In this document: piece by piece, positions 1-64,000 of the stretch
Numbering within the stretch: position 1 is the stretch's first letter
Layout of the letters: each line of letters starts with the position of its first letter
Origin: Candidatus Krumholzibacteriota bacterium
Lineage (GTDB): Bacteria > Krumholzibacteriota > Krumholzibacteriia > JAJRXK01
NCBI GenBank assembly: GCA_963764625.1
Contig: CAVXTH010000001.1
Location: forward strand, 32,001 to 96,000
Length of the DNA stretch: 64,000 nt
Direction of reading: 5' to 3'
Notes under the pieces: model-generated
What the model saw: only the letters and a program-made list of their open reading frames with translations
What the model was told of the DNA's origin: nothing
Database searches by the model: none
Translations under genes and position numbers: made by a program

Positions 1-59
1 AGCAGCAGCCACAGCGAAGCCAGAGCTGCGAGCCTGGCGGTGTGTCCGGTGAAACCCAT
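1..59 (-). CDS. 5' end of a gene running off the window (signal-peptide-like N-terminus)
   Basis: ATG at 59 preceded by GGAGGA; reads MGFTGHTARLAALASLWLL. Confidence 0.5.
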   Translation of the reverse strand, partial: MGFTGHTARLAALASLWLL

Positions 60-285
60 GCCGATCCTCCCGACGCTGAAGTCCTGATTCTAGCAGGCTA
101 AAGCTAAGCAAAGCCCCGCGGCGAGCCAAGTCTCGCAGCTCCACCCAACGCGCGGGGACTTTTCTTGTGACCCGGGTCGGCTTGGATCGCGGCTTGCGAG
201 AGTTCCCCGAGCCCTCTATCGTGCGCCGCAACGGACTCCAACCCGCCGGCACCCCCCGCCGGCATCGGCATCTCGAGGCGGTTCC

Positions 286-516
286 ATGGCCGATCCCACC
301 GACAAGGTCGCGACCAACGTATCTGGTCCCTTCTACGTCGACTCCCAGTGCATCGACTGTGATCTGTGCCGCCAAACGGCCCCGGCAAATTTCGAGCGCA
401 ACGAGGACGAGGGCTATAGTTATGTCTATAAACAGCCCGAGACCCGCGAGGAACTCGAACAGTGTCAGGAAGCTCTCGAGGAGTGCCCGGTCGAGGCCAT
501 CGGAAAAGATGGTTGA
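286..516 (+). CDS. single-cluster ferredoxin
   Basis: CIDCDLC...CPVEAI Fe-S motif, 76 aa. Confidence 0.9.
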   Translation: MADPTDKVATNVSGPFYVDSQCIDCDLCRQTAPANFERNEDEGYSYVYKQPETREELEQCQEALEECPVEAIGKDG

Positions 517-582
517 AGCGGCCGCGACTCGTGAAACCTCGTGGAGCCCGATTCGAAACCAGCTGAGGCCGGCGGAGAAACC

Positions 583-1161
583 ATGAAACAGCTCTTGAAC
601 GTCGCGCGCATGGGCAACCCGATTCTGCGCCGCAAGGCCCAGGACGTCGCACCGGCCCGGATCCGAAAGCGCGAATTCCAGGACTTCCTGGACAGCATGA
701 TTCTGACCATGCATGAGTACGAGGGGGTGGGTCTGGCCGCGCCGCAGGTGCACCAAAGCATGCGCGTGGTGGTCCTGCACGAAGAGGCGGGCATCACCGG
801 CAAGGCCGAGCTGCCGATCACCGTGCTCATCAACCCGCAGATCACGGCGCTGACCGAAGAGTGCTCCTCGATGTGGGAAGGCTGCCTCAGTGTGCCGGGT
901 CTGCGCGGGAAAGTGAGCCGCCCCAACCGAGTGCGGCTCGAAGCCCTCGACCGCGAGGGCAAGCGGATCGAGAGCGAGTTGGACGGCTTCGCCGCCATCG
1001 TCATTCAGCACGAGTGCGACCACCTCGATGGAGTGCTCTTCGTCGACCGCATCGAGAACCCCGACGAACTGGCCTTCGAGCGCGAATTCGAGCGTTACGT
1101 CCGACCCGAGCTGCTCGAAACGGAAGAAGCCGAAGAAGCCGAAGAAGAAGAGGCAGGCTAG
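583..1161 (+). CDS. def: peptide deformylase
   Basis: GVGLAAPQ, EGCLS and QHECDHL motifs; ATG 583 after GGAG. Confidence 0.95.
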   Translation: MKQLLNVARMGNPILRRKAQDVAPARIRKREFQDFLDSMILTMHEYEGVGLAAPQVHQSMRVVVLHEEAGITGKAELPITVLINPQITALTEECSSMWEGCLSVPGLRGKVSRPNRVRLEALDREGKRIESELDGFAAIVIQHECDHLDGVLFVDRIENPDELAFEREFERYVRPELLETEEAEEAEEEEAG

Positions 1162-1166
1162 TCCGC

Positions 1167-1640
1167 GTGGGCTCCACCCTGCCGCGCCGTCCCACGCGCC
1201 CCGACCACGAACGGCGCAAGCAGAAGGCCATCACCTTGGCGGTGGGACAGTACAACCACGGTCTCTACTTCGAATGTCACGAGACCCTGGAGGAGATCTG
1301 GCTGGAGGAAGCGGGCGAGGACCGGAACTTCCTCCAGGGGATCATCCAGGCCGCGGCCGCCCTGCACAATCTGCAACGGGGACGTTGCCAGGGTCCGGCG
1401 CGCCTCCTTCAGGCGGCGCGCACGAAGCTTTTACCCTACGGTCCGACCCACCTGGGCGTGAATTTGCGCGCGCTGTGCGCCGAACTCGAGAAACTCCATC
1501 GGCAGGCAGTGGCCCGCGACGCGAGCGGCGAGGCGTCAGAGGACCATGAGACCGCCGAAGCGACGGCCAAAGGGACTCCTTGGATTCCGAGTCCCACCCC
1601 GCGCATCCCCTATCGGGAACCGCCGTTCGAGTACAAGTAG
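1167..1640 (+). CDS. DUF309 family protein
   Basis: YFECHETLEEIW...FLQGIIQAAAALH signature; start estimated (GTG). Confidence 0.8.
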   Translation: MGSTLPRRPTRPDHERRKQKAITLAVGQYNHGLYFECHETLEEIWLEEAGEDRNFLQGIIQAAAALHNLQRGRCQGPARLLQAARTKLLPYGPTHLGVNLRALCAELEKLHRQAVARDASGEASEDHETAEATAKGTPWIPSPTPRIPYREPPFEYK

Positions 1641-1684
1641 CCCGTCTTGCCCGCATTCTCTGGGCCCTCTATACTGAGCTCACC

Positions 1685-2842
1685 ATGGCACGCAAACTCA
1701 GAGACCTCCCGCGCGACCGTCCCGCCAAGACGCTCCGGACCGGAATTCCGCTGGAATCCATCGCGGCCAAAGTGGAAGCCGGTCAGAGACTGTCCTTCGA
1801 GGACGGGGTGGCGCTGTTTGAGAGCGCGGACCTGCTCGAGGTGGGCCGCCTGGCCGACATGGCCAACCGGCGCCGCAACGGACGGCGGGTCTACTACAAC
1901 GTCAACCGCCATCTGAATCCCACTAACGTCTGCTTCGTCGGTTGCGAGCTGTGCGCGTACCAGGACATTCCCAACGCGCCGGGCACCTGGGCCTACAGCC
2001 CGCAGGAGTGCGTGGAGCTGGCGCGCAAGGACTACACCCCCGAGGTCACCGAATTCCACATCGTGGGCGGACTGCATCCCAAGTGGAAGTTCCCCCACTA
2101 CCTGGAGATCCTGCGCGCGCTCAAGGAAGCCTTCCCGCAGGTCCATCTGAAAGCCTTCACCATGGTGGAGATCGACTGGCTGGCACGCCTGGCGGAGAAG
2201 AGCGTGCCGGAGACTCTGCAGGTTCTGCGTGAGGCCGGTCTGGGCTCGTGTCCGGGGGGCGGAGCGGAGATCTTCGCGCCGCGCGCGCGTGACATCATCG
2301 CCCAGCGCAAGATGACCGGGGAACGCTGGCTGCAGGTGGCCAAGATGGTGCACGAGGCCGGTCTGCGATCCAACGCCACCATCCTGTACGGCTGCGTGGA
2401 AACTCACGAAGAGCGCGTCGACCACCTGATCCAACTGCGCGAGCTGCAGGACGAAACCGGCGGCTTCCAGTGTTTCATTCCCCTGGCCTTCCATCCCGAG
2501 AACACGCCCTTCGAGGGACACATGGCCGCCACCGACGGCTTCGACGACTTGAAGATGATCGCGGTGAGCCGTCTGATGCTCGACAACTTCGATCACATCA
2601 AGGCCTACTGGGTGATGCTGACCCAGAAGATTGCGCAGGTCGCGCTTCTCTTCGGCGCCAACGATCTGGACGGCACCATCATCGACGAACGCATCACCCA
2701 GGCCGCCGGCGGGGTAGCCGGCAAGGGCATGACGCGGCCGCAGATCGAGGACTTCATTCGCGAGGCGGGGCGCATTCCAGTGCAGCGCGATACCCTGTAC
2801 CACCCCCTCAGTGTGGCCATCGAGACCGAGAGCGCGGTATGA
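1685..2842 (+). CDS. mqnE: aminofutalosine synthase (CofH/MqnE radical SAM)
   Basis: NPTNVCFVGCELC, EFHIVGGLHP, PGGGAEIF, HIKAYWVM motifs. Confidence 0.85.
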   Translation: MARKLRDLPRDRPAKTLRTGIPLESIAAKVEAGQRLSFEDGVALFESADLLEVGRLADMANRRRNGRRVYYNVNRHLNPTNVCFVGCELCAYQDIPNAPGTWAYSPQECVELARKDYTPEVTEFHIVGGLHPKWKFPHYLEILRALKEAFPQVHLKAFTMVEIDWLARLAEKSVPETLQVLREAGLGSCPGGGAEIFAPRARDIIAQRKMTGERWLQVAKMVHEAGLRSNATILYGCVETHEERVDHLIQLRELQDETGGFQCFIPLAFHPENTPFEGHMAATDGFDDLKMIAVSRLMLDNFDHIKAYWVMLTQKIAQVALLFGANDLDGTIIDERITQAAGGVAGKGMTRPQIEDFIREAGRIPVQRDTLYHPLSVAIETESAV

Positions 2843-4308
2843 GACCCTCCGACGAACGGCCGCACGCGCGGTGGAGCTGGCTGTGGGCGCTTCTTCTCCC
2901 CGCGTGGCTCACCGCCTGCGCGGTGAATCCGGTGACCGGCAAGCAGCAGATCTCGCTCATGAGCGAGTCGCAACGGGAATCGCTGGGGGAGAGCAGCGAC
3001 CAGCAGATCGTGGTCCAGTACGGCCTGGTGGCCAATCCCCAGCTCGCGGCCTACATCGACAGCGTCGGCCAGACCCTCATTCCGGTCAGTCACGTCCCCC
3101 AGGAGAAGTTCCAGTTTCGTCTTCTGGACGACGCGGTGGTGAACGCCTTCGCGGTGCCCGGAGGCTACGTCTACGTCACCCGCGGCATCCTGGCCTATCT
3201 CAACGACCAGGCCGCCCTGGCCGGGGTGATGGGACACGAAGTGGGGCACGTGGCAGCGCGCCACAGCGCGCAGCAATACACCAAGCAAGTCCTGCTCGGA
3301 GCGGGTCTGCAGTTGGGTGCCGCCCTGAACTCCACCCTGGCGCGCTATGCACAGCTCGGCGGCGCCGCCGCGCAACTCCTCATGCTCAAATACAGCCGCG
3401 ACGACGAACGCGAGGCCGATCGTTTGGGCGTGGAGTATGCCAGCAAGCTGGGCTACGACACCCAGGAGATGGCCAAGTTTTTCCGCACCCTCGACGCCCT
3501 CTTCGGGGGAAGCGGCGGACTGCCCAACTGGACCAGCACGCACCCCGATCCGGGCGAACGCTACCAGACGGTGAGCGCCTTGACCCAACAGTGGCAGGGC
3601 AAGCTACCGGGGCCCTTCGTCCAGGACCGCGACCAATATCTCGAGCACCTCGAGGGTCTCATCTTCGGAGCGAACCCGCGCCAGGGGGTGGTGAAGGGCA
3701 ACGAGTTCGTCCACCCCGACCTGCGCTTCCGCTTCCCGGTGCCCGCGGGCTGGCAGTTGGCCAACTCCGCCAGCCAGGTGCAGATGGCCCCGCCCGAAGG
3801 GGACGCGGTGGTGATCTTCACAGCCGGCGCCGCTCAGGATCCCGCGAGCGCGGGCCAGAGCTTCGCCCAGCAGGCCGGCGTCACCGTCAGCTCCAGCCGT
3901 CGGCTGACCATCGGCGGATGGCCCGCCTTCCAGCAGCTGGGCACCCTGACCCCGAGCAGCGAGCAAGACACCCCCACGAGCCTGGTCTCCACTTTCATCA
4001 ACCGCTCGGATCAGCTCTTCGTGTTCCACGGCTTGAGCGCCACCACTGATTTCGAACGTTTTCGCTCTACTTTCGAAAACGTCGCCCAGGGCTTCGCGCC
4101 GCTCTCCGATCCGGCCCTCTTGAATCTGCAGCCGATCACCCTGCACCTCATTCGCACCCCCAGATTGGCTCCCTTTTCCCAGCAAGTGGCGGCCTGGCCC
4201 GTCCCCGAGGGGGCCGAACTGGGCAGCGGGGGGCTGGCTCTTTTGAACGGGCAGGAGCCCGGCGATCTCATCCCCGCGGGCACGCTTCTAAAGGTCCTGC
4301 GCCCTTAG
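2839..4308 (+). CDS. M48 family zinc metalloprotease lipoprotein
   Basis: lipobox [31 protein letters not shown]; ATGA overlap with mqnE. Confidence 0.88.
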
Positions 4309-4385
4309 AAACTTGCCAAGCCCTCAAATCGGCCTATCTTGCGCCGGCTTTTCGGCAGAATTCCAGGTCCAGTAGGAGGACGGCA

Positions 4386-6488
4386 GTGTCCACCGCGATT
4401 TCTGATCTCTCGAAGGTCCGCAACATCGGGATCTCCGCACACATCGACTCGGGTAAGACCACGCTCACCGAGAGAATCCTTTTCTATACCCAGCGCATCC
4501 ATGCCATCCACGAGGTTCGGGGCAAGGACGGCGTCGGCGCCACCATGGACTCCATGGATCTCGAGCGCGAACGGGGGATCACCATCGCCTCCGCCGCCAC
4601 CTATTGCAGATGGAAGAACCACCACATCAACATCATCGACACCCCCGGGCACGTCGACTTCACCATCGAGGTCGAGCGATCCCTGCGCGTGCTCGACGGC
4701 GCGGTGCTGGTGTTGTGTTCGGTGGCTGGCGTCCAGAGTCAGTCGATCACGGTCGACCGGCAGATGCGCCGTTACAACGTCCCGCGCCTGGCCTTCATCA
4801 ACAAGTGCGACCGCTCCGGTGCCAACCCCATGCGGGTGACCGAGCAGTTGCGCGAGAAGCTCAAGCACAACGCAGTCATGATGCAGATTCCCATCGGGTT
4901 GGAGGCGAAGCACGAGGGCGTGGTCGACCTGGTGAAGATGAAGGCGATCTACTTCGACGGCGAGAGCGGGGAGACCCTGCGCGAAGAGGAAATCCCCGCT
5001 GGCCTCTTGCCCGAGGCCCAGGCGCGCCGCGAGCTGATGCTCGACGCGGTGTCGATGTTCTCCGACGAACTCATGGAAGCGATGCTCGAGGAGAGAGTCA
5101 CCGAGGAACTCATCCACCATGCCGTCCGCCGCGCCACCATCGCGCGCGAACTGACTCCGGTGTTCATGGGCAGCGCCTACAAGAACCAGGGAGTGCAGCT
5201 TCTGCTCGACGCAGTGAATCTCTACTTGCCCGATCCTACCGAGGTGCAGAACGAAGCGGTGCGGATCGAGAAGGGAGAAGAGGTCACCTTTCCGGTGGTC
5301 GTCTCGCCCGACAAGCCCTTCCTCGCCCTGGCCTTCAAGCTGGAAGTGAGCCCCTACGGTCAGCTCACCTACCTGCGGGTGTACCAGGGAACCCTGCGCA
5401 AGGGCGACAGCATCGCGAACACCCGCAGCGGCAACAAGGTCAAGGTCGGACGTCTGGCCCGCATGCACGCCGACCAGATGGAGGACATCGAATCGACCCA
5501 GGCCGGGGACATCGTGGCCCTGTTCGGAGTCGATTGCGCCAGCGGCGACACCTTCACCGACGGAAGCTTCGAGGCCTCGATGAGCTCGATGCACGTGCCC
5601 GAGCCGGTGATCAAGCTCGCAATCACTCCCAAGGACAACGGCGCCCAGCAGAATCTGGCCAAGGCCCTCGCGCGTTTCACCAAGGAAGACCCGACTTTCC
5701 GCGCCGGTACCGACGAGGAAACGGGAGACACCATCATCGCCGGCATGGGCGAGCTCCACCTGGAGGTCTACGTCGAACGCATGAAGCGCGAGTTCAAGGC
5801 CGAGGTCATAACCGGCAAGCCCCAGGTCGCGTTCCGCGAGACGATCACCCAAGCGGTGGATTTCGACTACGTGCACAAGAAGCAGACCGGCGGCAGCGGG
5901 CAGTACGGCCGGGTGGTGGGAACGCTCGCACCGCGGGAGGAGGAAGGCGAGTTCCTCTTCGAGAATCACGTGGTTGGCGGCCGCATTCCCAGCGAGTACA
6001 TCAACGCGGTCGAAAAGGGATTCCGCGCCTCTTTGGATCGAGGCGAATTCATCGGTTTCCCGGTGGTGGGCATCAGAGTCGACCTGAAGGACGGCGCCTA
6101 CCACGCGGTCGACAGTAGCGACACCGCGTTCCAGGCCGCGGCCAGGGGCGCGTTCCGCGAGAACTATCTCAAGGCCAAGCCGGTCGCGCTGGAGCCCATC
6201 ATGCTGGTCTCGGTCGAAGGACCCACCGAATTCCAGGGGGAGATCCTGGCCACCGTGATGCAGCGCCGCGGCATGATCGTCGGCACCACCGAGGACGCGG
6301 GCTTCGTGCGCATCGACGCCGAGGTGCCCTTGAGCGAAATGTTCGGTTATGCGACGATTCTTCGCAGCGGCACCCAGGGCAAGGCCGAATTCAGCATGGA
6401 ATTCAAACGCTACGGCAAGGCGCCGCAGGAAGTGGCCGAGGAGCTCAGGGCTCAGTGGCTGGAGAAGCGCGCCTCCGGAAAAAGCTAA
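4386..6488 (+). CDS. fusA: elongation factor G (outside the str operon; mtEFG1/spirochete-delta-like type by inference)
   Basis: [31 protein letters not shown]. Confidence 0.95.
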
Positions 6489-6505
6489 TCAACAGGAGTC
6501 TTCGC

Positions 6506-7225
6506 ATGATCTACCGCAAGGATATCAACGAACGAAGTCCCTTGAGGGTTTTCGAGCGCTCCATCCATGGCGGACTGGGCCAGGGAAACATCGGCCTGGT
6601 CATGAGTCGCGCCGGCCTGGGGAAAACCGCTTTTCTGGTGGACGTGGCGTTGGACGCCTGCATGCGCGATGACAAAGTACTCCACGTCGACACCGAGCAC
6701 ACGGCGCAGAGGGTCCGCGAATACTACGAGGAAGTGTTCCGCGATCTGGCGCAGGGGACGGGACTCGAGGACCGCGAGAACGTGCACCTTCAGGTCGAGC
6801 GCAACCGTATGATCCACAGCTTCCTGCACGGCTCCTTCAGTCTGGAACGGGTCCAGCAGGCGATGATCTACATGAAGGAGCACATCGACTTCGTTCCCTC
6901 GTGCATCATCCTGGACGGCTTCCCCGCCTGGGAGCAGCTGGGTCCCCAGGAGCTCACCGAGAGTCTCCAGGCGGTCAAGAAAATGGCGGTGGAGGCGGAG
7001 ACCGAGATCTGGATCTCAGCCCAGGGTCACCGCGAGGACGAGCGCGATGAGCTGGGCGTGCCGCTGCGCCTGCATCCCTATCTGGAATACCTCTCGGTCG
7101 TAGTGCGTCTGGTGTCCAAGGGAAACCAGGTCCGCCTGCAACTGGTCAAGGACCACGAGAATCCCGACCTGGCCGACCTGCACATCGAACTCGACCCCAA
7201 GACGCTCTTGCTCAAGTGGCGCTAG
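6506..7225 (+). CDS. RecA/KaiC/DnaB-like P-loop ATPase of unknown function
   Basis: GGLGQGNIGLVMSRAGLGKT Walker A, IILDG Walker B; AGGAG RBS. Confidence 0.7.
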   Translation: MIYRKDINERSPLRVFERSIHGGLGQGNIGLVMSRAGLGKTAFLVDVALDACMRDDKVLHVDTEHTAQRVREYYEEVFRDLAQGTGLEDRENVHLQVERNRMIHSFLHGSFSLERVQQAMIYMKEHIDFVPSCIILDGFPAWEQLGPQELTESLQAVKKMAVEAETEIWISAQGHREDERDELGVPLRLHPYLEYLSVVVRLVSKGNQVRLQLVKDHENPDLADLHIELDPKTLLLKWR

Positions 7226-8066
7226 GCACCGAAATGGGCTGCTTCTTCTTGTCCGCCGTTTCGAGCGAGCCGTAGGGAACCGACGGTCCGCTACCATCGG
7301 GCGGAAGTTCCGTCATGTTCACCGCACGCGTGATCTCGCTTTCGACCGGTTTGAAACGGCCGCTCTCGCCCGGAGAAAGACGCAGCGCACCCGAGCTGCG
7401 TGGTAGATCGATCACCAGACGACGCAGCTCGATCGCGACGTCGGTGAAGACGCGCAGGGCGTCTCCCCCCAGTGGCCGGTGGGTATGGATCGCGATCTTC
7501 TGGTCGTCGACCTGCAGGTGAATGGACATCGGTTCGACCACTTCGCGCGCCTGCGACATCAGCAAGTACAACGCCTGCGACATCAACACCGAGCGCTCGT
7601 CCACGCGGGCCGCCTCGCATTCCCATTCCATGCGCAGGGCGAACGGGGGTGGAGTCGTGTGGCGCAAGCGGCGCAGCAGAGCGCGCCACGGGCTCATCGC
7701 CTTACGGACGGGAGAGATTCTCAGCCCGTTCAGGGTGAGGAGTTTGTTTTCGAAGAGAAAGGACTGCTGGACCTCGCCCTGCATGCGCCGGCGGCAGAGG
7801 TACCAGGTGCCCAGACCGTCGGTGCCGCGCAACACGTCCGAGAGTCCCGCGTCGCGGCCCGTCCCACCCAGACCCGTCGCCAGGTCCAGAAGTGAAGGGG
7901 GAAGGCGCTGAGTCTGGGCGCTGAGCCCACGGCTCTCGGCCAGGGCGTACAAATCGTAGCGCTCCTGCTCGCGGCGGCGACGGCGGTGCAGAGCGATGAC
8001 ACTCCGAAAAAGGACCAGGAACGCCATGGTCAGAGCGCCGAGTCCGATCGCGGGGAGGTTGTTCAT
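7212..8066 (-). CDS. hypothetical membrane-anchored protein
   Basis: N-terminal hydrophobic helix followed by RRRRR; no recognisable domain. Confidence 0.6.
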   Translation of the reverse strand: MNNLPAIGLGALTMAFLVLFRSVIALHRRRRREQERYDLYALAESRGLSAQTQRLPPSLLDLATGLGGTGRDAGLSDVLRGTDGLGTWYLCRRRMQGEVQQSFLFENKLLTLNGLRISPVRKAMSPWRALLRRLRHTTPPPFALRMEWECEAARVDERSVLMSQALYLLMSQAREVVEPMSIHLQVDDQKIAIHTHRPLGGDALRVFTDVAIELRRLVIDLPRSSGALRLSPGESGRFKPVESEITRAVNMTELPPDGSGPSVPYGSLETADKKKQPISVPSAT

Positions 8067-8287
8067 GATGTTCAAGACGGCTCCCGATGCGCGGCGGGGA
8101 GCACTCGGTGGTATCTCCAGTGAAGACGAATCTCTGCAGACTCCGTGCCGCCTGGGGGCGACCGGTTACCCACGAGGGGACCGGAGGGGAGCGCTCTCCC
8201 TCGTGACGGAGCATGGCGGCGCGCAGGGGCGCACAAGCGCAGATTAAAGCCCGGGGACGCGACCTCACGGCGCGCCTGAATCGAGGC

Positions 8288-8322
8288 AAAACGAGAGCCC
8301 TCCGCGGAGGCAGAGGGCTCTC
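8288..8322 (-). terminator. intrinsic terminator after tRNA-Glu
   Basis: CGAGAGCCCTC/GAGGGCTCTCG stem followed by a T4 run on the minus strand. Confidence 0.7.
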
Positions 8323-8326
8323 GAGC

Positions 8327-8402
8327 TGGCAGCCCCTAGGGGAATCGAACCCCTGTTACCTGGCTGAGAACCAGGCGTCCTAGGCCACTAGACGAAGGGG
8401 CC
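8327..8402 (-). tRNA. tRNA-Glu(CTC)
   Basis: GGCCCCTTCGTCTAGTGGCCTAGGACGCCTGGTT-CTC-AGCCAGG...GGTTCGATTCC...GCCA, 76 nt with CCA. Confidence 0.95.
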
Positions 8403-8566
8403 ACTGAGGCCATGGAGCGTGAAGTATACAAAATGGGGCGTGCGGCGCAAGGAGGGGCGCCCACTGGACACGGCAGAGCCACAAGACTAGTCTGTGGCCT
8501 CCCAGCGCGGGCGCCGCGGGGCGCTCCCGTGTCTCCTTCAGTCGTATTCGCGGAAGCCGTCCGATC

Positions 8567-10279
8567 ATGAACCCCCCTGCCAAACCCCCCAAAGACCCCG
8601 AGAATCCGCCGACAAACGAGGAAACCCGGGATTTCATCCGCGACATCATTCGCAGTGACCTGGCCACCGGCAAACACCAGGGCCGGGTGCACACGCGATT
8701 TCCCCCCGAGCCCAACGGCTACCTGCACATCGGGCACGCCAAGTCGGTCTGCCTCAACTTCGGGGTCGCGCGCGAATTCGGCGGACTGTGCAACCTCCGC
8801 TTCGACGACACGAATCCCACCAAGGAAGACCCAGAGTACGTGGCGGCCATCCAGAACGACGTGCGCTGGTTGGGCTTCGACTGGGACGACCGGCTCTACT
8901 ACGCCTCCAGCTACTTCCAGCGGATGTACGACTACGCGGTGGAGCTGGTGCAGAAGGGCAAGGCCTACGTCGACTCGCAGAGCGAAGAGGAGATCCGCAA
9001 AAACCGCGGCACGGTCAAGAGCCCCGGCACGCCCAGCCCCCACCGGGACCGCGGCATCGAGGAGAACCTCGATCTCTTCACCCGCATGAAGAACGGCGAG
9101 TTCGAAGATGGGACGCACGTGCTGCGGGCCAAGATCGACATGGCGGCGTCGAACATGAAGATGCGCGATCCTTTGATCTATCGCATCCGGCACGCGAGCC
9201 ACCACCAGACTGGCGACGAGTGGTGCATCTATCCTTTCTATGATTTCGCGCACTGTCTGGAAGACAGCATCGAGGGTATCACCCACTCGCTCTGCACTCT
9301 GGAGTTCGAGATCAATCGCGAACTCTACGACTGGTTTCTGAACGAGCTAAATGTGGAGTGCCACCCGCAGCAAATCGAGTTCGCGCGCCTGAACCTGAAC
9401 TACACCGTGATGAGCAAGCGCAAGCTGCTGCAACTCGTGCAAGAGAAGGTGGTCAAGGGCTGGGACGACCCGCGCATGCCCACTCTGGCCGGACTACGAC
9501 GCCGCGGGTACACCCCCGTCGCCATCCGTAACTTCGCCGAGCGCATCGGCGTGGCCAAGCGCGACAGCGTAGTGGACATCGCGCTCCTGGAGCACACGCT
9601 CCGCGAGGACCTCAACGCGCACTCTCCGCGAGTGATGGCGGTCCTCGATCCGCTCAAGGTCGTCATCGAGAACTATCCTGAGGCGCAAGTCGAGTGGATG
9701 GAGGCGATCAACAACCCCGAGGAAGAGGGCGCCGGCAGCCGCAAGATTCCCTTCTCGCGCGAGATCTACCTCGAGCGCGATGATTTCCTGGAAGATCCCC
9801 CTGCGAAGTTCTTCCGCCTGGCCCCCGGGCGCGAAGTGCGGCTCAAGCACGCCTACTTCATCACCTGCGATGAGGTGGTGAAGAACGAGGCCGGCGAAAT
9901 CGTGGAGCTACGCTGTCACTACGATCCTTCGAGCCGCGGCGGCGAGGCGCCCGACGGGCGGAAAGTGAAAGGAACCCTGCACTGGGTGAGCGCGGCGCAC
10001 GCACTTGAGGCCGAAGTGCGTCTCTACGACAAGCTTTTCACGGTGGAGGACCCGGCCGAGGCGAACGACATGCGCTCCGTGCTGAATCCCGATTCGCTGC
10101 AGATTCTGCTGGGATGCAGAGTGGAGCCCTCGCTCGCCGAAAGCACCGCCGGCACCGGCTACCAGTTCCTGCGCCACGGCTACTTCTGCGTCGATCCCGA
10201 CTCGAGCGCCAAGCAGCTGGTCTTCAACCGCACCGTGGGGTTGCGCGACACCTGGGCCAAGATCCAGAAGAACCGCTAG
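8567..10279 (+). CDS. glnS: glutaminyl-tRNA synthetase
   Basis: [37 protein letters not shown]. Confidence 0.96.
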
Positions 10280-10914
10280 CGCTGGTTGGCGGTAAGTCGC
10301 AGCGGCGCCGGGGCGGAGGTCTTCAGCTGGCGGTCGAGTTCACCCAATGCGGTGACCCGCCAGAATCCGGCACGGCCCCGCAGGACAAAGAGCTGCGCGG
10401 AATCCACCACCGCACTGGTGTCCCGACTCACCACCTCGAAGATCGGACGGGATTCGGCGTCGAAAACCTCGAGCCGATAGCGCTCGGCACCCTCGACACT
10501 CGTCCAACGAAAGCTCACTTCGGAGGTGGCCACCGCGCCGATTGGACTCAAGGCCAAGAACTCGGTCTCTGAACCGCGGAAGATCGGAGTCGGTTCGAGC
10601 GGAGTGTGCAGGGAGACGTGGGGCAGCAGCGCCACCAGCAGGATGGCCGCCGCCGCCAATGGAAGCATCACGCGAAGGGGGAGCCGGCTCGGTTTCTTCG
10701 CGGGCGGCCCGCCACTGCGCAGCGCGGCATCGAGTCCCTCAGCTTCGTAGAGCGCGCGCGCGAGCTGAGGTGAGCCAAGCACTTCCCGCTCGAAGCGGCG
10801 CTGCTCCTCCTCGTTCATCTCGCCGGCCCGGTACTGGAGCAGACGCTCGCCCTGTTCTTCGTCGAGCCCGACCGCTTCGTCCGAGCGACCCTGAGGCCCG
10901 TGGCTGTCCTTCAC
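10276..10914 (-). CDS. putative membrane anti-sigma factor
   Basis: [18 protein letters not shown] anti-sigma-like N-terminus, one TM helix, 'FRG' plus beta-rich C-domain; overlaps stop of ECF sigma. Confidence 0.7.
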
Positions 10915-11450
10915 GCCCGTACCCCTCTCTCCTGAAGAAGGCGGCGGAATTTATGACGACAGCGGTAGAGGCGACGGTAGAGCACCGCCTCATCAAGTCC
11001 CGCGTCGCGCGCCAGGCGCCGGGGCTTTTCGCCCTCACCCAGGCGCCGCAAGAAACCCCAGCACTGCCGGTCGAGTTCTTCGAGCGCGGCCAGGGCCTCC
11101 GATACGAGTTCGCGCAATTCCTTTTGCTCGAGCGCCTCCGCCGGAGTTCCCTCCGCCCTGAGGCTCCCCGCCGGTTCGAGTTCGGTCTGGCCCTGCTCGC
11201 GCACGTGCCGCTGGTAGAAGTTGCCAATCGTGTTGCGCAGCACCTGAAAGCACCAGGCGATCGGAGGCAGTCCGTCGACCAATCGGGCCCCTTCGATTTG
11301 CCCCGCACGGCTCAGAACGGTGGCCATCGCCTCCTGGACCAGATCCTCCACTTCAGACGCGGGCACGCGACGGGCCGTCACCTCCAGGAAACGCTCCCGG
11401 AGCTCTCGGCTCCAGGTTTCGATGGCAGAGGTGTTCGAGACGCGGTCCAT
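10911..11450 (-). CDS. ECF sigma-70 factor
   Basis: EVEDLVQEA region 2, WCFQVLRN, region 4 HTH with RLYRCRHKFR. Confidence 0.85.
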   Translation of the reverse strand: MDRVSNTSAIETWSRELRERFLEVTARRVPASEVEDLVQEAMATVLSRAGQIEGARLVDGLPPIAWCFQVLRNTIGNFYQRHVREQGQTELEPAGSLRAEGTPAEALEQKELRELVSEALAALEELDRQCWGFLRRLGEGEKPRRLARDAGLDEAVLYRRLYRCRHKFRRLLQERGVRA

Positions 11451-11628
11451 CCTGGATTGTTTCCCTACGAGGAGAATCTCTCGCGGATTTCCGCGCGATG
11501 CTAGCAGAAGAGAGAAGAGCTCACCTAGCGGGCAATTGCGTTTCTTGTTCGCCCGTGCGCGGACGTGCTACACTGATTCTGGTCCCTTTCTCCCCCGAGC
11601 CGCCCGTGCCCCGCGCGCGAACGATGTT

Positions 11629-14145
11629 ATGAAGAAGCTCTCGATTCCGCCCTCTCCACCGCAAGGCGTCGCGCCGACCCTCCTGCGCCTGATTCATCTC
11701 CTTTGCTTCGCGCCGCTCTTGGCCCTCGTCTGGGCTCTCCCCGCCGCGGCGCAGGAAGAGGACCCGGTCCAGGAGGCGAGCCAGGCTCTCGAGGAGTATC
11801 GTCCCGATCTGGACCGCGACGCCACAGTGGCCCTGGCGAAACGGCTGGAAGAGCTGGAGACGCAGCTCTCCCCCGCACGGCACGACAGCCTACGCTCGAG
11901 GCTGCTCGAAATCGCGGGGCTGCTCTCCTTCCGCCATGGTGAGCTGGAGCACGCACGTGCGCTGTGGGAGAGGGGTCTTCAGGCCGCCCGCGACGCGAAT
12001 TCTCCCCAGCAGATCATGTCGCTGCTCAACATGAACGCAGTCGGGGTGAGTCAGGCCGGTGATTTTGAGCGTGGGATCGAACTCTTTCACGAGCTCACCT
12101 TGTTGCGTCACGAGCACGGCGATCGCCGGGGCGAGGGCATCGCCTGGAACAACATCGCCAATGCCAACATGCAGCTCAATCGACTGCCCGAGGCGACGGC
12201 CGCGGTCGACTCGGCCAAAGCCTGTTTCGAAGAGGTCGGCTTCGCGCGCGGCCTGGGCAACGTGTACGTCCTGCGCGGTCTCACTCTGCTCGAAATGCGC
12301 CGCAGCGAGGAAGCACTCGCTTCCTTCGACGCGGCGGCCGAGGTGGCCCGCGAGCTTCAGCAGAAGGACCTGATCGCCACCGCGCTGGCCAACCGCGGGC
12401 GCGTGAAGATGCTGCGCGGCGAACCCTACGAGCTGGCTCTGGCCGACGTCGATTCAGCGATCGCGCTCTGGCAGGAGATGGACAACCGCCATCAGCTTCT
12501 CATGGTGCGCATGATTCGCGGCGAAGTACTGGTGGAAACCGGACACGGGAAAGAGGGCCTCGATCTTCTGCAGGCAGTGCTGGCGCAGCGCAACGCGGCG
12601 GGGGAAGACTTCGACGCCCTGCCGGTTCGCAATCTCATCGGCGCGGCCTATCTGGAACAGAATCGCCTGGAGGAAGCGCGGAACTATCTGCAGGAGACTC
12701 TGACTCTGCTCGAGGAAATGCGCGCGCTGACCAAGGACGAACGCACGCGCATCGGTATCTACCGCCGCGGTGGCCTCGCCCATCGGGATCTGGCAGACGT
12801 TCTGATTCGAGAGGGCAAGATCGAGGAGGCCTGGGCGGTGGCCGAGCGAGGGCGGGCGTGGCTTTTGCGCGAACAGCTCACGCCCACGGGAGGCGCGGCC
12901 GCGATCATCGAGCTCGCCACCTTGCAGGCGCGGCTGGCCGACACGGGAGCCGTCTACGTCCACCTGTCCGAGCGCCTGGCCGGATCCAGCTTCGCCTTCG
13001 TGATCGACGGAGAAAACCTCGAGGTAGTGAGGATCTCGGTCCCCCACGAGCTCATGGCCGATCTGGAGATGGCCATCTATCAGATGGCCAACGGATCCCC
13101 CGACGAGTTGTGTGACCCCCCGCTCTCGCGTCTGGGCGCGGCCCTGATTCAACCCCTGATCCCGTATCTCCCCGAGGACGGACGCGGCGTCTTGTTCTCG
13201 CTTCCTTCCAACCTGAGCGATCTGCCGCTGGATGCCCTCCTCTACGAAGCCGACGGAACGGAGCGAGTCTTCGGCGAACACTACGCAACATCTCTGGTGC
13301 CCTCGGCCACGACCTGGGACGATTTGGAGGAGAGAGTCGCGCCGAGTGAGGGCGTCTTTGCGTTCGCCGATCCCACCCCACGCGTGGCGGCCGAGGAGGT
13401 GGGCGCAGTGACGCGTTTCCGCGACGTCTTGGCCCTTCCTCTGCCGCAGGCGCGCGAGGAAGCGCGCGCGGTGACACGGCGCGGCGGGCGTCAGCTCGTG
13501 GGCGAGGAAGCCTCCAAGCTACAGTTCCTCGACTTGATCGAGCGCGATCCCGGTGTGCTGCACTTTGCGACCCACGCGGTGGTGGATCCGGTGTACCCCG
13601 AGCAATCGGCCCTGCTTTTGGCCGGCGGCGAGGAGGATCGCCTGACCGCCGGCGAGATCGAGTCGCATCCCTTCCACACCGATCTGGTCACTTTGAGCGG
13701 GTGCCGCACCGGCGGCGGTTTGATGTACATCGGCGAGGGAACCCTCGGCCTGATGCGCTCCTTCTTCGTGGCGGGCGCACGGAGCGTGGTGATGTCGCGT
13801 TGGGACGTGGAGGACACCGCCGCGCGTCGCTTCATGGAAGTGTTCTACGCCGAGCTGGAGAAAGGTGAGGATCGCGCGGTGGCGATGAAGACCGCCCGTG
13901 CCCGCCTGCATCGCGAGGGCTTTCCCCACCGCGATCGTTCGGCCTTCGTGTTGGCCGGAGTGGCCACCGAGCCGGTGGCCTCGCTCTTGAACCGAAAAGA
14001 GCCGGGCTCGCTGCAAACCCGGCTCCTTCATCATCGCCGCGCTGATTCTGCTTTCGGGCTCCCTCCTCCGGCAGATCAGGCGTCGGCGAACGGGCGCCGC
14101 CGGCAGCTAGGCCTCCTTCGGCTCAACGTTGGACGCTGGCCGTGA
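11629..14145 (+). CDS. secreted TPR + CHAT (caspase-like) protease; true C-terminus probably frameshifted, ending at 14110
   Basis: signal peptide ending AAA-Q, TPR-like helices, LHFATHA and LSGCRTG His/Cys dyad, SRWDVED. Confidence 0.88.
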   Translation: MKKLSIPPSPPQGVAPTLLRLIHLLCFAPLLALVWALPAAAQEEDPVQEASQALEEYRPDLDRDATVALAKRLEELETQLSPARHDSLRSRLLEIAGLLSFRHGELEHARALWERGLQAARDANSPQQIMSLLNMNAVGVSQAGDFERGIELFHELTLLRHEHGDRRGEGIAWNNIANANMQLNRLPEATAAVDSAKACFEEVGFARGLGNVYVLRGLTLLEMRRSEEALASFDAAAEVARELQQKDLIATALANRGRVKMLRGEPYELALADVDSAIALWQEMDNRHQLLMVRMIRGEVLVETGHGKEGLDLLQAVLAQRNAAGEDFDALPVRNLIGAAYLEQNRLEEARNYLQETLTLLEEMRALTKDERTRIGIYRRGGLAHRDLADVLIREGKIEEAWAVAERGRAWLLREQLTPTGGAAAIIELATLQARLADTGAVYVHLSERLAGSSFAFVIDGENLEVVRISVPHELMADLEMAIYQMANGSPDELCDPPLSRLGAALIQPLIPYLPEDGRGVLFSLPSNLSDLPLDALLYEADGTERVFGEHYATSLVPSATTWDDLEERVAPSEGVFAFADPTPRVAAEEVGAVTRFRDVLALPLPQAREEARAVTRRGGRQLVGEEASKLQFLDLIERDPGVLHFATHAVVDPVYPEQSALLLAGGEEDRLTAGEIESHPFHTDLVTLSGCRTGGGLMYIGEGTLGLMRSFFVAGARSVVMSRWDVEDTAARRFMEVFYAELEKGEDRAVAMKTARARLHREGFPHRDRSAFVLAGVATEPVASLLNRKEPGSLQTRLLHHRRADSAFGLPPPADQASANGRRRQLGLLRLNVGRWP

Positions 14146-15827
14146 CGGTGCTCGCATCGTTCGTCGTGGTCGCATTGGTTCCGGCTACCTGCAGGCGCAA
14201 CTCCGCCAAAGCCTGACCCTGGCGCGCGAGCTGTTCGCTTTGCGCCTGGATCTGCCGCTGTTGCTCCTGCAGAGAGGCAATGAGCAGCGGAATCAATTCG
14301 TCGTACTCCACGCTCAGACTCTTCTGTTCGTCGTCGCCTTCGTGGACGATTTCGGGAACCACTTCCCGTAGCTCCTGCGCGATCAGTCCCAGCTGCCGTC
14401 CGCGCTCCGGCAGATCCTTCCAGCTGAAGCTCACCGGTCGTAGCTTCATCAGATCGTTCAAACCGTAGTCGAGGTCTTCGATGTTCTTCTTGAGACGGCG
14501 ATCCGACGGCGTGTCGACCGACATTGCATAGACGACGTTCCAGCGCTTGGCAGAGGATCCCAAATTCCACAGCGCGAAGGCCGAGGGCTCGACCGAACCC
14601 CCGAAGACCGAAGTGCGATCGCTCTGGTGGATCTGAAGGGCGGGAAGACTATTGGTGGCGGCGCGGAGGATGAAGTCATTGCCGTCGGCCACCGAATTGC
14701 GCAGGAACCACTTTTGGTTCACTCCGTTCTTGAGCACGATGTTGACGTCCGACGCGTTACCGCTCAACTCGAAGGTGTCATCCGCGGTGAGAACTCCCCC
14801 GATGTTGAATCCACTGGCGGTCCCGTAAATGCCGTCGAGCATCCACTGGAGTCCGGAGGAGTAGATTCCGGCGGTGACCAAGCCGGCCCCGGACTCGCCC
14901 AGGTCGAACCACTTGGTGAATTCCAACTTCGAGGGGCTCAGACGCACTCCCAGATCTTCGAAGGGCGCCGTGCCGGTGCCGGTGTCCCTTCCCAAGAGGA
15001 TCTCGTTGGCCTGACTGGAAGAATTCAGGTGCAGAAGCGCGTCGGGCGCACTGGTGCCGATCCCCACCTGGCCGCTCGGTTCGATCGCCAGGCGCTCCGC
15101 GCCGCCGTTGGTGATCGAGAACACGCTCTGAGGACTCTGCTCCATCACGAGTCCCCACGAACCGCCCGAAGTCATGCGGATCGCGACCGGGACCTCGATC
15201 GGGGTGTGGATGTCCAGTTTTTGCGCCGGAGTGGAGGTGCCCAGACCGACGTTCCCACTGACCCCGAGCTCGAGATCGTTCCCGTTGATGGTCCAGTCGC
15301 CGTCGGATCCGCCGCCGGTGTTCGCGTTGATGGTGAGCGTATTTCCGCTGGGCACCACGCTGACGTTGGTCCCGCCCACCAGGCTCACCGCTCCCTTGAG
15401 ACCGTTGAGCGTCTTCACCGCGGCCTGATCGTCGACGGCCAGGGCGTAGGGAACGGAGGAGAGTTCACTGCGTGGAGTGAGTTCGCTGCCTCCATCCACC
15501 ACCAGGGCCAGCCAGAGACTCTGGTCGAAATCGACCGAGCCCATGGACGTCACCGAACCCAGGGTGGCCTCGGCGAGCCCGTCTACCAGGTCGAGCACTT
15601 GCGTCTCTTCCCAGAGTTTGGTTCCCGCCGACGGGTCGTCGTACAGGCGGAAGACGATGGTGTGACTTCCCTGCAAGCGCGACCCCGCTGCCGTCTTCGA
15701 CGATTCCCTGCCAACCGATGGTCTGAGGAACCGCGGCGTGGGCGCGGGGTGTTAGCGATGCGAGGGGGGCGAGCGCCGCGAGGAACGCGAACATCAAGAT
15801 GAGTGCGAAGTAGGCAAACCGGCGCAT
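14123..15827 (-). pseudogene. secreted tail-fibre-like protein with C-terminal S74 intramolecular chaperone, split by a +1 frameshift near 15675
   Basis: signal peptide + VPQTIGWQG in ORF 15465-15827 continues as QGSHTIVFRLYD in ORF 14123-15676; GNVGLGTSTP repeats; SDRRLKKNI...LRPVSFSWK; coiled coil. Confidence 0.8.
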
Positions 15828-15859
15828 GAGAATCTCCTTTCGTGAGAGCTAGCCGCGCG

Positions 15860-16396
15860 TCAGCGCGCGAGGACCAGGCGCCGGACTTGCTCGAAACCGG
15901 GAGCCTTGAGTTGGTAGAAGTAGACTCCGCTCGCCAGATCGGCGGGAGCGAAGACGAGACTGTGTTCTCCCGCGCTCTGCGTCTGGTTCACCAGGGTGGC
16001 CACGCGCCGTCCACGGACGTCATAGAGGCTGAGCAAGACGTGTCCGTCCGCAGGAAGCGCGTAGCTGATGGTGGTGCGGGGGTTGAAGGGATTGGGATGG
16101 TTCTGGTCCAGGCGATAGCTCTTGGGCAGCGTGGGCGTCGGATCCTCCACCGCGGTGGCCGGGCCCTTTCTCTCCTTCGACAAAAAACCATGGCGTACGG
16201 TGATTTGTCCGTCGCTGGCCGTACCCGTCGCCGGTTGACCCAGAGTGAGCAGGACTTCTCGACCGCTTCGGGAGGCCCTTTTGCCACCGGAAGTGATGAC
16301 CTTGCGCTTGAGTTCCTTTTCCAACGGCGCGGTGGCCCCTAACGCGATCGCGAAGAGGACTGCCAGGCTGAGCAGGACCAGGAAGCGTCGGAGCAT
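15860..16396 (-). CDS. small secreted protein with T9SS-A/FlgD-like C-terminal sorting domain
   Basis: signal peptide; LDQNHPNPFNPRTTISY...YDVRGRRV...LASGVYFYQL. Confidence 0.85.
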   Translation of the reverse strand: MLRRFLVLLSLAVLFAIALGATAPLEKELKRKVITSGGKRASRSGREVLLTLGQPATGTASDGQITVRHGFLSKERKGPATAVEDPTPTLPKSYRLDQNHPNPFNPRTTISYALPADGHVLLSLYDVRGRRVATLVNQTQSAGEHSLVFAPADLASGVYFYQLKAPGFEQVRRLVLAR

Positions 16397-16612
16397 GTCC
16401 GCTTCCTCCTCGATCGGCACCGGGGGGAAGGTCTCGGGGCCGCTTCTCCTGTCTCATTTGGGGTGGACGGAAATCTCCCGCGTGAATTTCCGAGGCGCGG
16501 ATTGAAGAGCGAGAGCGGTCTGTCGTATACTCGCTGCAGGCTCCCAGCCACCTCAACCGTCACTTCGGATGCCCGTTCGCGGGCGAACTCTCCGAAGGGA
16601 ATTGGGTGAGCC

Positions 16613-17176
16613 ATGAAGCACTCCACTTTGGCGCTTCTCTTCGTTCTCTTTATTCTTCTGGCCGCTCCGGCGCACGCCGCCTCCATCGGCATCTATGCTG
16701 GTGGGGTTCCCTGGTTCGAAACTTGGTCGAGCTGCATCATCCCGACGATCGATCTGGTGCTCACGAACCTCGAGCAGCCCCTGAAGGCGCTCGAGTTCTC
16801 CGTCGAGGTTTCCCAGGAACTCCAGGGGCGCCTCGAGTGCGTGACGACTCCTGGCGTGACCATCACTCAGGACGGGGATCAGTTTACGATTCGACTGGAC
16901 GACTGCTGGTCGGCGAGGAGCGACTATTCGGTTCCGCTCTTCTCTCTTCTCTATGCGCCGGAGACCGTTCAGAGCATCTGCCTGGCACCGGCGAGTTCCA
17001 GTCCCCTCGATCCGCCCGCGATCAGTTACGAGAGCTGTGACGGTGAGGTCGTTCCCCTGGAAGTCGCTCCGATTCCCTACGGCCTGGAGGAAATTGGAGA
17101 CGGCTGTCTCCTGGTGGCGGCGAGGCACGTTCCGGTGGCCGAGAGCACTTGGGGAACTCTGAAAACCTGGTATTGA
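16613..17176 (+). CDS. secreted Cys-containing protein with C-terminal STWGTLKTWY tail
   Basis: signal peptide AHA-A; terminal VPVAESTWGTLKTWY. Confidence 0.75.
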   Translation: MKHSTLALLFVLFILLAAPAHAASIGIYAGGVPWFETWSSCIIPTIDLVLTNLEQPLKALEFSVEVSQELQGRLECVTTPGVTITQDGDQFTIRLDDCWSARSDYSVPLFSLLYAPETVQSICLAPASSSPLDPPAISYESCDGEVVPLEVAPIPYGLEEIGDGCLLVAARHVPVAESTWGTLKTWY

Positions 17177-17310
17177 GTGCGAGTGCACGTGACGCGCTCT
17201 TCGGTGATGATCGGCGAATTGTCTACCCGGGTAGAAAATCTGAACTGCGGCAACTGTGCGCGGCAAGAGCGTGGTTGCTGGAAGATGCTACCCAGCGTGC
17301 TACCCCCAAC

Positions 17311-17340
17311 AAAAAAAGCCCGGCGCGCTGGCCGGGCTTC
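17311..17340 (-). terminator. intrinsic terminator after tRNA-Gln
   Basis: AAGCCCGGC/GCCGGGCTT stem with T7 on the minus strand. Confidence 0.75.
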
Positions 17341-17367
17341 GTTCAGATCGACACTAGTCGAAAATTC

Positions 17368-17441
17368 TGGTTGCCCGGGGAGGATTCGAACCCCCATCGA
17401 CTGAGCCAGAGTCAGTTGTCCTGCCATTGGACGACCGGGCA
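17368..17441 (-). tRNA. tRNA-Gln(CTG)
   Basis: TGCCCGGTCGTCCAATGGCAGGACAACTGACT-CTG-GCTCAGT...GGTTCGAATCC...AACCA, 74 nt, U1-A72. Confidence 0.95.
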
Positions 17442-17483
17442 ATGAGGGGACAATAATTAGGCAAGAGAGGGCCGCTTGGCAAG

Positions 17484-18923
17484 CTATGATGCCCCGAGCA
17501 AGCGTTTGACCACCGTCTCCTTGCCCAGCACCTCCATGCTCAAAAACAGGCTCGGCCCCACTTTCTGGCCGGTCAGCGCCGCGCGCGTGGGATGCACCAG
17601 CTCGCCCAACTTCACGCCCAACTCCTCGGCGTAGGTCCGCATGAGCGCCTCCAGAGAGGCCGCATCGAACTCGCCCAACCCGTCGACCCGACGCGCCAAC
17701 TCGGCGAGACGCCCCACCGCCGCCGCATCGAGACTCTCCTGGGTCTGGGGATCCCGCGGATAGTCATCGCTGAAGTAGCACGCCAGACGCTCGGCCGCCT
17801 CGCCCAGAAAGCTGATCCGCGCCCCCATGATCTTCACCACTCGCTTCAATTTCGCGCGCGCCGCCTCGTCGTCCTTGCGGACCAGCCCCGCGTCGACCAG
17901 GCGGGGCCATATCAGAACCGCGCGCCGCTGATCGTCGAGATTCTTCATGTGCTGGGCATTGACGTAGCGGCATTTTTCGGGATCAAAGACGGCGGCGGTG
18001 TTGTTCAGCCGTTTCAACGAAAACGCTTTGATGAGCTGGGGCATCTCGAAGACTTCCTGCGCGCCGCCGGGATTCCAGCCCAAAAGCGCCAGGTAGTTCA
18101 CCAGCGCCTGTGGTAGATAGCCTTCCTCGCGGAACTCCTCCACGCTCGCCGCGCCGTGGCGCTTGCTCAACCTCTGTTTGTCGGGCCCCAAAATCATCGG
18201 CAAGTGACCGAACTTGGGCAGCTTGAAGCCGAAGGCCTCATGGAGGTGGATCTGCCGCGGGGTGTTGCTGATGTGATCGTCGCCGCGCAGCACGTGACTG
18301 ATCTTCATCAGCCCGTCGTCGACCACGCAGGCGAAATTGTAGGTGGGAAAGCCATCCCCCTTGACCGCCACCCAATCGTCCAGCACCGCGCACTCGAACT
18401 CCGTGTCCCCGTGCACCAGGTCGGTCCACTTGATCGAACCCTCCTTGGGCATGCGCACGCGGATCACCGAACTTCGGCCCTCCGCCTCGCGCGCGGCACG
18501 ATCTTCCGCACCGAGCTCGCGGCAGGTTCCGTCGTAGATTCTCTGCCGGCCTTCCTCGACTGCTCTCGTGCGCATCGCCTCGAGTTCGGCGGGAGAGCAG
18601 TAGCAGCGGTAGGCCACACCCTTGTCGAGCATCTGCTGGGCGTAATCGTCGTAGAGTTCCCGGCGCTCGCTCTGCACGTATGGTCCAAACTCGCCGCCCA
18701 CGCCCGGTCCCTCGTCGTAGTCCAGCTCGAGCCACTGGAACGCGCGCAGAATCTGCTGGTGGCTGTCCTCGGTGGAACGCTCCTGGTCGGTATCCTCGAT
18801 GCGCAGAATGAACACGCCCTTTTGCGCGCGCGCGTAGAGCCAGTTGAAGATCGCGGTACGCGCCCCGCCGACGTGCAGCGTCCCGGTGGGACTGGGAGCG
18901 AAGCGAACGCGGACGTGACTCAT
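17484..18923 (-). CDS. gltX: glutamyl-tRNA synthetase
   Basis: RVRFAPSPTGTLHVGG, LSKR, anticodon-binding domain; start at MSHVRV. Confidence 0.95.
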   Translation of the reverse strand: MSHVRVRFAPSPTGTLHVGGARTAIFNWLYARAQKGVFILRIEDTDQERSTEDSHQQILRAFQWLELDYDEGPGVGGEFGPYVQSERRELYDDYAQQMLDKGVAYRCYCSPAELEAMRTRAVEEGRQRIYDGTCRELGAEDRAAREAEGRSSVIRVRMPKEGSIKWTDLVHGDTEFECAVLDDWVAVKGDGFPTYNFACVVDDGLMKISHVLRGDDHISNTPRQIHLHEAFGFKLPKFGHLPMILGPDKQRLSKRHGAASVEEFREEGYLPQALVNYLALLGWNPGGAQEVFEMPQLIKAFSLKRLNNTAAVFDPEKCRYVNAQHMKNLDDQRRAVLIWPRLVDAGLVRKDDEAARAKLKRVVKIMGARISFLGEAAERLACYFSDDYPRDPQTQESLDAAAVGRLAELARRVDGLGEFDAASLEALMRTYAEELGVKLGELVHPTRAALTGQKVGPSLFLSMEVLGKETVVKRLLGAS

Positions 18924-19921
18924 CGGGTCCCACCCTGGGGCGCCCCCGGATCCCCCAGCTTCTGGGGATCCAGCAGTTCGAGCAGCCGCGACACATTCAC
19001 CTCGTACACCTGTGGCACCGCCTCCTCGAAGATCACCCCTTGCTCCAACCGATCCAACAGCTGCACCACTTTCGACCAGCCGTAGCTTTCGGCGAGATTC
19101 CACGCCATGAGGAAGGCGTTGTACTGTGCGATGCGCCCGGTTTCCTGGTCGGTCAGCGGATAGATGGTTTGCAAGACCTCCTGGGAAGAGAGAAGTACGC
19201 GATGGTCGACCCGGTACTGATTCATGAAGTCTTCCAGCACGCCCCCTTCCTCCGCGAGATAACTCGCGAGACCCGCGCGCAACCACTGCGGGAGAAGTCC
19301 GTGGCACTTCATGTCCAGATAGGAGGTCGCCACTCCGTTGCGGATGGCGTGCAGCGCCAGGGTACGGCTCCACAGAACCCCGATGGGCTCGTACACGATG
19401 AACGGCCCGTCCACCACCTGCGTGACCCAAAAGTCCTTGCCGGCCACCCGTTTGTAGTCGAGCAGAGTGGACGCGGCGTAGATCTGGATCTTGCCCTTGG
19501 GCTCGAAGTGGAGCGCGTCCTTCATGTCCTCGTGGGCCAGGTCATGCAGCTCGAGCCAACGGCCCACCATTTCCTCGGTCACCTTCGGTGGACGATTGAC
19601 GGTGAACCAGCGGCCGGTCATGGTGCTGTCGGTCACCACGAGATCGGGATGATTCAGCCGCGTTTTGAAATGGTAGTAGGTGTTGGGACCGTAGGGCACG
19701 CCTTCGTCGTCGTAGAGAATACCCCATTCTCCCTGGGAACCTTCCGGCCACCAGTAGGGCTGGTTGAGATCGTTGGGATAGCCCTTTTCGGCGATGCGCG
19801 GCGCGTCGTAGGAGGGATACCTCCCCATCCCGGGACTCGGCATGCCACCGGTAGCAGCGCAGCCACCCAGGAGCACGAAGGACAAGAGAACAAGGGGAAA
19901 GACGAGAATCTTCGACGACAT
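18920..19921 (-). CDS. lipoprotein with degenerate peptidase-MA-like domain
   Basis: lipobox LGGC; LPQWLRAGLASYLA resembles PxWxxEGxA; no HExxH. Confidence 0.6.
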   Translation of the reverse strand: MSSKILVFPLVLLSFVLLGGCAATGGMPSPGMGRYPSYDAPRIAEKGYPNDLNQPYWWPEGSQGEWGILYDDEGVPYGPNTYYHFKTRLNHPDLVVTDSTMTGRWFTVNRPPKVTEEMVGRWLELHDLAHEDMKDALHFEPKGKIQIYAASTLLDYKRVAGKDFWVTQVVDGPFIVYEPIGVLWSRTLALHAIRNGVATSYLDMKCHGLLPQWLRAGLASYLAEEGGVLEDFMNQYRVDHRVLLSSQEVLQTIYPLTDQETGRIAQYNAFLMAWNLAESYGWSKVVQLLDRLEQGVIFEEAVPQVYEVNVSRLLELLDPQKLGDPGAPQGGTR

Positions 19922-19929
19922 ACACGAAC

Positions 19930-21186
19930 CTATTCGTTTCTGAGTGCGTCGGTGATTTGCATCCGCGCCGCGCGACGGGCCGGATACGCTCCGAAAACGA
20001 GTCCAACCATCATAGAAAAACCCAAGGCGAGCGCCAACATCCACCCTTTCCAGTAGAAAGGGAAGCTCAACTGCTGGTTGAGGCCGCGGGCCAGAAGGTA
20101 CCCCAGCAGCGCGCCCGCGATTCCACCCAGGCCGGTGAGCACCGTCGCCTCGGCCAAGAACTGGCGCAGGACATCTCCGCGGCGTGCCCCCAGGGCCCTT
20201 CGGACCCCCACCTCGCGCGTGCGTTCGCTGACCGAGATCAAGAACATGTTCATCACGCCGATACCCCCCACCAGAAGTCCGATGGAGGAGAGGACCACCA
20301 ACGCGAGCATCACCCCCATGGTGAGCGAATCGAGCAACTTCTGCAGGGTCTGGCTCGCGACCACCGCGAAGTCGTTCTTCTGCCCCGGCCGCAAGCCACG
20401 CAACTGTCGCATGATGGCGATGACCTCGTCCCGCGCCTGTTCAAGAGTCACCCCCGGACGCAGCGTGGCCTGCAGGGTGATCTGATCGTGCTCGGTGGCG
20501 AAATCCTTTTCGAAGGTGGTGTAGGGGATGGCGGCGTAGTTCTCACCCAGACGTCCGGTGATGTGTTTGCGCTCCTGGAACACTCCGATCACCCGGTAAC
20601 GTTCGCTGCCGACACGCACGTCCTTTCCCAGAGGATCGGTGTGGGGAAAGAGCTGCTGCCACGGGCCATAGCCCAGCACGATCACGCGGCGGCGGCGCTC
20701 GATGTCGTCGAAATTGAGAAACCGGCCCAGCGCGATCTTCATGCTGAAGATCTCGGTCGCTCCCTGAGATGAGCCCCAGACCCAGATGAACTCCGAACGT
20801 TCCTTGCCCCGAAACAGCATGGGCGGCGCGACCCCTTGACCGAACTCGTGGGTGTACACCACCGTTTCCAGAGTCTTGGCCCTCTGCTTCAGCTCCTCGT
20901 AATCGTGCACCGTGAAGTCGCGCCGGTTCGCGGCCTCCTTGGCCTCCTGTGCGTCGAGAAAGTCGTACTTGGAAATGGTGAGGTAGGGCCGGTTCGCGCT
21001 GACGATGTCCTCGCGCAGCTTCTCCTTCAGACCGAAGAGCAGCGAGATCATGGCCAGAAGCGTCGCGGTCCCGATCGACACGCCCAAAATGAGCAGCAGC
21101 GAACGCATGCGCTGAGCGCGCAGAGCCTCGAAGGCGATGCGCAGGTTCTCCGTGGAGAGTAGACGCCAGCGGGCCTCCTCACTCAT
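19930..21186 (-). CDS. MacB/FtsX-type ABC transporter permease
   Basis: GGIGVMN...SVSERTREVGVRRALGA, QFLAE. Confidence 0.92.
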   Translation of the reverse strand: MSEEARWRLLSTENLRIAFEALRAQRMRSLLLILGVSIGTATLLAMISLLFGLKEKLREDIVSANRPYLTISKYDFLDAQEAKEAANRRDFTVHDYEELKQRAKTLETVVYTHEFGQGVAPPMLFRGKERSEFIWVWGSSQGATEIFSMKIALGRFLNFDDIERRRRVIVLGYGPWQQLFPHTDPLGKDVRVGSERYRVIGVFQERKHITGRLGENYAAIPYTTFEKDFATEHDQITLQATLRPGVTLEQARDEVIAIMRQLRGLRPGQKNDFAVVASQTLQKLLDSLTMGVMLALVVLSSIGLLVGGIGVMNMFLISVSERTREVGVRRALGARRGDVLRQFLAEATVLTGLGGIAGALLGYLLARGLNQQLSFPFYWKGWMLALALGFSMMVGLVFGAYPARRAARMQITDALRNE

Positions 21187-22417
21187 GGCGCAACGCCTCC
21201 ACCGGATCGAGCTGACTCGCCTTGTGGGCCGGAATGGTGCCGAAGAGAATGCCCAAGGCCAGGGTGGTGCCGATGCCCAGCGCCACCGCCTGCAATTGGA
21301 TGCTGGCCGGAATGGGACTCAGGGCGCTCACCACGAGCGCCAGAATGAACCCGAGGAGGGTTCCCATGATTCCCCCCACCACACTGAGGGTGACCGCCTC
21401 CACCAGGAACTGCCAGAGGATGTTGTTGCGCGTGGCGCCCAGTGCTTTGCGCACGCCGATCTCGCGCGTGCGGTCGGTCACCGACACCAGCATCACGTTC
21501 ATCAGCACGATGCCACCGACGATGAGACTGATACTCACCGTCGCCACCAGGACATTGCGAATGTAGCCCTGAATCTTCTTCCACAATTCGAGAAGGATCT
21601 CGCTGGTCACGATGGCGAAATCGTTCTCGTCGCCTGGATGCAGGCGGTGACGGATCCGCAGCGCCATGCTTGCCTCGTCGATGACCCGATCGACCTCGTT
21701 CACATCCTTGGCCTTGATGCGGATCTCCACGCTCTCGTGGGCCGCGAACTGTTTCTGCCAGGTGCTCAAAGGGATGATGACGAAACGGTCGCGACTACTC
21801 CCCAGTACGGTTCCGCGCTTGGCCAGCGTGCCGATCACGGTGTAGCGTCGATCGCCGATCTTGATTCTCTGCCCCACCGGATCGCGGTTTTCACCAAAGA
21901 GCTTCTGCGCGATCTCGAAGCCAAGCACGCACACCGCTTTCGAACGCTCCACATCGAGCTGTGCGAGATGGCGGCCCGAGGCCAGCGGAACGTCTTCGAT
22001 CGCGGGGTACACTTCGGTGCGCCCGTCCACCTCGATGTCTTCCAGGCGTTCGTCGTGCCACCGCACCAGAGTGGTGATGGACTGCTTGGCCCCCACCGCC
22101 AGAGCCGAAGGCGCGTGCTCGCGCAGGTAGTCGACGTCCGCCAGGGTGAGCTTGGGGTTGTAGAGGGAATCCATGAAAGCGTCGACGTCGGTGATGAATT
22201 GCAGTCCGTTGACGCGTTCGATACTGAAGACTCCGCTGCCCTCCTCGAGCACTTTCTGGCGCGCGTAAAGATCGATGCCGTCCAGCAGCGACACCACTGT
22301 GATGACCGACATGACACCGACGATGTTGCCGAGCAGCGTGAGAAAAGTGCGCAGCTTGTTGGCGCGCAGGTTCGACAGGGCGATCCCCACGCCCTCGCTC
22401 AGCTGAACGGCCTTCAT
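21179..22417 (-). CDS. MacB/FtsX-type ABC transporter permease
   Basis: NKLRTFLTLLG, GGIVLMNVMLVSVTDRTREIGVRKALGA, LDPVEALRHE. Confidence 0.92.
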   Translation of the reverse strand: MKAVQLSEGVGIALSNLRANKLRTFLTLLGNIVGVMSVITVVSLLDGIDLYARQKVLEEGSGVFSIERVNGLQFITDVDAFMDSLYNPKLTLADVDYLREHAPSALAVGAKQSITTLVRWHDERLEDIEVDGRTEVYPAIEDVPLASGRHLAQLDVERSKAVCVLGFEIAQKLFGENRDPVGQRIKIGDRRYTVIGTLAKRGTVLGSSRDRFVIIPLSTWQKQFAAHESVEIRIKAKDVNEVDRVIDEASMALRIRHRLHPGDENDFAIVTSEILLELWKKIQGYIRNVLVATVSISLIVGGIVLMNVMLVSVTDRTREIGVRKALGATRNNILWQFLVEAVTLSVVGGIMGTLLGFILALVVSALSPIPASIQLQAVALGIGTTLALGILFGTIPAHKASQLDPVEALRHE

Positions 22418-22449
22418 TGGCTCACTCCCGGGGGATCAGACCAGAACGA

Positions 22450-23667
22450 TCAGTCCTGCTTTCCGTCCTTCTCGTCGGTGTTGTCGGCGGAGTCTTCCTT
22501 GGATTTCTTCTCTTCCTTTTGCACCTCGACGTGCTCCTGGCTCTTGAGGGTGCGCAGCGCCGCGAAGGGACCCTCGACCACCACCTCGCCCTCCTTCAGG
22601 CCGGAAGGCACTTCGAAGCGCTCGTTCCCCGCGATGCCCACCTCGACCGGACGAAATTCGACTTCCTTCGACTTGGCTAACACGAACACACCCTCTTTGC
22701 CGTCCCTCTCGACCAAGGAGGCGATGGGAATCGAGAGACAGCTGTCACGCTTGGCCACCGTGATGTCAGCGGTGGCGGACAATCCCGGCCTCACGCCCAC
22801 GATCTTGTCGAGCAGACGCAACACCACCTTGAAGTCGACCGCCTCCTGGCCGAGACCGGTCGAGGAGAAGATGGGGCTGTTGCCCACTTCGGTCACCACG
22901 GCCGAAAAGAGCGTGTCAGGATACGCGTCGATTTCGACGCTCGCTCTCTGGCCCAATTTCACGCGCACGATCTCGGTCTCATCGACTTTGACTTCGGCTT
23001 CCATCGTGTCCAGATCGGCCACGGTGAGCAGCAGCGTGCCGGGGTTGTTCATGGTGCCGATGATGGCGTTCTCGCCCACCTCGATGTTGAGCCGGGTCAC
23101 GATTCCGCTGATCGGCGCACTCAGGGTGACCTTGCTCAGGTCATGACGCACGCGGGTGAGGTTGGCCTTGGCCTGGTCGACGCGGGCCTGCGCCGCGTGC
23201 ACCTGAGCTGTCTGCACTTTCACCGCGGTGTTGGCCGATTCGTATTGATCGGTGGTATTGAGGCCCTGATCGATCAGCTTCTGGGCGCGCTTGAGGTCGA
23301 GCTGGGCTTTTTCCTGGTTCGCCTTGGCCAGGGCCAGATCTCCTTGCGCGCTCTGAAGCCCGGCTTCTTGGGCCGAGACGAGCGAGCGGTATTCCTCGGG
23401 ATCGATCTCCAGCAGGAAATCGCCCTTGTGCACCACGTCGCCCTCCTGCACCGCCAGGCGGGTGATCTTGCCCATGATGGTGGCGCTCACGTCGACACTG
23501 CTTTTGGGTTCCAGCTTTCCGCTCGCGTTGACCACTTCGGTCAAGGGCCCGCGCGTCACGGAGTCGACGCGCACCTTGGTGAGCTTCTCGCGGCTGGCCA
23601 GGTTGACCAGGATGAGAATCCCCAGGACCACGACGACGCCGATGGCGATCCAGACCTTCTTCTTCAT
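22450..23667 (-). CDS. MacA/YknX-like periplasmic adaptor (membrane fusion protein)
   Basis: N-terminal TM, lipoyl halves VQEGDVVHKGD and APISG, coiled hairpin. Confidence 0.9.
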   Translation of the reverse strand: MKKKVWIAIGVVVVLGILILVNLASREKLTKVRVDSVTRGPLTEVVNASGKLEPKSSVDVSATIMGKITRLAVQEGDVVHKGDFLLEIDPEEYRSLVSAQEAGLQSAQGDLALAKANQEKAQLDLKRAQKLIDQGLNTTDQYESANTAVKVQTAQVHAAQARVDQAKANLTRVRHDLSKVTLSAPISGIVTRLNIEVGENAIIGTMNNPGTLLLTVADLDTMEAEVKVDETEIVRVKLGQRASVEIDAYPDTLFSAVVTEVGNSPIFSSTGLGQEAVDFKVVLRLLDKIVGVRPGLSATADITVAKRDSCLSIPIASLVERDGKEGVFVLAKSKEVEFRPVEVGIAGNERFEVPSGLKEGEVVVEGPFAALRTLKSQEHVEVQKEEKKSKEDSADNTDEKDGKQD

Positions 23668-23707
23668 CTCCGTCGTCGCCGCGTATGGGGGCGACTCTCA
23701 CCTCCGC

Positions 23708-24490
23708 CTACATGAAGATGGCGTACATCAACAGGCCGAAGCCGTTGCCCAGGACCCAGGGCACCGCGGCCGCGATCCACGCTCTCTGCGTGCTGAGCCG
23801 ATGCACCACTTGAAAACCGATTGCCAGAAGGATGAGCTCCCAGATCGAAAAGAAGTTCGTGAACGCCTGCAGCGCTTTATACGCGATGCTCGAGGAATCC
23901 GCACCCGCTCCCAGTAGCCCCGAGAGAGGCGCCAGAGAGTAGCCCACCGTCATCGCCGAGCCCTTGGCCAGGACCAGAGGTACCGTGGCCAGAAGCGCTA
24001 GACCTCCTCCCACCCAGGTGGCCAGAAAAACCACGTCGAGGGTGGACTTGAAGCCCTTCCTGCCCCCCACCGCCATGCAGGCCAGCCAGTAAAAGATGGC
24101 GCCGATGGCGAAGCTGACGGTGCCTCCCGCCCCGGCCTCCACCGCCGTCACCAGACGCCTGCCGATCGTGGGGGTCTTGGCTTCCTCGATCTTCTTCAGA
24201 TAGTCTTCGTTTTCCCGGAGCTTGTCTCCGAAGGGACCGTTCAGCGCAGCCTGCATCTGCTCGGGACCGCTGATGTGGGCGATGAGCCCGCTTCCCAATC
24301 CCACCGCCAGTAGGACCGCCAGTACGCCCACCCAGGGTTGGGTGCGCCGCGCCACCGCCTCGAAGGTGGCTTGGGGCGACACGATGACACTCAGCAAGCG
24401 CGCGAACCCCTGCGGCCCACCCTCCTCTACTCTTGGCGGCGGCGGCGCGAGCGTCGTCGCGTCTTCGGTGGGAAAGTGATCCGACTGCAT
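23708..24490 (-). CDS. Yip1 family membrane protein (YknW-like)
   Basis: VIVSPQATF motif, about 5 TM helices, upstream of the adaptor. Confidence 0.75.
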   Translation of the reverse strand: MQSDHFPTEDATTLAPPPPRVEEGGPQGFARLLSVIVSPQATFEAVARRTQPWVGVLAVLLAVGLGSGLIAHISGPEQMQAALNGPFGDKLRENEDYLKKIEEAKTPTIGRRLVTAVEAGAGGTVSFAIGAIFYWLACMAVGGRKGFKSTLDVVFLATWVGGGLALLATVPLVLAKGSAMTVGYSLAPLSGLLGAGADSSSIAYKALQAFTNFFSIWELILLAIGFQVVHRLSTQRAWIAAAVPWVLGNGFGLLMYAIFM

Positions 24491-24553
24491 CCTGACCTCC
24501 TGCGCGTCTCACCGGCCCCTGGCTACTCTTTAGCGGGTGAGCCGGCGAAAAGT

Positions 24554-25585
24554 TTAGTCCTCCCGTGAAGGACCGCCCAAACGGCAGCGCTCCAGAAAGG
24601 CGCGCAGACCCCGGCCGGTTTCCTGCATGGGATGTTTGGTTTCCTCTTCACGCTTCTGCGTCAGCCAGGGCGAACCGGCGGCGCGTTCTTCTAGAAACGC
24701 ACGCGCGAAGCGCCCGTCCTCGATTTCGTCCAGAAGCTCCTCCATCGCCGCCCGGCTCTCCTTGCCGATCACCCGGGGTCCAGCGCGCAGGCCGCCGTAG
24801 GCGGCGGTGGGCGAGATGCCCTCCCGCATGCCATCCACTCCTTTTCGGTGCACCAGATCGGTGATGATTTTCACCTCGTGCAAGCATTCGAAGTACGCGC
24901 CCTCGGCGCTGTAGCCACGCGCGACCAAAAGCTCCCAGGCCGCGGTGATGAGTTCGATGAGGCCGCCACAGAGTACGGTCTGTTCGCCGAAGAGATCGCT
25001 TACCGCCTCCTCGCGAAATGAGCTCGCGAATCCGCCGCCCCCCAGCGCACCACAGGCCCGGGCGTAGGCGAGGGCCACCCGCAGACTTTCCTCCAGCTTG
25101 GGGCCCTGGGCCCCGATGAGCCCGGGCAGTCCACCACCGTTCTGAAAGGACGCGCGCAGGGCGTGACCCTGTCCCTTGGGCGCCACCAGGAGGACCCGCC
25201 GCTCGGGTTCGAGTTCGATGAGATCGAAGGCCACCGCGAAGCCGTGGGAGAAGGCGAGGTAGGCATCAGGGTCCATGACCCCGCGCAGCTGTTCTGCATA
25301 GACGCCGGCGTGGAGTTCGTCGGGGAGCAGCAGCATCACCAGGAAGGCGCCCTTTGCGGCGGAGGCAAAATCCCGCACCTCGAAACCGGCCTCGCGCGCG
25401 GCCGGCGCGTACCGGCTTTCCTTGCGCAGACCCACCACCACCTCCATGCCGCTGTCGCGCAGATTGAGCGCGTGAGCGTGCCCCTGGTTGCCGTAGCCCA
25501 GGATGGCGATGCGGCGTCCTTTCAAGAGCGAGAGGTCGCCATCCTCCAGATCGAAGTGGCGGCGGGTTGTGAGCGGCTGCGTCAT
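24554..25585 (-). CDS. ilvC: ketol-acid reductoisomerase
   Basis: GYGNQGHAHALNLRDSG, DLFGEQTVLCGG, AYFECLHE. Confidence 0.95.
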   Translation of the reverse strand: MTQPLTTRRHFDLEDGDLSLLKGRRIAILGYGNQGHAHALNLRDSGMEVVVGLRKESRYAPAAREAGFEVRDFASAAKGAFLVMLLLPDELHAGVYAEQLRGVMDPDAYLAFSHGFAVAFDLIELEPERRVLLVAPKGQGHALRASFQNGGGLPGLIGAQGPKLEESLRVALAYARACGALGGGGFASSFREEAVSDLFGEQTVLCGGLIELITAAWELLVARGYSAEGAYFECLHEVKIITDLVHRKGVDGMREGISPTAAYGGLRAGPRVIGKESRAAMEELLDEIEDGRFARAFLEERAAGSPWLTQKREEETKHPMQETGRGLRAFLERCRLGGPSRED

Positions 25586-25776
25586 GGTGGCTGGCGGCGC
25601 GAAGCCGCAGGCGGGAAGGTGAGTTGGGGCCTTGTCTTAGATCCTAGTCCCGCGGCCTTGAGGGGACAAGGGGATCTGCCCGAGAAGCCCAGGTTTGACA
25701 CTGCTTCGCCCTCAAGATACCTTTGCTCCTTGCTCGCGCCCGCCCTATGAAGAGAAGGTACGGACGCGTTGAAGGG

Positions 25777-25853
25777 GCCGGCGTAGCTCAGTTGGTTAGA
25801 GCAGCGGAATCATAATCCGCGTGTCCGGGGTTCGAATCCCTGCGCCGGCACCA
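25777..25853 (+). tRNA. tRNA-CAT (most likely elongator tRNA-Met)
   Basis: GCCGGCGTAGCTCAGTTGGTTAGAGCAGCGGAAT-CAT-AATCCGC...GCACCA; G1-C72 paired and no GGG/CCC anticodon stem, so not initiator. Confidence 0.92.
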
Positions 25854-25884
25854 CCAGTTCCCGCCCTGAAACGGGAGGACCATC

Positions 25885-27298
25885 GTGGCTTCCTCCTTGA
25901 TTCCGATCGATTTGCTGTCTCCGCTCAGGGAGCTTCCGCCGGCGCGCGGAGGACTCCTTTTGGGTGAGCGTCTGGTGGTGGCGCTCTCGGGCGGCGCCGA
26001 CTCGGTGACTCTGTTGGATCTGCTCCTGCGCCTTGCGAAGGAACGCGAGCTGCACCTCTTGGCGGCGCACCTCGACCACGGTCTGCGCGAAGCGAGCGCT
26101 CAGGACGCCGCGTTCTGCCGCGAGCTCTGCGCGGCGCGCGGGGTGGAGCTGGTTCAGGAAACCGCTGACCCGCGCGCGGAGGCCGAAGAGGAGGGACTCG
26201 GGCTGGAGGCCGCGAGCCGTCAGCTGCGCTACGCGTTTCTCGATCGCGTGCGTGAGTCGCGGGGAATGGATCGGGTGTGCACCGCGCACCACCTGGACGA
26301 TCACCTCGAAACCCTTCTGCTCTGGCTCTTCCGGGGCTGCGGGCCGGCGGGAATGGAGGGAATTCGCGCGCGGACGATCGATCGGGTGCGGCCTCTGCGA
26401 GAGTTCACCCGCGCGCAAATTCGCGACTACGCGAGCATGCGCGGCCTGAAGTTCCGCGAAGACGAGAGCAATGCCGCGCTCACTTTCCGCCGCAATCGGA
26501 TCCGTCACGAACTCATCCCGCGGCTGGGGGAGATCTTCGACGAAGGGGCGTTGCGTCATCTGGGGGACTTCGCCCGGCGCTGCGCCGCGCTCTCGAGCTG
26601 GCTCACCGAGCAGGCCGAGAGCGCGCGGGCCTCGCTCGCCCGCGCGCCCGAGACCCCTCTGAGCGCTGAGCTGAGTCCTGGGGCCTTCGAAATCCTCGAC
26701 CGGCCCGGATTTTGCGCCCTGGCGGAGCCGGTCCAGCTGGAAATTCTGCGCCGCATCGCGCGCGAATTGGAGCCCTCGGGGCCCCAGTACTGGAACGAGG
26801 AGAACCTGTTACGCCTGCGCGAATTCGCGCTGCAAGCGCCCACGGGACGACGCTTTCCCCTGGCGCGGGGCGGGTGGCTCACCGTCGATCGCGAGCGCCT
26901 GCGTTTTTCGGCTCCGGGGACGGATGAGGAGAGGAAGCCGCCGTCGGCCCGGCTTTTGGTGGAGCTTTTGCCCGCGGGAGGGGATGGGGTTACTATGACA
27001 GCTAGGAACTCCACCCAGATCGATGCGGACAAAATCCATGGAGACTTGAACTTGCGGTTCTTCCGGCCCGGAGATCGCATGCGGGTGGAAGGATTGCCCG
27101 GGCGCAAGAAAGTGGCAGAACTTTATCGCGAGTACGGTGTTCCCGCCGACCACCGCTCTTTGATGTGGGTCGTGGAAGACGACGAGGGAATCGTGTGGAC
27201 GGTGGGAGTCGCCACCTCACAGCGCTGTCGAATCACGGACGAAACGCGGAGAGTTCTGCGTTTGAGCGTGCAACCTCAGAAGAAGGAATCCGATCTCG

Positions 27299-27312
<14 letters not shown>
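25885..27312 (+). CDS. tilS: tRNA(Ile)-lysidine synthetase
   Basis: SGGADS PP-loop, TAHHLDD, RPL, EDESN, RNRIRH, TilS_C RPGDRM. Confidence 0.92.
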
Positions 27313-29344
<2,032 letters not shown>

Positions 29345-29374
29345 CGGCCTTTGATTTGCTAGAATGAAAGTCCG

Positions 29375-30337
29375 GTGGAGCCTCCACCGGACTTATCTTT
29401 TCTCGCTGACAAGGTCGCCATGCCCCCCTCCCGTACAGCCCTGGCCCATTCGCCGAGCTTTTGGCCACATCGGCCTCTGATCATGGGGATCGTGAACGTC
29501 ACCCCCGATTCGTTCAGCGACAGGGGCCGCCACTTCCACTGGGAGGACGCGGTCAGCTTCGGTCTGCGTCTGGCGGCCGAGGGCGCCGACCTCCTGGACA
29601 TCGGAGGCGAGAGCACGAGGCCCGGCGCCCCCGCCGTCGACACCGAGGAGGAGCTGAGGCGCGTGCTTCCGGTGGTGCGCGTTCTTTCCGGGGAGCTGAA
29701 GCTCCCCTTGAGCATCGACACGCGCAGAGCCGAGGTGGCACGAGGGGCCTTGAGCTGCGGAGCTCACTGGGTCAACGACGTGAGTGCCCTGCGTGACCCC
29801 GCCATGGCGCAGCTCGTGGCCGAGACCGGCGCCGGTCTCATCCTCATGCACATGCAAGGGGAGCCGGCCACCATGCAGAAGGATCCGCACTACCAGAACG
29901 CGGTCGCAGAGATCGCCGAGTTCCTGAAGAGCCGGGCGCTGATGGCTGAAGCGGCGGGCGTGGACCGCTCGCGCATCTGGCTGGATCCGGGGATCGGCTT
30001 CGGCAAGACGATCCAGCACAACCTGCAGATCTTCGCCGCCCTCGACCGTTTGGCGCAGCTGGGCTACCCTGTAGTTCTGGGAGCCAGCCGCAAGCGCTTC
30101 ATCGCTCAGCTCAACGAGGCGGCGCAGGTCCAGGACAGGCTCGCGGGCAGTTTGGCCGCAGCCGGTCTCTGTCTTCGCTTGCGTCGAAGCGTGATTCGCG
30201 TCCACGATGTGGCCGCGACGCGTCAGTACCTCACGGTGCGGCGCGCCCTTCAGGCCGGAGTGCCCCTGCCCTGGGAGCCTTCGGGACTGGATCGAATCGA
30301 AGAATACCCCGCTCCTTCGACGCACGAAGAGGAGTAG
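29375..30337 (+). CDS. folP: dihydropteroate synthase
   Basis: MGIVNVTPDSFSD, GGESTRPG, DPGIGFGK, SRK, RVHDV; start uncertain. Confidence 0.95.
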   Translation: MEPPPDLSFLADKVAMPPSRTALAHSPSFWPHRPLIMGIVNVTPDSFSDRGRHFHWEDAVSFGLRLAAEGADLLDIGGESTRPGAPAVDTEEELRRVLPVVRVLSGELKLPLSIDTRRAEVARGALSCGAHWVNDVSALRDPAMAQLVAETGAGLILMHMQGEPATMQKDPHYQNAVAEIAEFLKSRALMAEAAGVDRSRIWLDPGIGFGKTIQHNLQIFAALDRLAQLGYPVVLGASRKRFIAQLNEAAQVQDRLAGSLAAAGLCLRLRRSVIRVHDVAATRQYLTVRRALQAGVPLPWEPSGLDRIEEYPAPSTHEEE

Positions 30338-30363
30338 GGCAAAACAGAATCAACACGAGGGAC

Positions 30364-31227
30364 TTGGAATTGGGTACGCTCCTGGAACTCTTGCGCAGCT
30401 ACTACATTCTGGATCTACTCGACATCCTCATCGTCGCGTTCCTGTTCTACCGCCTCTACCTGATCATCCGTGGCACCCGCGCGATCCAGATGTTCCTGGG
30501 GCTCGGCGTTTTGTTCCTCTTCTCCTCGCTCGCGCAGAGCTTCGGTCTCACGCTTCTGGATCGCATCATCGTGAGCCTGCAGACCGTGTGGCTCATCGGG
30601 TTCATCATCATCTTTCAGCCCGAACTGCGCCGCGCTCTCACCTATTTGGGACAGACCCGTTACCTGCGCCGCTTTCTGACCGAGAGCCGGCCGGAAATGG
30701 TGGACGAAATTCTCCTCACGGTGTCCAGGCTGCAGAAGGCGGGACTGGGCGCGATTCTGGTGCTGCAGCGTAACACCGGCCTCAAGACGCACGTGGAAAC
30801 CGGCACCGTCATCGACGCCAAGATCAGGGCCACCTTGTTGGAGACCATCTTTACTCCGCCGACTCCGCTGCACGACGGCGCGGTGATCTTGCAGCACGAC
30901 CGCATCGTCGCCGCCGGATGCATCTTGCCCCTGTCGCGCAACGAGCACCTGGCCTACACCCTGGGCACGCGGCATCGAGCCGCGCTGGGCATCACCGAGG
31001 AGAGCGACGCCCTGGCGATCGTGGTGAGCGAGGAGAACCGGCAGCTCAGCGTGGCCGAGGAGGGACGTCTGCGACGGCGTCTCAGCCTGGAGGATCTGGA
31101 AGCGGTGCTACTGGAGATCTACGGCCAGCCCGAGAGCCTGCCCAACCTGGCCGACGAGGAGCTGCGCCCCGACGACTCCCCCAGCGCCGAGCGCACTGAG
31201 CGCCCCGAACACCACCACACCCTCTAG
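30364..31227 (+). CDS. cdaA: membrane diadenylate cyclase CdaA
   Basis: 3 TM helices, FQPELRRAL, HDGAV, GTRHRAALG, VSEE. Confidence 0.93.
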   Translation: MELGTLLELLRSYYILDLLDILIVAFLFYRLYLIIRGTRAIQMFLGLGVLFLFSSLAQSFGLTLLDRIIVSLQTVWLIGFIIIFQPELRRALTYLGQTRYLRRFLTESRPEMVDEILLTVSRLQKAGLGAILVLQRNTGLKTHVETGTVIDAKIRATLLETIFTPPTPLHDGAVILQHDRIVAAGCILPLSRNEHLAYTLGTRHRAALGITEESDALAIVVSEENRQLSVAEEGRLRRRLSLEDLEAVLLEIYGQPESLPNLADEELRPDDSPSAERTERPEHHHTL

Positions 31228-31598
31228 GGCGAGCTTTCCTGCCCCTCGGGCTCGACGCCGGCGGAGAGCCCCCGGCATCGAAGAGCCGCTCCGCCGACCC
31301 GAGGAGCGACCCGGCGGGCGCACCGACCCCGCCGTCCGCTCGACCTCTTGAACCGCTCCAACGCGTGGGGCAGGCGATCCGCAGGGCGAAGGCACCCCAG
31401 CGCCACCGGCCTGCGCCCCGCCAGGAGTGCAGACCCGAGGCCAGAGCGGACAGCGAGCCGCGCGTGAATGTATAACGCGTTGTATTTAAATACGTTAAAG
31501 CGGCAACCCAGGAGCCAGTCTGGAGGCCGGGCCCCGCGGGGGAGCTGACAACCTCTGCTTGCGGAGGCGGATTGTCCCTGAAACGGGACAGCTTGAGT

Positions 31599-33218
31599 TC
31601 AGTCCTTCAGCCAGGTGGGAAGGGCGACCGTCTGCTCCTGCAAGAGCTTCACGAAGACGGCCACCGTGTCCGGACAGAACTGGGTGCGCGCCTTGGTCGA
31701 GAGATGCCAGATGGCCTCCTTCAGGCCCATCCCCTCGCTGTAGGTGCGGTTGGAGGTCATGGCGTCGAAGGAGTCGGCCACGGTGACGATGCGCGCTCCC
31801 AAACTGATCTCCTCACCCTTGAGGTGATCAGGATACCCCTCACCGTCCCAGCGCTCGTGGTGGTGACGCACCATCTTGCGCGCCTGTTTCAAGAAGAGAA
31901 TCTTGCGCAGGATCCGGTCCCCCATGGCGGGGTGCTCCTTCATGATCTCCAGTTCCTCGTCGGTGAGGCGGCCCGGTTTGTTCAGGATTCCCTCGTGGAT
32001 GCCGATCTTGCCGATGTCGTGCAGGGTCGCCCCCAACCGCACATCCTCCAGAGCCTCGCGGCTGAAGCTCATCGCCTGCGCGATGCTCAGCGCGTAACGG
32101 CTGACGCGCGCGGTGTGGCCGCGGGTGTAGGTGTCCTTGGCTTCCATGGCCGACATCAGACTCTGAATCGTCGCCACGTAGCTCTCTTGCAGCTTCTTGA
32201 AGAGCTCGGCCTTCTCCATCGCGATGCCGGTCGACGCGAGCAGGCTGGAGAGAAGCATTTGATCCGCCAGCTCGAAGGAGCGGCCTTTGAGCTTGGGGCC
32301 CAAAAAGAGCAGACCCGCAAGGCGGTTTCCCGTGAGGATGGGCGCCACCAGGGCGAACCCCATCTCCTTCAGGTGCTGCAGGTCGCGTCCCAGCGTCACC
32401 CCCTGGGGAATCTCATTGAAGTCGATGCTCTGCGCGTGTTTCTCGATGGACTTGAGAAAGGAAGTCTCGTGCTGGAGGTGGACGCTCTGAATTTCGATGC
32501 GATCTACACCCTTGGCCGAATGCAGCTCGAGCACCTGGTCGTCCTTCTTGGTGGCGAAAATGGCGGCCGATTCGATCACGAGCTGTCCCATGACCGTGAG
32601 CAGAAGAATGTTGATCTGGTCGTCGACGTCGATCGAGGAGTTGATCTGGTGGCTGACGTCGAAGAGGGCGCGCTGACTCAGAAGCTGCACCTTGAGTTGG
32701 CGGTACGCCACATTCAGTTCGCGCTGTCCCTCATCGAGTTCGCTCGTGAGCTCGACGTTCTGGCGTGAGAGAGTACGGCTCAGAGCGAGACTGCTCAGCG
32801 CATGCTCCACCCGCGCCACGATTACCTCGGGACTCATGGTGTGAACCAAATAGTCCTGCGCTCCGGCCTGGAACGCCTGACGCGTGGCGCTCTCGTCGCC
32901 GCTCGCGCCACACACGAGCACCGGGACCCCTCCCGACTCGCCCTCGCGCAGACTCAGGCGCGAACACAATGAAAGACCGGAAAGATCGGGAAGATCTCGA
33001 TCCACCAGAACGAGATCGATGCGTTGCGCGTGGAAGTACTTGAGTCCCTGGCTTCCGTCGACCGCCACCAGGACTTCGTATCCGCTCTCGACGAGAACCC
33101 GGCTGATCAATCCCCGGTGCAGAGGATCCGAGTCGATCACGAGAATGCGCTGAGGGGGGGCCGAAATGCGAAGCGCCAAGTCTGAACCTTCTCCCCGAAT
33201 CGTGGTGAATCCGCTCAT
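31599..33218 (-). CDS. REC-GAF-HD-GYP cyclic-dinucleotide phosphodiesterase
   Basis: atypical REC; EAKDTYTRGH, LHDIGK, HHERWDGEGYP, ADSFDAM all intact. Confidence 0.9.
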   Translation of the reverse strand: MSGFTTIRGEGSDLALRISAPPQRILVIDSDPLHRGLISRVLVESGYEVLVAVDGSQGLKYFHAQRIDLVLVDRDLPDLSGLSLCSRLSLREGESGGVPVLVCGASGDESATRQAFQAGAQDYLVHTMSPEVIVARVEHALSSLALSRTLSRQNVELTSELDEGQRELNVAYRQLKVQLLSQRALFDVSHQINSSIDVDDQINILLLTVMGQLVIESAAIFATKKDDQVLELHSAKGVDRIEIQSVHLQHETSFLKSIEKHAQSIDFNEIPQGVTLGRDLQHLKEMGFALVAPILTGNRLAGLLFLGPKLKGRSFELADQMLLSSLLASTGIAMEKAELFKKLQESYVATIQSLMSAMEAKDTYTRGHTARVSRYALSIAQAMSFSREALEDVRLGATLHDIGKIGIHEGILNKPGRLTDEELEIMKEHPAMGDRILRKILFLKQARKMVRHHHERWDGEGYPDHLKGEEISLGARIVTVADSFDAMTSNRTYSEGMGLKEAIWHLSTKARTQFCPDTVAVFVKLLQEQTVALPTWLKD

Positions 33219-33236
33219 GGGACCATCTCGTTTCGG

Positions 33237-35390
33237 CTAACGTGCCCCGACCAGGATTTTCGTCACCGGCTCGACTTCCCCCTCTTGTTCGATGATCTCC
33301 AGGAAAGCCTGCAAGACTTCGGAGTCGTAGCGCAGTCCCCAGTTCTCACGAATGACCTCCAGCGCTTCACCTCGACTGAGCGCCGCGCGGTAGGGAAGAT
33401 CGCGTGTCATCGCGACGAAGGATTCGACCACCGAGACGATCCGCGCGCTCAAGGGAATCGCGGCCCCTCTCAGTCCATGGGGATAGCCTTCGCCATTGAA
33501 TCTCTCGTGGTGGTAGAGCACGACGTCCTTGATGGTCTGTGAGAACTCCATGGCCGAGAGAATGTTCACTCCGGTGAGCGGGTGCTGCTTGATCAGCTGC
33601 CACTCCTCGGGCGAGAGACTACGGGGTGACTTCAGTACGAGATCGCTGATCTCGATCATCCCGATGTCGCGCAAGACCGTTCCGTAGACCAGGTCCCGGA
33701 TTTGATCGCTGGGATAGTTGATCTTGTTCGCGACCTGCCCCGCGTAATGGGAGATCAATTCGGTGCTCGCACGCGCGCCCGGTCCACTGCGCTTCTCGAT
33801 GAGGTTCACGAAGGTCTGCGCCACGCCCAGGGTGCGGTCGTGCAGATCCCTGATGAGACGCGCGTTTTCCAGGGCGACGCCGGCCTGGTTCAACAGGATC
33901 TCGAGGAACTCGTTGTCGATCGCCTCGGCGCGGCCGCCGGAAAGACGCGGTCCCAGTGCGAGGATTCCGAACATCCGCGCTTTGCCGGTCAAGGGCGCGA
34001 TAAGCTCGAAGCCGTATTCGCGCAGGCACCCGAAGACCTTCTCCATGCCGGCGGACGCTCCGGGCAAGGACAGTGCGACCGGATGATTTAGTTCGCGCAT
34101 CAGCTGCGGGTTTTCCACCACGATCTCGGCGAGCTCAATCTCGTCGGGTCCCCGCTGTTTGCGCGGAATCAGCCTGTCGTCTTCCAGCTCGAACCAGGCC
34201 ACCGAGCCCACGCCCACCTGCGCGATGGTGGTGAGCAGGACCAGGTTCACCAGATGGTCTTCGTCCCGCGTGCTGTTGAATTCCTTGCCGATGGTAAACA
34301 GAGCTTTTTGCTGGTGGATCTTGCGGCTGAGATCGCGATCCTGGCCCTTCGGACCGGAACCCTTGGCCGCGTCCTGGCCTCTGAGTTCTTCTCCCCCCAC
34401 CGCCAGCGCGTGGGCGATCTTGCGGCCGAGCAGGTCGAGCGCCAGAACCTCGCTGGGCCCGTATTCGTTCCCCGCGTGTTCCTTGCGCAGGAAGAGCGCG
34501 CCTTCGAGTTTGTTCTCGACGATGATCGGCACCGCCATCTGACAGTTGAGTTCGGTCAGCAGTTGCATTTCGTCTGCGGTCGCTTCGTCGGCTCCGAGAT
34601 CGTCCATCGGCACCGGAGTGTTCGCCCTCAGCAGACGCGTCGCGATGGCCCCGTTCAGCAGCAACGAGTGCTCCTTGCAGCCAACCTCTTCCAACTGCTT
34701 TCCCCTGCGCGTCATGAGATGGCAGGAATCCGCGAGGTCGACGCCGTAGAGCAGCGCCGCCACCGCGCCCTTCATCCCGGCCAGGTCCTGCGCGGCTCCG
34801 AACGCCTGTTCGGCTTCGGCCAGACTCAGGTACCGCGCGGCGGGGACCGGGGTGTCCACCTCGACGATGCGTAGCTTGCTGCTGGGATCGGGCGGGGCCT
34901 CGGGAGGCGGAGCCGCTTCGCCGCCACCACCAGCGCCAACGTCGAGCTCGGCCCATTCCTGGATCAGGGAATCCCCCATGTCCTTTTGGCTGGCTTCGGC
35001 CTCTTCCAGCTTCGTTTGGGCCTCAAGCGCGCTGAGATCCTGTGCGAAGAAGTCCGACGCTCCATCCAACGAATCGAAGAATTTGGGGATGCCTTTCTCG
35101 CAGCGCGCGCTCAGGAAATTGCGCACCGTATCCGAACAGGCGATGAAGGCGGGAGGAAACCCGCCCTGATTGCGCTGGCCGATGAACTCTCCCAAGAGCT
35201 TGGCGACCCCACCGCCCAGGCTTTCCAACTCGGAGAACTCGAAGGCGACTTTGGCCTTCTTCTTCTCGTCACACTTCTGCAAGAGCTCCTGAACGCTGGC
35301 GCGTTCTTTCACGCCCAGATGTCCAGCGACCTTGATCACGAAGAGTTCGGGATCATTGAGCTTGATGTTGGAAAACTTTGCTCTCGGCAT
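33237..35390 (-). CDS. STAS-like/GAF/GAF/degenerate HD-GYP protein
   Basis: STAS-like N-terminus, two GAF-like regions, LRDIGM in place of LHDIGK, HHERFNGEGYP; start at MPRAKF. Confidence 0.8.
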   Translation of the reverse strand: MPRAKFSNIKLNDPELFVIKVAGHLGVKERASVQELLQKCDEKKKAKVAFEFSELESLGGGVAKLLGEFIGQRNQGGFPPAFIACSDTVRNFLSARCEKGIPKFFDSLDGASDFFAQDLSALEAQTKLEEAEASQKDMGDSLIQEWAELDVGAGGGGEAAPPPEAPPDPSSKLRIVEVDTPVPAARYLSLAEAEQAFGAAQDLAGMKGAVAALLYGVDLADSCHLMTRRGKQLEEVGCKEHSLLLNGAIATRLLRANTPVPMDDLGADEATADEMQLLTELNCQMAVPIIVENKLEGALFLRKEHAGNEYGPSEVLALDLLGRKIAHALAVGGEELRGQDAAKGSGPKGQDRDLSRKIHQQKALFTIGKEFNSTRDEDHLVNLVLLTTIAQVGVGSVAWFELEDDRLIPRKQRGPDEIELAEIVVENPQLMRELNHPVALSLPGASAGMEKVFGCLREYGFELIAPLTGKARMFGILALGPRLSGGRAEAIDNEFLEILLNQAGVALENARLIRDLHDRTLGVAQTFVNLIEKRSGPGARASTELISHYAGQVANKINYPSDQIRDLVYGTVLRDIGMIEISDLVLKSPRSLSPEEWQLIKQHPLTGVNILSAMEFSQTIKDVVLYHHERFNGEGYPHGLRGAAIPLSARIVSVVESFVAMTRDLPYRAALSRGEALEVIRENWGLRYDSEVLQAFLEIIEQEGEVEPVTKILVGAR

Positions 35391-35482
35391 GGAGTTCCTG
35401 ACAAAAATTGCGGCGGTCCGCCCTGAGGCCGGCCGCCGCGACGAAACCCTTTTTCGAGATGGGTCAGCGACGCACTCGAGGC

Positions 35483-35707
35483 TCAGACGAGTTCCTTCGT
35501 CAGCCAACGATCGAGGACGCTCTTCAAGAAGCGCCACTCGCTCCCCACCTTCTTCGCGGGGATTTTACCCTCCTTCGCAAGCCGACAGACTGTCTTGACA
35601 TGCATTTTCAGATAGTCCGCGGCCTCCGTGGAGGTCATGACGGGAGAGCTGGTGTCCTCCCCACCGATGTAGATATTGGCGTATTCACCAAAATTCTTCT
35701 CGCTCAT
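35483..35707 (-). CDS. small Xis/BldC-like (HTH_17) DNA-binding protein
   Basis: VMTSTEAADYLKMHVKTVCRLAKEGKIPAKKVGSEWRF. Confidence 0.88.
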   Translation of the reverse strand: MSEKNFGEYANIYIGGEDTSSPVMTSTEAADYLKMHVKTVCRLAKEGKIPAKKVGSEWRFLKSVLDRWLTKELV

Positions 35708-35939
35708 TCCGTTCCCCTTGTTACCTCAATAGGTGTGGTCCCCAGGATGTATGGACTCGCTATCCGGACAGCAACCCGTATGCCAATGGATGGGCAAGAA
35801 TCAGGATCGTCCAATCGGACCTCTCACAGCGATCTGGGGTGCATGGAGGAAGCACGAGCCCCCTTTGGGCCGTTGCTGGAAACCACCCACCGCGGGAATG
35901 GATTGCAAGGTGCCAAAAGCACCGCGGAAAGTTCTCATC

Positions 35940-38153
35940 CTAAGAAGCCGGCGCGGCGAAGTCCCCGCCCTGAGGGCCCGGACTCTTCACGCCGAGAGCT
36001 TGCAGGAGCGAATGGAGCGCGGCCCAGTGATAGGGCTCGAGCCAGCAGGCATCGGCTCCGGTGCGCTCGACGAGCTCCTCGGCATGCTGACGCTCCACCG
36101 AAGTGCTCAGAATCACCGGAGTGGAGGCAAAGGCGCGGCGGAGATCGGCGAAGCCGGCCGAATCCTCCCGGCCCAGCCTGAGGTCGCTCACCACGAAGGC
36201 AATCCTCTGGTTTTCGAGAGCTGAGAGCCCGCTGGAGATCTCACACGTCGCGGTGACGTGGTAGCCCCGCAGCTCCAAGATGCGCGCCAGTTCGCGGCGT
36301 CGGAATTCGGAGTGGTTCACCAGGAGCACTTTGCGGGTGGGCGGCGCGGGTGCTTCGTGGCGCGACTTCACAGAAGCTGACTCCTGGAAGTCCGGATACA
36401 TGTCGAGCACCGGATCGTGGACGCTGCCTGGCTCGGCCACTTCTGGCATCGCCATGCGCAGACGAAGGAGGCGGCTGATGCTCAGAAGGGGAAGGTGTTG
36501 GCCCTCGAGTTCCACGACCTTGGTGGACACTTCGTCCCAGCCGTCGAGAGTTTCGGGGTTGGAATCGAGCGTCATGCTCTCCGAGAGTCCATAACAGTAG
36601 ATACCCAGGCGTTTCTCGACCGAACCCACGATGACGATGCCCGAAGCCTCTTCCGCCATGGGCTTCACATCGGATGCGTACTGGGCGAGATCGACCAGGG
36701 GCACGGGATGACCGTTGCGAACGAAGTGTTCCCCGTCGGTGTCGCGATGGAAGAGCAGACCATCGGTGCTCAGATATTCGTCGATCAATAGCCCCGGCAG
36801 CGCCGCCTGAAGCGTACCCAGATCCATCAGTTTGACCACGGGGTGCTGGGGGTCCTGGGGCAAGGAGAGCACGAATCGAGTCCCCGGTTGGTCGGCGGGT
36901 TCGACGAGGATGATGCCATGCAGTTCCTGGATGAGTCCGCGACTGCGCCGCAGTCCACGATAGAGACTCAGGGGGTCGACGTGGTTCAGGGCGGGGGTGG
37001 CCTCGAGCTGAGGCCCGTTGTCGCGCAGAGAAATCCGCAGGCGGTCGCCGGCCTCGCTCAGGTGCAACTCGAGCCGGCCCCGCGGCGGAGCGTCTTCCTC
37101 GCGCAACATCTGATCCAGAATGTCGCAGGAATCCTCCAGCAGGTGATCGATCACGCGATTCAACTTGCGCTCCACTTCCGGCCGCAGCGTGTAGTTCAAA
37201 GAACCGCTGACCCGGTAGTCGAGACGACCCTCCAGAGCGTCACGACGTTCTTCCAGGATGACGGCCAGACCCTGCACGAAGGGATCTTCCGATTCGTCCA
37301 GCGTGGACTCCAGCAACGGCTCGGTAGGGGCCGGGGGGATGGGCACATCCGGTTCTGAAGGAGGTGCCGTCTCTAGCGTGCCGGCTCTTTCTCCTGAAGA
37401 AGTCGTCTGGAGAAGCTCGCTCAGCGTTTCGTGAAGCCGGATGAGGTGCTTGCGTGCGTCTTGGCGCGAACCGAGAGACTCCGCCAGCCGGGCATCGAGT
37501 CCCATCAGCCGATCCGTCAGCTCGCGCGAGGTATCGAGAATCCGATCCTGAGGATCCTCCTCCACCGGCCCTTCGCCTTCCTCGGTCGAGAGCTCGGGGA
37601 TGAACACGGCGCCCGAGGGGGCCGCATCTTCCAAAGCCGCGGGCGCGGCCGACGGCGGTGCCTTTTCGTGGGGGATCTCGCCCAACTCCAGGATCCTCTC
37701 GTCAGATTCCACGATCTCGTCGAGATCGAGGATCTTCGGGGTCTGCGCACGCTCCTGGTTGTGACGGATCAAACCGCGCAGCTCGGCGATCTGCTCCTGG
37801 AACGCCGAGAGGTCGGCTTCCTCTTCGTGGGTCTCGAGATGGCGCATGAGTTCTTCCTCGAACTCGATGACCGCCTCGAGGATGAGCTCCTGGGTGGGAG
37901 AGGCCGGTTTCTCGCTGCGCTGAATCGCCTGCAGCCAACGCAGGAATTCTTCCAGAAAGAAGGGGAGAGATTCCAGGCCCAAGGCACGCGCGCCGCCGGC
38001 GAGCAGGCGCGTCGCCATGACCGCGCGCTTGATGGCGACGAGGTCGGATCGATTGGACTCGGCCCCGGTGAGCAGACGAAGCCGGCCGATCTGCTCGGAG
38101 ATCTGCTCCGAGAAGAGATGGATCTGTATCGGCTGCGATGAGTTCTCACTCAT
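35940..38153 (-). CDS. degenerate CheA-like hybrid (Hpt-like, HATPase-like, CheW-like, REC)
   Basis: RLLAGGARALGL Hpt-like, RDNG, GTRFVLSLP, PLVDL CheW-like, C-terminal REC VVSDL. Confidence 0.7.
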   Translation of the reverse strand: MSENSSQPIQIHLFSEQISEQIGRLRLLTGAESNRSDLVAIKRAVMATRLLAGGARALGLESLPFFLEEFLRWLQAIQRSEKPASPTQELILEAVIEFEEELMRHLETHEEEADLSAFQEQIAELRGLIRHNQERAQTPKILDLDEIVESDERILELGEIPHEKAPPSAAPAALEDAAPSGAVFIPELSTEEGEGPVEEDPQDRILDTSRELTDRLMGLDARLAESLGSRQDARKHLIRLHETLSELLQTTSSGERAGTLETAPPSEPDVPIPPAPTEPLLESTLDESEDPFVQGLAVILEERRDALEGRLDYRVSGSLNYTLRPEVERKLNRVIDHLLEDSCDILDQMLREEDAPPRGRLELHLSEAGDRLRISLRDNGPQLEATPALNHVDPLSLYRGLRRSRGLIQELHGIILVEPADQPGTRFVLSLPQDPQHPVVKLMDLGTLQAALPGLLIDEYLSTDGLLFHRDTDGEHFVRNGHPVPLVDLAQYASDVKPMAEEASGIVIVGSVEKRLGIYCYGLSESMTLDSNPETLDGWDEVSTKVVELEGQHLPLLSISRLLRLRMAMPEVAEPGSVHDPVLDMYPDFQESASVKSRHEAPAPPTRKVLLVNHSEFRRRELARILELRGYHVTATCEISSGLSALENQRIAFVVSDLRLGREDSAGFADLRRAFASTPVILSTSVERQHAEELVERTGADACWLEPYHWAALHSLLQALGVKSPGPQGGDFAAPAS

Positions 38154-38188
38154 GAGTGCCCCGTCCCCCCTCGTCGAGCGTCGTGCGC

Positions 38189-38998
38189 TTAGAGTTCGAC
38201 GGCCCCGAACTCAGTCAGATCATAGATGCGCTCTCCTCGAGCCGCCGCCGCGCCTCCGGCGGGCAACTCTACGGCTCCGAAGGAACTGAGATCATACACC
38301 GGCTCTTCGTCGCGTGCCTGCGGGGCGGATGTCGGTTGTAACGCCGCCTGCGGCATCGCTTGTGGGACCGGTTGCGGGGCGGGGCGAACCGCCGCCTGCG
38401 GGGCTGCCACCGGTCTCGCCCGACCCGTGGCTTGGGGGTGAAAAAGCTCTTCGTGAATCGCGGCCAGTTGATCCTCAGCCGAAGCGGGGTCGAGAAGCTC
38501 GGGATCGGAGCTCATGGCGGTCATGGCCGCCGACTGCGGGTCCAGGTCCCCTTCGAGCGTGGGCGCCATTTCGGGGGCGACGGGCTGCGCCAGGGCCTCC
38601 GCGCGCGCGGTCTCCACCAGCTTGCGGTCCTCGCGCCAGCGTTCCAGGATCGCGACCAGGGTGGGCTCGTCCTGGAAATCGGAGAGATCGACCTTGTTGG
38701 GATCGTCGATCTTGGCCGCTTTCTTCATGAGATTGCGGCGGTGTCTGCCCTCATTTGCAACGAGATTGGCCGGTTGTGCGGCACTCACCACGGCCAAATA
38801 CCCCAGAAGTCCCAGAAATGCGACGCTCCCACAGACGGCGTAAAAATTACGTAAAGCCTTGGGATCGCTGAAATCCAGGCGACCGCCGAAAAAGCTGAAG
38901 TACGCGTAAATGAGCCCGAAACCACAGGCAGCCACGAGGAGAAAGACGAAGAGCCCCAGCTTCCAGGGCGAGGTGACAACAATTCTCTGCGCCGACAC
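38189..38998 (-). CDS. two-TM membrane protein with a duplicated C-terminal YDLxxFGAVEL motif
   Basis: two TM helices, Pro/Ala/Gln linker, repeated motif; AGGAG RBS. Confidence 0.7.
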   Translation of the reverse strand: MSAQRIVVTSPWKLGLFVFLLVAACGFGLIYAYFSFFGGRLDFSDPKALRNFYAVCGSVAFLGLLGYLAVVSAAQPANLVANEGRHRRNLMKKAAKIDDPNKVDLSDFQDEPTLVAILERWREDRKLVETARAEALAQPVAPEMAPTLEGDLDPQSAAMTAMSSDPELLDPASAEDQLAAIHEELFHPQATGRARPVAAPQAAVRPAPQPVPQAMPQAALQPTSAPQARDEEPVYDLSSFGAVELPAGGAAAARGERIYDLTEFGAVEL

Positions 38999-39319
38999 GG
39001 CTGATCTCCTTCAAAGGGTAGTTCTCAGAACATGCGGATCGTCCGACGCCGCATCAAAGGCAAGATGGATGCCACCGGCAGCTCTTGGAGACGAGGGAAA
39101 GAAAGAGACAGGATGCCTGCAGAGGAGCCCCGCAGCGAACATTTTCGGTCGTATCCGTCCGCAGAGCCCCTTCCGGGCCTTCGCACGCCGCCCCGCTGGA
39201 GCTTGGCTGGGATCTCGCTTGGTCCGGATCGAGCCGCCGCGGGGCTCAGCTGGCACGCCTCCTGCCAGAATTCCGTCAAACGGCGCGAACTTTCCCGGCC
39301 GTAGTGAGGAACTACCCTC

Positions 39320-40114
39320 GTGGAGCGACGCTATTTCCTACTCGAATCGACGCAGTCCGCCAGGCCGCCCCTGGGGGGCGACACCGAGGACTACCTCCTA
39401 CGGTGCCTGCTGGGAGCCCGCCGCGAGGCGGATTTTCCCAGCAACGAGAGCGGATTCGACGAGGATGTAAACGTCTATCTGGTTGGTCTGCTCGGCCGCT
39501 TCTTCTCCTCCCTCTACCACGAGGAAGCGCGGCTCTACGTGCATTCGTTCGATCTCGACCTGCGACGGCGGGTGGAGGAGAGCTCCGATCCACGGCAGGT
39601 CTACCGGCTCTATAAGGTCAACGCCGACCACCTGCTGCTGGCCATCGGTCTCTTTCAGAGCGTCGAGGGCTTGAATCAGGAAGCGCGGCCCTATCTCGAC
39701 CGGCACCCGCGGGAACTGGAAAGCCGCGGCGGCCTCTACTACCAGATCGCCAGCTCGCGCCTTCGTCACCTGAAGCGCACGGGGAGCGGCACCGAGACCG
39801 CGCTGAGCAAATTGGGCGACGGGTTCTCTCGCTACGCCGAGGTGCTCCGCTACCTCCGCTCGAGCTACTTCCAACTCACGCGACGTCTGGGAGAGGGAAC
39901 GCTCTACCATCTCGGCCGGGCCACGGACCCGCAGAAGCCCGCGGCCGAGTCCACCGAGAACCTCTACGATGTGTTCCTGGATCGCTACAGCGAATGGCGC
40001 GAAACCCCGGACCCATCTCACCGGGAAGCTTTGGCGGCGGCGGCGGGGCGTCTGCGTGCGGCGGACCCGAGCTTCCACTTCCATGTGCCGGACGAAGAGG
40101 AATCGGTGAACTGA
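39320..40114 (+). CDS. conserved-looking helical hypothetical protein
   Basis: 264-aa ORF with coding-like composition, GAGG RBS, ADHLLLAIGLF segment. Confidence 0.65.
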   Translation: MERRYFLLESTQSARPPLGGDTEDYLLRCLLGARREADFPSNESGFDEDVNVYLVGLLGRFFSSLYHEEARLYVHSFDLDLRRRVEESSDPRQVYRLYKVNADHLLLAIGLFQSVEGLNQEARPYLDRHPRELESRGGLYYQIASSRLRHLKRTGSGTETALSKLGDGFSRYAEVLRYLRSSYFQLTRRLGEGTLYHLGRATDPQKPAAESTENLYDVFLDRYSEWRETPDPSHREALAAAAGRLRAADPSFHFHVPDEEESVN

Positions 40115-40124
40115 ACGCGCCGCT

Positions 40125-40973
40125 TCACCCGCGCAAGAAGTTCAGCACTTCCTCGTGCAGTTGTTCTTTGGGCGCCTGGTCCATGAACACGTGCCCGCCG
40201 CTCTCGAATTCGCGCAGTACGGTGCCCTTGCCGCTGGAGCGTTTGCGCAGGAACGCGAGACTGCGCTCGTCGACACGCGGATCGTCGCGGCAAATCGCGG
40301 CGTAGAGCGGTGTCTTTTGCCACCAGTCGCTCTTGCGCCCCTGCTCGATTCCCTCCAGGACTTCCACTTTCCACCCGAGGCGACCGCGCACCCAACGGTT
40401 GCGGTGCAGTCCCACGGCCAGAGCCAGCCGCGCGCGCCAACCCAGGTGAATGTGAATCGCGGGGGCCAAAAGCACCAGAGAGCGTGGGCGCGGCCGGACG
40501 TTCATCTGCATGGCGATCGCCGCTCCGAAGCTGAAGCCGACCACGTGGAGCTGGCGGCACCACACCGCGAGCATGCGGTAGCGTAGCTCGGCCTCCACCA
40601 GCCAGGCGCGCCAGGAGTGCGAGGAGAGTTCTTCGTCGCTCGCGGGATGCGCCGGCATGCGCGCTCCCAGAACGGAGAAGCCGTCCCGGTGCAGGACCTC
40701 GGCCAAACTGCGCAATTGTCGCGGACTGCCGGTGCTGCCGTGCAAGAGCAGAACGCCGGAACGGGAGCGCTCGTTCACTTTGAGGTAGGCTCGGTCCTCG
40801 TTCGCGATGCCGAGCGCCTCTTCGGTGATCGCGGTCTGCTGCGCGTAGGCCCGCAAGAGCGCGAGACGACTGCGCGGGTCACCCTGTCCCTCTTTGATGT
40901 GGCTTTCCAGTTCCCAGATGTTCTTGCCCAGGATCTGTTCGGTTTCGTCGCTCACGCCGATCATCCTCGTCAT
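40125..40973 (-). CDS. alpha/beta hydrolase (carboxylesterase-like)
   Basis: LLHGSTGS, GFSFG nucleophile elbow, DD and GHVF. Confidence 0.82.
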   Translation of the reverse strand: MTRMIGVSDETEQILGKNIWELESHIKEGQGDPRSRLALLRAYAQQTAITEEALGIANEDRAYLKVNERSRSGVLLLHGSTGSPRQLRSLAEVLHRDGFSVLGARMPAHPASDEELSSHSWRAWLVEAELRYRMLAVWCRQLHVVGFSFGAAIAMQMNVRPRPRSLVLLAPAIHIHLGWRARLALAVGLHRNRWVRGRLGWKVEVLEGIEQGRKSDWWQKTPLYAAICRDDPRVDERSLAFLRKRSSGKGTVLREFESGGHVFMDQAPKEQLHEEVLNFLRG

Positions 40974-41066
40974 CGCTTCTGTGAGATCGCCCGCAGGAAG
41001 GGCTTCAAAGACGGGCTAATGTAGCACAAGCGTGCGGGAAGTGCCCGATTTCCTCTCCTTCGGAAT

Positions 41067-42269
41067 CTAGCGCGGTCCGCCGGCTGCCAGACGGATGAGA
41101 TCCTGCGCCATCAGACTCTTTACCTCGGGGTCGCTTTCGCGTTGCAACGCGGCTTTCAGCTCGAAGGCGCCGGCCTGTCCCTCGAGCTGGGCGAGACACC
41201 AGCTGGCCGCCTCGCGCAGCACCGGCGAGGGATCGCGCAGGAGTTGGCGCGCCGGATCAATGCAATCGCTTCGCCTGAGGTTCGCGGCCACGATGAGCGC
41301 GTTGCGCAAGAGGCCCTCGCGGCGCGGGCGCCACAGGGGCGTGCTCTTGAAGCGGCGCCGGAATTCCTCCTCGTTCAAGAAGAGAAGCTCGGGGAGGGTA
41401 ATCCCGGTCACCGCCGCGCTCGGGTCGGTGAAGTCCTCCTCCGCTTGCTCTCTCTTTTGGCTCAGGGCGTGGTGCGCGATGGGACACGAGGTCTGGCAAA
41501 GATCGCAACCAAAGAGCCAGGCCCCCATCTTGTGCCGCAGCTCCCGCGGGATGGGGCCGCGGTGTTCGATCGTCAGGTACGAGATGCAGCGGCGGCTGTC
41601 CAGGACGCCCGGAGCCACGAAGGCGTCGGTGGGACAGGCCGGTTGGCAGGCGCGGCAGCTTCCGCACGAACCAAGCGAAGCGTCCTGGCTTACGAGCCCC
41701 GGCTTCAGTTCGAGGTCGGTGACCAGGACCCCTAAAAAGGCCCAGCTACCGTACTGCCCATTCAAGAGCAGTCCGTTCTTCCCGAGCCATCCCAGGCCCG
41801 CCGCCACCGCGAGTTGCCGTTCGAGCACCGGACCGGTGTCGACGTAGGCGTGCCGCTTCAAGGGCCGCGGGGCAAGAGCGGACTGGAGCCGGTTGCCCAA
41901 TTCCTGAAGGCGTTGCAGCAAAATGCGATGATAGTCCTGGCCACGCGCGTAGCTGGAAACGAAAGGGGCGAGGCCGTATTCGTCGTGCAGAGGAAGTGTG
42001 CGGGGAGGGTACGCCCGTGCCACCACGAGCACCGATTTCGCCCAGGGAAAGCGCCGCCGCAGATCGACGCGGACCTTGGACGAAGTCTCGAGCCACTTCA
42101 TCTGGGCGTGGTAGCCTGCCTCGAGCCACTTCCGCAAGCGCTCTTCCTCGCCGGCAAGGACGCACGGCGCCACCCCCAGCGCGGAGAAATCGCTGTCGCG
42201 GGCCAGCTGGTGCAGCAGGAGGCGCGTCGCCGCCTCATCGGGCGCAAAGCCGTCTCCCGTTGCGCTCAT
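41067..42269 (-). CDS. queG: epoxyqueuosine reductase
   Basis: YARGQDYH, VDTGPVLER, CGSCRACQPACPT, RCISYLTIE, GCDLCQTSCP, HEAT tail. Confidence 0.93.
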   Translation of the reverse strand: MSATGDGFAPDEAATRLLLHQLARDSDFSALGVAPCVLAGEEERLRKWLEAGYHAQMKWLETSSKVRVDLRRRFPWAKSVLVVARAYPPRTLPLHDEYGLAPFVSSYARGQDYHRILLQRLQELGNRLQSALAPRPLKRHAYVDTGPVLERQLAVAAGLGWLGKNGLLLNGQYGSWAFLGVLVTDLELKPGLVSQDASLGSCGSCRACQPACPTDAFVAPGVLDSRRCISYLTIEHRGPIPRELRHKMGAWLFGCDLCQTSCPIAHHALSQKREQAEEDFTDPSAAVTGITLPELLFLNEEEFRRRFKSTPLWRPRREGLLRNALIVAANLRRSDCIDPARQLLRDPSPVLREAASWCLAQLEGQAGAFELKAALQRESDPEVKSLMAQDLIRLAAGGPR

Positions 42270-42862
42270 CGCGCGCCGACTGGCCCCGCGATTCCGTGCT
42301 CGAGAATCCCCACCATGGTGCGGGCCAGTTCTTCGGGGGAACCGTCGCGCTTCGGCGAATACCAGGTATAAATCCAGTTGATCATTCCGAAGACCGAGAG
42401 CGTCGCGCGGCGGCGTTCCTCTTCGGACCACGATCCGTCGCTCAAGCGATCGATAACTTTCGAAACCGTCTGATAATACTCACGCTTCATGTCGTCGATA
42501 TGCTGCCGGTAGGCGCCGTCCAGAGAATTCGCCTCGTGACTCAGGACGCGCATCTCGGTGACGTTCTGGGTGAAGAACTCCAGGTGGTTGCGCACGATCT
42601 CCTCGAGTTGACGGCGCGGATCACTCACGCCTTGCAGACGCCCCTGCAGCCGATCCAGGACTTCGCGGAAGCAGAAACTCTGGATGGAGAAAAGGATTTC
42701 TTCCTTGCCCGAGAAATAGTGATACATCCCCGCGAGCGACATGCCGGTGACCTTGGCAATGTCGCGCATGGAAGCGTGATGATATCCCTTCTCACTGAAC
42801 ACCTTGGCGGCACCGCTCAATACCACGCGCGATTTTTCGTCGTGTTTCTTGGCTTGATCCAT
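42266..42862 (-). CDS. TetR/AcrR (KstR2-like) regulator
   Basis: FSEKGYHHASMRDIA...YHYFSGKEE; GMINWIYTWY. Confidence 0.9.
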   Translation of the reverse strand: MDQAKKHDEKSRVVLSGAAKVFSEKGYHHASMRDIAKVTGMSLAGMYHYFSGKEEILFSIQSFCFREVLDRLQGRLQGVSDPRRQLEEIVRNHLEFFTQNVTEMRVLSHEANSLDGAYRQHIDDMKREYYQTVSKVIDRLSDGSWSEEERRRATLSVFGMINWIYTWYSPKRDGSPEELARTMVGILEHGIAGPVGAR

Positions 42863-42947
42863 GGCAGTCCATCCTCATGAAGACGCAGATTCGATCCGAC
42901 TCTCTCCCCCCGGCTCGGTGGCCGGCGCGGGCGCGCCCGCGCACGGG

Positions 42948-44408
42948 CTAGGCCGAGGGGTAGTTGGGCGCGCCCTTGGTGACCTGCACGTCATGGGGAT
43001 GACTCTCCCGCAGGCCAGCCGGGCTCACCCGTACGAATGTCGTATCTGATTTTAAGGTCTCCAAATCTTTTGCCCCGCAATACCCCATTCCGGCCCGCAG
43101 CCCGCCCACCAGCTGGTGGACCGTGTCGCGAAGGGCGCCCTTGAAGGCCACCCTGCCCTCGATCCCCTCGGGCACCAGCTTGGCCGGCTCGGTCTCGTCC
43201 TGGAAGTATCGGTCCCTGGAACCCTGCTGCATCGCTCCCACCGAGCCCATGCCGCGGTAGAGCTTGTAGCTGCGCCCTTCGTAGAGAACCAACTCGCCGG
43301 GGCTCTCCTGGGTGCCGGCCAAGAGGCTGCCGATCATCACGCTGTCGGCCCCGGCCGCCAGGGCCTTCACGATGTCGCCGCTGTACTTGATTCCCCCGTC
43401 CGCGATGAGGGGAATTCCGGCCGGGCCGCACACCTTGGCCACCTCCCAGATGGCGCTGATCTGGGGCACCCCGATGCCGGCCACCACGCGGGTGGTGCAG
43501 ATGCTGCCGGGCCCCATGCCCACTTTCACCGCGTCACAGCCGGTGTCCAGCAACGCGCGCGCCGCCTCTCCGGTCGCGATGTTGCCCACCACCAGGGGCA
43601 GATCGGGGTAGTGCTGCTTGATGAAGCGCGCCGCCTGGAGAATGTTGCGGCTGTGGCCATGCGCGGAATCGAGCGCGACCACGTCCACCGCGCGCTCGAC
43701 CAGCCGTTCCAGACGCTCCTCGAGGTGCGGATCGGCCCCCACCGCGGCACCGCAGCGCAGCCTCCCGGCCTCATCTTTGGAGCTGTTGGGGTAATCCAGC
43801 TTCTTCTGGATGTCCTTGATCGTGATGAGTCCGCACAGCATGCCCTTCCCGTCGACCACCGGCAGCTTCTCGATGCGCCCGGTATGGAGGATCCGAGCCG
43901 CTTCTTCGAGAGTGGTGCCCACCGGCGCGGTGATCAGATTCTCCCGGGTCATCACCGCCTCGATCGGTTGGTGGGGATCCTCCAGGAAGCGCAGGTCGCG
44001 GTTGGTCAGAATCCCCACCAGCTTGCCCTCGCGGGTGATGGGCACCCCGGAGATGCGAAACTTCCGCATGACTTCCAGGGCCTGGGTGACCTGGTCTTGG
44101 GGACTCAGGGTGATGGGCCGGGTGATCATCCCGCTCTCGCTGCGCTTCACCAGATCGACCTGACTGGCCTGCTCCTGCGGGTCCATGTTCTTGTGGATGA
44201 AGCCCAAGCCCCCCTGGCGGGCCATGGCGATGGCCAATTCCGCCTCGGTGACCGTGTCCATCGCGGCCGAGACCAGCGGGATTTCGAGGGTGATCTGCCG
44301 GGTAAGTCGGGTTTGCACTTTTGTTTCACGTGGCAGGACCTCGCTGTAGCGAGGAACCAGCAGCACGTCATCGAAGGTGAGCCCTTCTCCCTGAATTCTC
44401 TCGCTCAT
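42948..44408 (-). CDS. guaB: IMP dehydrogenase
   Basis: [13 protein letters not shown] pair, [15 protein letters not shown]. Confidence 0.97.
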
Positions 44409-44938
44409 GGTGTCGCCGCCTCCACCGCGGCCGAGAAAGTGGCGTGCACCGTGAGCCGTTGGCCCTCCGGCAGATCCGTGCCGGTTTCGTCCGTCTCGCG
44501 GGCGGGAAGAAAGAGGGTGCCTTCGACGCGCTCCGCGCTGGCCTTCTCGAAGACCAGGAGTCCGTCGCGGTCTCCGGCGCGAAAATCCTGCCGGGACTCG
44601 CCGGAACGCAGAGTCAGGTGACCGTGCCAGCAGCTCTTCTGCGAGTTGTTCACGGTATAACTCGCCTTGCGGACCGTGAGATCACCCGCGGTGCCGCTCA
44701 GGCTGAGGCTGCTCCCCCCTTCCACCTGAAATTCGAGGCTCAGGCGGGCATCGCTCGAAGAGGGCGGCACCGTCAACTGGGCGACCTCACCCTGGGCAGC
44801 GGAGATCAGGTCTCCGGTGATCGACCATTCCACCGAGTTCAAGGGCGGCGTGGGCGTCGAGACCGAGTCCTCCTCGTTCTTGCCGCAGGCCGCCAGGATC
44901 AAGACCAAGACGCCAACCAGAATTGCACGGGCGCGCAT
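44405..44938 (-). CDS. hypothetical lipoprotein
   Basis: [18 protein letters not shown] lipobox; 3' part of the 803-aa shadow ORF. Confidence 0.7.
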
Positions 44939-44967
44939 GACAGATCCTTTCAACGGCCGCGCGCGGC

Positions 44968-46911
44968 TCAGGCGCGCGGATTCCCCAGGGACTTCTTCAG
45001 GAGCATCCACATCATCACCGCGAGTCCGGCCAATGAGAGCAGGTCGAGCCACCAGCCCCCCGAGATCCAGCTCTGCGGCATCCAGGGCATCGGGACGTGG
45101 GAGACGATGAGGATGGCGATGAGAATGCTCGCGATCGCCTCGCCGGCTACCAGGCCGCTGCCGAAGAGCAGGCCGCGGTGAATCGCCTTCTGTCGCATTT
45201 CTTCGTCGTCTCCGCGGCGCAGGGTGCGCGCCTCGACGTACTTGTAGACCCCGCCGCCGATGATGATGGGGAAGGTGACGGTCCAGGGGAGGTACATCCC
45301 CACCGCCAGCGGCATGGCGTAGAGGCGGAATTTGGTGTGGCGCGGCTCGAGGAAGATCGTGTCGATGAGAATCGCGGCCACTCCCACCAGCGCTCCGTAG
45401 GCCACCAGATTCCAGGGAATCTGCTGGCCACTGCCGAAGATTCCCCCCACCAGCTTCTCGAACATGACTCCCTGCGGCGCCTTGAGCGCCTCGACTCCGG
45501 CCCGCGCCGGCTCGCCGATGCCGTAGGCCTTCTGCAAAAGTGTCATGGTGGGCGCGATGATGAACGCGGGGACGATGGTTCCCAGAATCTCCCCGGTCTG
45601 CAGCGCGCGCGGCGTGGCGCCCACGATCTGGCCGATCTTCAGGTCCTGACAGATGTCGCCGCTGGTACTCGCGGCGCAGCAGACCACCCCGGCCACGCCC
45701 AGGGTGGCCAGCATCCCCGCCTTCCCGGTGTAGCCCAACACCAAAAGAAGTGCCGCCGTGAGCAGCACGGTACAGATGGTCATTCCCGAGACGGGGCTGT
45801 TGCTCGAGCCCACTAACCCCACGATGTAGGCCGCGACCGCCACGAAGAAGAAGGCCAGGACGAAGAGCAGTACTCCCGCGATCACCGCGGTGCTCAGACT
45901 CCGGGTCATCATCCAGTAGACTACGAAACTGAGCACGATGCTCAGAAGCAGAAGACCGAAGAGCGTCCGGCCGGTGATGCCGCGTTCGGTTCGCGGCAAC
46001 TTGGAGGTGTCCTCCAGCCCCATGACTCCTCGCAGCGCGGTGCGCAGCGCGTTGTTCATGCTCGGCGCGATCTTGACGATGGAGTAGATGCCGGCCACCA
46101 CCATGGCGCCGATTCCGAAGTAGCGGATCTGCGCGTCCCACACGTCCATCAGAACGGTGGTCGTGCCGCCGCTGAAGTCGAGACCGTTGGCCAAGAAGGG
46201 CAGGGCGCCCACGAAGGCCACCGCACCGCCCAGGAACACCAGAAGGGAAACTTCCCATCCCACGATGAAACCCACCGCCGCCAGCATGGGCGAAATGTCG
46301 GTGCCCACGTAGAAACCGGTTTTCGCCACTCTGAAGCCGACCTCGACGGTGCCCTTGAAGAGGCCGACCACCGAGACCAGGGCCTTGAACAGCATTCCCC
46401 AGCCCAGAGCGGCGAAGATGCCCCGCATTTCCTCGCCACCCCTGTCCCCCGCCTTGAGCACCTCGGCGCAGGCCACTCCCTCGGGAAAGACGAGTTCGGG
46501 CTGCTCGATGATCATGGGGCGGCGCAGCGGGATCATCATCACCACGCCCATCACTCCGCCAGAAATCGCGATGAGAGTGGTCTCCCAGTAGTTGAAATGA
46601 GTCCAGAGACCCAAGAGCACGATCGCGGGCACGGTGAAGATGATTCCCGCGGCCAGGCTCTCTCCGGAGGAGGCGATGGTGTGCACGACGTTGTTCTCGA
46701 GGATGGTGCCTCGTCGCAGAAGTCCGCGCAGGACTCCCATCGAGATGACCGAGGCGGGGATGGCCGCGCTGACCGTCATTCCGGCGTACAGGCCCACGTA
46801 GATGTTTGCGGCGCACATGATGACACTGAGAAGAAGACCCAGCCCCAGAGCGACGGCGGTCAGCTCCGGCAGGCTCTTCTCGGCCGGGATATAGGGACGG
46901 ATCTCACTCAA
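44968..46911 (-). CDS. OPT/YSL family oligopeptide or metal-chelate transporter
   Basis: TILENN, FPEGVACAEVL, NSPVSG, QDLKIG, APQG. Confidence 0.92.
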   Translation of the reverse strand: MSEIRPYIPAEKSLPELTAVALGLGLLLSVIMCAANIYVGLYAGMTVSAAIPASVISMGVLRGLLRRGTILENNVVHTIASSGESLAAGIIFTVPAIVLLGLWTHFNYWETTLIAISGGVMGVVMMIPLRRPMIIEQPELVFPEGVACAEVLKAGDRGGEEMRGIFAALGWGMLFKALVSVVGLFKGTVEVGFRVAKTGFYVGTDISPMLAAVGFIVGWEVSLLVFLGGAVAFVGALPFLANGLDFSGGTTTVLMDVWDAQIRYFGIGAMVVAGIYSIVKIAPSMNNALRTALRGVMGLEDTSKLPRTERGITGRTLFGLLLLSIVLSFVVYWMMTRSLSTAVIAGVLLFVLAFFFVAVAAYIVGLVGSSNSPVSGMTICTVLLTAALLLVLGYTGKAGMLATLGVAGVVCCAASTSGDICQDLKIGQIVGATPRALQTGEILGTIVPAFIIAPTMTLLQKAYGIGEPARAGVEALKAPQGVMFEKLVGGIFGSGQQIPWNLVAYGALVGVAAILIDTIFLEPRHTKFRLYAMPLAVGMYLPWTVTFPIIIGGGVYKYVEARTLRRGDDEEMRQKAIHRGLLFGSGLVAGEAIASILIAILIVSHVPMPWMPQSWISGGWWLDLLSLAGLAVMMWMLLKKSLGNPRA

Positions 46912-46954
46912 GATGAAACTCCGGATCAGAGGGAAAGCTGTGGATTTTGGCGAC

Positions 46955-47019
46955 CATGGGGATCATGAGGGTCATGGGGTAGTCATGAGGGTTATGGGGG
47001 TCATGAGGGTCATGGGGAT
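46955..47019. repeat. 7 copies of a 9-bp tandem repeat, consensus CATG(A/G)GG(G/A)T
   Basis: CATGGGGAT CATGAGGGT CATGGGGTAGT CATGAGGGT TATGGGGGT CATGAGGGT CATGGGGAT. Confidence 0.9.
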
Positions 47020-47104
47020 CACGCCGAGTGTGCTGCTTCCGCCGCGGAAGTGCCATGACAAAATCAAGACGGGCGGAACGCGCGCGCGCGGGACCTTGCC
47101 GAGG

Positions 47105-47410
47105 CTACACCATCGGTTCGTGGTGCATGAACCAGCGCGCCACCATCACCGCGACCACGCCGACGATCCACAGCACGATCGCCAGAATTCCCAAGAGTCG
47201 CGCCCAGCGGATCTGATCCTCGCCCCGATAGCGGCCGGGAGCGGCGGCGAGGGCGCGCTGCGCGCGCGCGGCCAGAATGAAGCCCAGAATCGTCCCCAGC
47301 ACCGGCAGAGCGGAAAATCCCAGACCAGCGCACACGAGGGCCGCGATCGCGAGCCGGTGGATGGGAGGGGGGGCGGCCGGGATCTTGGATGCGGGTTCGG
47401 GGTCCGGCAT
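47105..47410 (-). CDS. DUF4190-like small membrane protein
   Basis: LAIAALVC...ILA...YRGE...LLGI pattern. Confidence 0.7.
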   Translation of the reverse strand: MPDPEPASKIPAAPPPIHRLAIAALVCAGLGFSALPVLGTILGFILAARAQRALAAAPGRYRGEDQIRWARLLGILAIVLWIVGVVAVMVARWFMHHEPMV

Positions 47411-48072
47411 CAGTCTCGCCTCTTCAATTCGTCCAGCGCCGCCCGCCCGGGTCTCAATGAAAATCGATCGCGGGTGCGACAGTAGTCGTAGCCGCCCATG
47501 CGGCCCACGAAATCCAGTCGCTTCGGGTCGAGAGTGAAGTTCTCGTCCATCAGCCCCTCTTCGAGATGGATGCACACCACCCTGCCGATCACGACGTTGC
47601 CTCCCGAGGGGGCGCCGGGGTGCATGCGAATCACCTGCTGCGTTTCACACTCGAAGGCCAGAGGCGACCGGGCGACGCGGGGTGGAGCCACCACCGTGCT
47701 CGCTTCCTCTTTCAATCCCGCGAGCTCGAACTCGCTCTCTCCGGGGGGAAGGGGCTCGGCGCTCGCCACGACTCGATGAATGTAGGCATCGAGCGCGACG
47801 TTCACCACGAATTCGCCCCTCCCGCCCTCGCTCTTGGGTTTGCAGTTGCGCAGAGTGTCTTTCTCTGCCCCCTCCGCGTCGTTGGCGGGACAAAAGAGCA
47901 GGCTCATCGGCTCTCCGCCGACCCCGCTGAAGAACGAGAACGGCGCCAGATTCGGCCGGCCCTCGAGCGAAAGGGTGGAGACGAGAGCGATGGGACGCGG
48001 CGCGATGCCCTGGATCAGCAGTTTGTAACGCTGGCGAAGCTCGAGATCTCGGGGAAGGAGGGATCGACTCAT
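47410..48072 (-). CDS. flavin reductase (DIM6/NTAB) family protein
   Basis: PRPIALVST, NLAPFSFF, KDTLRN, GRMGG.DY. Confidence 0.9.
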   Translation of the reverse strand: MSRSLLPRDLELRQRYKLLIQGIAPRPIALVSTLSLEGRPNLAPFSFFSGVGGEPMSLLFCPANDAEGAEKDTLRNCKPKSEGGRGEFVVNVALDAYIHRVVASAEPLPPGESEFELAGLKEEASTVVAPPRVARSPLAFECETQQVIRMHPGAPSGGNVVIGRVVCIHLEEGLMDENFTLDPKRLDFVGRMGGYDYCRTRDRFSLRPGRAALDELKRRD

Positions 48073-48168
48073 GATTTTTCTCCAAGCTTGAAAGCGAGGC
48101 CCGTAGTATCTGGACCCAACGACATTCCTGTCCACTCCCAAGCTAAGCGCACGGGGAAGAAGCGCACC

Positions 48169-48867
48169 GTGAACTCGAGCTGCGACCGCCTCATCATCTT
48201 CGACATCGACGGCACTCTGCTCTTGAGCGGACCGGTCGCGCGCGAACTCTTTCTGAGAGCCTTCGAGGAGGTCTTCGAGGTCACGGCGGATCCGCGCGAT
48301 CTCTCCTTCGCCGGACGCTGTGATCGGGGTGTAGTCTCCCTCCTCTTGCAGCGAGCCAACGCGAGCCAGAAACTGCCAGCCTCATTTTCCCGCTTCGCCC
48401 GACGCTACGCGTCCCTGATGCGCGAGGTGTATCCCACAGCGAAGGGGCCGCATCTCTTGCCAGGAGTGAAGGAGCTTCTCCTCGCGCTGCGCGAGGACCC
48501 CTCGGTCCTACTCCTGATCGGAAGCGGGAACCTGCCGGAGACCGCGAGAGTGAAGCTCGCGCGATTCGGTTTGGACTCTTTCTTTGAGCACGGCGTCTAC
48601 GGAGATCACCACGAGGAACGGACCGCACTCTTCGCCGCTGCCCTCACGCTCGCGCGCGAAACGCTGGGTTGGAGCGGCGCCAGGGAGCGAGCGTGGGTCG
48701 TGGGAGACACCGTCAGCGACGTCGAGGCGGCCCGCGAAGTGGGAATCAAGAGTCTTGCGGTCGCGACCGGTCCCACCGCCGCCGAAGACCTGCGGCGCGC
48801 GCGGCCCGACGCTCTCTTCGCCGATCTCTCTTCCCTAGAAGATGTCATCGGCGCGCTCGTCGCCTGA
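48169..48867 (+). CDS. HAD family hydrolase
   Basis: IFDIDGTL, SGN, VVGDTVSD. Confidence 0.88.
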   Translation: MNSSCDRLIIFDIDGTLLLSGPVARELFLRAFEEVFEVTADPRDLSFAGRCDRGVVSLLLQRANASQKLPASFSRFARRYASLMREVYPTAKGPHLLPGVKELLLALREDPSVLLLIGSGNLPETARVKLARFGLDSFFEHGVYGDHHEERTALFAAALTLARETLGWSGARERAWVVGDTVSDVEAAREVGIKSLAVATGPTAAEDLRRARPDALFADLSSLEDVIGALVA

Positions 48868-50214
48868 TTCCTTCTCGACCTTGCGAACGGGACGGCTCCC
48901 GCCCGCCGGGGGGGAGGGGCGCGCCGGTTCGCGCGGGACCTCGTGAACGTGCACGTCGCGCTGCGGGAAGGGAATCACGATGCCGGCTTCCTCGAGCTTG
49001 TACCAGATGGCAAAGAGGAGCTGGCTGCGCACCTTGGGCTCGAGCATCTCGTCGTTCAGCCACACTCTCAGTTCGAAATCGAGCGAGGACTCTCCGAACT
49101 CGCGAAACAGGACCCGAGGTTTCGGCCGCCGCAGGAGAACCTCGTTCTCTTGGGCCACTTCCAGGAGTACTTGCTCGACTTGTCGCGGATCGGACCGGTA
49201 GCTCACGCCCACCGGAATGTCGATGCGCACCTCGGAATCGCTCAGGCTGTAATTGGTCACCGGATTGGCGACCAGCGTCTTGTTGGGCACCACGATCTCG
49301 TGACCGCTGCGGTTGCGCACCACCGAGCTGCGCAGTCCGATGCGCAAGACCTTGGCCACCCCCCCTTCCATCGAGACGATGTCCCCGCGCTTGATCGTGC
49401 GCTCGAAGAGCAGGATCAGACCGCTGGCGAAATTCTGCACCAGATCCTGCAATCCGAATCCGATTCCCACCCCGAGAGCGCCCAGACCGATCTGCAGAGT
49501 GCCCAGATCGAAACCGATGGTATCGAGAGCCACCATCACGCCGACCACTACCAGCACGTAGCGCAACACTGTGCCCAGCGCCTCGCTCAGCGGACGGTCC
49601 ATCCCCATTCTCGGGAGCACCCGACTGCCCAGAAGTTCTCCCAACAGGCCCGCCCCACCCACGAAGATCAGCATGAAGAAAATGCCCAAAAGAATCGAGA
49701 GCAGTGAGACGTCGTGGCTGGCGAGGTGGAACAGAGGCCGGTTGAGCCAGGTCACGAAGCCGCCCAAGACGCCGATCTGCTGCAACACGGTCAAAAAGAA
49801 AAGCGCCGGCAGAACCACGAAGCGAATCCGGGCGTTGCGCCGTTCATCCGAGACGAGGATGCGCGACAGAGCGCTGATGGCTCGAAAGAGCAGAAAGAAC
49901 CCGAGCACCGGCAACACCCGGTTCTCACTCAGTTCCACCGCCGGCACGTAGGTACGAATGAACCAGTCCATCAAGGCGAGGATCGATATGGCGAGAAGCG
50001 GCCAGATCGCGACGTGGACCAACGTCATCAGCACGAGTTTCACGCTACGGCGGGTCGCTAGCTCGCTCTCGATGCGGCGGCGCAGGGGACGACCGAACAG
50101 GCGCGCGAGAGGATAGGTGAGGAGCGTGAGCAAGAGAAGGATGCCCAATTCGCGCACCCAGTTCGCCTGGGAGAGATCGGCTATGGCCTGCACGTTCAAG
50201 AACGAGTTCTCCAT
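48835..50214 (-). CDS. MscS/MscK-type mechanosensitive channel
   Basis: GALGVGIGFGLQ..NFASG, IPVGVSY, IPFPQRDVH. Confidence 0.92.
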   Translation of the reverse strand: MENSFLNVQAIADLSQANWVRELGILLLLTLLTYPLARLFGRPLRRRIESELATRRSVKLVLMTLVHVAIWPLLAISILALMDWFIRTYVPAVELSENRVLPVLGFFLLFRAISALSRILVSDERRNARIRFVVLPALFFLTVLQQIGVLGGFVTWLNRPLFHLASHDVSLLSILLGIFFMLIFVGGAGLLGELLGSRVLPRMGMDRPLSEALGTVLRYVLVVVGVMVALDTIGFDLGTLQIGLGALGVGIGFGLQDLVQNFASGLILLFERTIKRGDIVSMEGGVAKVLRIGLRSSVVRNRSGHEIVVPNKTLVANPVTNYSLSDSEVRIDIPVGVSYRSDPRQVEQVLLEVAQENEVLLRRPKPRVLFREFGESSLDFELRVWLNDEMLEPKVRSQLLFAIWYKLEEAGIVIPFPQRDVHVHEVPREPARPSPPAGGSRPVRKVEKESGDERADDIF

Positions 50215-50222
50215 GAGATTCG

Positions 50223-51036
50223 TCAGCGTCCGAAGCGAGATTTGAGAACGCCGAAACTCGGCGTCTCGACCGCCACCCCGATCGCATCGGCCTGCACTCG
50301 CACCACGACATCGAAGAGGATGATGTTATTCGGGGACGAGGGGCAAGCCAACGCGTCGGTGGTCCCGTAGAGGAAGAGACCGCCGCCGGCTACCATCGAG
50401 CAGAACGCTGCAGAAGTCCGTGCCGTTGAAGCACGAGGGCGTACTATCCCCCGCGGGATAGATGGCCTTACCCACCGCGGCGTTGGGATCGGACAGCAAC
50501 ACCATGAGCGAGTTGTTGGTGTGGATGTTCAAGGAGCTGAGGTCGACGTCGTAGGTGTCCCCGGTGATTCCGGGATTGGTCGGGATGGTGACGTCCGCTC
50601 CCGCGACGAATTCCAGTTGGTCGGCGCCGGCCGCCTGCCAGAAATCGACCGCAATCGTGCCCGGGTAGTCGGCGCCACCGTCGAACACGGCAAAGGTGAC
50701 ACTCTGGATGTCGAGCGAATCGGCGTTCGCCTGAGGCGCGTAGATAGTGCCTGCAGCGTCGAGAGGGTTCAGGATCAGGGTGTTCTCGGCGCTGGGGACT
50801 CCGTCATTTCCGCAGTTCAGCGCTCTGAGGTCGGCGGGAAGCGCGGGCGCGGCCATGGGTGGTAACACCGGTTCCTTCGAGAGGCGCGCGCGCGCCTCGG
50901 GGTGCATCTGCGTCAGCGCGGGAATGCGGGCGGCCGGGGTGGTGCGCAGCCTCACTCCGCTGGGTTCGTGGGCGAGAGCTGGTGCCGTCAAGAAAACGAG
51001 CGAGATGAAGAGTAGCACGATCGGGGACTTGCGCAT
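50223..51036 (-). pseudogene. secreted protein with C-terminal SFGVLKSRF tail, split by a +1 frameshift near 50393
   Basis: signal peptide ALA-H; the alternative frame after LLD reads VAGGGLFLYG...VAVETPSFGVLKSRFGR* ending at 50223. Confidence 0.7.
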
Positions 51037-51226
51037 GATTCGACTCCAGTTGACGGCGCCTGTAGTCCCGGGGCGCGCGAAGTGCCCCGGAACTTGAGTG
51101 TAGTGACTTTAGGCTTCTCAGGGCAAGCGCGCATGCTCGCCCCGAGATTGATGTGAACGGGGCATCGTGCTAGCCTCTGAACTCCAGCTTGGCGCCCCTC
51201 CTTCGATGGACGGACCTGACCGACTC

Positions 51227-51982
51227 ATGAGCCGCATTCGAAAGTACTTCCCGATGATCTGTGGGCTGGCGATCCTTCTGCCCGCATCGTCGGCTCAGGC
51301 CAAGGTGGGATGGGAGCATTTCGTGGGACCGTCGGTGGTCCTCGGCAGCCGGCTCTTGAGCTCCGAACTCAAAGCCATCGTCGAATACGAGTACGGTTAT
51401 CTCGACATGAGTGACCTGGCCAACTTCTCCAGCTACCGCATCACGGGCACGGGCGTTCTGGACTCGTGGCGCCGCTACCGCTACACCCTGAGCAGCGAGA
51501 GCACGAACGGCTTCCGCCTCGGGGTGCGCGTGCGCGATCAACTCGATCTGTGTTGGGCACGCACTGCTGCCGACAGCCGCTATCGGATCTGGGTGGACGG
51601 GGTAGAGCAGGTGTCCGATCCCGACGGCATCCCCAGGGTGAACTTGCCCAAGGTGCACATGCGGAAGGACATCCTCAGCGCCGCCTGGCGAGTGCGCTCA
51701 CTCGAGTGGCAGGGGATCACTCCCAATTTGCGCGGCGGCATGGGATGGATTCTCCTGAGCCAGGACGGAGACTTCCAGGCGACGTACCGGCCCCCGGTCG
51801 ACAACAGCGACAGCCGCATGACGATCGAACTCGGAGGCGGGCTAGACTGGAATTGGCGAAAGTTCGAGATCGGCGCGGACCTGAAGCTCTGCACCTTCCG
51901 GTGGCAACCCCAGGACAATCAGGTGCCGCCCTCTCAGATTTGGTCGTGGATGGGGAGTCTCCACGCCGGCATTCTATTCTGA
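51227..51982 (+). CDS. putative outer-membrane beta-barrel protein
   Basis: signal peptide AQA-K, amphipathic aromatic strands, terminal LHAGILF. Confidence 0.6.
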   Translation: MSRIRKYFPMICGLAILLPASSAQAKVGWEHFVGPSVVLGSRLLSSELKAIVEYEYGYLDMSDLANFSSYRITGTGVLDSWRRYRYTLSSESTNGFRLGVRVRDQLDLCWARTAADSRYRIWVDGVEQVSDPDGIPRVNLPKVHMRKDILSAAWRVRSLEWQGITPNLRGGMGWILLSQDGDFQATYRPPVDNSDSRMTIELGGGLDWNWRKFEIGADLKLCTFRWQPQDNQVPPSQIWSWMGSLHAGILF

Positions 51983-52010
51983 GTTTTCCAAGCCAGCGCG
52001 GCCACGCCTC

Positions 52011-52211
52011 TCAATAGTCGTCGTCTTCGTAATCGTCATCGAGAATCTCGTCGCCCAGGTCCTCGTCCTCCAGATCCTCGTCATCCAGGAGATCCTCATC
52101 GTCGAGCTCATCGTCCTCGAGGTCATCTGCGAATGCCTCATTGTCGAAGTCATCGTCGAAATCATCCGCGATCGCAAGATGGCGCCGGACCGATTCCATT
52201 TTCGGACTCAT
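52011..52211 (-). CDS. small extremely acidic protein
   Basis: MSPKMESVRRHLAIA followed by a D/E tract; GGAG RBS. Confidence 0.6.
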   Translation of the reverse strand: MSPKMESVRRHLAIADDFDDDFDNEAFADDLEDDELDDEDLLDDEDLEDEDLGDEILDDDYEDDDY

Positions 52212-52315
52212 CGTACTACTCCGTAGTTCTGAACGTTGACGATCTGAGTTGGGATCCAACCAGAGACACACCCGCTAGATAGTCTCTCCGCCCGACCCGC
52301 CGCAAGGGAAAAATC

Positions 52316-52870
52316 TCACCCCTTGAGGACCCCCACGAAGGGGAGGTGCCGGTACTTCTCCTGCCAGTCCAGCCCGTAGCCGATGACGAATTCGCTGGGG
52401 ATGTCGAAGCCGACCCAGTCGACCGGAACCGGCACTACCCGGGCCTTCACCTTGTTGAGGAGGGCCACGACCTTGAGCGAATTGGGGCGCCGGGCCTTGA
52501 GGATCTCCAGGAGGTAGGAAAGGGTGTGTCCGGTGTCGACGATGTCCTCCACCAGGACCACGTCCCGACCCGTGATGTCCTCCTTGAGGTCCTTCACGAT
52601 CCGCACCACACCGCTGGACTGCGCCTGGCCGTGATAGGAGCTCACGCTCAGGAAGTCGATCTCGTGCAGCACCGACAGGCGTCGTTGCAGATCGGCGTGG
52701 AAGATCACCCCGCCCTTGAGAATGCTCACCAGGATGGGAATGCGCCCTTCGTACTCCGCCGAGATTTCCCGGCCCAACTCCGTGACTCGCCGTTGAATGC
52801 TCTCGCTCGAGATGAGAACACGGTCGATCAAGGGGTCACGGTCCACGTATTCCTGATCGTCGAACGTCAC
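52316..52870 (-). CDS. hpt: hypoxanthine phosphoribosyltransferase
   Basis: ILKG, VEDIVDTG, FVIGYGLD. Confidence 0.95.
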   Translation of the reverse strand: MTFDDQEYVDRDPLIDRVLISSESIQRRVTELGREISAEYEGRIPILVSILKGGVIFHADLQRRLSVLHEIDFLSVSSYHGQAQSSGVVRIVKDLKEDITGRDVVLVEDIVDTGHTLSYLLEILKARRPNSLKVVALLNKVKARVVPVPVDWVGFDIPSEFVIGYGLDWQEKYRHLPFVGVLKG

Positions 52871-53553
52871 TCGCTTGCTCCTTGGTAACCCGCTTCGGTC
52901 CGTCCCCGTTGGATGAGGATGTCCTGGACCTTCGCGCAGATCATGTCGATCGCCACCGTATTGTGGCCCCCTTCGGGAATGATGAGCTGAGCGTAGCGCT
53001 TGCTCGGCTCCACGAATTGCAGGTGCATGGGCTTCACCGTTTCGCGGTATTGCCGGATCACCGAGTCCATGTTGCGCCCGCGTTCAGAAATGTCGCGCTC
53101 GAGGCGCCGAATGAAGCGCTCGTCGTCCTCCACGTCCACGTACAGTCGGATGTCCATTTGGCCGCGCAACTCCGGGCTTTCCAGCACGAGAATTCCTTCC
53201 ACGAAAAGGATGTCCGCCGAACTGACGGGGTTCACCTGATCGCTGCGGCGCTGGGTGGTGAAATCGTAGACAGGCACATCCACTTTCTTGCCCGCGCGAA
53301 GCGAGGCCAGATGCTGCACCAGAAGAGAGGTCTCGAAGGCGCCCGGGTGATCGTAATTGATACGATGGCGTTCCGCCGCGCTCAGATCGGGCCGATCGAG
53401 ATAGTAGGAATCGTGGTGGATGATCTCGACCGTCTTGCGGGGAAAACGCTCCCTCACCTTGAGAGCGACGGTGGTCTTCCCGCTGCCGCTCCCCCCACCG
53501 ATTCCGATGATGACGGGAGGAAACTGAATATCCGAGGTAGTCATGGCGGTCAC
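52867..53553 (-). CDS. udk: uridine kinase
   Basis: GGSGSGKTT, NYDHP, RRLERDI.ERGR, FVEPSKRYA. Confidence 0.95.
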   Translation of the reverse strand: MTAMTTSDIQFPPVIIGIGGGSGSGKTTVALKVRERFPRKTVEIIHHDSYYLDRPDLSAAERHRINYDHPGAFETSLLVQHLASLRAGKKVDVPVYDFTTQRRSDQVNPVSSADILFVEGILVLESPELRGQMDIRLYVDVEDDERFIRRLERDISERGRNMDSVIRQYRETVKPMHLQFVEPSKRYAQLIIPEGGHNTVAIDMICAKVQDILIQRGRTEAGYQGASE

Positions 53554-53741
53554 TCTTCGTGGTCGCTGCGCGCGGAGGAGTTCTGACGCGGCGGGCTTGC
53601 CCTCGGCGGTTCTCCGCGGCTCTGGACACGCGATAGCCTAGCGACGCAACCTGAGCACGTCAACGGGAGGCCGCGGCCCCGGCGCCATGATCGGTCAGGC
53701 CTGGCTTGACACCTCCATTTTCCTTGGGGATGATCTGCCCC

Positions 53742-54971
53742 ATGACACACCTCGTGGGGCTTCTGGGCCTCGTCGTACTCATGGGAATCGCCTGGCTCAT
53801 CTCGAACAACCGCCGGGCGATCAACTGGCGGTTGGTGGGTTCCGGACTGCTGCTGCAGGTCGTCTTCGCCGGCATCGTCCTCTTACTCCCCCCCGGCCGG
53901 GCCTTTTTCGATTTGATCCGTCAGGTGGTGACGCGCTTTCTGGCCTTCACCTACGTCGGCAGCGAATTCGTCTTCGGCGACCTGGCCCGTCCCTCGGGAA
54001 GCGTGGGGATGGTCTTCGCCTTCTACGTGCTGCCCTCCATCGTCTTTTTCAGCGCCACCATGTCGGTGCTCTACCACCTGGGCATCATGCAGCGGGTCGT
54101 CTCGCTCATGGCCCGCTTCATGACCCGCGTCATGGGGGTGAGTGGAAGCGAGAGCCTCTCGGTCGCGGCCAACGTCTTCATCGGCCAGACCGAGGCCCCG
54201 CTGGTGGTCCGGCCCTACATCGCGCAGATGACCCAGGCGGAGTTGATGGTCCTCATGACCGGCGGCTTCGCCACCATCGCCGGCAGCGTGCTCGCCGGGT
54301 ACATCTCCTTTGGAATCGACGCGGGGCACCTTCTGGCCGCCAGCGTCATGAGCGCGCCCGCCGCCCTGGTGATGGCGCGTATCATCATCCCGGAGACCGA
54401 GGAAAGTCTGACCCGCGGCAAAGTCCAACTCAGCCTGCCCAAGACCAGCTCCAACCTGGTCGAGGCGGCGGCCGAGGGCTGTTCGCAGGGGATGAAGCTG
54501 GCCATCAACGTGGCCGCCATGCTCATCGGTTTCATCGCCCTCATCGCGGTCTTCGACGCGATCCTGGGCAAGGTGGCGCTGGTTAGCGGCCTGAGCTGGT
54601 GGCCCTCCAGCCTCCACGAACTCTTCGGCTACCTGCTGTGGCCCATCGCGTGGGTGATGGGGGTGCCGGCCCATGACTGCTTCAAGTTCGCCGGCCTTCT
54701 GGGCACCAAGATCTCGATCAACGAGTTCGTGGCCTACGCAGATCTGGCCAAGTTCGAGCACGCGCAGGCCCTGAGTCCCCGGGCCTCGATCATCGCCACC
54801 TACGCCCTCTGCGGCTTCGCCAACTTCGGGAGCATCGGGATTCAGCTCGGGGGCATCGGCCCCCTGGCTCCCGAGCGCCGGGGCGACCTGGCGCGCCTGG
54901 GCCTGCGCGCCATGATCGGCGGGGCCTTGGCCTCCTGGATGACGGCCACCATCGCCGGGCTCATGATCTAG
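53742..54971 (+). CDS. CNT/NupC family nucleoside transporter
   Basis: FIGQTEAPL, GGFATIAGS, NEFVAY, CGFANFGS. Confidence 0.93.
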   Translation: MTHLVGLLGLVVLMGIAWLISNNRRAINWRLVGSGLLLQVVFAGIVLLLPPGRAFFDLIRQVVTRFLAFTYVGSEFVFGDLARPSGSVGMVFAFYVLPSIVFFSATMSVLYHLGIMQRVVSLMARFMTRVMGVSGSESLSVAANVFIGQTEAPLVVRPYIAQMTQAELMVLMTGGFATIAGSVLAGYISFGIDAGHLLAASVMSAPAALVMARIIIPETEESLTRGKVQLSLPKTSSNLVEAAAEGCSQGMKLAINVAAMLIGFIALIAVFDAILGKVALVSGLSWWPSSLHELFGYLLWPIAWVMGVPAHDCFKFAGLLGTKISINEFVAYADLAKFEHAQALSPRASIIATYALCGFANFGSIGIQLGGIGPLAPERRGDLARLGLRAMIGGALASWMTATIAGLMI

Positions 54972-55355
54972 CGCGTCCGCTTCCGCGGAGGTGGAGGCGG
55001 TTTCCGGCCTTCGCCTCCGCATCTTGACTTTTGCATCTTCGAAGCATTGCGCTCAAAGTTTTGAGCTGGCGGGGATTAGAACCCGGCCCAAGCATCAGGT
55101 ACGGCCTGAAGGTTCTCTGTACGATTTAGATGATTTGCGCTTTTTTTGTGTTTTTTGGAGGCGCGGCCGGGGCGGGCTTCCGAGGACACACCCGGCTCAT
55201 TTCGCTGACGATTGGACAGCTTCGACCCGCCGCTATATATAGGTAGCTCCGTGGCCCGGGTAGAAGTAGGACCGCAACTTCTGCTCGTGATCTGGTTCGG
55301 CCCGGCAAGATACAGGCGTTTGTGCCCTCGAGAGGAATGGTGGGGTTTTCAGTTC

Positions 55356-58010
55356 ATGGCGAAGAAGACCACCCGCAGCAAGATGCCCAAGACGGACGGC
55401 AAGCAGCTCGTGATCGTGGAGAGTCCGTCCAAGGCACGCACCATCAACAAATATCTGGGGAAGGACTTCGTGGTGGTCGCCAGCGTCGGACACGTGCGCG
55501 ACCTGCCCAGCAAAAACCCCAAAGGGGACAAGTCTCCGGTCCCGGGCATCGACCTCACGAACCACTTCGAGCCGCACTACGAAGTCCTCAAGGGCAAGGC
55601 AAAGCTGGTGAGCGAGCTGAAGCGGGCCGCGAAGAATGCGCGGGAGGTGTGGTTCGCGACTGACCTCGACCGCGAGGGAGAGGCGATCGCCTGGCATCTG
55701 GCCGAACTGGTGGGGATCTCCCCGCAAGAGGCCAAGCGCGTGATCTTCAGCGCCATCACCCGCGAGGAAATCGACCACGCGTTCAAGGATCCGCGGGCGA
55801 TCGACATGGATCGGGTCAACGCCCAACAGGCCCGGCGCATTCTCGACCGCATCGTGGGCTATCAGGTGTCCCCCCTTCTGTGGAAGAAAGTGGCGCGCGG
55901 GCTTTCGGCCGGACGCGTGCAGAGCGTCGCGGTGCGGCTGGTGGTGGAACGCGAGCGGGAGATTCGCGCCTTCGTGCCCAACGAAACATGGCAGGTCCTG
56001 GCCAACTTCCACGCCAACGCCGCGCTGAAAGAGAAGCTGGCCAGCGAATGGTCGTCTCTGCTTGCCACGCGTGATGAAAAAGGGAAACCGCCCACCCTCA
56101 AACTGCTCAACGCCTGGCTCTCAGAACAGCAGGCGGTGCGTGCCGAACTGGTGCGCGTGGCCGGCGAGAAATTCGAGCTGGAACTTCAGGGTATGAAGGA
56201 CGGCGTGTCCCAGGACGCGGCCTTCTCCGATGCCTCAGCCCTGGACAACACGCCCGCGCTCTGCGAGGTGGCGCGCCTCGCGGGGCTGAGCTCGATCAAG
56301 ACCGAAATCACACAAGACCCGAAGGGGAAGGGCCCCGCGCGCTATCTGCGCGCGGTCACCGGCGAAATCGATCCCGCGGCCGAGTACCGGGTAAGCGCGA
56401 TCGAATCCAAGCGCACCAGCACGCGCCCTTCGGCTCCCTTCATCACCTCCACCCTGCAGCAAGCCGCCTCGTCGCGCCTGGGTTTCGCCGCCCGGCGCAC
56501 CATGCAGGCGGCGCAGCAGCTCTACGAGGGTATCGACATTCCAGGGGAGGGTCCCACCGGACTGATCACCTACATGCGAACCGACAGCACTCGCCTGAGC
56601 GGGGACGCCCTGCAGATGGCGCGCGAATACATCGCCAAGGAATTCGGTGAGGAGTATCTGCCGGAAAAACCCAACTTCTTCTCGTCCTCGAATCGCCAGG
56701 CCCAGGATGCGCACGAGGCGATCCGCCCCACTTCGCTCGCGCTGTCTCCGCAGCGGGTCAAGAGCGGCCTGAGGCCCGATCAGTTCAAAGTGTATTCCCT
56801 CATCTGGAATCGCTTCGTGGCCTGCCAGATGAAACCGGCCCAGTGGGACTCGACCAGCGTGTTCATCGAAGGGGGAATCGATGCCGCAAAGCCGGTCACC
56901 TTCAAGACGCAGGGACGCATCCTGGCCTTCGACGGTTTCTACAGAGTGACGGGCGTTCCTCTGGCCAGCGACGAGCAATCGCTTCCCGCCCTGAGCGAGG
57001 GCGATGCTCTGTCGCCCTTCGCCATCGAGCCCAAGCAGCGCTTTTCCGCCCCGCCCGCACGCTATACCGAGGCGAGCCTCATCAAGAAACTGGAGGCCGA
57101 GGGCATTGGCCGGCCGTCCACCTACGCCTCGATCATCCAGGTCATCCAGCAACGCAAATACGTCGAACAGATGGAGCGGCGTTTCTACGCCACCGACCTC
57201 GGAGAGATCGTCACCGACAAACTCCGCGAGGCGTTTCCGGGCATCTTCCAGGTGGACTACACCAAGAAGATGGAGGCGGAGCTCGACAAGATCGAGGAAG
57301 ACCACCACGACTGGATCGGCATGCTCGAGAGGTTCTACGAACCCTTCTCCCAGAAGCTCGAGAAAGCTCTGGAAGAGCTGGGTCACGCCAAGGCGGAAAC
57401 CCAACCCGCTCCCGATGAGTATCGCTGTGGTTCCTGTGGTGCACCGACCGTCTACCGCTTCGGCAAGAACGGGCGCTTCCTCTCGTGTTCCACCTATCCC
57501 AAGTGCCGCTGGGCCAGTCCGATCGATCGCGAGGGACAACCCCGTCCGGTGGAAGAGACGAACGTGGCCTGCCCCAAGTGCGGGGAGCCCATGATCAAAC
57601 GCGTGGGCCGTTTCGGGCCCTTCCTGGGGTGCCGCCGCTACAACGATGAGGAAAACCCCTGCGACGGCATTCTCAACCTGGACAAGAAAACCCAAAAGGT
57701 CGTCGCCCCTTCCCAGCCTCCCCTTCCAACCGACCTGGTCTGTCCCAAGTGTGGCAAGCCCCTCAATCTGCGTCTCGGTGCGCGGGGGCCGTGGCTGGGC
57801 TGCTCGGGCTTTCCCAAGTGCCGGGGCCGCATGGCCTGGACCAAGCTCGAGCCAAAAGTGAAGGAAAAGTGGCAGCGCGCGCTCGACGAGCACGTCGCCG
57901 AGCACCCCATCCCGATCATCACCTCCGTCGACGGTGATGCCCTCACCGATGCGCGGGGCAAGCCTTTGCCCGACTCGCCGATTCCAGGTGAGGAACTACT
58001 GAACGTATGA
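55356..58010 (+). CDS. topA: DNA topoisomerase I (type IA) with an internal insertion and 3 Zn ribbons
   Basis: IVESPSK, ATDLDREGE, SAGRVQS, ITYMRTDS, GIGRPSTY. Confidence 0.96.
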   Translation: MAKKTTRSKMPKTDGKQLVIVESPSKARTINKYLGKDFVVVASVGHVRDLPSKNPKGDKSPVPGIDLTNHFEPHYEVLKGKAKLVSELKRAAKNAREVWFATDLDREGEAIAWHLAELVGISPQEAKRVIFSAITREEIDHAFKDPRAIDMDRVNAQQARRILDRIVGYQVSPLLWKKVARGLSAGRVQSVAVRLVVEREREIRAFVPNETWQVLANFHANAALKEKLASEWSSLLATRDEKGKPPTLKLLNAWLSEQQAVRAELVRVAGEKFELELQGMKDGVSQDAAFSDASALDNTPALCEVARLAGLSSIKTEITQDPKGKGPARYLRAVTGEIDPAAEYRVSAIESKRTSTRPSAPFITSTLQQAASSRLGFAARRTMQAAQQLYEGIDIPGEGPTGLITYMRTDSTRLSGDALQMAREYIAKEFGEEYLPEKPNFFSSSNRQAQDAHEAIRPTSLALSPQRVKSGLRPDQFKVYSLIWNRFVACQMKPAQWDSTSVFIEGGIDAAKPVTFKTQGRILAFDGFYRVTGVPLASDEQSLPALSEGDALSPFAIEPKQRFSAPPARYTEASLIKKLEAEGIGRPSTYASIIQVIQQRKYVEQMERRFYATDLGEIVTDKLREAFPGIFQVDYTKKMEAELDKIEEDHHDWIGMLERFYEPFSQKLEKALEELGHAKAETQPAPDEYRCGSCGAPTVYRFGKNGRFLSCSTYPKCRWASPIDREGQPRPVEETNVACPKCGEPMIKRVGRFGPFLGCRRYNDEENPCDGILNLDKKTQKVVAPSQPPLPTDLVCPKCGKPLNLRLGARGPWLGCSGFPKCRGRMAWTKLEPKVKEKWQRALDEHVAEHPIPIITSVDGDALTDARGKPLPDSPIPGEELLNV

Positions 58011-58011
58011 A

Positions 58012-58060
58012 GACAAAAAGAAAAGGCCGGCCCCTGAGATGGCCGGCCTCTCTTTTTGTC
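58012..58060. terminator. bidirectional intrinsic terminator
   Basis: GACAAAAAG..AGGCCGGCC/GGCCGGCCT..CTTTTTGTC between convergent genes. Confidence 0.85.
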
Positions 58061-58095
58061 TCAGCGCCAGCTGCGCTAAGGGGCGCCGCCGTCGG

Positions 58096-59172
58096 CTACT
58101 TCGTCGGAATTGCCGTTCCCACGCAGGGATAATCGGTCTGCGCCGGGTTGAACGGATGCGTGTTGACGCTGGCGTTGTCGTAGCACAGAGATTGCACGCC
58201 GAAGACCATGCTGTAGGCCTGATAGCCCAGCATGTTCAGGCACACCGTCACCTGCGCAGAGGTCTGTCCGGTCCAGCAGTAGGTCAGGATCTTCTGATCT
58301 ACCGGCAGAGTGTTCAGAGTGTTGTCGGTCTGCAGACTGCTCTTGGGTGCGTACTGCACCGCAGTGGGCATGTGACCGGCGTCATACTCCGTCGTGGGGA
58401 AGTAGTTCACCACGTACCAGGTGCCATCGTCGGCTGCGATCGAGTCGTAGACATTGCTGATCCCGCGCGAATTCCAGCCGGTGCCGAATTCGTTGTAGGC
58501 GCCCTTCACGTAGGCATCCGCGCGCGCTTTCAGAATGTCCAGGCCCGTGCCCAATCCGGTGCCGAGCTCCGGATAGCTGCCGGCGGAATTGCAAGCACAG
58601 GGGTCCGGGGTCATCCAGGCGCCATAGTCGCTGGAGAGTTTGGTCGTGTAGTCCGTGCCGCTGTAGCTGGTGTCCGAAGTCCAGCCGCTCATTCCGAAGG
58701 CAAGGTTCACGGCGTCAAAGCCCATGTCGATTCCCAGGAGGTTCATGATGGCGGTCGCGGTGCTCGCGGTCTGCCCGGTGTAGCACACGTTGCAAATGGG
58801 CTTGTCGGTGGGGAAGTCCCCGGCATTCACGTGATCGATGATCTCCGACAGCGACCAGTTTACCGCGCCTGCGATGTGTGCGTTGTCGTACACTGCGGAA
58901 GAGCGCCAGTCGACGACGAAGTAGTCGTCGGCGGGATCCGTGTTGCCAAAGTTTGCGTTATAGAGTGCCTGAGCCGAGATGTTGATCCCCAGACCGCGGT
59001 TGGGGGTGACATAGGTGCTCAGATAGGCATCGGTATACGGCGAAACCAGCGAGAAGCCGTCCGCCGCGGGAGGTGGTGTCGTTCCGCCATCGTCACTACT
59101 GCAACCGATGAAGGCGAAAACGAGGATCATCGTACTGGCAAGAAGCAGTTTGCTCCAAGTACTGCGATTCAT
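58096..59172 (-). CDS. tandem rhodanese (sulfurtransferase) lipoprotein
   Basis: lipobox FIGC; VVDWR..HIAGA..CYTGQTA and GHMPTA..CWTGQTS, two active-site Cys loops. Confidence 0.88.
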   Translation of the reverse strand: MNRSTWSKLLLASTMILVFAFIGCSSDDGGTTPPPAADGFSLVSPYTDAYLSTYVTPNRGLGINISAQALYNANFGNTDPADDYFVVDWRSSAVYDNAHIAGAVNWSLSEIIDHVNAGDFPTDKPICNVCYTGQTASTATAIMNLLGIDMGFDAVNLAFGMSGWTSDTSYSGTDYTTKLSSDYGAWMTPDPCACNSAGSYPELGTGLGTGLDILKARADAYVKGAYNEFGTGWNSRGISNVYDSIAADDGTWYVVNYFPTTEYDAGHMPTAVQYAPKSSLQTDNTLNTLPVDQKILTYCWTGQTSAQVTVCLNMLGYQAYSMVFGVQSLCYDNASVNTHPFNPAQTDYPCVGTAIPTK

Positions 59173-59263
59173 GGTCTTTCCTTTCCTGTTCTGCAATGAC
59201 CGGGCTTTTCAGGAAGGGAAGCTCCCCGAAGAACCCGGCCACTCACTGTGGTGATCCTCTCGA

Positions 59264-60613
59264 TCACCAGGATGAATTCGGTGCCCCGCCGGGCACCACG
59301 AGAGTCTGATTCGCTTGCTGCTCGGCCGTGGGCAGAGCAGACAGATCCGAGGCGCGGAGAAAGAAATCCACCGGCCCGTTGAATGAGTTGTGGCATGCGT
59401 CGAGGCAGGGCTTCCCCTCATCCACGGTCGTGCGATCCGTCCAACGCCTAATGTTGTGCGGCGTGGCCAATTTCCACGTCGGCTCGCTACTGAAATTGGG
59501 CAAGGTGCTCATGCCCCACGCCGCGTAGGTGTCTTCCACCACTGGTACGTGACGCAAGACCACGTATTTCTCCGACCGGATGTCCGACCTGGGGTTGTAG
59601 CCGATCTTGAAGGTCTCGTACGAAGAGCCGGTGATTCCCTGTCCCGCGTGACAACCGTTGCAGCTCTTGTAGTTCTGGCTGTGACAGACCTGACAGGCGA
59701 ACTGCGACATGTGGGTCGTGTGATAGACGTTGTCCCACTGGTTGTCGATGCCCGGGCCGTGACAGTCGGTGCATTGAGCCAAACCCGGCGCCTCGTAGCG
59801 AGACTGCGGAGCGCTTCCATCGCCGTGCATGTCGGCGCCGTCATGGCAATCCGTGCAGCTCATGGCCAGAGGAACGCGGTGGTAGTCGGCCCCGGCGTAG
59901 TCATTGTTGCCGTAGTACTCGTCGCCCACCCGCGAACCGTGACATGCGGTGCAGTTCTTCACCATGTCGGGAGTGCGGTTTACCCGGTGCGCTTTCACCA
60001 ATCCGCCACCCACCGGTTTCGGCGAGGAGATATGGCAGTCGCCGCAGCTCACGTGACAGCCTCCACATGCCGATTGGAAACCCGCCATGTAGTTTGGACT
60101 GTCGCTGATTTTCGCGCCCGAGCGCTTCTCGAACAGCGCGTAGTAGCCAGCTTGGGTGTAGTGAATGGCGTCCTCGTATGATCCGTGCGTGCCCGCGTGA
60201 CAGTCCAGACACTTGTTGTTGGGACCATCACTGGGGTCAGCGATCAAGCCCACGTGCGCGTCATCCTTAGTGTTCGTGCCGCTCTGTCCCCCGTGGCACT
60301 CGATGCAGCTGATCGTGCCGTGCACGCTGGCCAAGAATGCGGCTCCGTCGGTACCGTCGATCAAAACCTTTTTCCATCCCTCCACCGGAGGGATCGATCC
60401 GCCTCAACCCTCCCCCGTATCTGCGGGAAGCGTATCCGGCAGGGCAGTGGCGATCAGCATGCCTTGGTTGGTGTGGCAGCCCTCGCAGGTGGCGACCTGC
60501 AGCAGGGGGCCACTCCCGCCGTCGTTGCCGGAATCGCTGTTGCCACAGCCCCAGAGGCCACCCAAGGACAGTGATCCGGCGGCAAGCCAGAACAGGAATT
60601 TGCGTGAAATCAT
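59264..60613 (-). CDS. selenocysteine-containing multiheme c-type cytochrome lipoprotein (UGA at 60404-60406 read as Sec, codon 70)
   Basis: lipobox LWGC, CEGCH, in-frame TGA joining the two ORFs, then 9 more CXXCH plus CLDACH; SECIS-like hairpin. Confidence 0.82.
60376..60394 (-). promoter_or_regulatory. putative bacterial SECIS element
   Basis: ATCCCTCC-GGT-GGAGGGAT; loop G follows the UGA after 17 nt. Confidence 0.75.
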
Positions 60614-60629
60614 GTCAGTGGCTCCCTTC

Positions 60630-61298
60630 TCAGTTCTCCGCTTCCGGCGTCGACTGGATTGCGGAGTCATTTGTGTGGTTTGCGGTTTCCTCGGGGACCT
60701 CGGCCAGAAGCCCCCGCGCGAAAATGGGTACGTTGTTGCAGATGATGTCGAGGGTCTCGTAGGTGACGTCTTCGAGCTTGTTCCAGAACTCGGCATTCAC
60801 CGCGCATCCGATTACGAGTCCGACGTAACAGCGCGCGGTGATACCCGGATCGACCTTGCGCAGCTCTCCGCTCTCGATCCGCAGTTGGAATTCCTTGGCC
60901 AGGAAGTTTACGTAGGGCATGCGGAACTCGCGCAACAGCTTCGCGGCCGCGTCGTCGTCGGTGGCCGAGGTCATCAGAAGGAGTCGGAGAAGCTGAGGAT
61001 CCTGCTGCGCGGTGGAGAGCAGGTGAAGCGACACGGCGCGCAGGAGGTCTTCGACCGAGCCCAGGGAGCTCAGAGTTTCCAGGTAGGAGCTGATCGCCAG
61101 TCCACGCGAGCGCGATTCCACTGCTTTTTCGAAAAGATCGAGTTTGCTGGGGAAGTGCCGATAGATGGCCGCCGCGGTGATGCCCACCTCCTCGGCCAAC
61201 TGGCGCATGGAGGTGCCGGCGTAGCCTTGCCGGGAAAAGTGCTGAAGGGCGACCTCGAGGATCTGGTCCCGGCGCGAAAGTTTGGACAGCGCAGGCAT
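60630..61298 (-). CDS. TetR/AcrR regulator heading the cytochrome-rhodanese operon
   Basis: RRDQILEVAL..FSRQGYAGTSMRQLA...IYRHFPSK; start estimated at MPALS. Confidence 0.9.
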   Translation of the reverse strand: MPALSKLSRRDQILEVALQHFSRQGYAGTSMRQLAEEVGITAAAIYRHFPSKLDLFEKAVESRSRGLAISSYLETLSSLGSVEDLLRAVSLHLLSTAQQDPQLLRLLLMTSATDDDAAAKLLREFRMPYVNFLAKEFQLRIESGELRKVDPGITARCYVGLVIGCAVNAEFWNKLEDVTYETLDIICNNVPIFARGLLAEVPEETANHTNDSAIQSTPEAEN

Positions 61299-61381
61299 CG
61301 CGGGGCCCTCGCAAGCAGAAGAGGAAACGGTCTGTTTCTTTCGTACTGACGGTGAATCCCCTGACTTTCGCCTGCAAGGAG

Positions 61382-61496
61382 AAAGTAAACAGTTCTTCAC
61401 TTTGTTTCGGTGGGAAATCTGTAAACGCGTTAAGTGCCTATGGCAGGCTTTATTTAGCCAATATAACCATCATGTGAAGTAAACGATCGCTTAACA
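61382..61496. promoter_or_regulatory. AT-rich promoter region with repeated GTAAAC imperfect palindromes (candidate TetR operators)
   Basis: AAAGTAAACAGTTCTTCACTTT, GTAAACGCGTTAAG, AAGTAAACGATCGCTTAAC. Confidence 0.5.
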
Positions 61497-61723
61497 CAAT
61501 TCAAACATTCGTTCCGGCTGCGCGAGGGCGCTTTCGGGGCCATGGGCGCTCATCTTCCCTGGATTCTGGGCCTCCCCCGGTGGAGAATCAGGGACGGTAT
61601 GGGCCGCGGTCTCGTTGCGTCCGCCACGGGCCCGGCTGAGCGTTCGGGTGAGCTTCGTCCGGGCCCGGCGAGCCACATCGGCCCGGTCGCCGGTTCTTCT
61701 CCTGAGCAAGGGGTGTGGTACGG

Positions 61724-62572
61724 ATGGAAAGCGGGTTGAAGGAAAAGGTCGTCTGCATCACCGGAGCCTCCGGCGGCATCGGGCGGGCGCTCGCGGAGGG
61801 CTTTGCGCGCGAAGGCGCTCACCTGGTCCTGGGCGCCCACTCCCAACTCGAGGCACTGCAGCATTGGGTGACGAAGCAGAGCTGGAAGGAGCGGGCGCTC
61901 GCGCTGAAGGTCGACGTCCGCCGGCCCCGTGAACTGCAAGAGATGTGCGCCCAGGCAACCGCGCGTTTCGGCCGGGTAGATGTCTGTGTGGCCAACGCGG
62001 GAATCTGGCCCGAGGAAAGCCTGCCACTGTACCAGATGAGTGAAGAGCGCATCCTCCACACTATCGATGTCGATCTTTTGGGCGCCACCTGGACCGCCCG
62101 CGCCTTCCTGGCCGCACTCGCGCAGTGCGGGCCGCGCAAGGACGGTCACGGGGCGAACCTTGTATTCATCGGCTCCACTGCGGGACGCTTCGGGGAAGCC
62201 GGTCACTGCGACTACTCGCTGAGCAAGGCGGGAATGTACGGATTGCTGCGCAGTTTGAAGAACGAGATTGTTCAGCTCGATCCCTTCGGTCGGGTGAATC
62301 TGGTGGAACCGGGATGGACCGCGACGCCCATGGCCGAGGAATCCCTCCAGGATGATGCCGCGATCTCCCATATCGCCCGCACCATGCCCTTGCGCCAGGT
62401 TGCGCGCGCGGGCGACATTGCCCGGGCGGTGATGTTCTTCAGCTCTCCGCTTTTGGCCCGCCATGTCACTGGAGAAGTCCTCACCGTTGCGGGCGGCATG
62501 GAGGGTCGGACCCTCTGGGGTGAAGAACAGATCGACGCCGAGGCGGTGCGCCGGCGCCTCGATCCGGATTGA
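61724..62572 (+). CDS. SDR family oxidoreductase
   Basis: TGASGGIG, NAG, S..YSLSK, PGW. Confidence 0.92.
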   Translation: MESGLKEKVVCITGASGGIGRALAEGFAREGAHLVLGAHSQLEALQHWVTKQSWKERALALKVDVRRPRELQEMCAQATARFGRVDVCVANAGIWPEESLPLYQMSEERILHTIDVDLLGATWTARAFLAALAQCGPRKDGHGANLVFIGSTAGRFGEAGHCDYSLSKAGMYGLLRSLKNEIVQLDPFGRVNLVEPGWTATPMAEESLQDDAAISHIARTMPLRQVARAGDIARAVMFFSSPLLARHVTGEVLTVAGGMEGRTLWGEEQIDAEAVRRRLDPD

Positions 62573-62627
62573 GCGGCGACGCTGTCGCACCCTCGTGGCC
62601 TTCCCAAAACTCGAGAGGAACGCTTCC

Positions 62628-63998
62628 TTGAGGAATCTGCGACTCGTACTGAGCCTCGGTGTGCTCTGTCTAGGGACCGTCTCGGTGATCCCCGCCGCCA
62701 ACGCGGTTTCGGGAGCCTCCGCTGCCTCCGCGGCCAGCGAGGCCAAAGCGGGCGCGGGCAAGAGAACCGCCCCGACCAAACTGCCAGGGGTCTGGGAGCT
62801 GGCCAAACAAAATGAGGGCGAGCCCTATTGGGCTCCGCTTTTTCGCCTGCGCGACGCCGAAGCGCAGTACCGGGACACCCCGCAGTGGAGCGAGTACGCG
62901 CAGATGCGCGCCTCTCTCGAGTGCAAGGTCGGCGACCATGCGGCGGCGCTCGCGGCCTGGGATTCGGCCTTTGTACCGCGCGACTCCATGGGCACTCTGC
63001 CCGCGGGCATGAGAGCCCGCAACGCGGTCGACTACTTGGGTGCGATGGCGGACACGGCCCGGGTGATGATGATCAACGAGCGCCATCACGCGGCGTCCGA
63101 CCGTCTCTTGACCCTTGCGCTGCTTCCGATCCTTCGCGCCAAGGGCTACCGCTACTTCGCGGCCGAGGCCTTCGATCCGCGCGACAGCCAACTCAACGAG
63201 CGGATGTATCCGGTGGCGGCGACTGGAACCTATTTGCGCGATCCGGTGTTCGCCCTGCTCGTGCGCGAGGCGCTTCGCCTGGGCTACACACTGGTGCCCT
63301 ATGAGAGCATGCGCGGCGAGGAAGCGGGAGACGATTCGATGACCACGCAACAGCGTCGCGACTTCACGCAGGCGCGCAACCTCGCGCGAGCGACGGTCGA
63401 GCAGGATCCCAAGGCGAAAGTCCTGGTGCACGCAGGGTATTCACATGTGCTCGAGCGCGCGAGCGAGCGCTTCACGCCCATGGCCCTGTATTTCCGCCAG
63501 CTCACAGGAATCGATCCAGTCACGGTCGATCAGACGCGCTTGAGCGAACGGAGCGAGCCCCGCTACGAAGATCCCGCGTATCGCGCCTGCGTGAAAGCGG
63601 GGTTCCTGAAGGATGGGCCGGTGATCCTCTTCGACGCGAAGGGGAAGCCCTACGCGCCCGCCGACTTCGCGGTCGACTACCAGGTCTTCACCCCGCGCAC
63701 ACACTATGTGGACGGACGACCCACGTGGATGGCGTGCGGAGGGCTGCGGCGCGCGGTTTCGGTGGATGTTCCCGAGGCGCAGGAGCAGTGGTGCATGCTC
63801 GAGGCGCGGGTTCCGGATGAGCCGCTAGATGCGATTCCCCTGGACCGCTGCGAGGTGGAGGGAACGGACAAGGCAACGCTGTTCGTGCCAGTTGGCCAGA
63901 AGTTCGTGCTCCGTGTACTGGACCAGGACAAAGAGGAGCTTCGCGAAACCCTGGAGACGAACCCGCGTCCTGAGAAAGCGCGCGGAGGAGACGAATAG
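62628..63998 (+). CDS. secreted hypothetical protein, EreA/ChaN/TIKI-like fold possible
   Basis: signal peptide; INERHH, GYRYFAAE, R..QA.NL, VHAGYSH; start estimated (TTG after GAGAGGA). Confidence 0.65.
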   Translation: MRNLRLVLSLGVLCLGTVSVIPAANAVSGASAASAASEAKAGAGKRTAPTKLPGVWELAKQNEGEPYWAPLFRLRDAEAQYRDTPQWSEYAQMRASLECKVGDHAAALAAWDSAFVPRDSMGTLPAGMRARNAVDYLGAMADTARVMMINERHHAASDRLLTLALLPILRAKGYRYFAAEAFDPRDSQLNERMYPVAATGTYLRDPVFALLVREALRLGYTLVPYESMRGEEAGDDSMTTQQRRDFTQARNLARATVEQDPKAKVLVHAGYSHVLERASERFTPMALYFRQLTGIDPVTVDQTRLSERSEPRYEDPAYRACVKAGFLKDGPVILFDAKGKPYAPADFAVDYQVFTPRTHYVDGRPTWMACGGLRRAVSVDVPEAQEQWCMLEARVPDEPLDAIPLDRCEVEGTDKATLFVPVGQKFVLRVLDQDKEELRETLETNPRPEKARGGDE

Positions 63999-64000
63999 GC

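Follow-up and report, generated by a model that had tools for sequence, protein, structure and literature searches.

In Wolinella succinogenes, the periplasmic rhodanese-type sulfur transferase Sud feeds polysulfide reductase (Psr). Among multiheme cytochromes, we know of no rhodanese partner for the octaheme tetrathionate reductase (OTR), and MccSep (ExtKL, GSU2937-2936) of Geobacter sulfurreducens is, to our knowledge, the only multiheme selenoenzyme characterised so far. MccSep, published in 2026, is described as a five-heme selenoprotein polysulfide reductase that is needed for sulfur respiration; selenite is given as a side activity of lower efficiency than that with polysulfide, and no activity is reported with thiosulfate or tetrathionate (PMC13510729). 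This work answered a long-standing question of Geobacter sulfur respiration. The rhodanese-like protein ExtH is placed in the same cluster as ExtKL (PMC5877670), and a 2026 review counts the OTR family among the selenoprotein families (PMC13188914).

Here, we describe a locus in which a tandem rhodanese lies next to an eleven-heme cytochrome with an in-frame UGA. The first-pass annotation had remarked that the Geobacter ext cluster also pairs a rhodanese lipoprotein with a multiheme selenoprotein, and the published descriptions of ExtH and ExtKL agree with this (PMC5877670, PMC13510729).

The operon and its conserved gene pair

The three genes are co-directional in the window, that is, the whole 64-kb stretch of DNA that was analysed. 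As the first-pass annotation had noted, they are separated by gaps of 16 bp (60614-60629, TetR stop to cytochrome ATG) and 91 bp (59173-59263, cytochrome stop to rhodanese ATG), with a terminator at the end (Table 1). The terminator hairpin has a 12-bp stem (8 GC) with T-rich tails on both strands, and its two strands are the only terminator-like sites in the region (2 vs 3.3 expected in shuffles). A sigma-70 promoter scan of the operon region gave no match, and the operon itself includes no gene for a quinol dehydrogenase or other electron donor.

Table 1. Features of the operon, in window coordinates
Feature	Coordinates	Strand	Basis or detail
TetR-family regulator gene (P0002, 222 aa)	61298-60630	minus	PF00440, E 1.2e-16
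Gene for predicted eleven-heme c-type cytochrome lipoprotein (449 residues, putative Sec at 70)	60613-59264	minus	Read with TGA=U; ATG at 60613, stop codon 59266-59264
Gene for predicted tandem-domain rhodanese lipoprotein (P0001, 358 aa)	59172-58096	minus	PF00581, E 3.8e-17, 2 stretches; ATG at 59172, stop codon 58098-58096
In-frame UGA, codon 70 of cytochrome, motif GEG-U-GG	60406-60404	minus	Aligned TGA in relatives
SECIS-like hairpin, 8 bp stem AUCCCUCC/GGAGGGAU, loop GGU, 12 nt past UGA	60376-60394	minus	Covariation
22-bp palindrome AAAGTAAA-CAGTTC-TTCACTTT, candidate TetR operator	61382-61403		Motif scan
Bidirectional intrinsic terminator, between convergent topA and rhodanese gene	58021-58052		Hairpin scan

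Both the cytochrome and the rhodanese had been called lipoproteins, and a lipobox is present in each. The cytochrome is predicted to be a lipoprotein from a signal peptide with lipobox LWGC, whose Cys23 occurs in all 45 aligned rows that reach the column; the same prediction for the rhodanese draws on the lipobox FIGC, with Cys24 kept in 98% of 52 aligned sequences. The active-site loop of a rhodanese comprises six residues beginning with Cys. P0001 has two PF00581 domains with such six-residue Cys loops, as expected of a rhodanese sulfurtransferase: the loops noted at first pass, CYTGQT at 130 and CWTGQT at 299, are both there, and their Cys residues are kept in 100% and 98%, respectively, of the same 52 sequences (98–100% for C24, C130 and C299 together). 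The extra CAC reported in the linker is real as well (192-194), but is probably irrelevant and was dropped as a key feature, since it is conserved in only 4% of these sequences. In profile searches of the PDB, the rhodanese finds generic thiosulfate sulfurtransferases (best 1yt8, E 1.3e-21).

To see how widely the two genes travel together, one can turn to a sample of 80 related cytochrome loci. A P0001-like rhodanese lies on the same strand within 500 nt of the cytochrome in 68 of these, and nine further loci have a four-domain rhodanese directly downstream; altogether, a rhodanese directly adjoins the cytochrome on the same strand in 77/80 loci, under about 16 phylum labels. The Melioribacter and Caldithrix loci in this sample come from MAGs of uncultured bacteria. 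Co-location of homologues with rhodaneses had been named beforehand as the point on which the reading could fail, and it held. At the level of gene neighbourhoods, this shows a cytochrome–rhodanese partnership across phyla. The cytochrome family itself counts at least 577 confirmed loci among species-representative genomes and more than 1,256 database proteins.

Fused genes and other neighbours also occur. P0127, a genuine single ORF, joins PKD and a pair of rhodanese domains to the cytochrome and is without the Sec/Cys motif; in P0124 the cytochrome is fused to a cytochrome b domain. P0126 has an internal lipobox and has lost the last heme motif, and is probably two genes merged by error. In other genomes the surroundings are respiratory in character: 21 loci have cytochrome b561-type subunits near the cytochrome, additional multiheme cytochromes occur at 17 and 9 loci, and FeS proteins at 9. 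An MtrB/PioB-like barrel lies nearby in five loci. A complex prediction for the Cys-type pair of L035 (cytochrome 22-446 and rhodanese 29-338, with alignments) scored 0.00, a value that is no evidence either way.

The regulator can be assigned to the TetR family from its N-terminal helix-turn-helix (PF00440) and a conserved candidate palindrome. This palindrome lies 84 bp upstream of the tetR ATG and is the only match to AAAGT-N12-ACTTT in the 64 kb (0.00 expected); the motif likewise occurs upstream of tetR, in the same place, in L001 and L002. Gene order and the candidate operator suggest that TetR may control the operon. The first-pass label "TetR-controlled" is overstated: TetR is a local companion of the cytochrome–rhodanese pair, found with it in only 10/80 loci. 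All three Cys residues noted in the C-terminal domain were found (157, 165 and 187). C157 and C165 are present in 12/12 sequences and C187 in 10/12, and the third Cys was dropped as a key feature because it is less conserved than the other two.

The in-frame UGA and the eleven-heme cytochrome

The codon aligned with the Sec site is TGA in 67/80 related loci, to which the window locus itself is to be added, TGT or TGC in 11/80 and neither in 2/80 (L007 and L029, which have neither Sec nor Cys there). The surrounding motif, G-x-G-U-G-G...P-L-E-x-W, is conserved. The Cys forms comprise one Ignavibacteriota/Bacteroidota clade of 10 and one form nested among Sec forms, a distribution that points to at least two origins; Cys is also found at the Sec position in P0070 and P0065. 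Elsewhere in the window TGA serves as an ordinary stop: it ends 14/30 window genes, the cytochrome gene among them.

Downstream of the UGA, a hairpin spanning columns 13-31 has 77.9% of its cells paired across 65 sequences, and slid controls all fall below it (36–52%). It covaries: 36 cells carry double changes, where shuffles give 9.4, and 0/500 shuffles reached as high a value. The folding energy is weakly better than that of synonymous-codon shuffles (mean z -0.63) and the hairpin is retained in some Cys forms, which together imply that part of the stem is dictated by the peptide. A different register (columns 16-23 with 27-34), into which 18 sequences fold, was rejected since it is without covariation support. 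An Rfam scan of the window returned three tRNAs only and no SECIS family, and the 64-kb window holds no selA, selB, selD or tRNA-Sec gene.

The in-frame TGA thus bears the usual sequence marks of selenocysteine, namely an aligned TGA, Cys homologues, a covarying hairpin and the use of TGA as a normal stop in other window genes, which favours the first-pass reading of the cytochrome as a Sec protein (Sec70). Were the TGA a true stop, the locus would encode two proteins, a short lipoprotein with one heme and another protein with ten, or would be a pseudogene. Gene callers do split the gene at the TGA in 117/120 among the homologues listed, and a window lacking Sec machinery fits termination as well. 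Frame and residue conservation, however, run on past the TGA in the 67 loci, the 11 Cys codons sit at exactly the TGA site, and the compensatory changes in the hairpin lie 3' of it. Heme attachment to c-type cytochromes needs a signal peptide, and the portion 3' of the TGA, for all its 10 heme motifs, does not start with one. We consider termination at this codon hardly credible and treat residue 70 as a putative selenocysteine in what follows.

Public annotation systematically truncates this 11-heme cytochrome family. Tentatively, and at somewhat less than even odds, the family has gone unnoticed so far because gene callers cut at the UGA and some pipelines call the remnant a "sulfurtransferase"; the systematic error at UGA is correctable. 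In the literature searched, a selenoprotein with 11 hemes and a GEGUGG motif is nowhere described; the supplementary homologue lists of PMC13510729 might overlap with the family.

The cytochrome matches PF14522 (E 4.1e-7) and has 10 CXXCH motifs and one CX3CH motif, all 11 conserved in 81 sequences. Outside the motifs, nine His are conserved at 98% or more and one further His at 88%, and beyond the heme motifs the alignment conserves neither Met nor Lys nor a further Cys. With 11 motifs set against these His, at least one heme should be without a conserved His sixth ligand. Sec/Cys70 is the sole conserved non-heme thiol or selenol, and this, together with the His shortfall, suggests that the cytochrome is catalytic rather than purely electron-carrying. 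In the AF2 model (pLDDT 82.6, pTM 0.79), the Sec loop (residues 61-80) is the part of the fold with the lowest confidence (pLDDT 64–74); the loop is glycine-rich and probably mobile.

A single-sequence search of the PDB with the cytochrome gave nothing useful, and only a profile reached the best relative there, the OTR structure 1sp3 (E 2.9e-6). Foldseek likewise pairs the cytochrome with 1sp3 (prob 0.98), but the likeness is weak (TM 0.35) and the registers of the alignments conflict. Matches to the DmsE and MtrC families are weak. By these searches the cytochrome belongs to no NCBIfam family, its nearest relatives being OTR and ExtM, both remote; a kinship to sulfur-compound-reducing multiheme enzymes is shown by profile comparison, at a distance.

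Proposed function and competing explanations

Our best reading is that the pair acts as a periplasmic or surface reductase of sulfane sulfur (polysulfide, possibly thiosulfate). Sulfur chemistry is proposed because the best PDB relative is OTR and because MccSep and ExtH, as described, set a precedent (PMC13510729, PMC5877670). We put at slightly better than even the chance that the operon encodes a two-protein, lipid-anchored extracytoplasmic system, repressed by TetR, in which sulfane sulfur passes from a rhodanese persulfide to Sec70 and is reduced through the hemes. C130 and/or C299 of the rhodanese lipoprotein would take up sulfane sulfur from polysulfide or elemental sulfur, possibly thiosulfate, and would hand the persulfide to the Sec70 selenolate in the cytochrome loop. 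Electrons from the heme chain would then cleave the Se-S adduct reductively and release sulfide, at a heme lacking bis-His ligation. TetR would repress the operon from the palindrome, with release perhaps by sulfane sulfur on the conserved Cys pair. A hand-over of this kind had been proposed at first pass; its gene co-location and its Geobacter parallel are real. The sequences show the gene anatomy, the selenocysteine signature, the pairing and the remote kinship; we infer which substrate is used, that the reaction is reductive, that the two proteins meet and sulfur moves from rhodanese to Sec, at which heme it reacts and what TetR senses.

Several other functions should be weighed against a sulfane-sulfur reductase. 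The pair might act on thiosulfate or tetrathionate instead of polysulfide, or might work oxidatively, draining electrons into the hemes in a TsdA/SoxAX-like oxidation of thiosulfate or sulfide. By structure and profile alike, the best match is to a tetrathionate reductase; rhodaneses are by definition thiosulfate sulfurtransferases, and some cytochrome b subunits encoded nearby bear a weak resemblance to that of thiosulfate reductase. Dethiobacter alkaliphilus, moreover, is described as needing no molybdenum enzymes to reduce sulfur and thiosulfate, and its multiheme gene DealDRAFT_1917, likened here by description alone, adjoins rhodanese genes (PMC10376724). These points have to be set against the reported inactivity of MccSep with both substrates (PMC13510729) and, for oxidation, against a cytochrome family that has no conserved Cys of the TsdA-type His/Cys ligand pair. 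We think this explanation unlikely. Reduction of selenite or tellurite, whether for detoxification or respiration and with the rhodanese carrying selenium, appears distinctly improbable. It would suit the ExtM model NF040943 ("selenite/tellurite reduction operon"), which is the NCBIfam model matched by most members (41/55, weakly), the selenite activity of MccSep (PMC13510729) and the ability of a rhodanese to carry selenium, according to a reference cited in PMC5877670; selenite is, however, given as the poorer substrate of MccSep, all ExtM matches lie far under the 800-bit cut-off (best E 2.4e-12), and a broad spread in sediment and sulfidic lineages suits abundant sulfur over scarce selenium.

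The cytochrome might also be a mere electron conduit for extracellular metal reduction, with the rhodanese serving cofactor or other sulfur trafficking. Two predicted lipoproteins, the MtrB/PioB-like barrel in five loci and the DmsE and MtrC matches would all be at home in such a conduit. Against this, we know of no protein that merely carries electrons and has a conserved Sec, rhodanese adjacency in 77/80 loci across phyla points to a joint function, and at least one heme is without a conserved His ligand, so that we hold a conduit to be very improbable. The cytochrome gives a testable candidate for sulfur and thiosulfate reduction in lineages without a known cultured or characterised sulfur reductase, such as Krumholzibacteriota, Calditrichota, KSB1, Eisenbacteria and Anaerolineales, and its Sec and Cys forms make a natural series of pairs for asking why selenium is preferred.

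Comparison with described systems

The likeness to MccSep lies in the design. Both are multiheme periplasmic c-type cytochromes with one catalytic Sec (putative here) in a small flexible loop (PMC13510729), both have a rhodanese-like lipoprotein encoded in the same cluster (PMC5877670), and in both the Sec forms prevail and the Cys forms are derived. The differences are as plain: MccSep is described with five hemes against 11 here, with Sec325 in an Ig-like domain at the C-terminus (DGUP) where this cytochrome has Sec70 in an N-terminal loop (GEGUGG), and with a conserved heme-ligating Cys239, whereas the family here has no conserved non-heme Cys beyond the Sec/Cys site; the host organisms belong to different phyla. 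The ExtKL model NF040886 matched no window protein at E <= 0.01 and not the cytochrome at E <= 0.1. The ExtH model NF040901 (200-bit cut-off) matched neither P0001 (E <= 0.01) nor the L035 rhodanese, and gave 16 bits with the four-domain rhodanese of L068. Judged by motif count, Sec position, extra Cys and family model, the window cytochrome is not MccSep/ExtKL. The family shares the idea of MccSep (hemes, one Sec, a rhodanese neighbour) and not its ancestry, which suggests repeated origins of a sulfur chemistry that sets selenium beside heme. Going further, one might cautiously propose, with the balance tilted a little against it, a second and evolutionarily independent heme-selenium family, in which Sec70 would lie at or ligate a non-bis-His heme and, with a double-active-site rhodanese, form a molybdenum-independent reductase of elemental sulfur, polysulfide and thiosulfate, present in sediment and subsurface bacteria under roughly 16 phylum labels. 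On that reading, the family might supply the sulfur reductase that is missing from organisms which respire sulfur but have no Psr or Phs enzymes.

OTR (1sp3, TIGR04315), a multiheme enzyme that reduces a sulfur compound in the periplasm, is the best PDB relative by profile and fold, but it has 8 hemes instead of 11, and the TM-score is 0.35. TIGR04315 did not match the window protein, and weakly matched 7/55 members, all below cut-off (best E 3.8e-6). ExtM, a 12-heme cytochrome with a model of 599 profile positions, shares the Geobacter ext cluster with ExtH and MccSep; it is not known as a selenoprotein, and its function is given as uncharacterised (PMC5877670). The Sud-Psr system follows the logic of our proposal, with a rhodanese carrier handing sulfane sulfur to a terminal reductase, and Sud (1qxn) is a weak match to the rhodanese profile (E 8e-4). 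Psr is, however, a molybdoenzyme and Sud a soluble single-domain protein, whereas the enzyme proposed here would combine heme with selenium and would be served by a tandem, lipid-anchored rhodanese.

The operon and its in-frame TGA

Reading the minus strand over 58096–61298, one finds three genes in one shared direction, with 16 bp between the TetR stop and the cytochrome start and 91 bp between the cytochrome stop and the rhodanese start. The cytochrome's signal peptide closes with the lipobox LWGC; the protein carries 10 CXXCH heme motifs and one CX3CH, and a single in-frame TGA lies at codon 70 (motif GEG-U-GG; Sec70 when read as selenocysteine). The rhodanese possesses two active-site loops (C130-YTGQT and C299-WTGQT) and a CAC at linker residues 192–194, and one hairpin ends both the operon and the convergent topA gene. 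The sequence confirms the operon as the first-pass annotation described it. The remainder of the window consists of housekeeping genes, with tRNAs for Glu, Gln, and Met only; neither other cytochrome genes nor selenium-utilization genes were found in the 64 kb. Unrelated to the operon are a CHAT-TPR protein (11320–14145) and the adjoining protein with a Peptidase_S74 (endosialidase-chaperone) domain (14123–15676), near a small Por-secretion-tail protein (15860–16420).

Features of the operon (window coordinates) and of related loci (locus handle, then coordinates)
Feature	Location	Strand	Description
TetR-family regulator	61298–60630	-	222 aa; PF00440 E 1.2e-16
c-type cytochrome	60613–59264	-	449 residues in one frame with TGA read as selenocysteine
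SECIS-like hairpin	60394–60376	-	8 bp stem AUCCCUCC-GGU-GGAGGGAU, 12 nucleotides past UGA
Tandem rhodanese lipoprotein	59172–58096	-	358 aa; two PF00581 stretches
Terminator hairpin	58021–58052	both	12-pair stem, T tracts on either strand
PAS-sigma54 activator	L009:4808–6139, L065:5448–6782, L014:4439–6208 and others		examples
Four-domain rhodanese	L068:8417–10138, L046:8549–10276		also seven further Anaerolineales/Chloroflexota loci
~400-aa barrel protein	L019:8813–10057		also L024, L020, L012, L050, L054, L009, L011, L007, L073, L021, L065, L022, L031, L029

Homology search returned more than 1,256 cytochrome homologues in protein databases. Of 120 listed, 117 cover no more than 84% of the query and start directly past the TGA, which indicates that gene callers cut them there; two of the three longer ones have Cys at the Sec site. 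The family is, therefore, systematically mis-annotated by public gene calls that stop at the TGA. The part past the TGA has no signal peptide, though heme attachment demands export. An altered genetic code is argued against by the use of TGA as the stop of 14 of the 30 Pfam-supported window genes, the cytochrome's own included, so the recoding is site-specific.

Scanning a single genome for each species gave at least 577 confirmed loci, the best 80 of which were used for counts. Among these 80, the aligned codon is TGA in 67 (65 called by script, L062 and L076 by eye), TGT or TGC in 11, and neither Sec nor Cys in two. On the 81-sequence tree, the Cys forms comprise an Ignavibacteriota/Bacteroidota clade of 10 (support 100) and one nested among Sec forms. 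The two exceptions, L007:4916–6205 (GEGEIRGG) and L029:7001–8284 (TARGGDG), are each sister to a Sec form.

The SECIS-like hairpin pairs in 77.9% of cells across 65 distinct sequences, against 36–52% in slid-partner controls. Double-sided changes occur in 36 cells versus 9.4 ± 2.7 in shuffles, with 0 of 500 shuffles as high. Pairs 15-29 and 16-28 vary between GC, CG, AU, and UA, some switches also exchanging the encoded residues (P..A to A..P). Folding energy gains only slightly over synonymous-codon shuffles (mean z -0.63), and the hairpin is retained in several Cys forms, so part of the stem is imposed by the peptide itself. Taken from codon distribution and the covarying hairpin, the selenoprotein reading proposed in the first-pass annotation is well supported.

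The rhodanese partner and variable neighbors

In a tblastn search with the window rhodanese over the best 80 of at least 577 loci, 68 showed a same-strand homologue no farther than 500 nt away (59 downstream, 9 upstream), two showed one about 1.3 kb away, and 10 showed none. Seven of those 10 and both 1.3-kb loci possess, directly downstream and in place of the two-domain lipoprotein, a four-domain rhodanese (~573 aa, PF00581 E 1e-77), which was missed because it is too diverged. A rhodanese thus adjoins the cytochrome in 77 of the 80, under about 16 phylum labels as deposited, and the proposed pairing stands. Only L028, at a contig end, L075, and L007, whose cytochrome also has neither Sec nor Cys at the codon-70 site, depart from it. 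Protein P0127 is a natural fusion, in a single lipoprotein, of the cytochrome with a PKD domain and two rhodanese domains; the Sec/Cys motif was looked for there and is absent.

Across 52 aligned rhodaneses, 98–100% retain the lipobox Cys and each catalytic Cys. The Cys of both catalytic loops noted earlier is thus conserved; the linker CAC, though present in the window, is kept in only 4%.

Krumholzibacteriia and allies (L033, L037, L042, L051, L056, L074) also contain cytochromes of a second clade, separate from that of the window; it has an insertion bearing extra CXXCH motifs, frequently two tandem rhodanese genes plus TetR, and an MtrB/PioB-like barrel upstream in five loci.

Among the same best 80 of at least 577 loci, TetR is found in 10, chiefly Krumholzibacteriia, LysR in 8, and, by clustering, a PAS-sigma54 activator upstream of the cytochrome in 22. 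Since regulators vary by lineage and the rhodanese stays, the conserved core is the cytochrome-rhodanese pair, to which TetR is added locally; a tetR gene does lie upstream, as first described, but is not part of the conserved system. Seven of 17 PAS-sigma54 activators examined have C-x8-C-x3-C in the PAS domain, possibly a redox or sulfur sensor replacing TetR. A 22-bp palindrome 84 bp upstream of tetR (61382–61403), the candidate operator, is unique in the window and kept in the two closest relatives, and all 12 TetR sequences compared share the pair C157/C165; on these two counts TetR may be a thiol-based sensor. A second palindrome, TAAACGATCGCTTA (61480–61493), lies farther upstream and is kept in L001, not L002.

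Kind of cytochrome and proposed sulfur transfer

No Pfam or NCBIfam model matches the cytochrome at its cut-off. Its best NCBIfam matches are DmsE-family (E 4e-4) and ExtM (E 9e-3); 41 of 55 family members match ExtM weakly (best E 2.4e-12, cut-off 800-bit) and seven the octaheme tetrathionate reductase (OTR) model. The AlphaFold2 model (55-row alignment; pLDDT 82.6, pTM 0.79) is confident overall, with its lowest confidence at the Sec loop, and its sole notable PDB match is OTR 1sp3 (E 2.5e-3, prob 0.98, TM 0.35), which is also the best match of the family profile (E 2.9e-6), followed by NrfA nitrite reductases. Conservation over 81 sequences extends to all 11 heme motifs, to only nine non-motif His at ≥98% and one at 88%, and to no Met, Lys, or additional Cys. 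At least one heme, therefore, cannot have bis-His ligation, a hallmark of catalytic multiheme enzymes.

We propose that the rhodanese would pick up sulfane sulfur, hold it as persulfide, and hand it to the Sec70 selenolate within the Gly-rich loop, where heme-chain electrons would cleave the Se-S bond and release sulfide. The scheme would amount to the division of labor known from Sud-Psr, made from MccSep-like chemistry. The first-pass interpretation is thus partly supported: partnership and selenoprotein status hold, and the mechanism is a proposal.

Clusters of other lineages contain quinol-side parts (cytochrome b561/FdnI-type subunits, FeS proteins, further multihemes), and in 15 of the best 80 of at least 577 loci a ~400-aa protein follows the pair. 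It matches nothing in Pfam or NCBIfam; its AF2 model is a ~22-strand beta-barrel closest to outer-membrane porins and ushers in the PDB (E ~1e-9). All of these genes are missing from the window operon.

The window rhodanese has an acidic run directly past the lipobox Cys (CSSDDGG, residues 24–30, 59083–59103), as do both Bacteroidota proteins of L035 (6944–8284 and 8339–9355; CSEDD and CSDDDD). Such runs resemble the Bacteroidota surface-lipoprotein export signal, and by this analogy some lineages may expose the pair at their cell surface.

Comparison with known systems

A 2026 report describes Geobacter ExtKL, renamed MccSep, as a five-heme periplasmic selenoprotein whose Sec325 adjoins a heme ligated by Cys239; it is required for sulfur respiration and reduces polysulfide and, less well, selenite, but not thiosulfate or tetrathionate (PMC13510729). 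Since its cluster also encodes rhodanese-like ExtH, along with porin ExtI and 12-heme ExtM (PMC5877670), the Geobacter parallel drawn in the first-pass annotation was correct. The predicted outer-membrane barrel of the 15 loci recalls ExtI. The window family differs from MccSep in having 11 hemes rather than five, in the position and surroundings of Sec, and in lacking the ligand Cys, and it passes neither the ExtKL nor the ExtH model.

Three cytochrome-type families are named in tables of a 2026 review of prokaryotic selenoproteins, ExtKL, GSU2204, and OTR (PMC13188914), and the window cytochrome matches none of these. The window family is an independent, widespread family of multiheme selenoproteins whose rhodanese partner is obligate. 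It may have been sighted in 2023, its selenocysteine unnoticed, in Dethiobacter alkaliphilus, where a multiheme gene next to rhodanese genes is recorded as "misidentified as a thiosulfate sulfurtransferase" (PMC10376724); 11 of the 120 listed homologues bear the same wrong name (JGI: "thiosulfate/3-mercaptopyruvate sulfurtransferase"), though without a rhodanese domain.

Follow-up and report, generated by a model that had tools for sequence, protein, structure and literature searches.

An undecaheme cytochrome c lipoprotein with a predicted selenocysteine, encoded beside a rhodanese lipoprotein in a Krumholzibacteriota bacterium

The window, by which we mean the whole 64-kb stretch of DNA that was analysed, carries on its minus strand a gene for a multiheme cytochrome c lipoprotein with an in-frame TGA, flanked by genes for a regulator and a rhodanese lipoprotein. 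The features are the following.

58096..59172, minus strand: lipoprotein with two rhodanese domains, downstream of the cytochrome gene (Pfam PF00581, 63 bits against a cut-off of 22.2, in two stretches)
59264..60613, minus strand: predicted undecaheme selenoprotein lipoprotein, complete gene (translation with TGA as U, motif counts, homologues)
60376..60394, minus strand: predicted SECIS hairpin, 8-bp stem (60387-60394 with 60376-60383) and GGU loop at 60384-60386 (covariation)
60404..60406, minus strand: UGA codon 70, predicted selenocysteine (Sec), in [GD][ED]G-U-G-G-x-[VI]-P (conserved position, Cys homologues)
60473..60487, minus strand: first heme motif CEGCH, residues 43-47 (C43, C46 and H47 invariant in 30 sequences)
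60545..60613, minus strand: lipoprotein signal peptide with lipobox L-W-G-C, Cys23 at 60545-60547 (sequence reading)
60630..61400, minus strand: TetR-family regulator, upstream of the cytochrome gene (Pfam TetR_N, 60.3 bits)

The cytochrome gene runs from an ATG at 60613 to a terminal TGA at 59264-59266. The initial annotation had claimed that the ORF that ends at the internal TGA is in frame with ORF 59264-60385, and retranslation bears this out: the two form one reading of 449 aa with TGA as codon 70 (60406..60404). The joined product reads ...LWGC(23)...CEGCH(43-47)...DTGEG-U-GGSIPPVEGWKKVL..., by which the proposed lipobox, CEGCH motif and DTGEG-U stretch are all recovered, and a motif count returned the reported 10 CXXCH and one CX3CH. 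Peptide mass per heme amounts to ~4.2 kDa by simple arithmetic, and the full-length protein with its hemes would have ~53 kDa. Between K5 and K81 the sequence contains neither Lys nor Arg. Under table 11 the CEGCH motif upstream of the TGA falls inside a separate short ORF, and ORF 59264..60385 starts six codons past the TGA with a GTG that lies within the hairpin and is a Val codon in the joined frame. As had also been noted, the downstream ORF has no signal peptide of its own; the only one lies 5' of the TGA and is the sole export signal of the whole protein.

The homologues examined share this arrangement, the sole signal peptide, with a lipobox-like ...[GAS]C, and heme motif 1 both lying ahead of the TGA; lipoboxes, here as in the window, were assigned by pattern match with a regular expression. 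In alignment A1, composed of 30 diverse sequences, Cys23 is invariant and 68 columns are invariant in total, including all heme motifs, and this comparison indicates clear purifying selection on the downstream frame. The G-U-G-G segment is placed between the first two heme motifs. Low model confidence around residues 61-70 is consistent with the flexible Gly-rich linker envisaged by the initial annotation.

The TetR gene is probably co-transcribed with the cytochrome gene since its stop lies only 16 nt before the cytochrome ATG. Both active-site loops of the rhodanese protein (58096-59172) are present as CYTGQT and CWTGQT; C24, C130 and C299 do not vary among 29 homologues, C130 and C299 being the active-site cysteines, and the lipobox Cys is directly followed by an acidic run, GCSDDDD. 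The operon in the window's own genome consists of TetR, cytochrome and rhodanese genes only, with no adjoining quinol-oxidising module.

Homologues of the undecaheme protein were found in 71 of the 208 genomes of the phylum, and 572 relatives were counted among GTDB species genomes. Tabulation of the residue at codon 70, which the initial annotation had regarded as informative, showed that 66 of the 68 phylum matches that cover it have TGA there in the alignment. Among the relatives, TGA occurs inside 19 of 20 matches covering the codon, and in 80 loci taken across phyla the aligned codon is TGA in 76, Cys in two and Arg in two. The context of the TGA in aligned homologues is always G-U-G-G-x-V-P-x-L-E-x-W. 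Cysteine takes the Sec site in P0063 (GEG-C-GG), P0068 (GG-C-GG), L095 and L098. Five further homologues have Trp, Gln or Arg (L029 with Trp, L053 with Gln, L067 with Arg, as well as L088 and P0044), therefore the protein can be maintained with neither Sec nor Cys. The Trp and Gln variants are not explained by a lost Sec trait; this cause was considered and rejected, because both genomes retain SelA.

TGA is the commonest stop in the genome, where it ends 1103 of 1776 long ORFs and, as described, the undecaheme gene. When the window was scanned for further in-frame TGAs whose frames are open on both sides, 117 candidates emerged, a number to be expected since the DNA is GC-rich, and none stood out. 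Among 14 public runs, the best contains 0.31 of the sampled words, and the contigs from X1, X2, X3 and X9 leave 60342-60449 uncovered.

The hairpin that the initial annotation had described was confirmed at 60394..60376: AUCCCUCC-GGU-GGAGGGAU is a perfect stem that begins 9 nt past the TGA and brings the UGA-to-loop distance to 17 nt. Perfect hairpins with an 8-bp stem and a 3-nt loop are rare, occurring six times in the window versus 1.9 +/- 1.5 times in shuffles. Folding energy of the 81-nt region is unremarkable for the single sequence (z = -1.23; 20 of 200 shuffles are as stable), and the weight thus rests on comparison, that is, on TGA conservation and stem covariation. A search of 60250-60500 against Rfam gave no SECIS match, only chance-level ones (mir-4899 at E 2.5, a CRISPR repeat at E 5). 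According to PMC13188914, one of the first two loop positions of a bacterial SECIS element is a G and the loop lies 16-37 nt from the UGA, which agrees with the GGU loop at 17 nt seen here.

Across the family the element takes the form of an 8-bp stem with a 3-nt loop whose first base is G and which follows the UGA at a distance of 17 or 20 nt. The loop begins with G in 101 of 102 distinct sequences, which fall into two registers, one with GUU (34) or GGU (10) and the other with GGA (52), GGC (3) or other loops (3). Register A, that of the window (n = 44 distinct sequences), has 93.2% of its cells paired versus 40-54% when the register is slid, with compensatory changes on both sides in six of the eight pairs; pair 15-29, for instance, is GC in 20 sequences, AU in 11, CG in 8 and GU in 4. 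None of 500 shuffles attains any of the five measures used. Register B is 96.3% paired versus 22-50% when slid, and its pair 20-30 is CG in 20 and AU in 10 sequences and never unpaired. In these covarying pairs one partner is a synonymous and the other a non-synonymous position, a pattern for which coding constraint alone does not account. Three of the four folded variants that have neither Sec nor Cys show a degraded hairpin, namely those with Trp (L029), Gln (L053) and Arg (L067). Loop, spacing and covariation all support the initial reading of the hairpin as a SECIS element, and the family thereby provides a covariation-supported SECIS type (8-bp stem, GGN or GUU triloop) for the annotation of genomes of these phyla.

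The selenocysteine machinery, which had been suggested as a further check, is encoded in the genome, with selA, selB, selD and tRNA-Sec all found. The SelB match is above the curated cut-off and spans model positions 2-353 of 581. The SelD match is likewise above its cut-off, and selD itself contains an in-frame TGA; downstream of this UGA lies a 7-bp stem whose GGA triloop occupies nt 24-26, the same SECIS type as in the undecaheme gene.

It is very likely on this evidence that the TGA at codon 70 is a selenocysteine codon and that we are dealing with a real selenoprotein gene. Two other explanations of the interruption were weighed. Translation could end at the TGA, leaving a 69-aa precursor of a monoheme lipoprotein and a separately initiated 373-aa decaheme protein, or a dead remnant. 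Table 11 yields exactly these two ORFs and public gene calls almost all correspond to the downstream part, yet that part would be without a signal peptide although heme attachment requires export, and its apparent GTG start is the Val codon in the hairpin. Frame, TGA position and flanking G-x-G-G are moreover conserved across phyla, and the Cys forms are continuous proteins, which together make termination highly improbable. An assembly or sequencing error, or a pseudogene, would fit the extra stops of a few relatives: L117 has an ordinary stop two codons before the TGA, and G148 and G143 among the phylum matches have extra stops too. Against this stand the same TGA in 66/68 and 76/80 cases from many independent assemblies and the purifying selection on the downstream frame (the 68 invariant columns of the 30 sequences). 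Sequencing error is excluded because the independent assemblies share the TGA, and the probability left for error or pseudogene as a whole is practically negligible.

The suggestion of the initial annotation that standard gene callers would miss the protein turned out to be correct. Among the best 120 database homologues, 117 extend over no more than 84% of the query, and these gene calls therefore begin past the TGA. Cutting at the UGA leaves a seemingly unexportable cytochrome and renders the family invisible to annotation. Family members carry titles of Krumholzibacteriota, Eisenbacteria, Gemmatimonadota, Calditrichota, KSB1, Latescibacterota, Phycisphaerae, Dehalococcoidia and others; as far as homologous sequences indicate, the family is widespread in uncultured bacteria. 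The protein matches no curated model, including those of the three cytochrome selenoprotein families of a 2026 catalogue, and among single models the GSU2204 family CXXCH-containing selenoprotein NF041027 gave no match at E <= 1. A full-text literature search returned no description of the family; its scope was the articles themselves, and supplementary tables of selenoprotein surveys may list it. We consider the family probably undescribed.

Its genomic neighbourhood is dominated by the rhodanese lipoprotein, a homologue of which adjoins the cytochrome gene in 73 of the 80 loci across phyla, mostly downstream but upstream in loci of the Dehalococcoidia type. The TetR gene is conserved upstream in loci of the window's own phylum and occurs across phyla in only 17 of 72 assessable loci. 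In a set of 17 loci, most of them titled Dehalococcoidia or Anaerolineae, the cytochrome gene is followed by a gene for a Tat-exported 4Fe-4S protein (Fer4_11), which in 15 of these 17 is followed in turn by a PF01292 cytochrome b. In one Gemmatimonadetes locus its place is taken by an upstream NrfC/NrfD-type pair. An ArsR-rhodanese regulator and a pyridine-nucleotide disulfide oxidoreductase are each encoded in single loci. Rhodanese partner and quinol-module context are additions to what the initial annotation had described.

Quinol-linked thiosulfate and polysulfide reductases of the Phs/Psr type have a B- and C-subunit pair, and Sud of Wolinella is a rhodanese that acts as periplasmic sulfur carrier. 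The 15 loci ordered rhodanese, undecaheme cytochrome, Tat 4Fe-4S protein (Fer4_11) and cytochrome b (PF01292) resemble this arrangement, but they have the heme selenoprotein in place of a molybdopterin catalytic subunit, and the window's genome differs in that no membrane module adjoins.

MccSep/ExtKL of Geobacter sulfurreducens (NF040886) is also a periplasmic multiheme cytochrome c whose gene is split by a UGA with a SECIS hairpin, and it is likewise encoded near a rhodanese-like protein (ExtH), with which the MccSep gene is clustered according to PMC5877670. A 2026 report (Sci Adv, PMC13510729) shows MccSep to be the long-sought Geobacter sulfur reductase, a multiheme Sec polysulfide reductase with Sec as nucleophile, multiheme cytochrome selenoproteins having been a curiosity before, and describes five CXXCH with a C-terminal Sec/Cys site as unique to its family. 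The initial annotation had held our protein to be distinct from ExtKL, and several differences support this. NF040886 gave no match at E <= 1, the only Ext match being ExtM, whose 14.4 bits lie far below its cut-off of 800. MccSep has five CXXCH and U325 in a C-terminal Ig-like domain (D-G-U-P), whereas the undecaheme protein has 11 motifs and Sec70 in an N-terminal G-U-G-G loop. The former is a soluble tetramer and the latter a lipoprotein, and MccSep is mainly found in Desulfobacterota and Nitrospirota, whereas undecaheme titles mostly belong to FCB-group phyla, Chloroflexota and Planctomycetota. MccSep is nevertheless the best guide to the way in which the undecaheme protein may act.

Structural comparison tentatively points to another sulfur-compound reductase of the multiheme class. 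The best fold match of the AlphaFold model is 1sp3_A, octaheme tetrathionate reductase (OTR) of Shewanella oneidensis, with Z 8.6 and rmsd 4.2 A over 252 of 436 residues, which is in the tool's middling range; the next row has Z 3.7. OTR has a Lys-ligated active heme with a Cys nearby. It contains eight hemes versus eleven motifs here, its model TIGR04315 gave no match at E <= 1, and the match comprises model residues 95-449 and hence leaves out the Sec-bearing N-terminal segment. Foldseek against the PDB gave nothing at E <= 0.001, and a PDB sequence search with the single protein gave no match but NrfA (E 0.38). The 30-sequence profile retrieved short PDB matches to heme motifs, the best being 6qvm (E 4.7e-5 over ~80 residues), and 1sp3 was absent. 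Surface cytochromes with eleven or nine hemes (6qvm of Carboxydothermus; OcwA, 6i5b) are similar in heme count and weakly so in sequence and fold (Z 3.2-3.3), but differ in fold score, have neither Sec nor a rhodanese partner and occur in Gram-positive S-layer or cell-wall contexts. Sec forms of TIGR04315 are listed in PMC13188914.

Conserved His residues outside the eleven heme motifs number only ten: H98, H120, H151, H209, H245, H263, H301 and H386 are invariant in A1, and H298 and H355 nearly so. The same 30 sequences have no conserved Met, therefore bis-His ligation is impossible for at least one heme. Candidate ligands for the odd heme may be Sec70 or the conserved K82 and K336, or the heme may have an open site.

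As a whole, we consider it likely that this is a single gene with its UGA decoded as Sec via the SECIS element and that the product is a lipid-anchored protein with about 11 hemes. The function, assigned from neighbourhood and analogy, is a closer call: we lean towards a terminal oxidoreductase that would depend on selenium, act on sulfane sulfur and work with the rhodanese. The protein would be exported by its single N-terminal lipoprotein signal peptide, anchored by lipid at Cys23 and loaded with about 11 c-type hemes, which would connect the respiratory chain to the Sec site like a wire. The rhodanese lipoprotein, probably a sulfane-sulfur carrier for the cytochrome in view of its conserved active-site cysteines, would hand over the substrate as a persulfide. 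The Sec selenolate would then attack the S-S (or S-Se) bond of this sulfane-sulfur compound, for example polysulfide/S0, thiosulfate or tetrathionate, and electrons from the hemes would resolve the Sec adduct. In loci of the Dehalococcoidia and Anaerolineae type, the selenoprotein would occupy the place of the catalytic subunit of Phs/Psr-type quinol-linked reductases. A bolder version is that Sec forms part of a heme-selenium catalytic centre unseen in nature, maybe as distal axial ligand (His/Sec heme). The protein would in that case be a Mo-free catalytic subunit, and the reductase it serves, quinol-linked and active on sulfur or polysulfide, would be widespread in uncultured sediment and soil bacteria and independent of MccSep in origin. 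The shortfall of conserved His ligands hints in this direction, but we deem this version improbable.

A real selenoprotein could also act on something else, as a cell-surface or periplasmic conduit of electrons to extracellular metals or electrodes, as a selenite, tellurite or arsenic reductase, or as a Sec-based scavenger of peroxide or thiol oxidants that the heme wire would supply. MtrC-like multiheme cytochromes that carry a type-IX-secretion sorting domain adjoin the gene in L070 and L067, and the acidic run of the rhodanese partner would agree with a surface role, as GCSDDDD-type runs presumably resemble the surface-lipoprotein export signal of Bacteroidota. The TetR regulator and an OsmC neighbour in one locus would fit a stress response. 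The ~4.2 kDa per heme corresponds to the 'peptide-minimized' class, described as electron carriers and not enzymes in PMC7096707, and selenite is also reduced by MccSep according to PMC13510729. Yet the most conserved neighbour by far is the rhodanese with its two invariant catalytic Cys (73/80 loci), type-IX-secretion cytochromes are found in few loci (tblastn matches in five, three of them short or on the opposite strand), and no neighbourhood indicates a specific metal. We regard a different substrate as rather unlikely and prefer the sulfane-sulfur function.

The protein represents a second family of multiheme cytochrome selenoproteins, unrelated to MccSep in sequence and with a far higher heme content. 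Sec, a proposed heme wire and a rhodanese partner come together in this family, whose Sec form is the dominant one (76/80 loci) and which occurs in many little-known soil and sediment phyla. If the proposed function is true, the chemistry of sulfur-sulfur bonds would have been solved repeatedly by heme enzymes that depend on selenium, and a sizeable share of the sulfur cycling capacity of uncultured bacteria would be missed by present annotation. Several of the database fragments that begin past the TGA are labelled 'thiosulfate/3-mercaptopyruvate sulfurtransferase' by JGI.

The cytochrome gene was re-read from the window together with its immediate surroundings, which gave the following features:

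60613..59264 (-), cytochrome gene, ATG at 60613, in-frame TGA at 60406..60404, final stop TGA at 59266..59264 (ORF reading)
N-terminal part of this gene (-), signal peptide with lipobox L-W-G-C23 at its end (sequence reading)
Residues 43-47 (-), first heme motif, CEGCH (sequence reading)
60406..60404 (-), TGA, codon 70, in the context ...DTGEG-U-GGSIPPVEGWKKV...
60394..60376 (-), perfect hairpin AUCCCUCC-GGU-GGAGGGAU, beginning 9 nt past the TGA
60630-61400, TetR-family regulator, 16 nt upstream of the cytochrome gene
58096-59172, rhodanese lipoprotein with two domains, on the other flank of the cytochrome gene

Beyond the internal TGA the frame is stop-free up to 59266..59264, and translation of that codon as U yields 449 residues, with nine further CXXCH motifs and one CX3CH after it. 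The initial annotation proposed a hidden selenoprotein, a multiheme lipoprotein cytochrome c with a SECIS hairpin, and all it stated on joined frame, TGA, lipobox, heme motifs and hairpin proved correct. The GTG start of the 373-aa ORF called under table 11 codes for Val and starts within the hairpin loop. Since the homologues examined have both the lipoprotein-type signal peptide and the first heme motif before the TGA, the part past the TGA could not, judging from its sequence, be exported alone for heme attachment. Elsewhere, an open frame of 511 aa at 62463-63998 (+) runs off the window end; Pfam gives nothing for it at E <= 0.01.

Whole genomes were searched for homologues by reading through stop codons, by which the gene was found in 20 of 61 relatives and in 71 of the 208 genomes of the phylum. 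According to the match table, 66 of the 68 phylum matches that cover codon 70 contain the TGA and two do not; the aligned TGA position is identical in every extracted locus, within [GD][ED]G-U-G-G-x-[VI]-P-x-[VL]-E-x-W. A scan across phyla, with one genome per GTDB species, gave 572 relatives, the best 80 of which were examined at the Sec site: TGA was found in 76, Cys in two (L095, L098) and Arg in two (L067, L088). TGA or Cys, as anticipated for a selenoprotein, hence occupies codon 70 in 78 of these 80. One of the TGA loci, the Gemmatimonadota-labelled L117, has an ordinary stop two codons ahead of the Sec TGA (TPG*GUGG), being either a pseudogene or an assembly error.

The window's genome (96% complete, nine contigs) was also checked for Sec machinery, and SelA, SelB (above the curated cut-off), SelD (above its cut-off, with an in-frame TGA of its own) and tRNA-Sec are all present. 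TGA is otherwise its commonest stop, ending 1103 of 1776 long open frames, and also ends the cytochrome gene itself; therefore the genetic code is not generally changed.

On its own, the window's hairpin only suggests a SECIS element. The 81-nt hairpin region folds with z = -1.23, a fold equalled by 20 of 200 shuffles; even so, perfect hairpins with 8 bp and a 3-nt loop are rare (six in the 64-kb window versus 1.9 +/- 1.5 in shuffles). Rfam has no family matching the region. The 102 distinct family sequences have, past the TGA, a stem of 8 bp closed by a 3-nt loop, in either of two registers.

The stem past the TGA in its two registers (U of UGA = 1; register A is that of the window)
Stem: A, nt 13-20 with 24-31; B, nt 16-23 with 27-34
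Distinct sequences: A, 44; B, 58
Loops: A, GUU 34, GGU 10; B, GGA 52, GGC 3, other 3
Paired cells: A, 93.2%; B, 96.3%
Paired cells, partner slid 1-3 columns: A, 40-54%; B, 22-50%
Pairs changed on both sides: A, 6/8; B, 1/8
Most telling pair: A, 15-29 (GC 20, AU 11, CG 8, GU 4); B, 20-30 (CG 20, AU 10, none unpaired)
Shuffles matching the observed value: A, 0/500 in five of five measures; B, 0/500 in three of five measures

Covarying columns couple a synonymous third codon position with a non-synonymous second position, so protein coding alone is an insufficient explanation. A 2026 prokaryotic selenoprotein catalogue describes bacterial SECIS elements as having a small apical loop whose first or second base is G, often followed by G or U, at 16-37 nt from the UGA (PMC13188914); the family hairpin, with a distance of 17 or 20 nt, fits this description as quoted. 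Locus L104 has a wholly different stem, GUGUCGGG/CCCGGCAU, at the same place, and the hairpin is degraded in three of the four folded variants that have neither Sec nor Cys (L029, L053, L067). The selD of the window's genome forms an internal positive control, with a 7-bp stem and a GGA triloop at nt 24-26 past its UGA. This selenoprotein gene (GAAG-U-AAKMSPEDL) is located at G000:C1:137574-138506 (locus L010), on the same contig outside the window, and its SECIS is shaped like those of the cytochrome family.

Codon conservation, machinery, export signal and SECIS evidence, taken together, make it nearly certain that the UGA encodes Sec, and the core claim of a selenoprotein gene can be made with high confidence; conserved TGA, machinery and covarying hairpin likewise support the interpretation given in the initial annotation. 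Five homologues have neither Sec nor Cys at the site: Trp (TGG) is found in L029, Gln (CAA) in L053 and Arg in L067, L088 and the database protein P0044. Surrounding glycines are altered in such variants (GDAWVG in L029, GSGQAG in L053, GEIRGG in L067), and SelA is still encoded in G049 and G126, the genomes of the Trp and Gln variants. The rhodanese neighbour is absent from L067 and L053 and partial in L088, the three assessable cases.

The protein database holds 1256 homologues. In 117 of the best 120, coverage of the query is no more than 84%, which means that gene callers began them past the TGA and bears out the expectation that standard callers miss the full gene. Three are full-length, with Cys at the Sec site in P0063 and P0068 and Arg in P0044. 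Many truncated fragments carry the JGI name 'thiosulfate/3-mercaptopyruvate sulfurtransferase'; Pfam detects no rhodanese domain in them, and they probably took the name from the neighbouring gene or an orthology group.

Pfam recognizes generic multiheme domains only, and NCBIfam gives no match near any cut-off. Each of the eleven heme motifs is invariant in a 30-sequence alignment; the last is mostly CX3CH and in a few sequences CXXCH, and the third ranges from CX2CH to CX4CH. Only ten non-motif His are conserved, eight invariant (H98, H120, H151, H209, H245, H263, H301, H386) and two nearly so (H298, H355), and no Met is conserved; by this count at least one heme would not be bis-His. The AlphaFold2 model has a mean pLDDT of 76 and a pTM of 0.73, with low confidence (55) at residues 61-70, just ahead of and at Sec. 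Foldseek found no relative in the PDB at E <= 0.001. Exhaustive structure alignment gave a single outstanding match, Shewanella octaheme tetrathionate reductase (OTR) 1sp3_A (Z 8.6, where about 8 is middling; rmsd 4.2 A over 252 residues; model residues 95-449), the next row having Z 3.7.

The rhodanese, followed in the window by convergent topA, is the conserved partner of the Sec cytochrome: it adjoins 38 of 45 loci from related genomes, several of the others ending too soon to tell, and 73 of 80 across phyla. Most loci have it downstream and those of the Dehalococcoidia type upstream, hence the linkage outlived rearrangement. All 62 extracted homologues are lipoproteins; both catalytic Cys are invariant in 29 sequences, and most domains have the loop C-[YW]-[TS]-G-[QH]-x. 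There are two domains, or four (about 620 aa, most with the CxxGxx loop) in several Krumholzibacteriia-type loci (L073, L076, L083, L107, L110, L121, L122, L133). An acidic run (GCSDDDD...) right past the lipidated Cys, seen in the rhodanese lipoproteins (59100-59172 in the window, and homologues) and some cytochromes, appears to resemble the surface-lipoprotein export signal described for Bacteroidota, so both proteins might be surface-exposed.

The TetR neighbour is a feature of the window's wider lineage only, present in 17 of the 72 loci across phyla that could be assessed. A Tat-exported 4Fe-4S protein (Fer4_11) is encoded after the cytochrome gene in 17 loci, the majority titled Dehalococcoidia or Anaerolineae, and 15 of these continue with a PF01292 cytochrome b. 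The resulting order, rhodanese lipoprotein, Sec cytochrome, Tat-signal 4Fe-4S protein, cytochrome b, occurs in L099, L103, L108, L113, L114, L119, L120, L125, L126, L128, L130, L131 and L135, most titled Dehalococcoidia. It resembles a Phs/Psr-type complex minus the molybdopterin subunit. Cytochrome c maturation genes (CcmE, a cytochrome c assembly gene) lie upstream in Pfam-scanned Fer4_11-type loci, and at one Gemmatimonadetes locus the cytochrome gene is preceded by an NrfC/NrfD-type pair that includes a fused c7 domain.

Established, then, are one gene with Sec codon and SECIS, a signal for export as a lipoprotein, eleven heme motifs and a conserved rhodanese partner with two catalytic Cys; for its function we offer a reasoned hypothesis. 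Through the heme chain, a catalytic site made up of Sec70 and a nearby non-bis-His heme would be connected with the quinone-linked respiratory chain, via iron-sulfur/cytochrome b or NrfCD-type modules where adjacent and via other partners in the window's genome. The rhodanese lipoprotein would carry sulfane sulfur as persulfide to the Sec site, the selenolate would attack the S-S bond, and electrons from the hemes would release sulfide. The reaction might be a reduction or an oxidation, with polysulfide/S0, thiosulfate or tetrathionate, or selenium species as candidate substrates. We lean slightly towards such sulfane-sulfur chemistry involving the rhodanese; other roles, for example in extracellular electron transfer, metalloid reduction or oxidant defence, seem rather unlikely. 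The mature peptide of about 46 kDa amounts to about 4.2 kDa per heme, the range of 'peptide-minimized' electron-transfer cytochromes in PMC7096707. Such a low mass, like the five homologues lacking both Sec and Cys, speaks against a purely catalytic view.

Sulfane-sulfur chemistry would follow the same reaction logic as Geobacter MccSep, in which Sec325 together with a Cys-ligated heme reduces polysulfide and, less efficiently, selenite (PMC13510729), and whose gene sits in the ext cluster with the rhodanese-like ExtH (PMC5877670). However, the Sec cytochrome falls outside that family, since the family model gives no match, heme number differs, and Sec is at the opposite protein end in a different motif. 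The catalogue lists three c-type cytochrome selenoprotein families, ExtKL (NF040886), GSU2204 (NF041027) and OTR (TIGR04315) (PMC13188914), and none of these models matched in the NCBIfam search, although OTR may share the fold. No description of the family was found in the main texts of the full-text literature or in passages from reviews of prokaryotic selenoproteomes. Large selenoprotein candidate lists are usually kept in supplementary tables. Because no published description was found, and given the differences from the MccSep and OTR models, we rate it a second, independent multiheme cytochrome selenoprotein family, notable in that the Sec form dominates, that it spreads widely over poorly known phyla and that a two-domain rhodanese lipoprotein is its fixed partner.

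Other neighbours were seen at single loci: an ArsR-rhodanese regulator, a pyridine-nucleotide disulfide oxidoreductase, an OsmC protein, sigma-54 PAS regulators, and MtrC/MtrF-like multiheme cytochromes with a type-IX-secretion C-terminal sorting domain. The latter are located at L070:2-1447, in a Calditrichia MAG, and at L067:3833-5575, adjoining the Arg variant that has no rhodanese neighbour.
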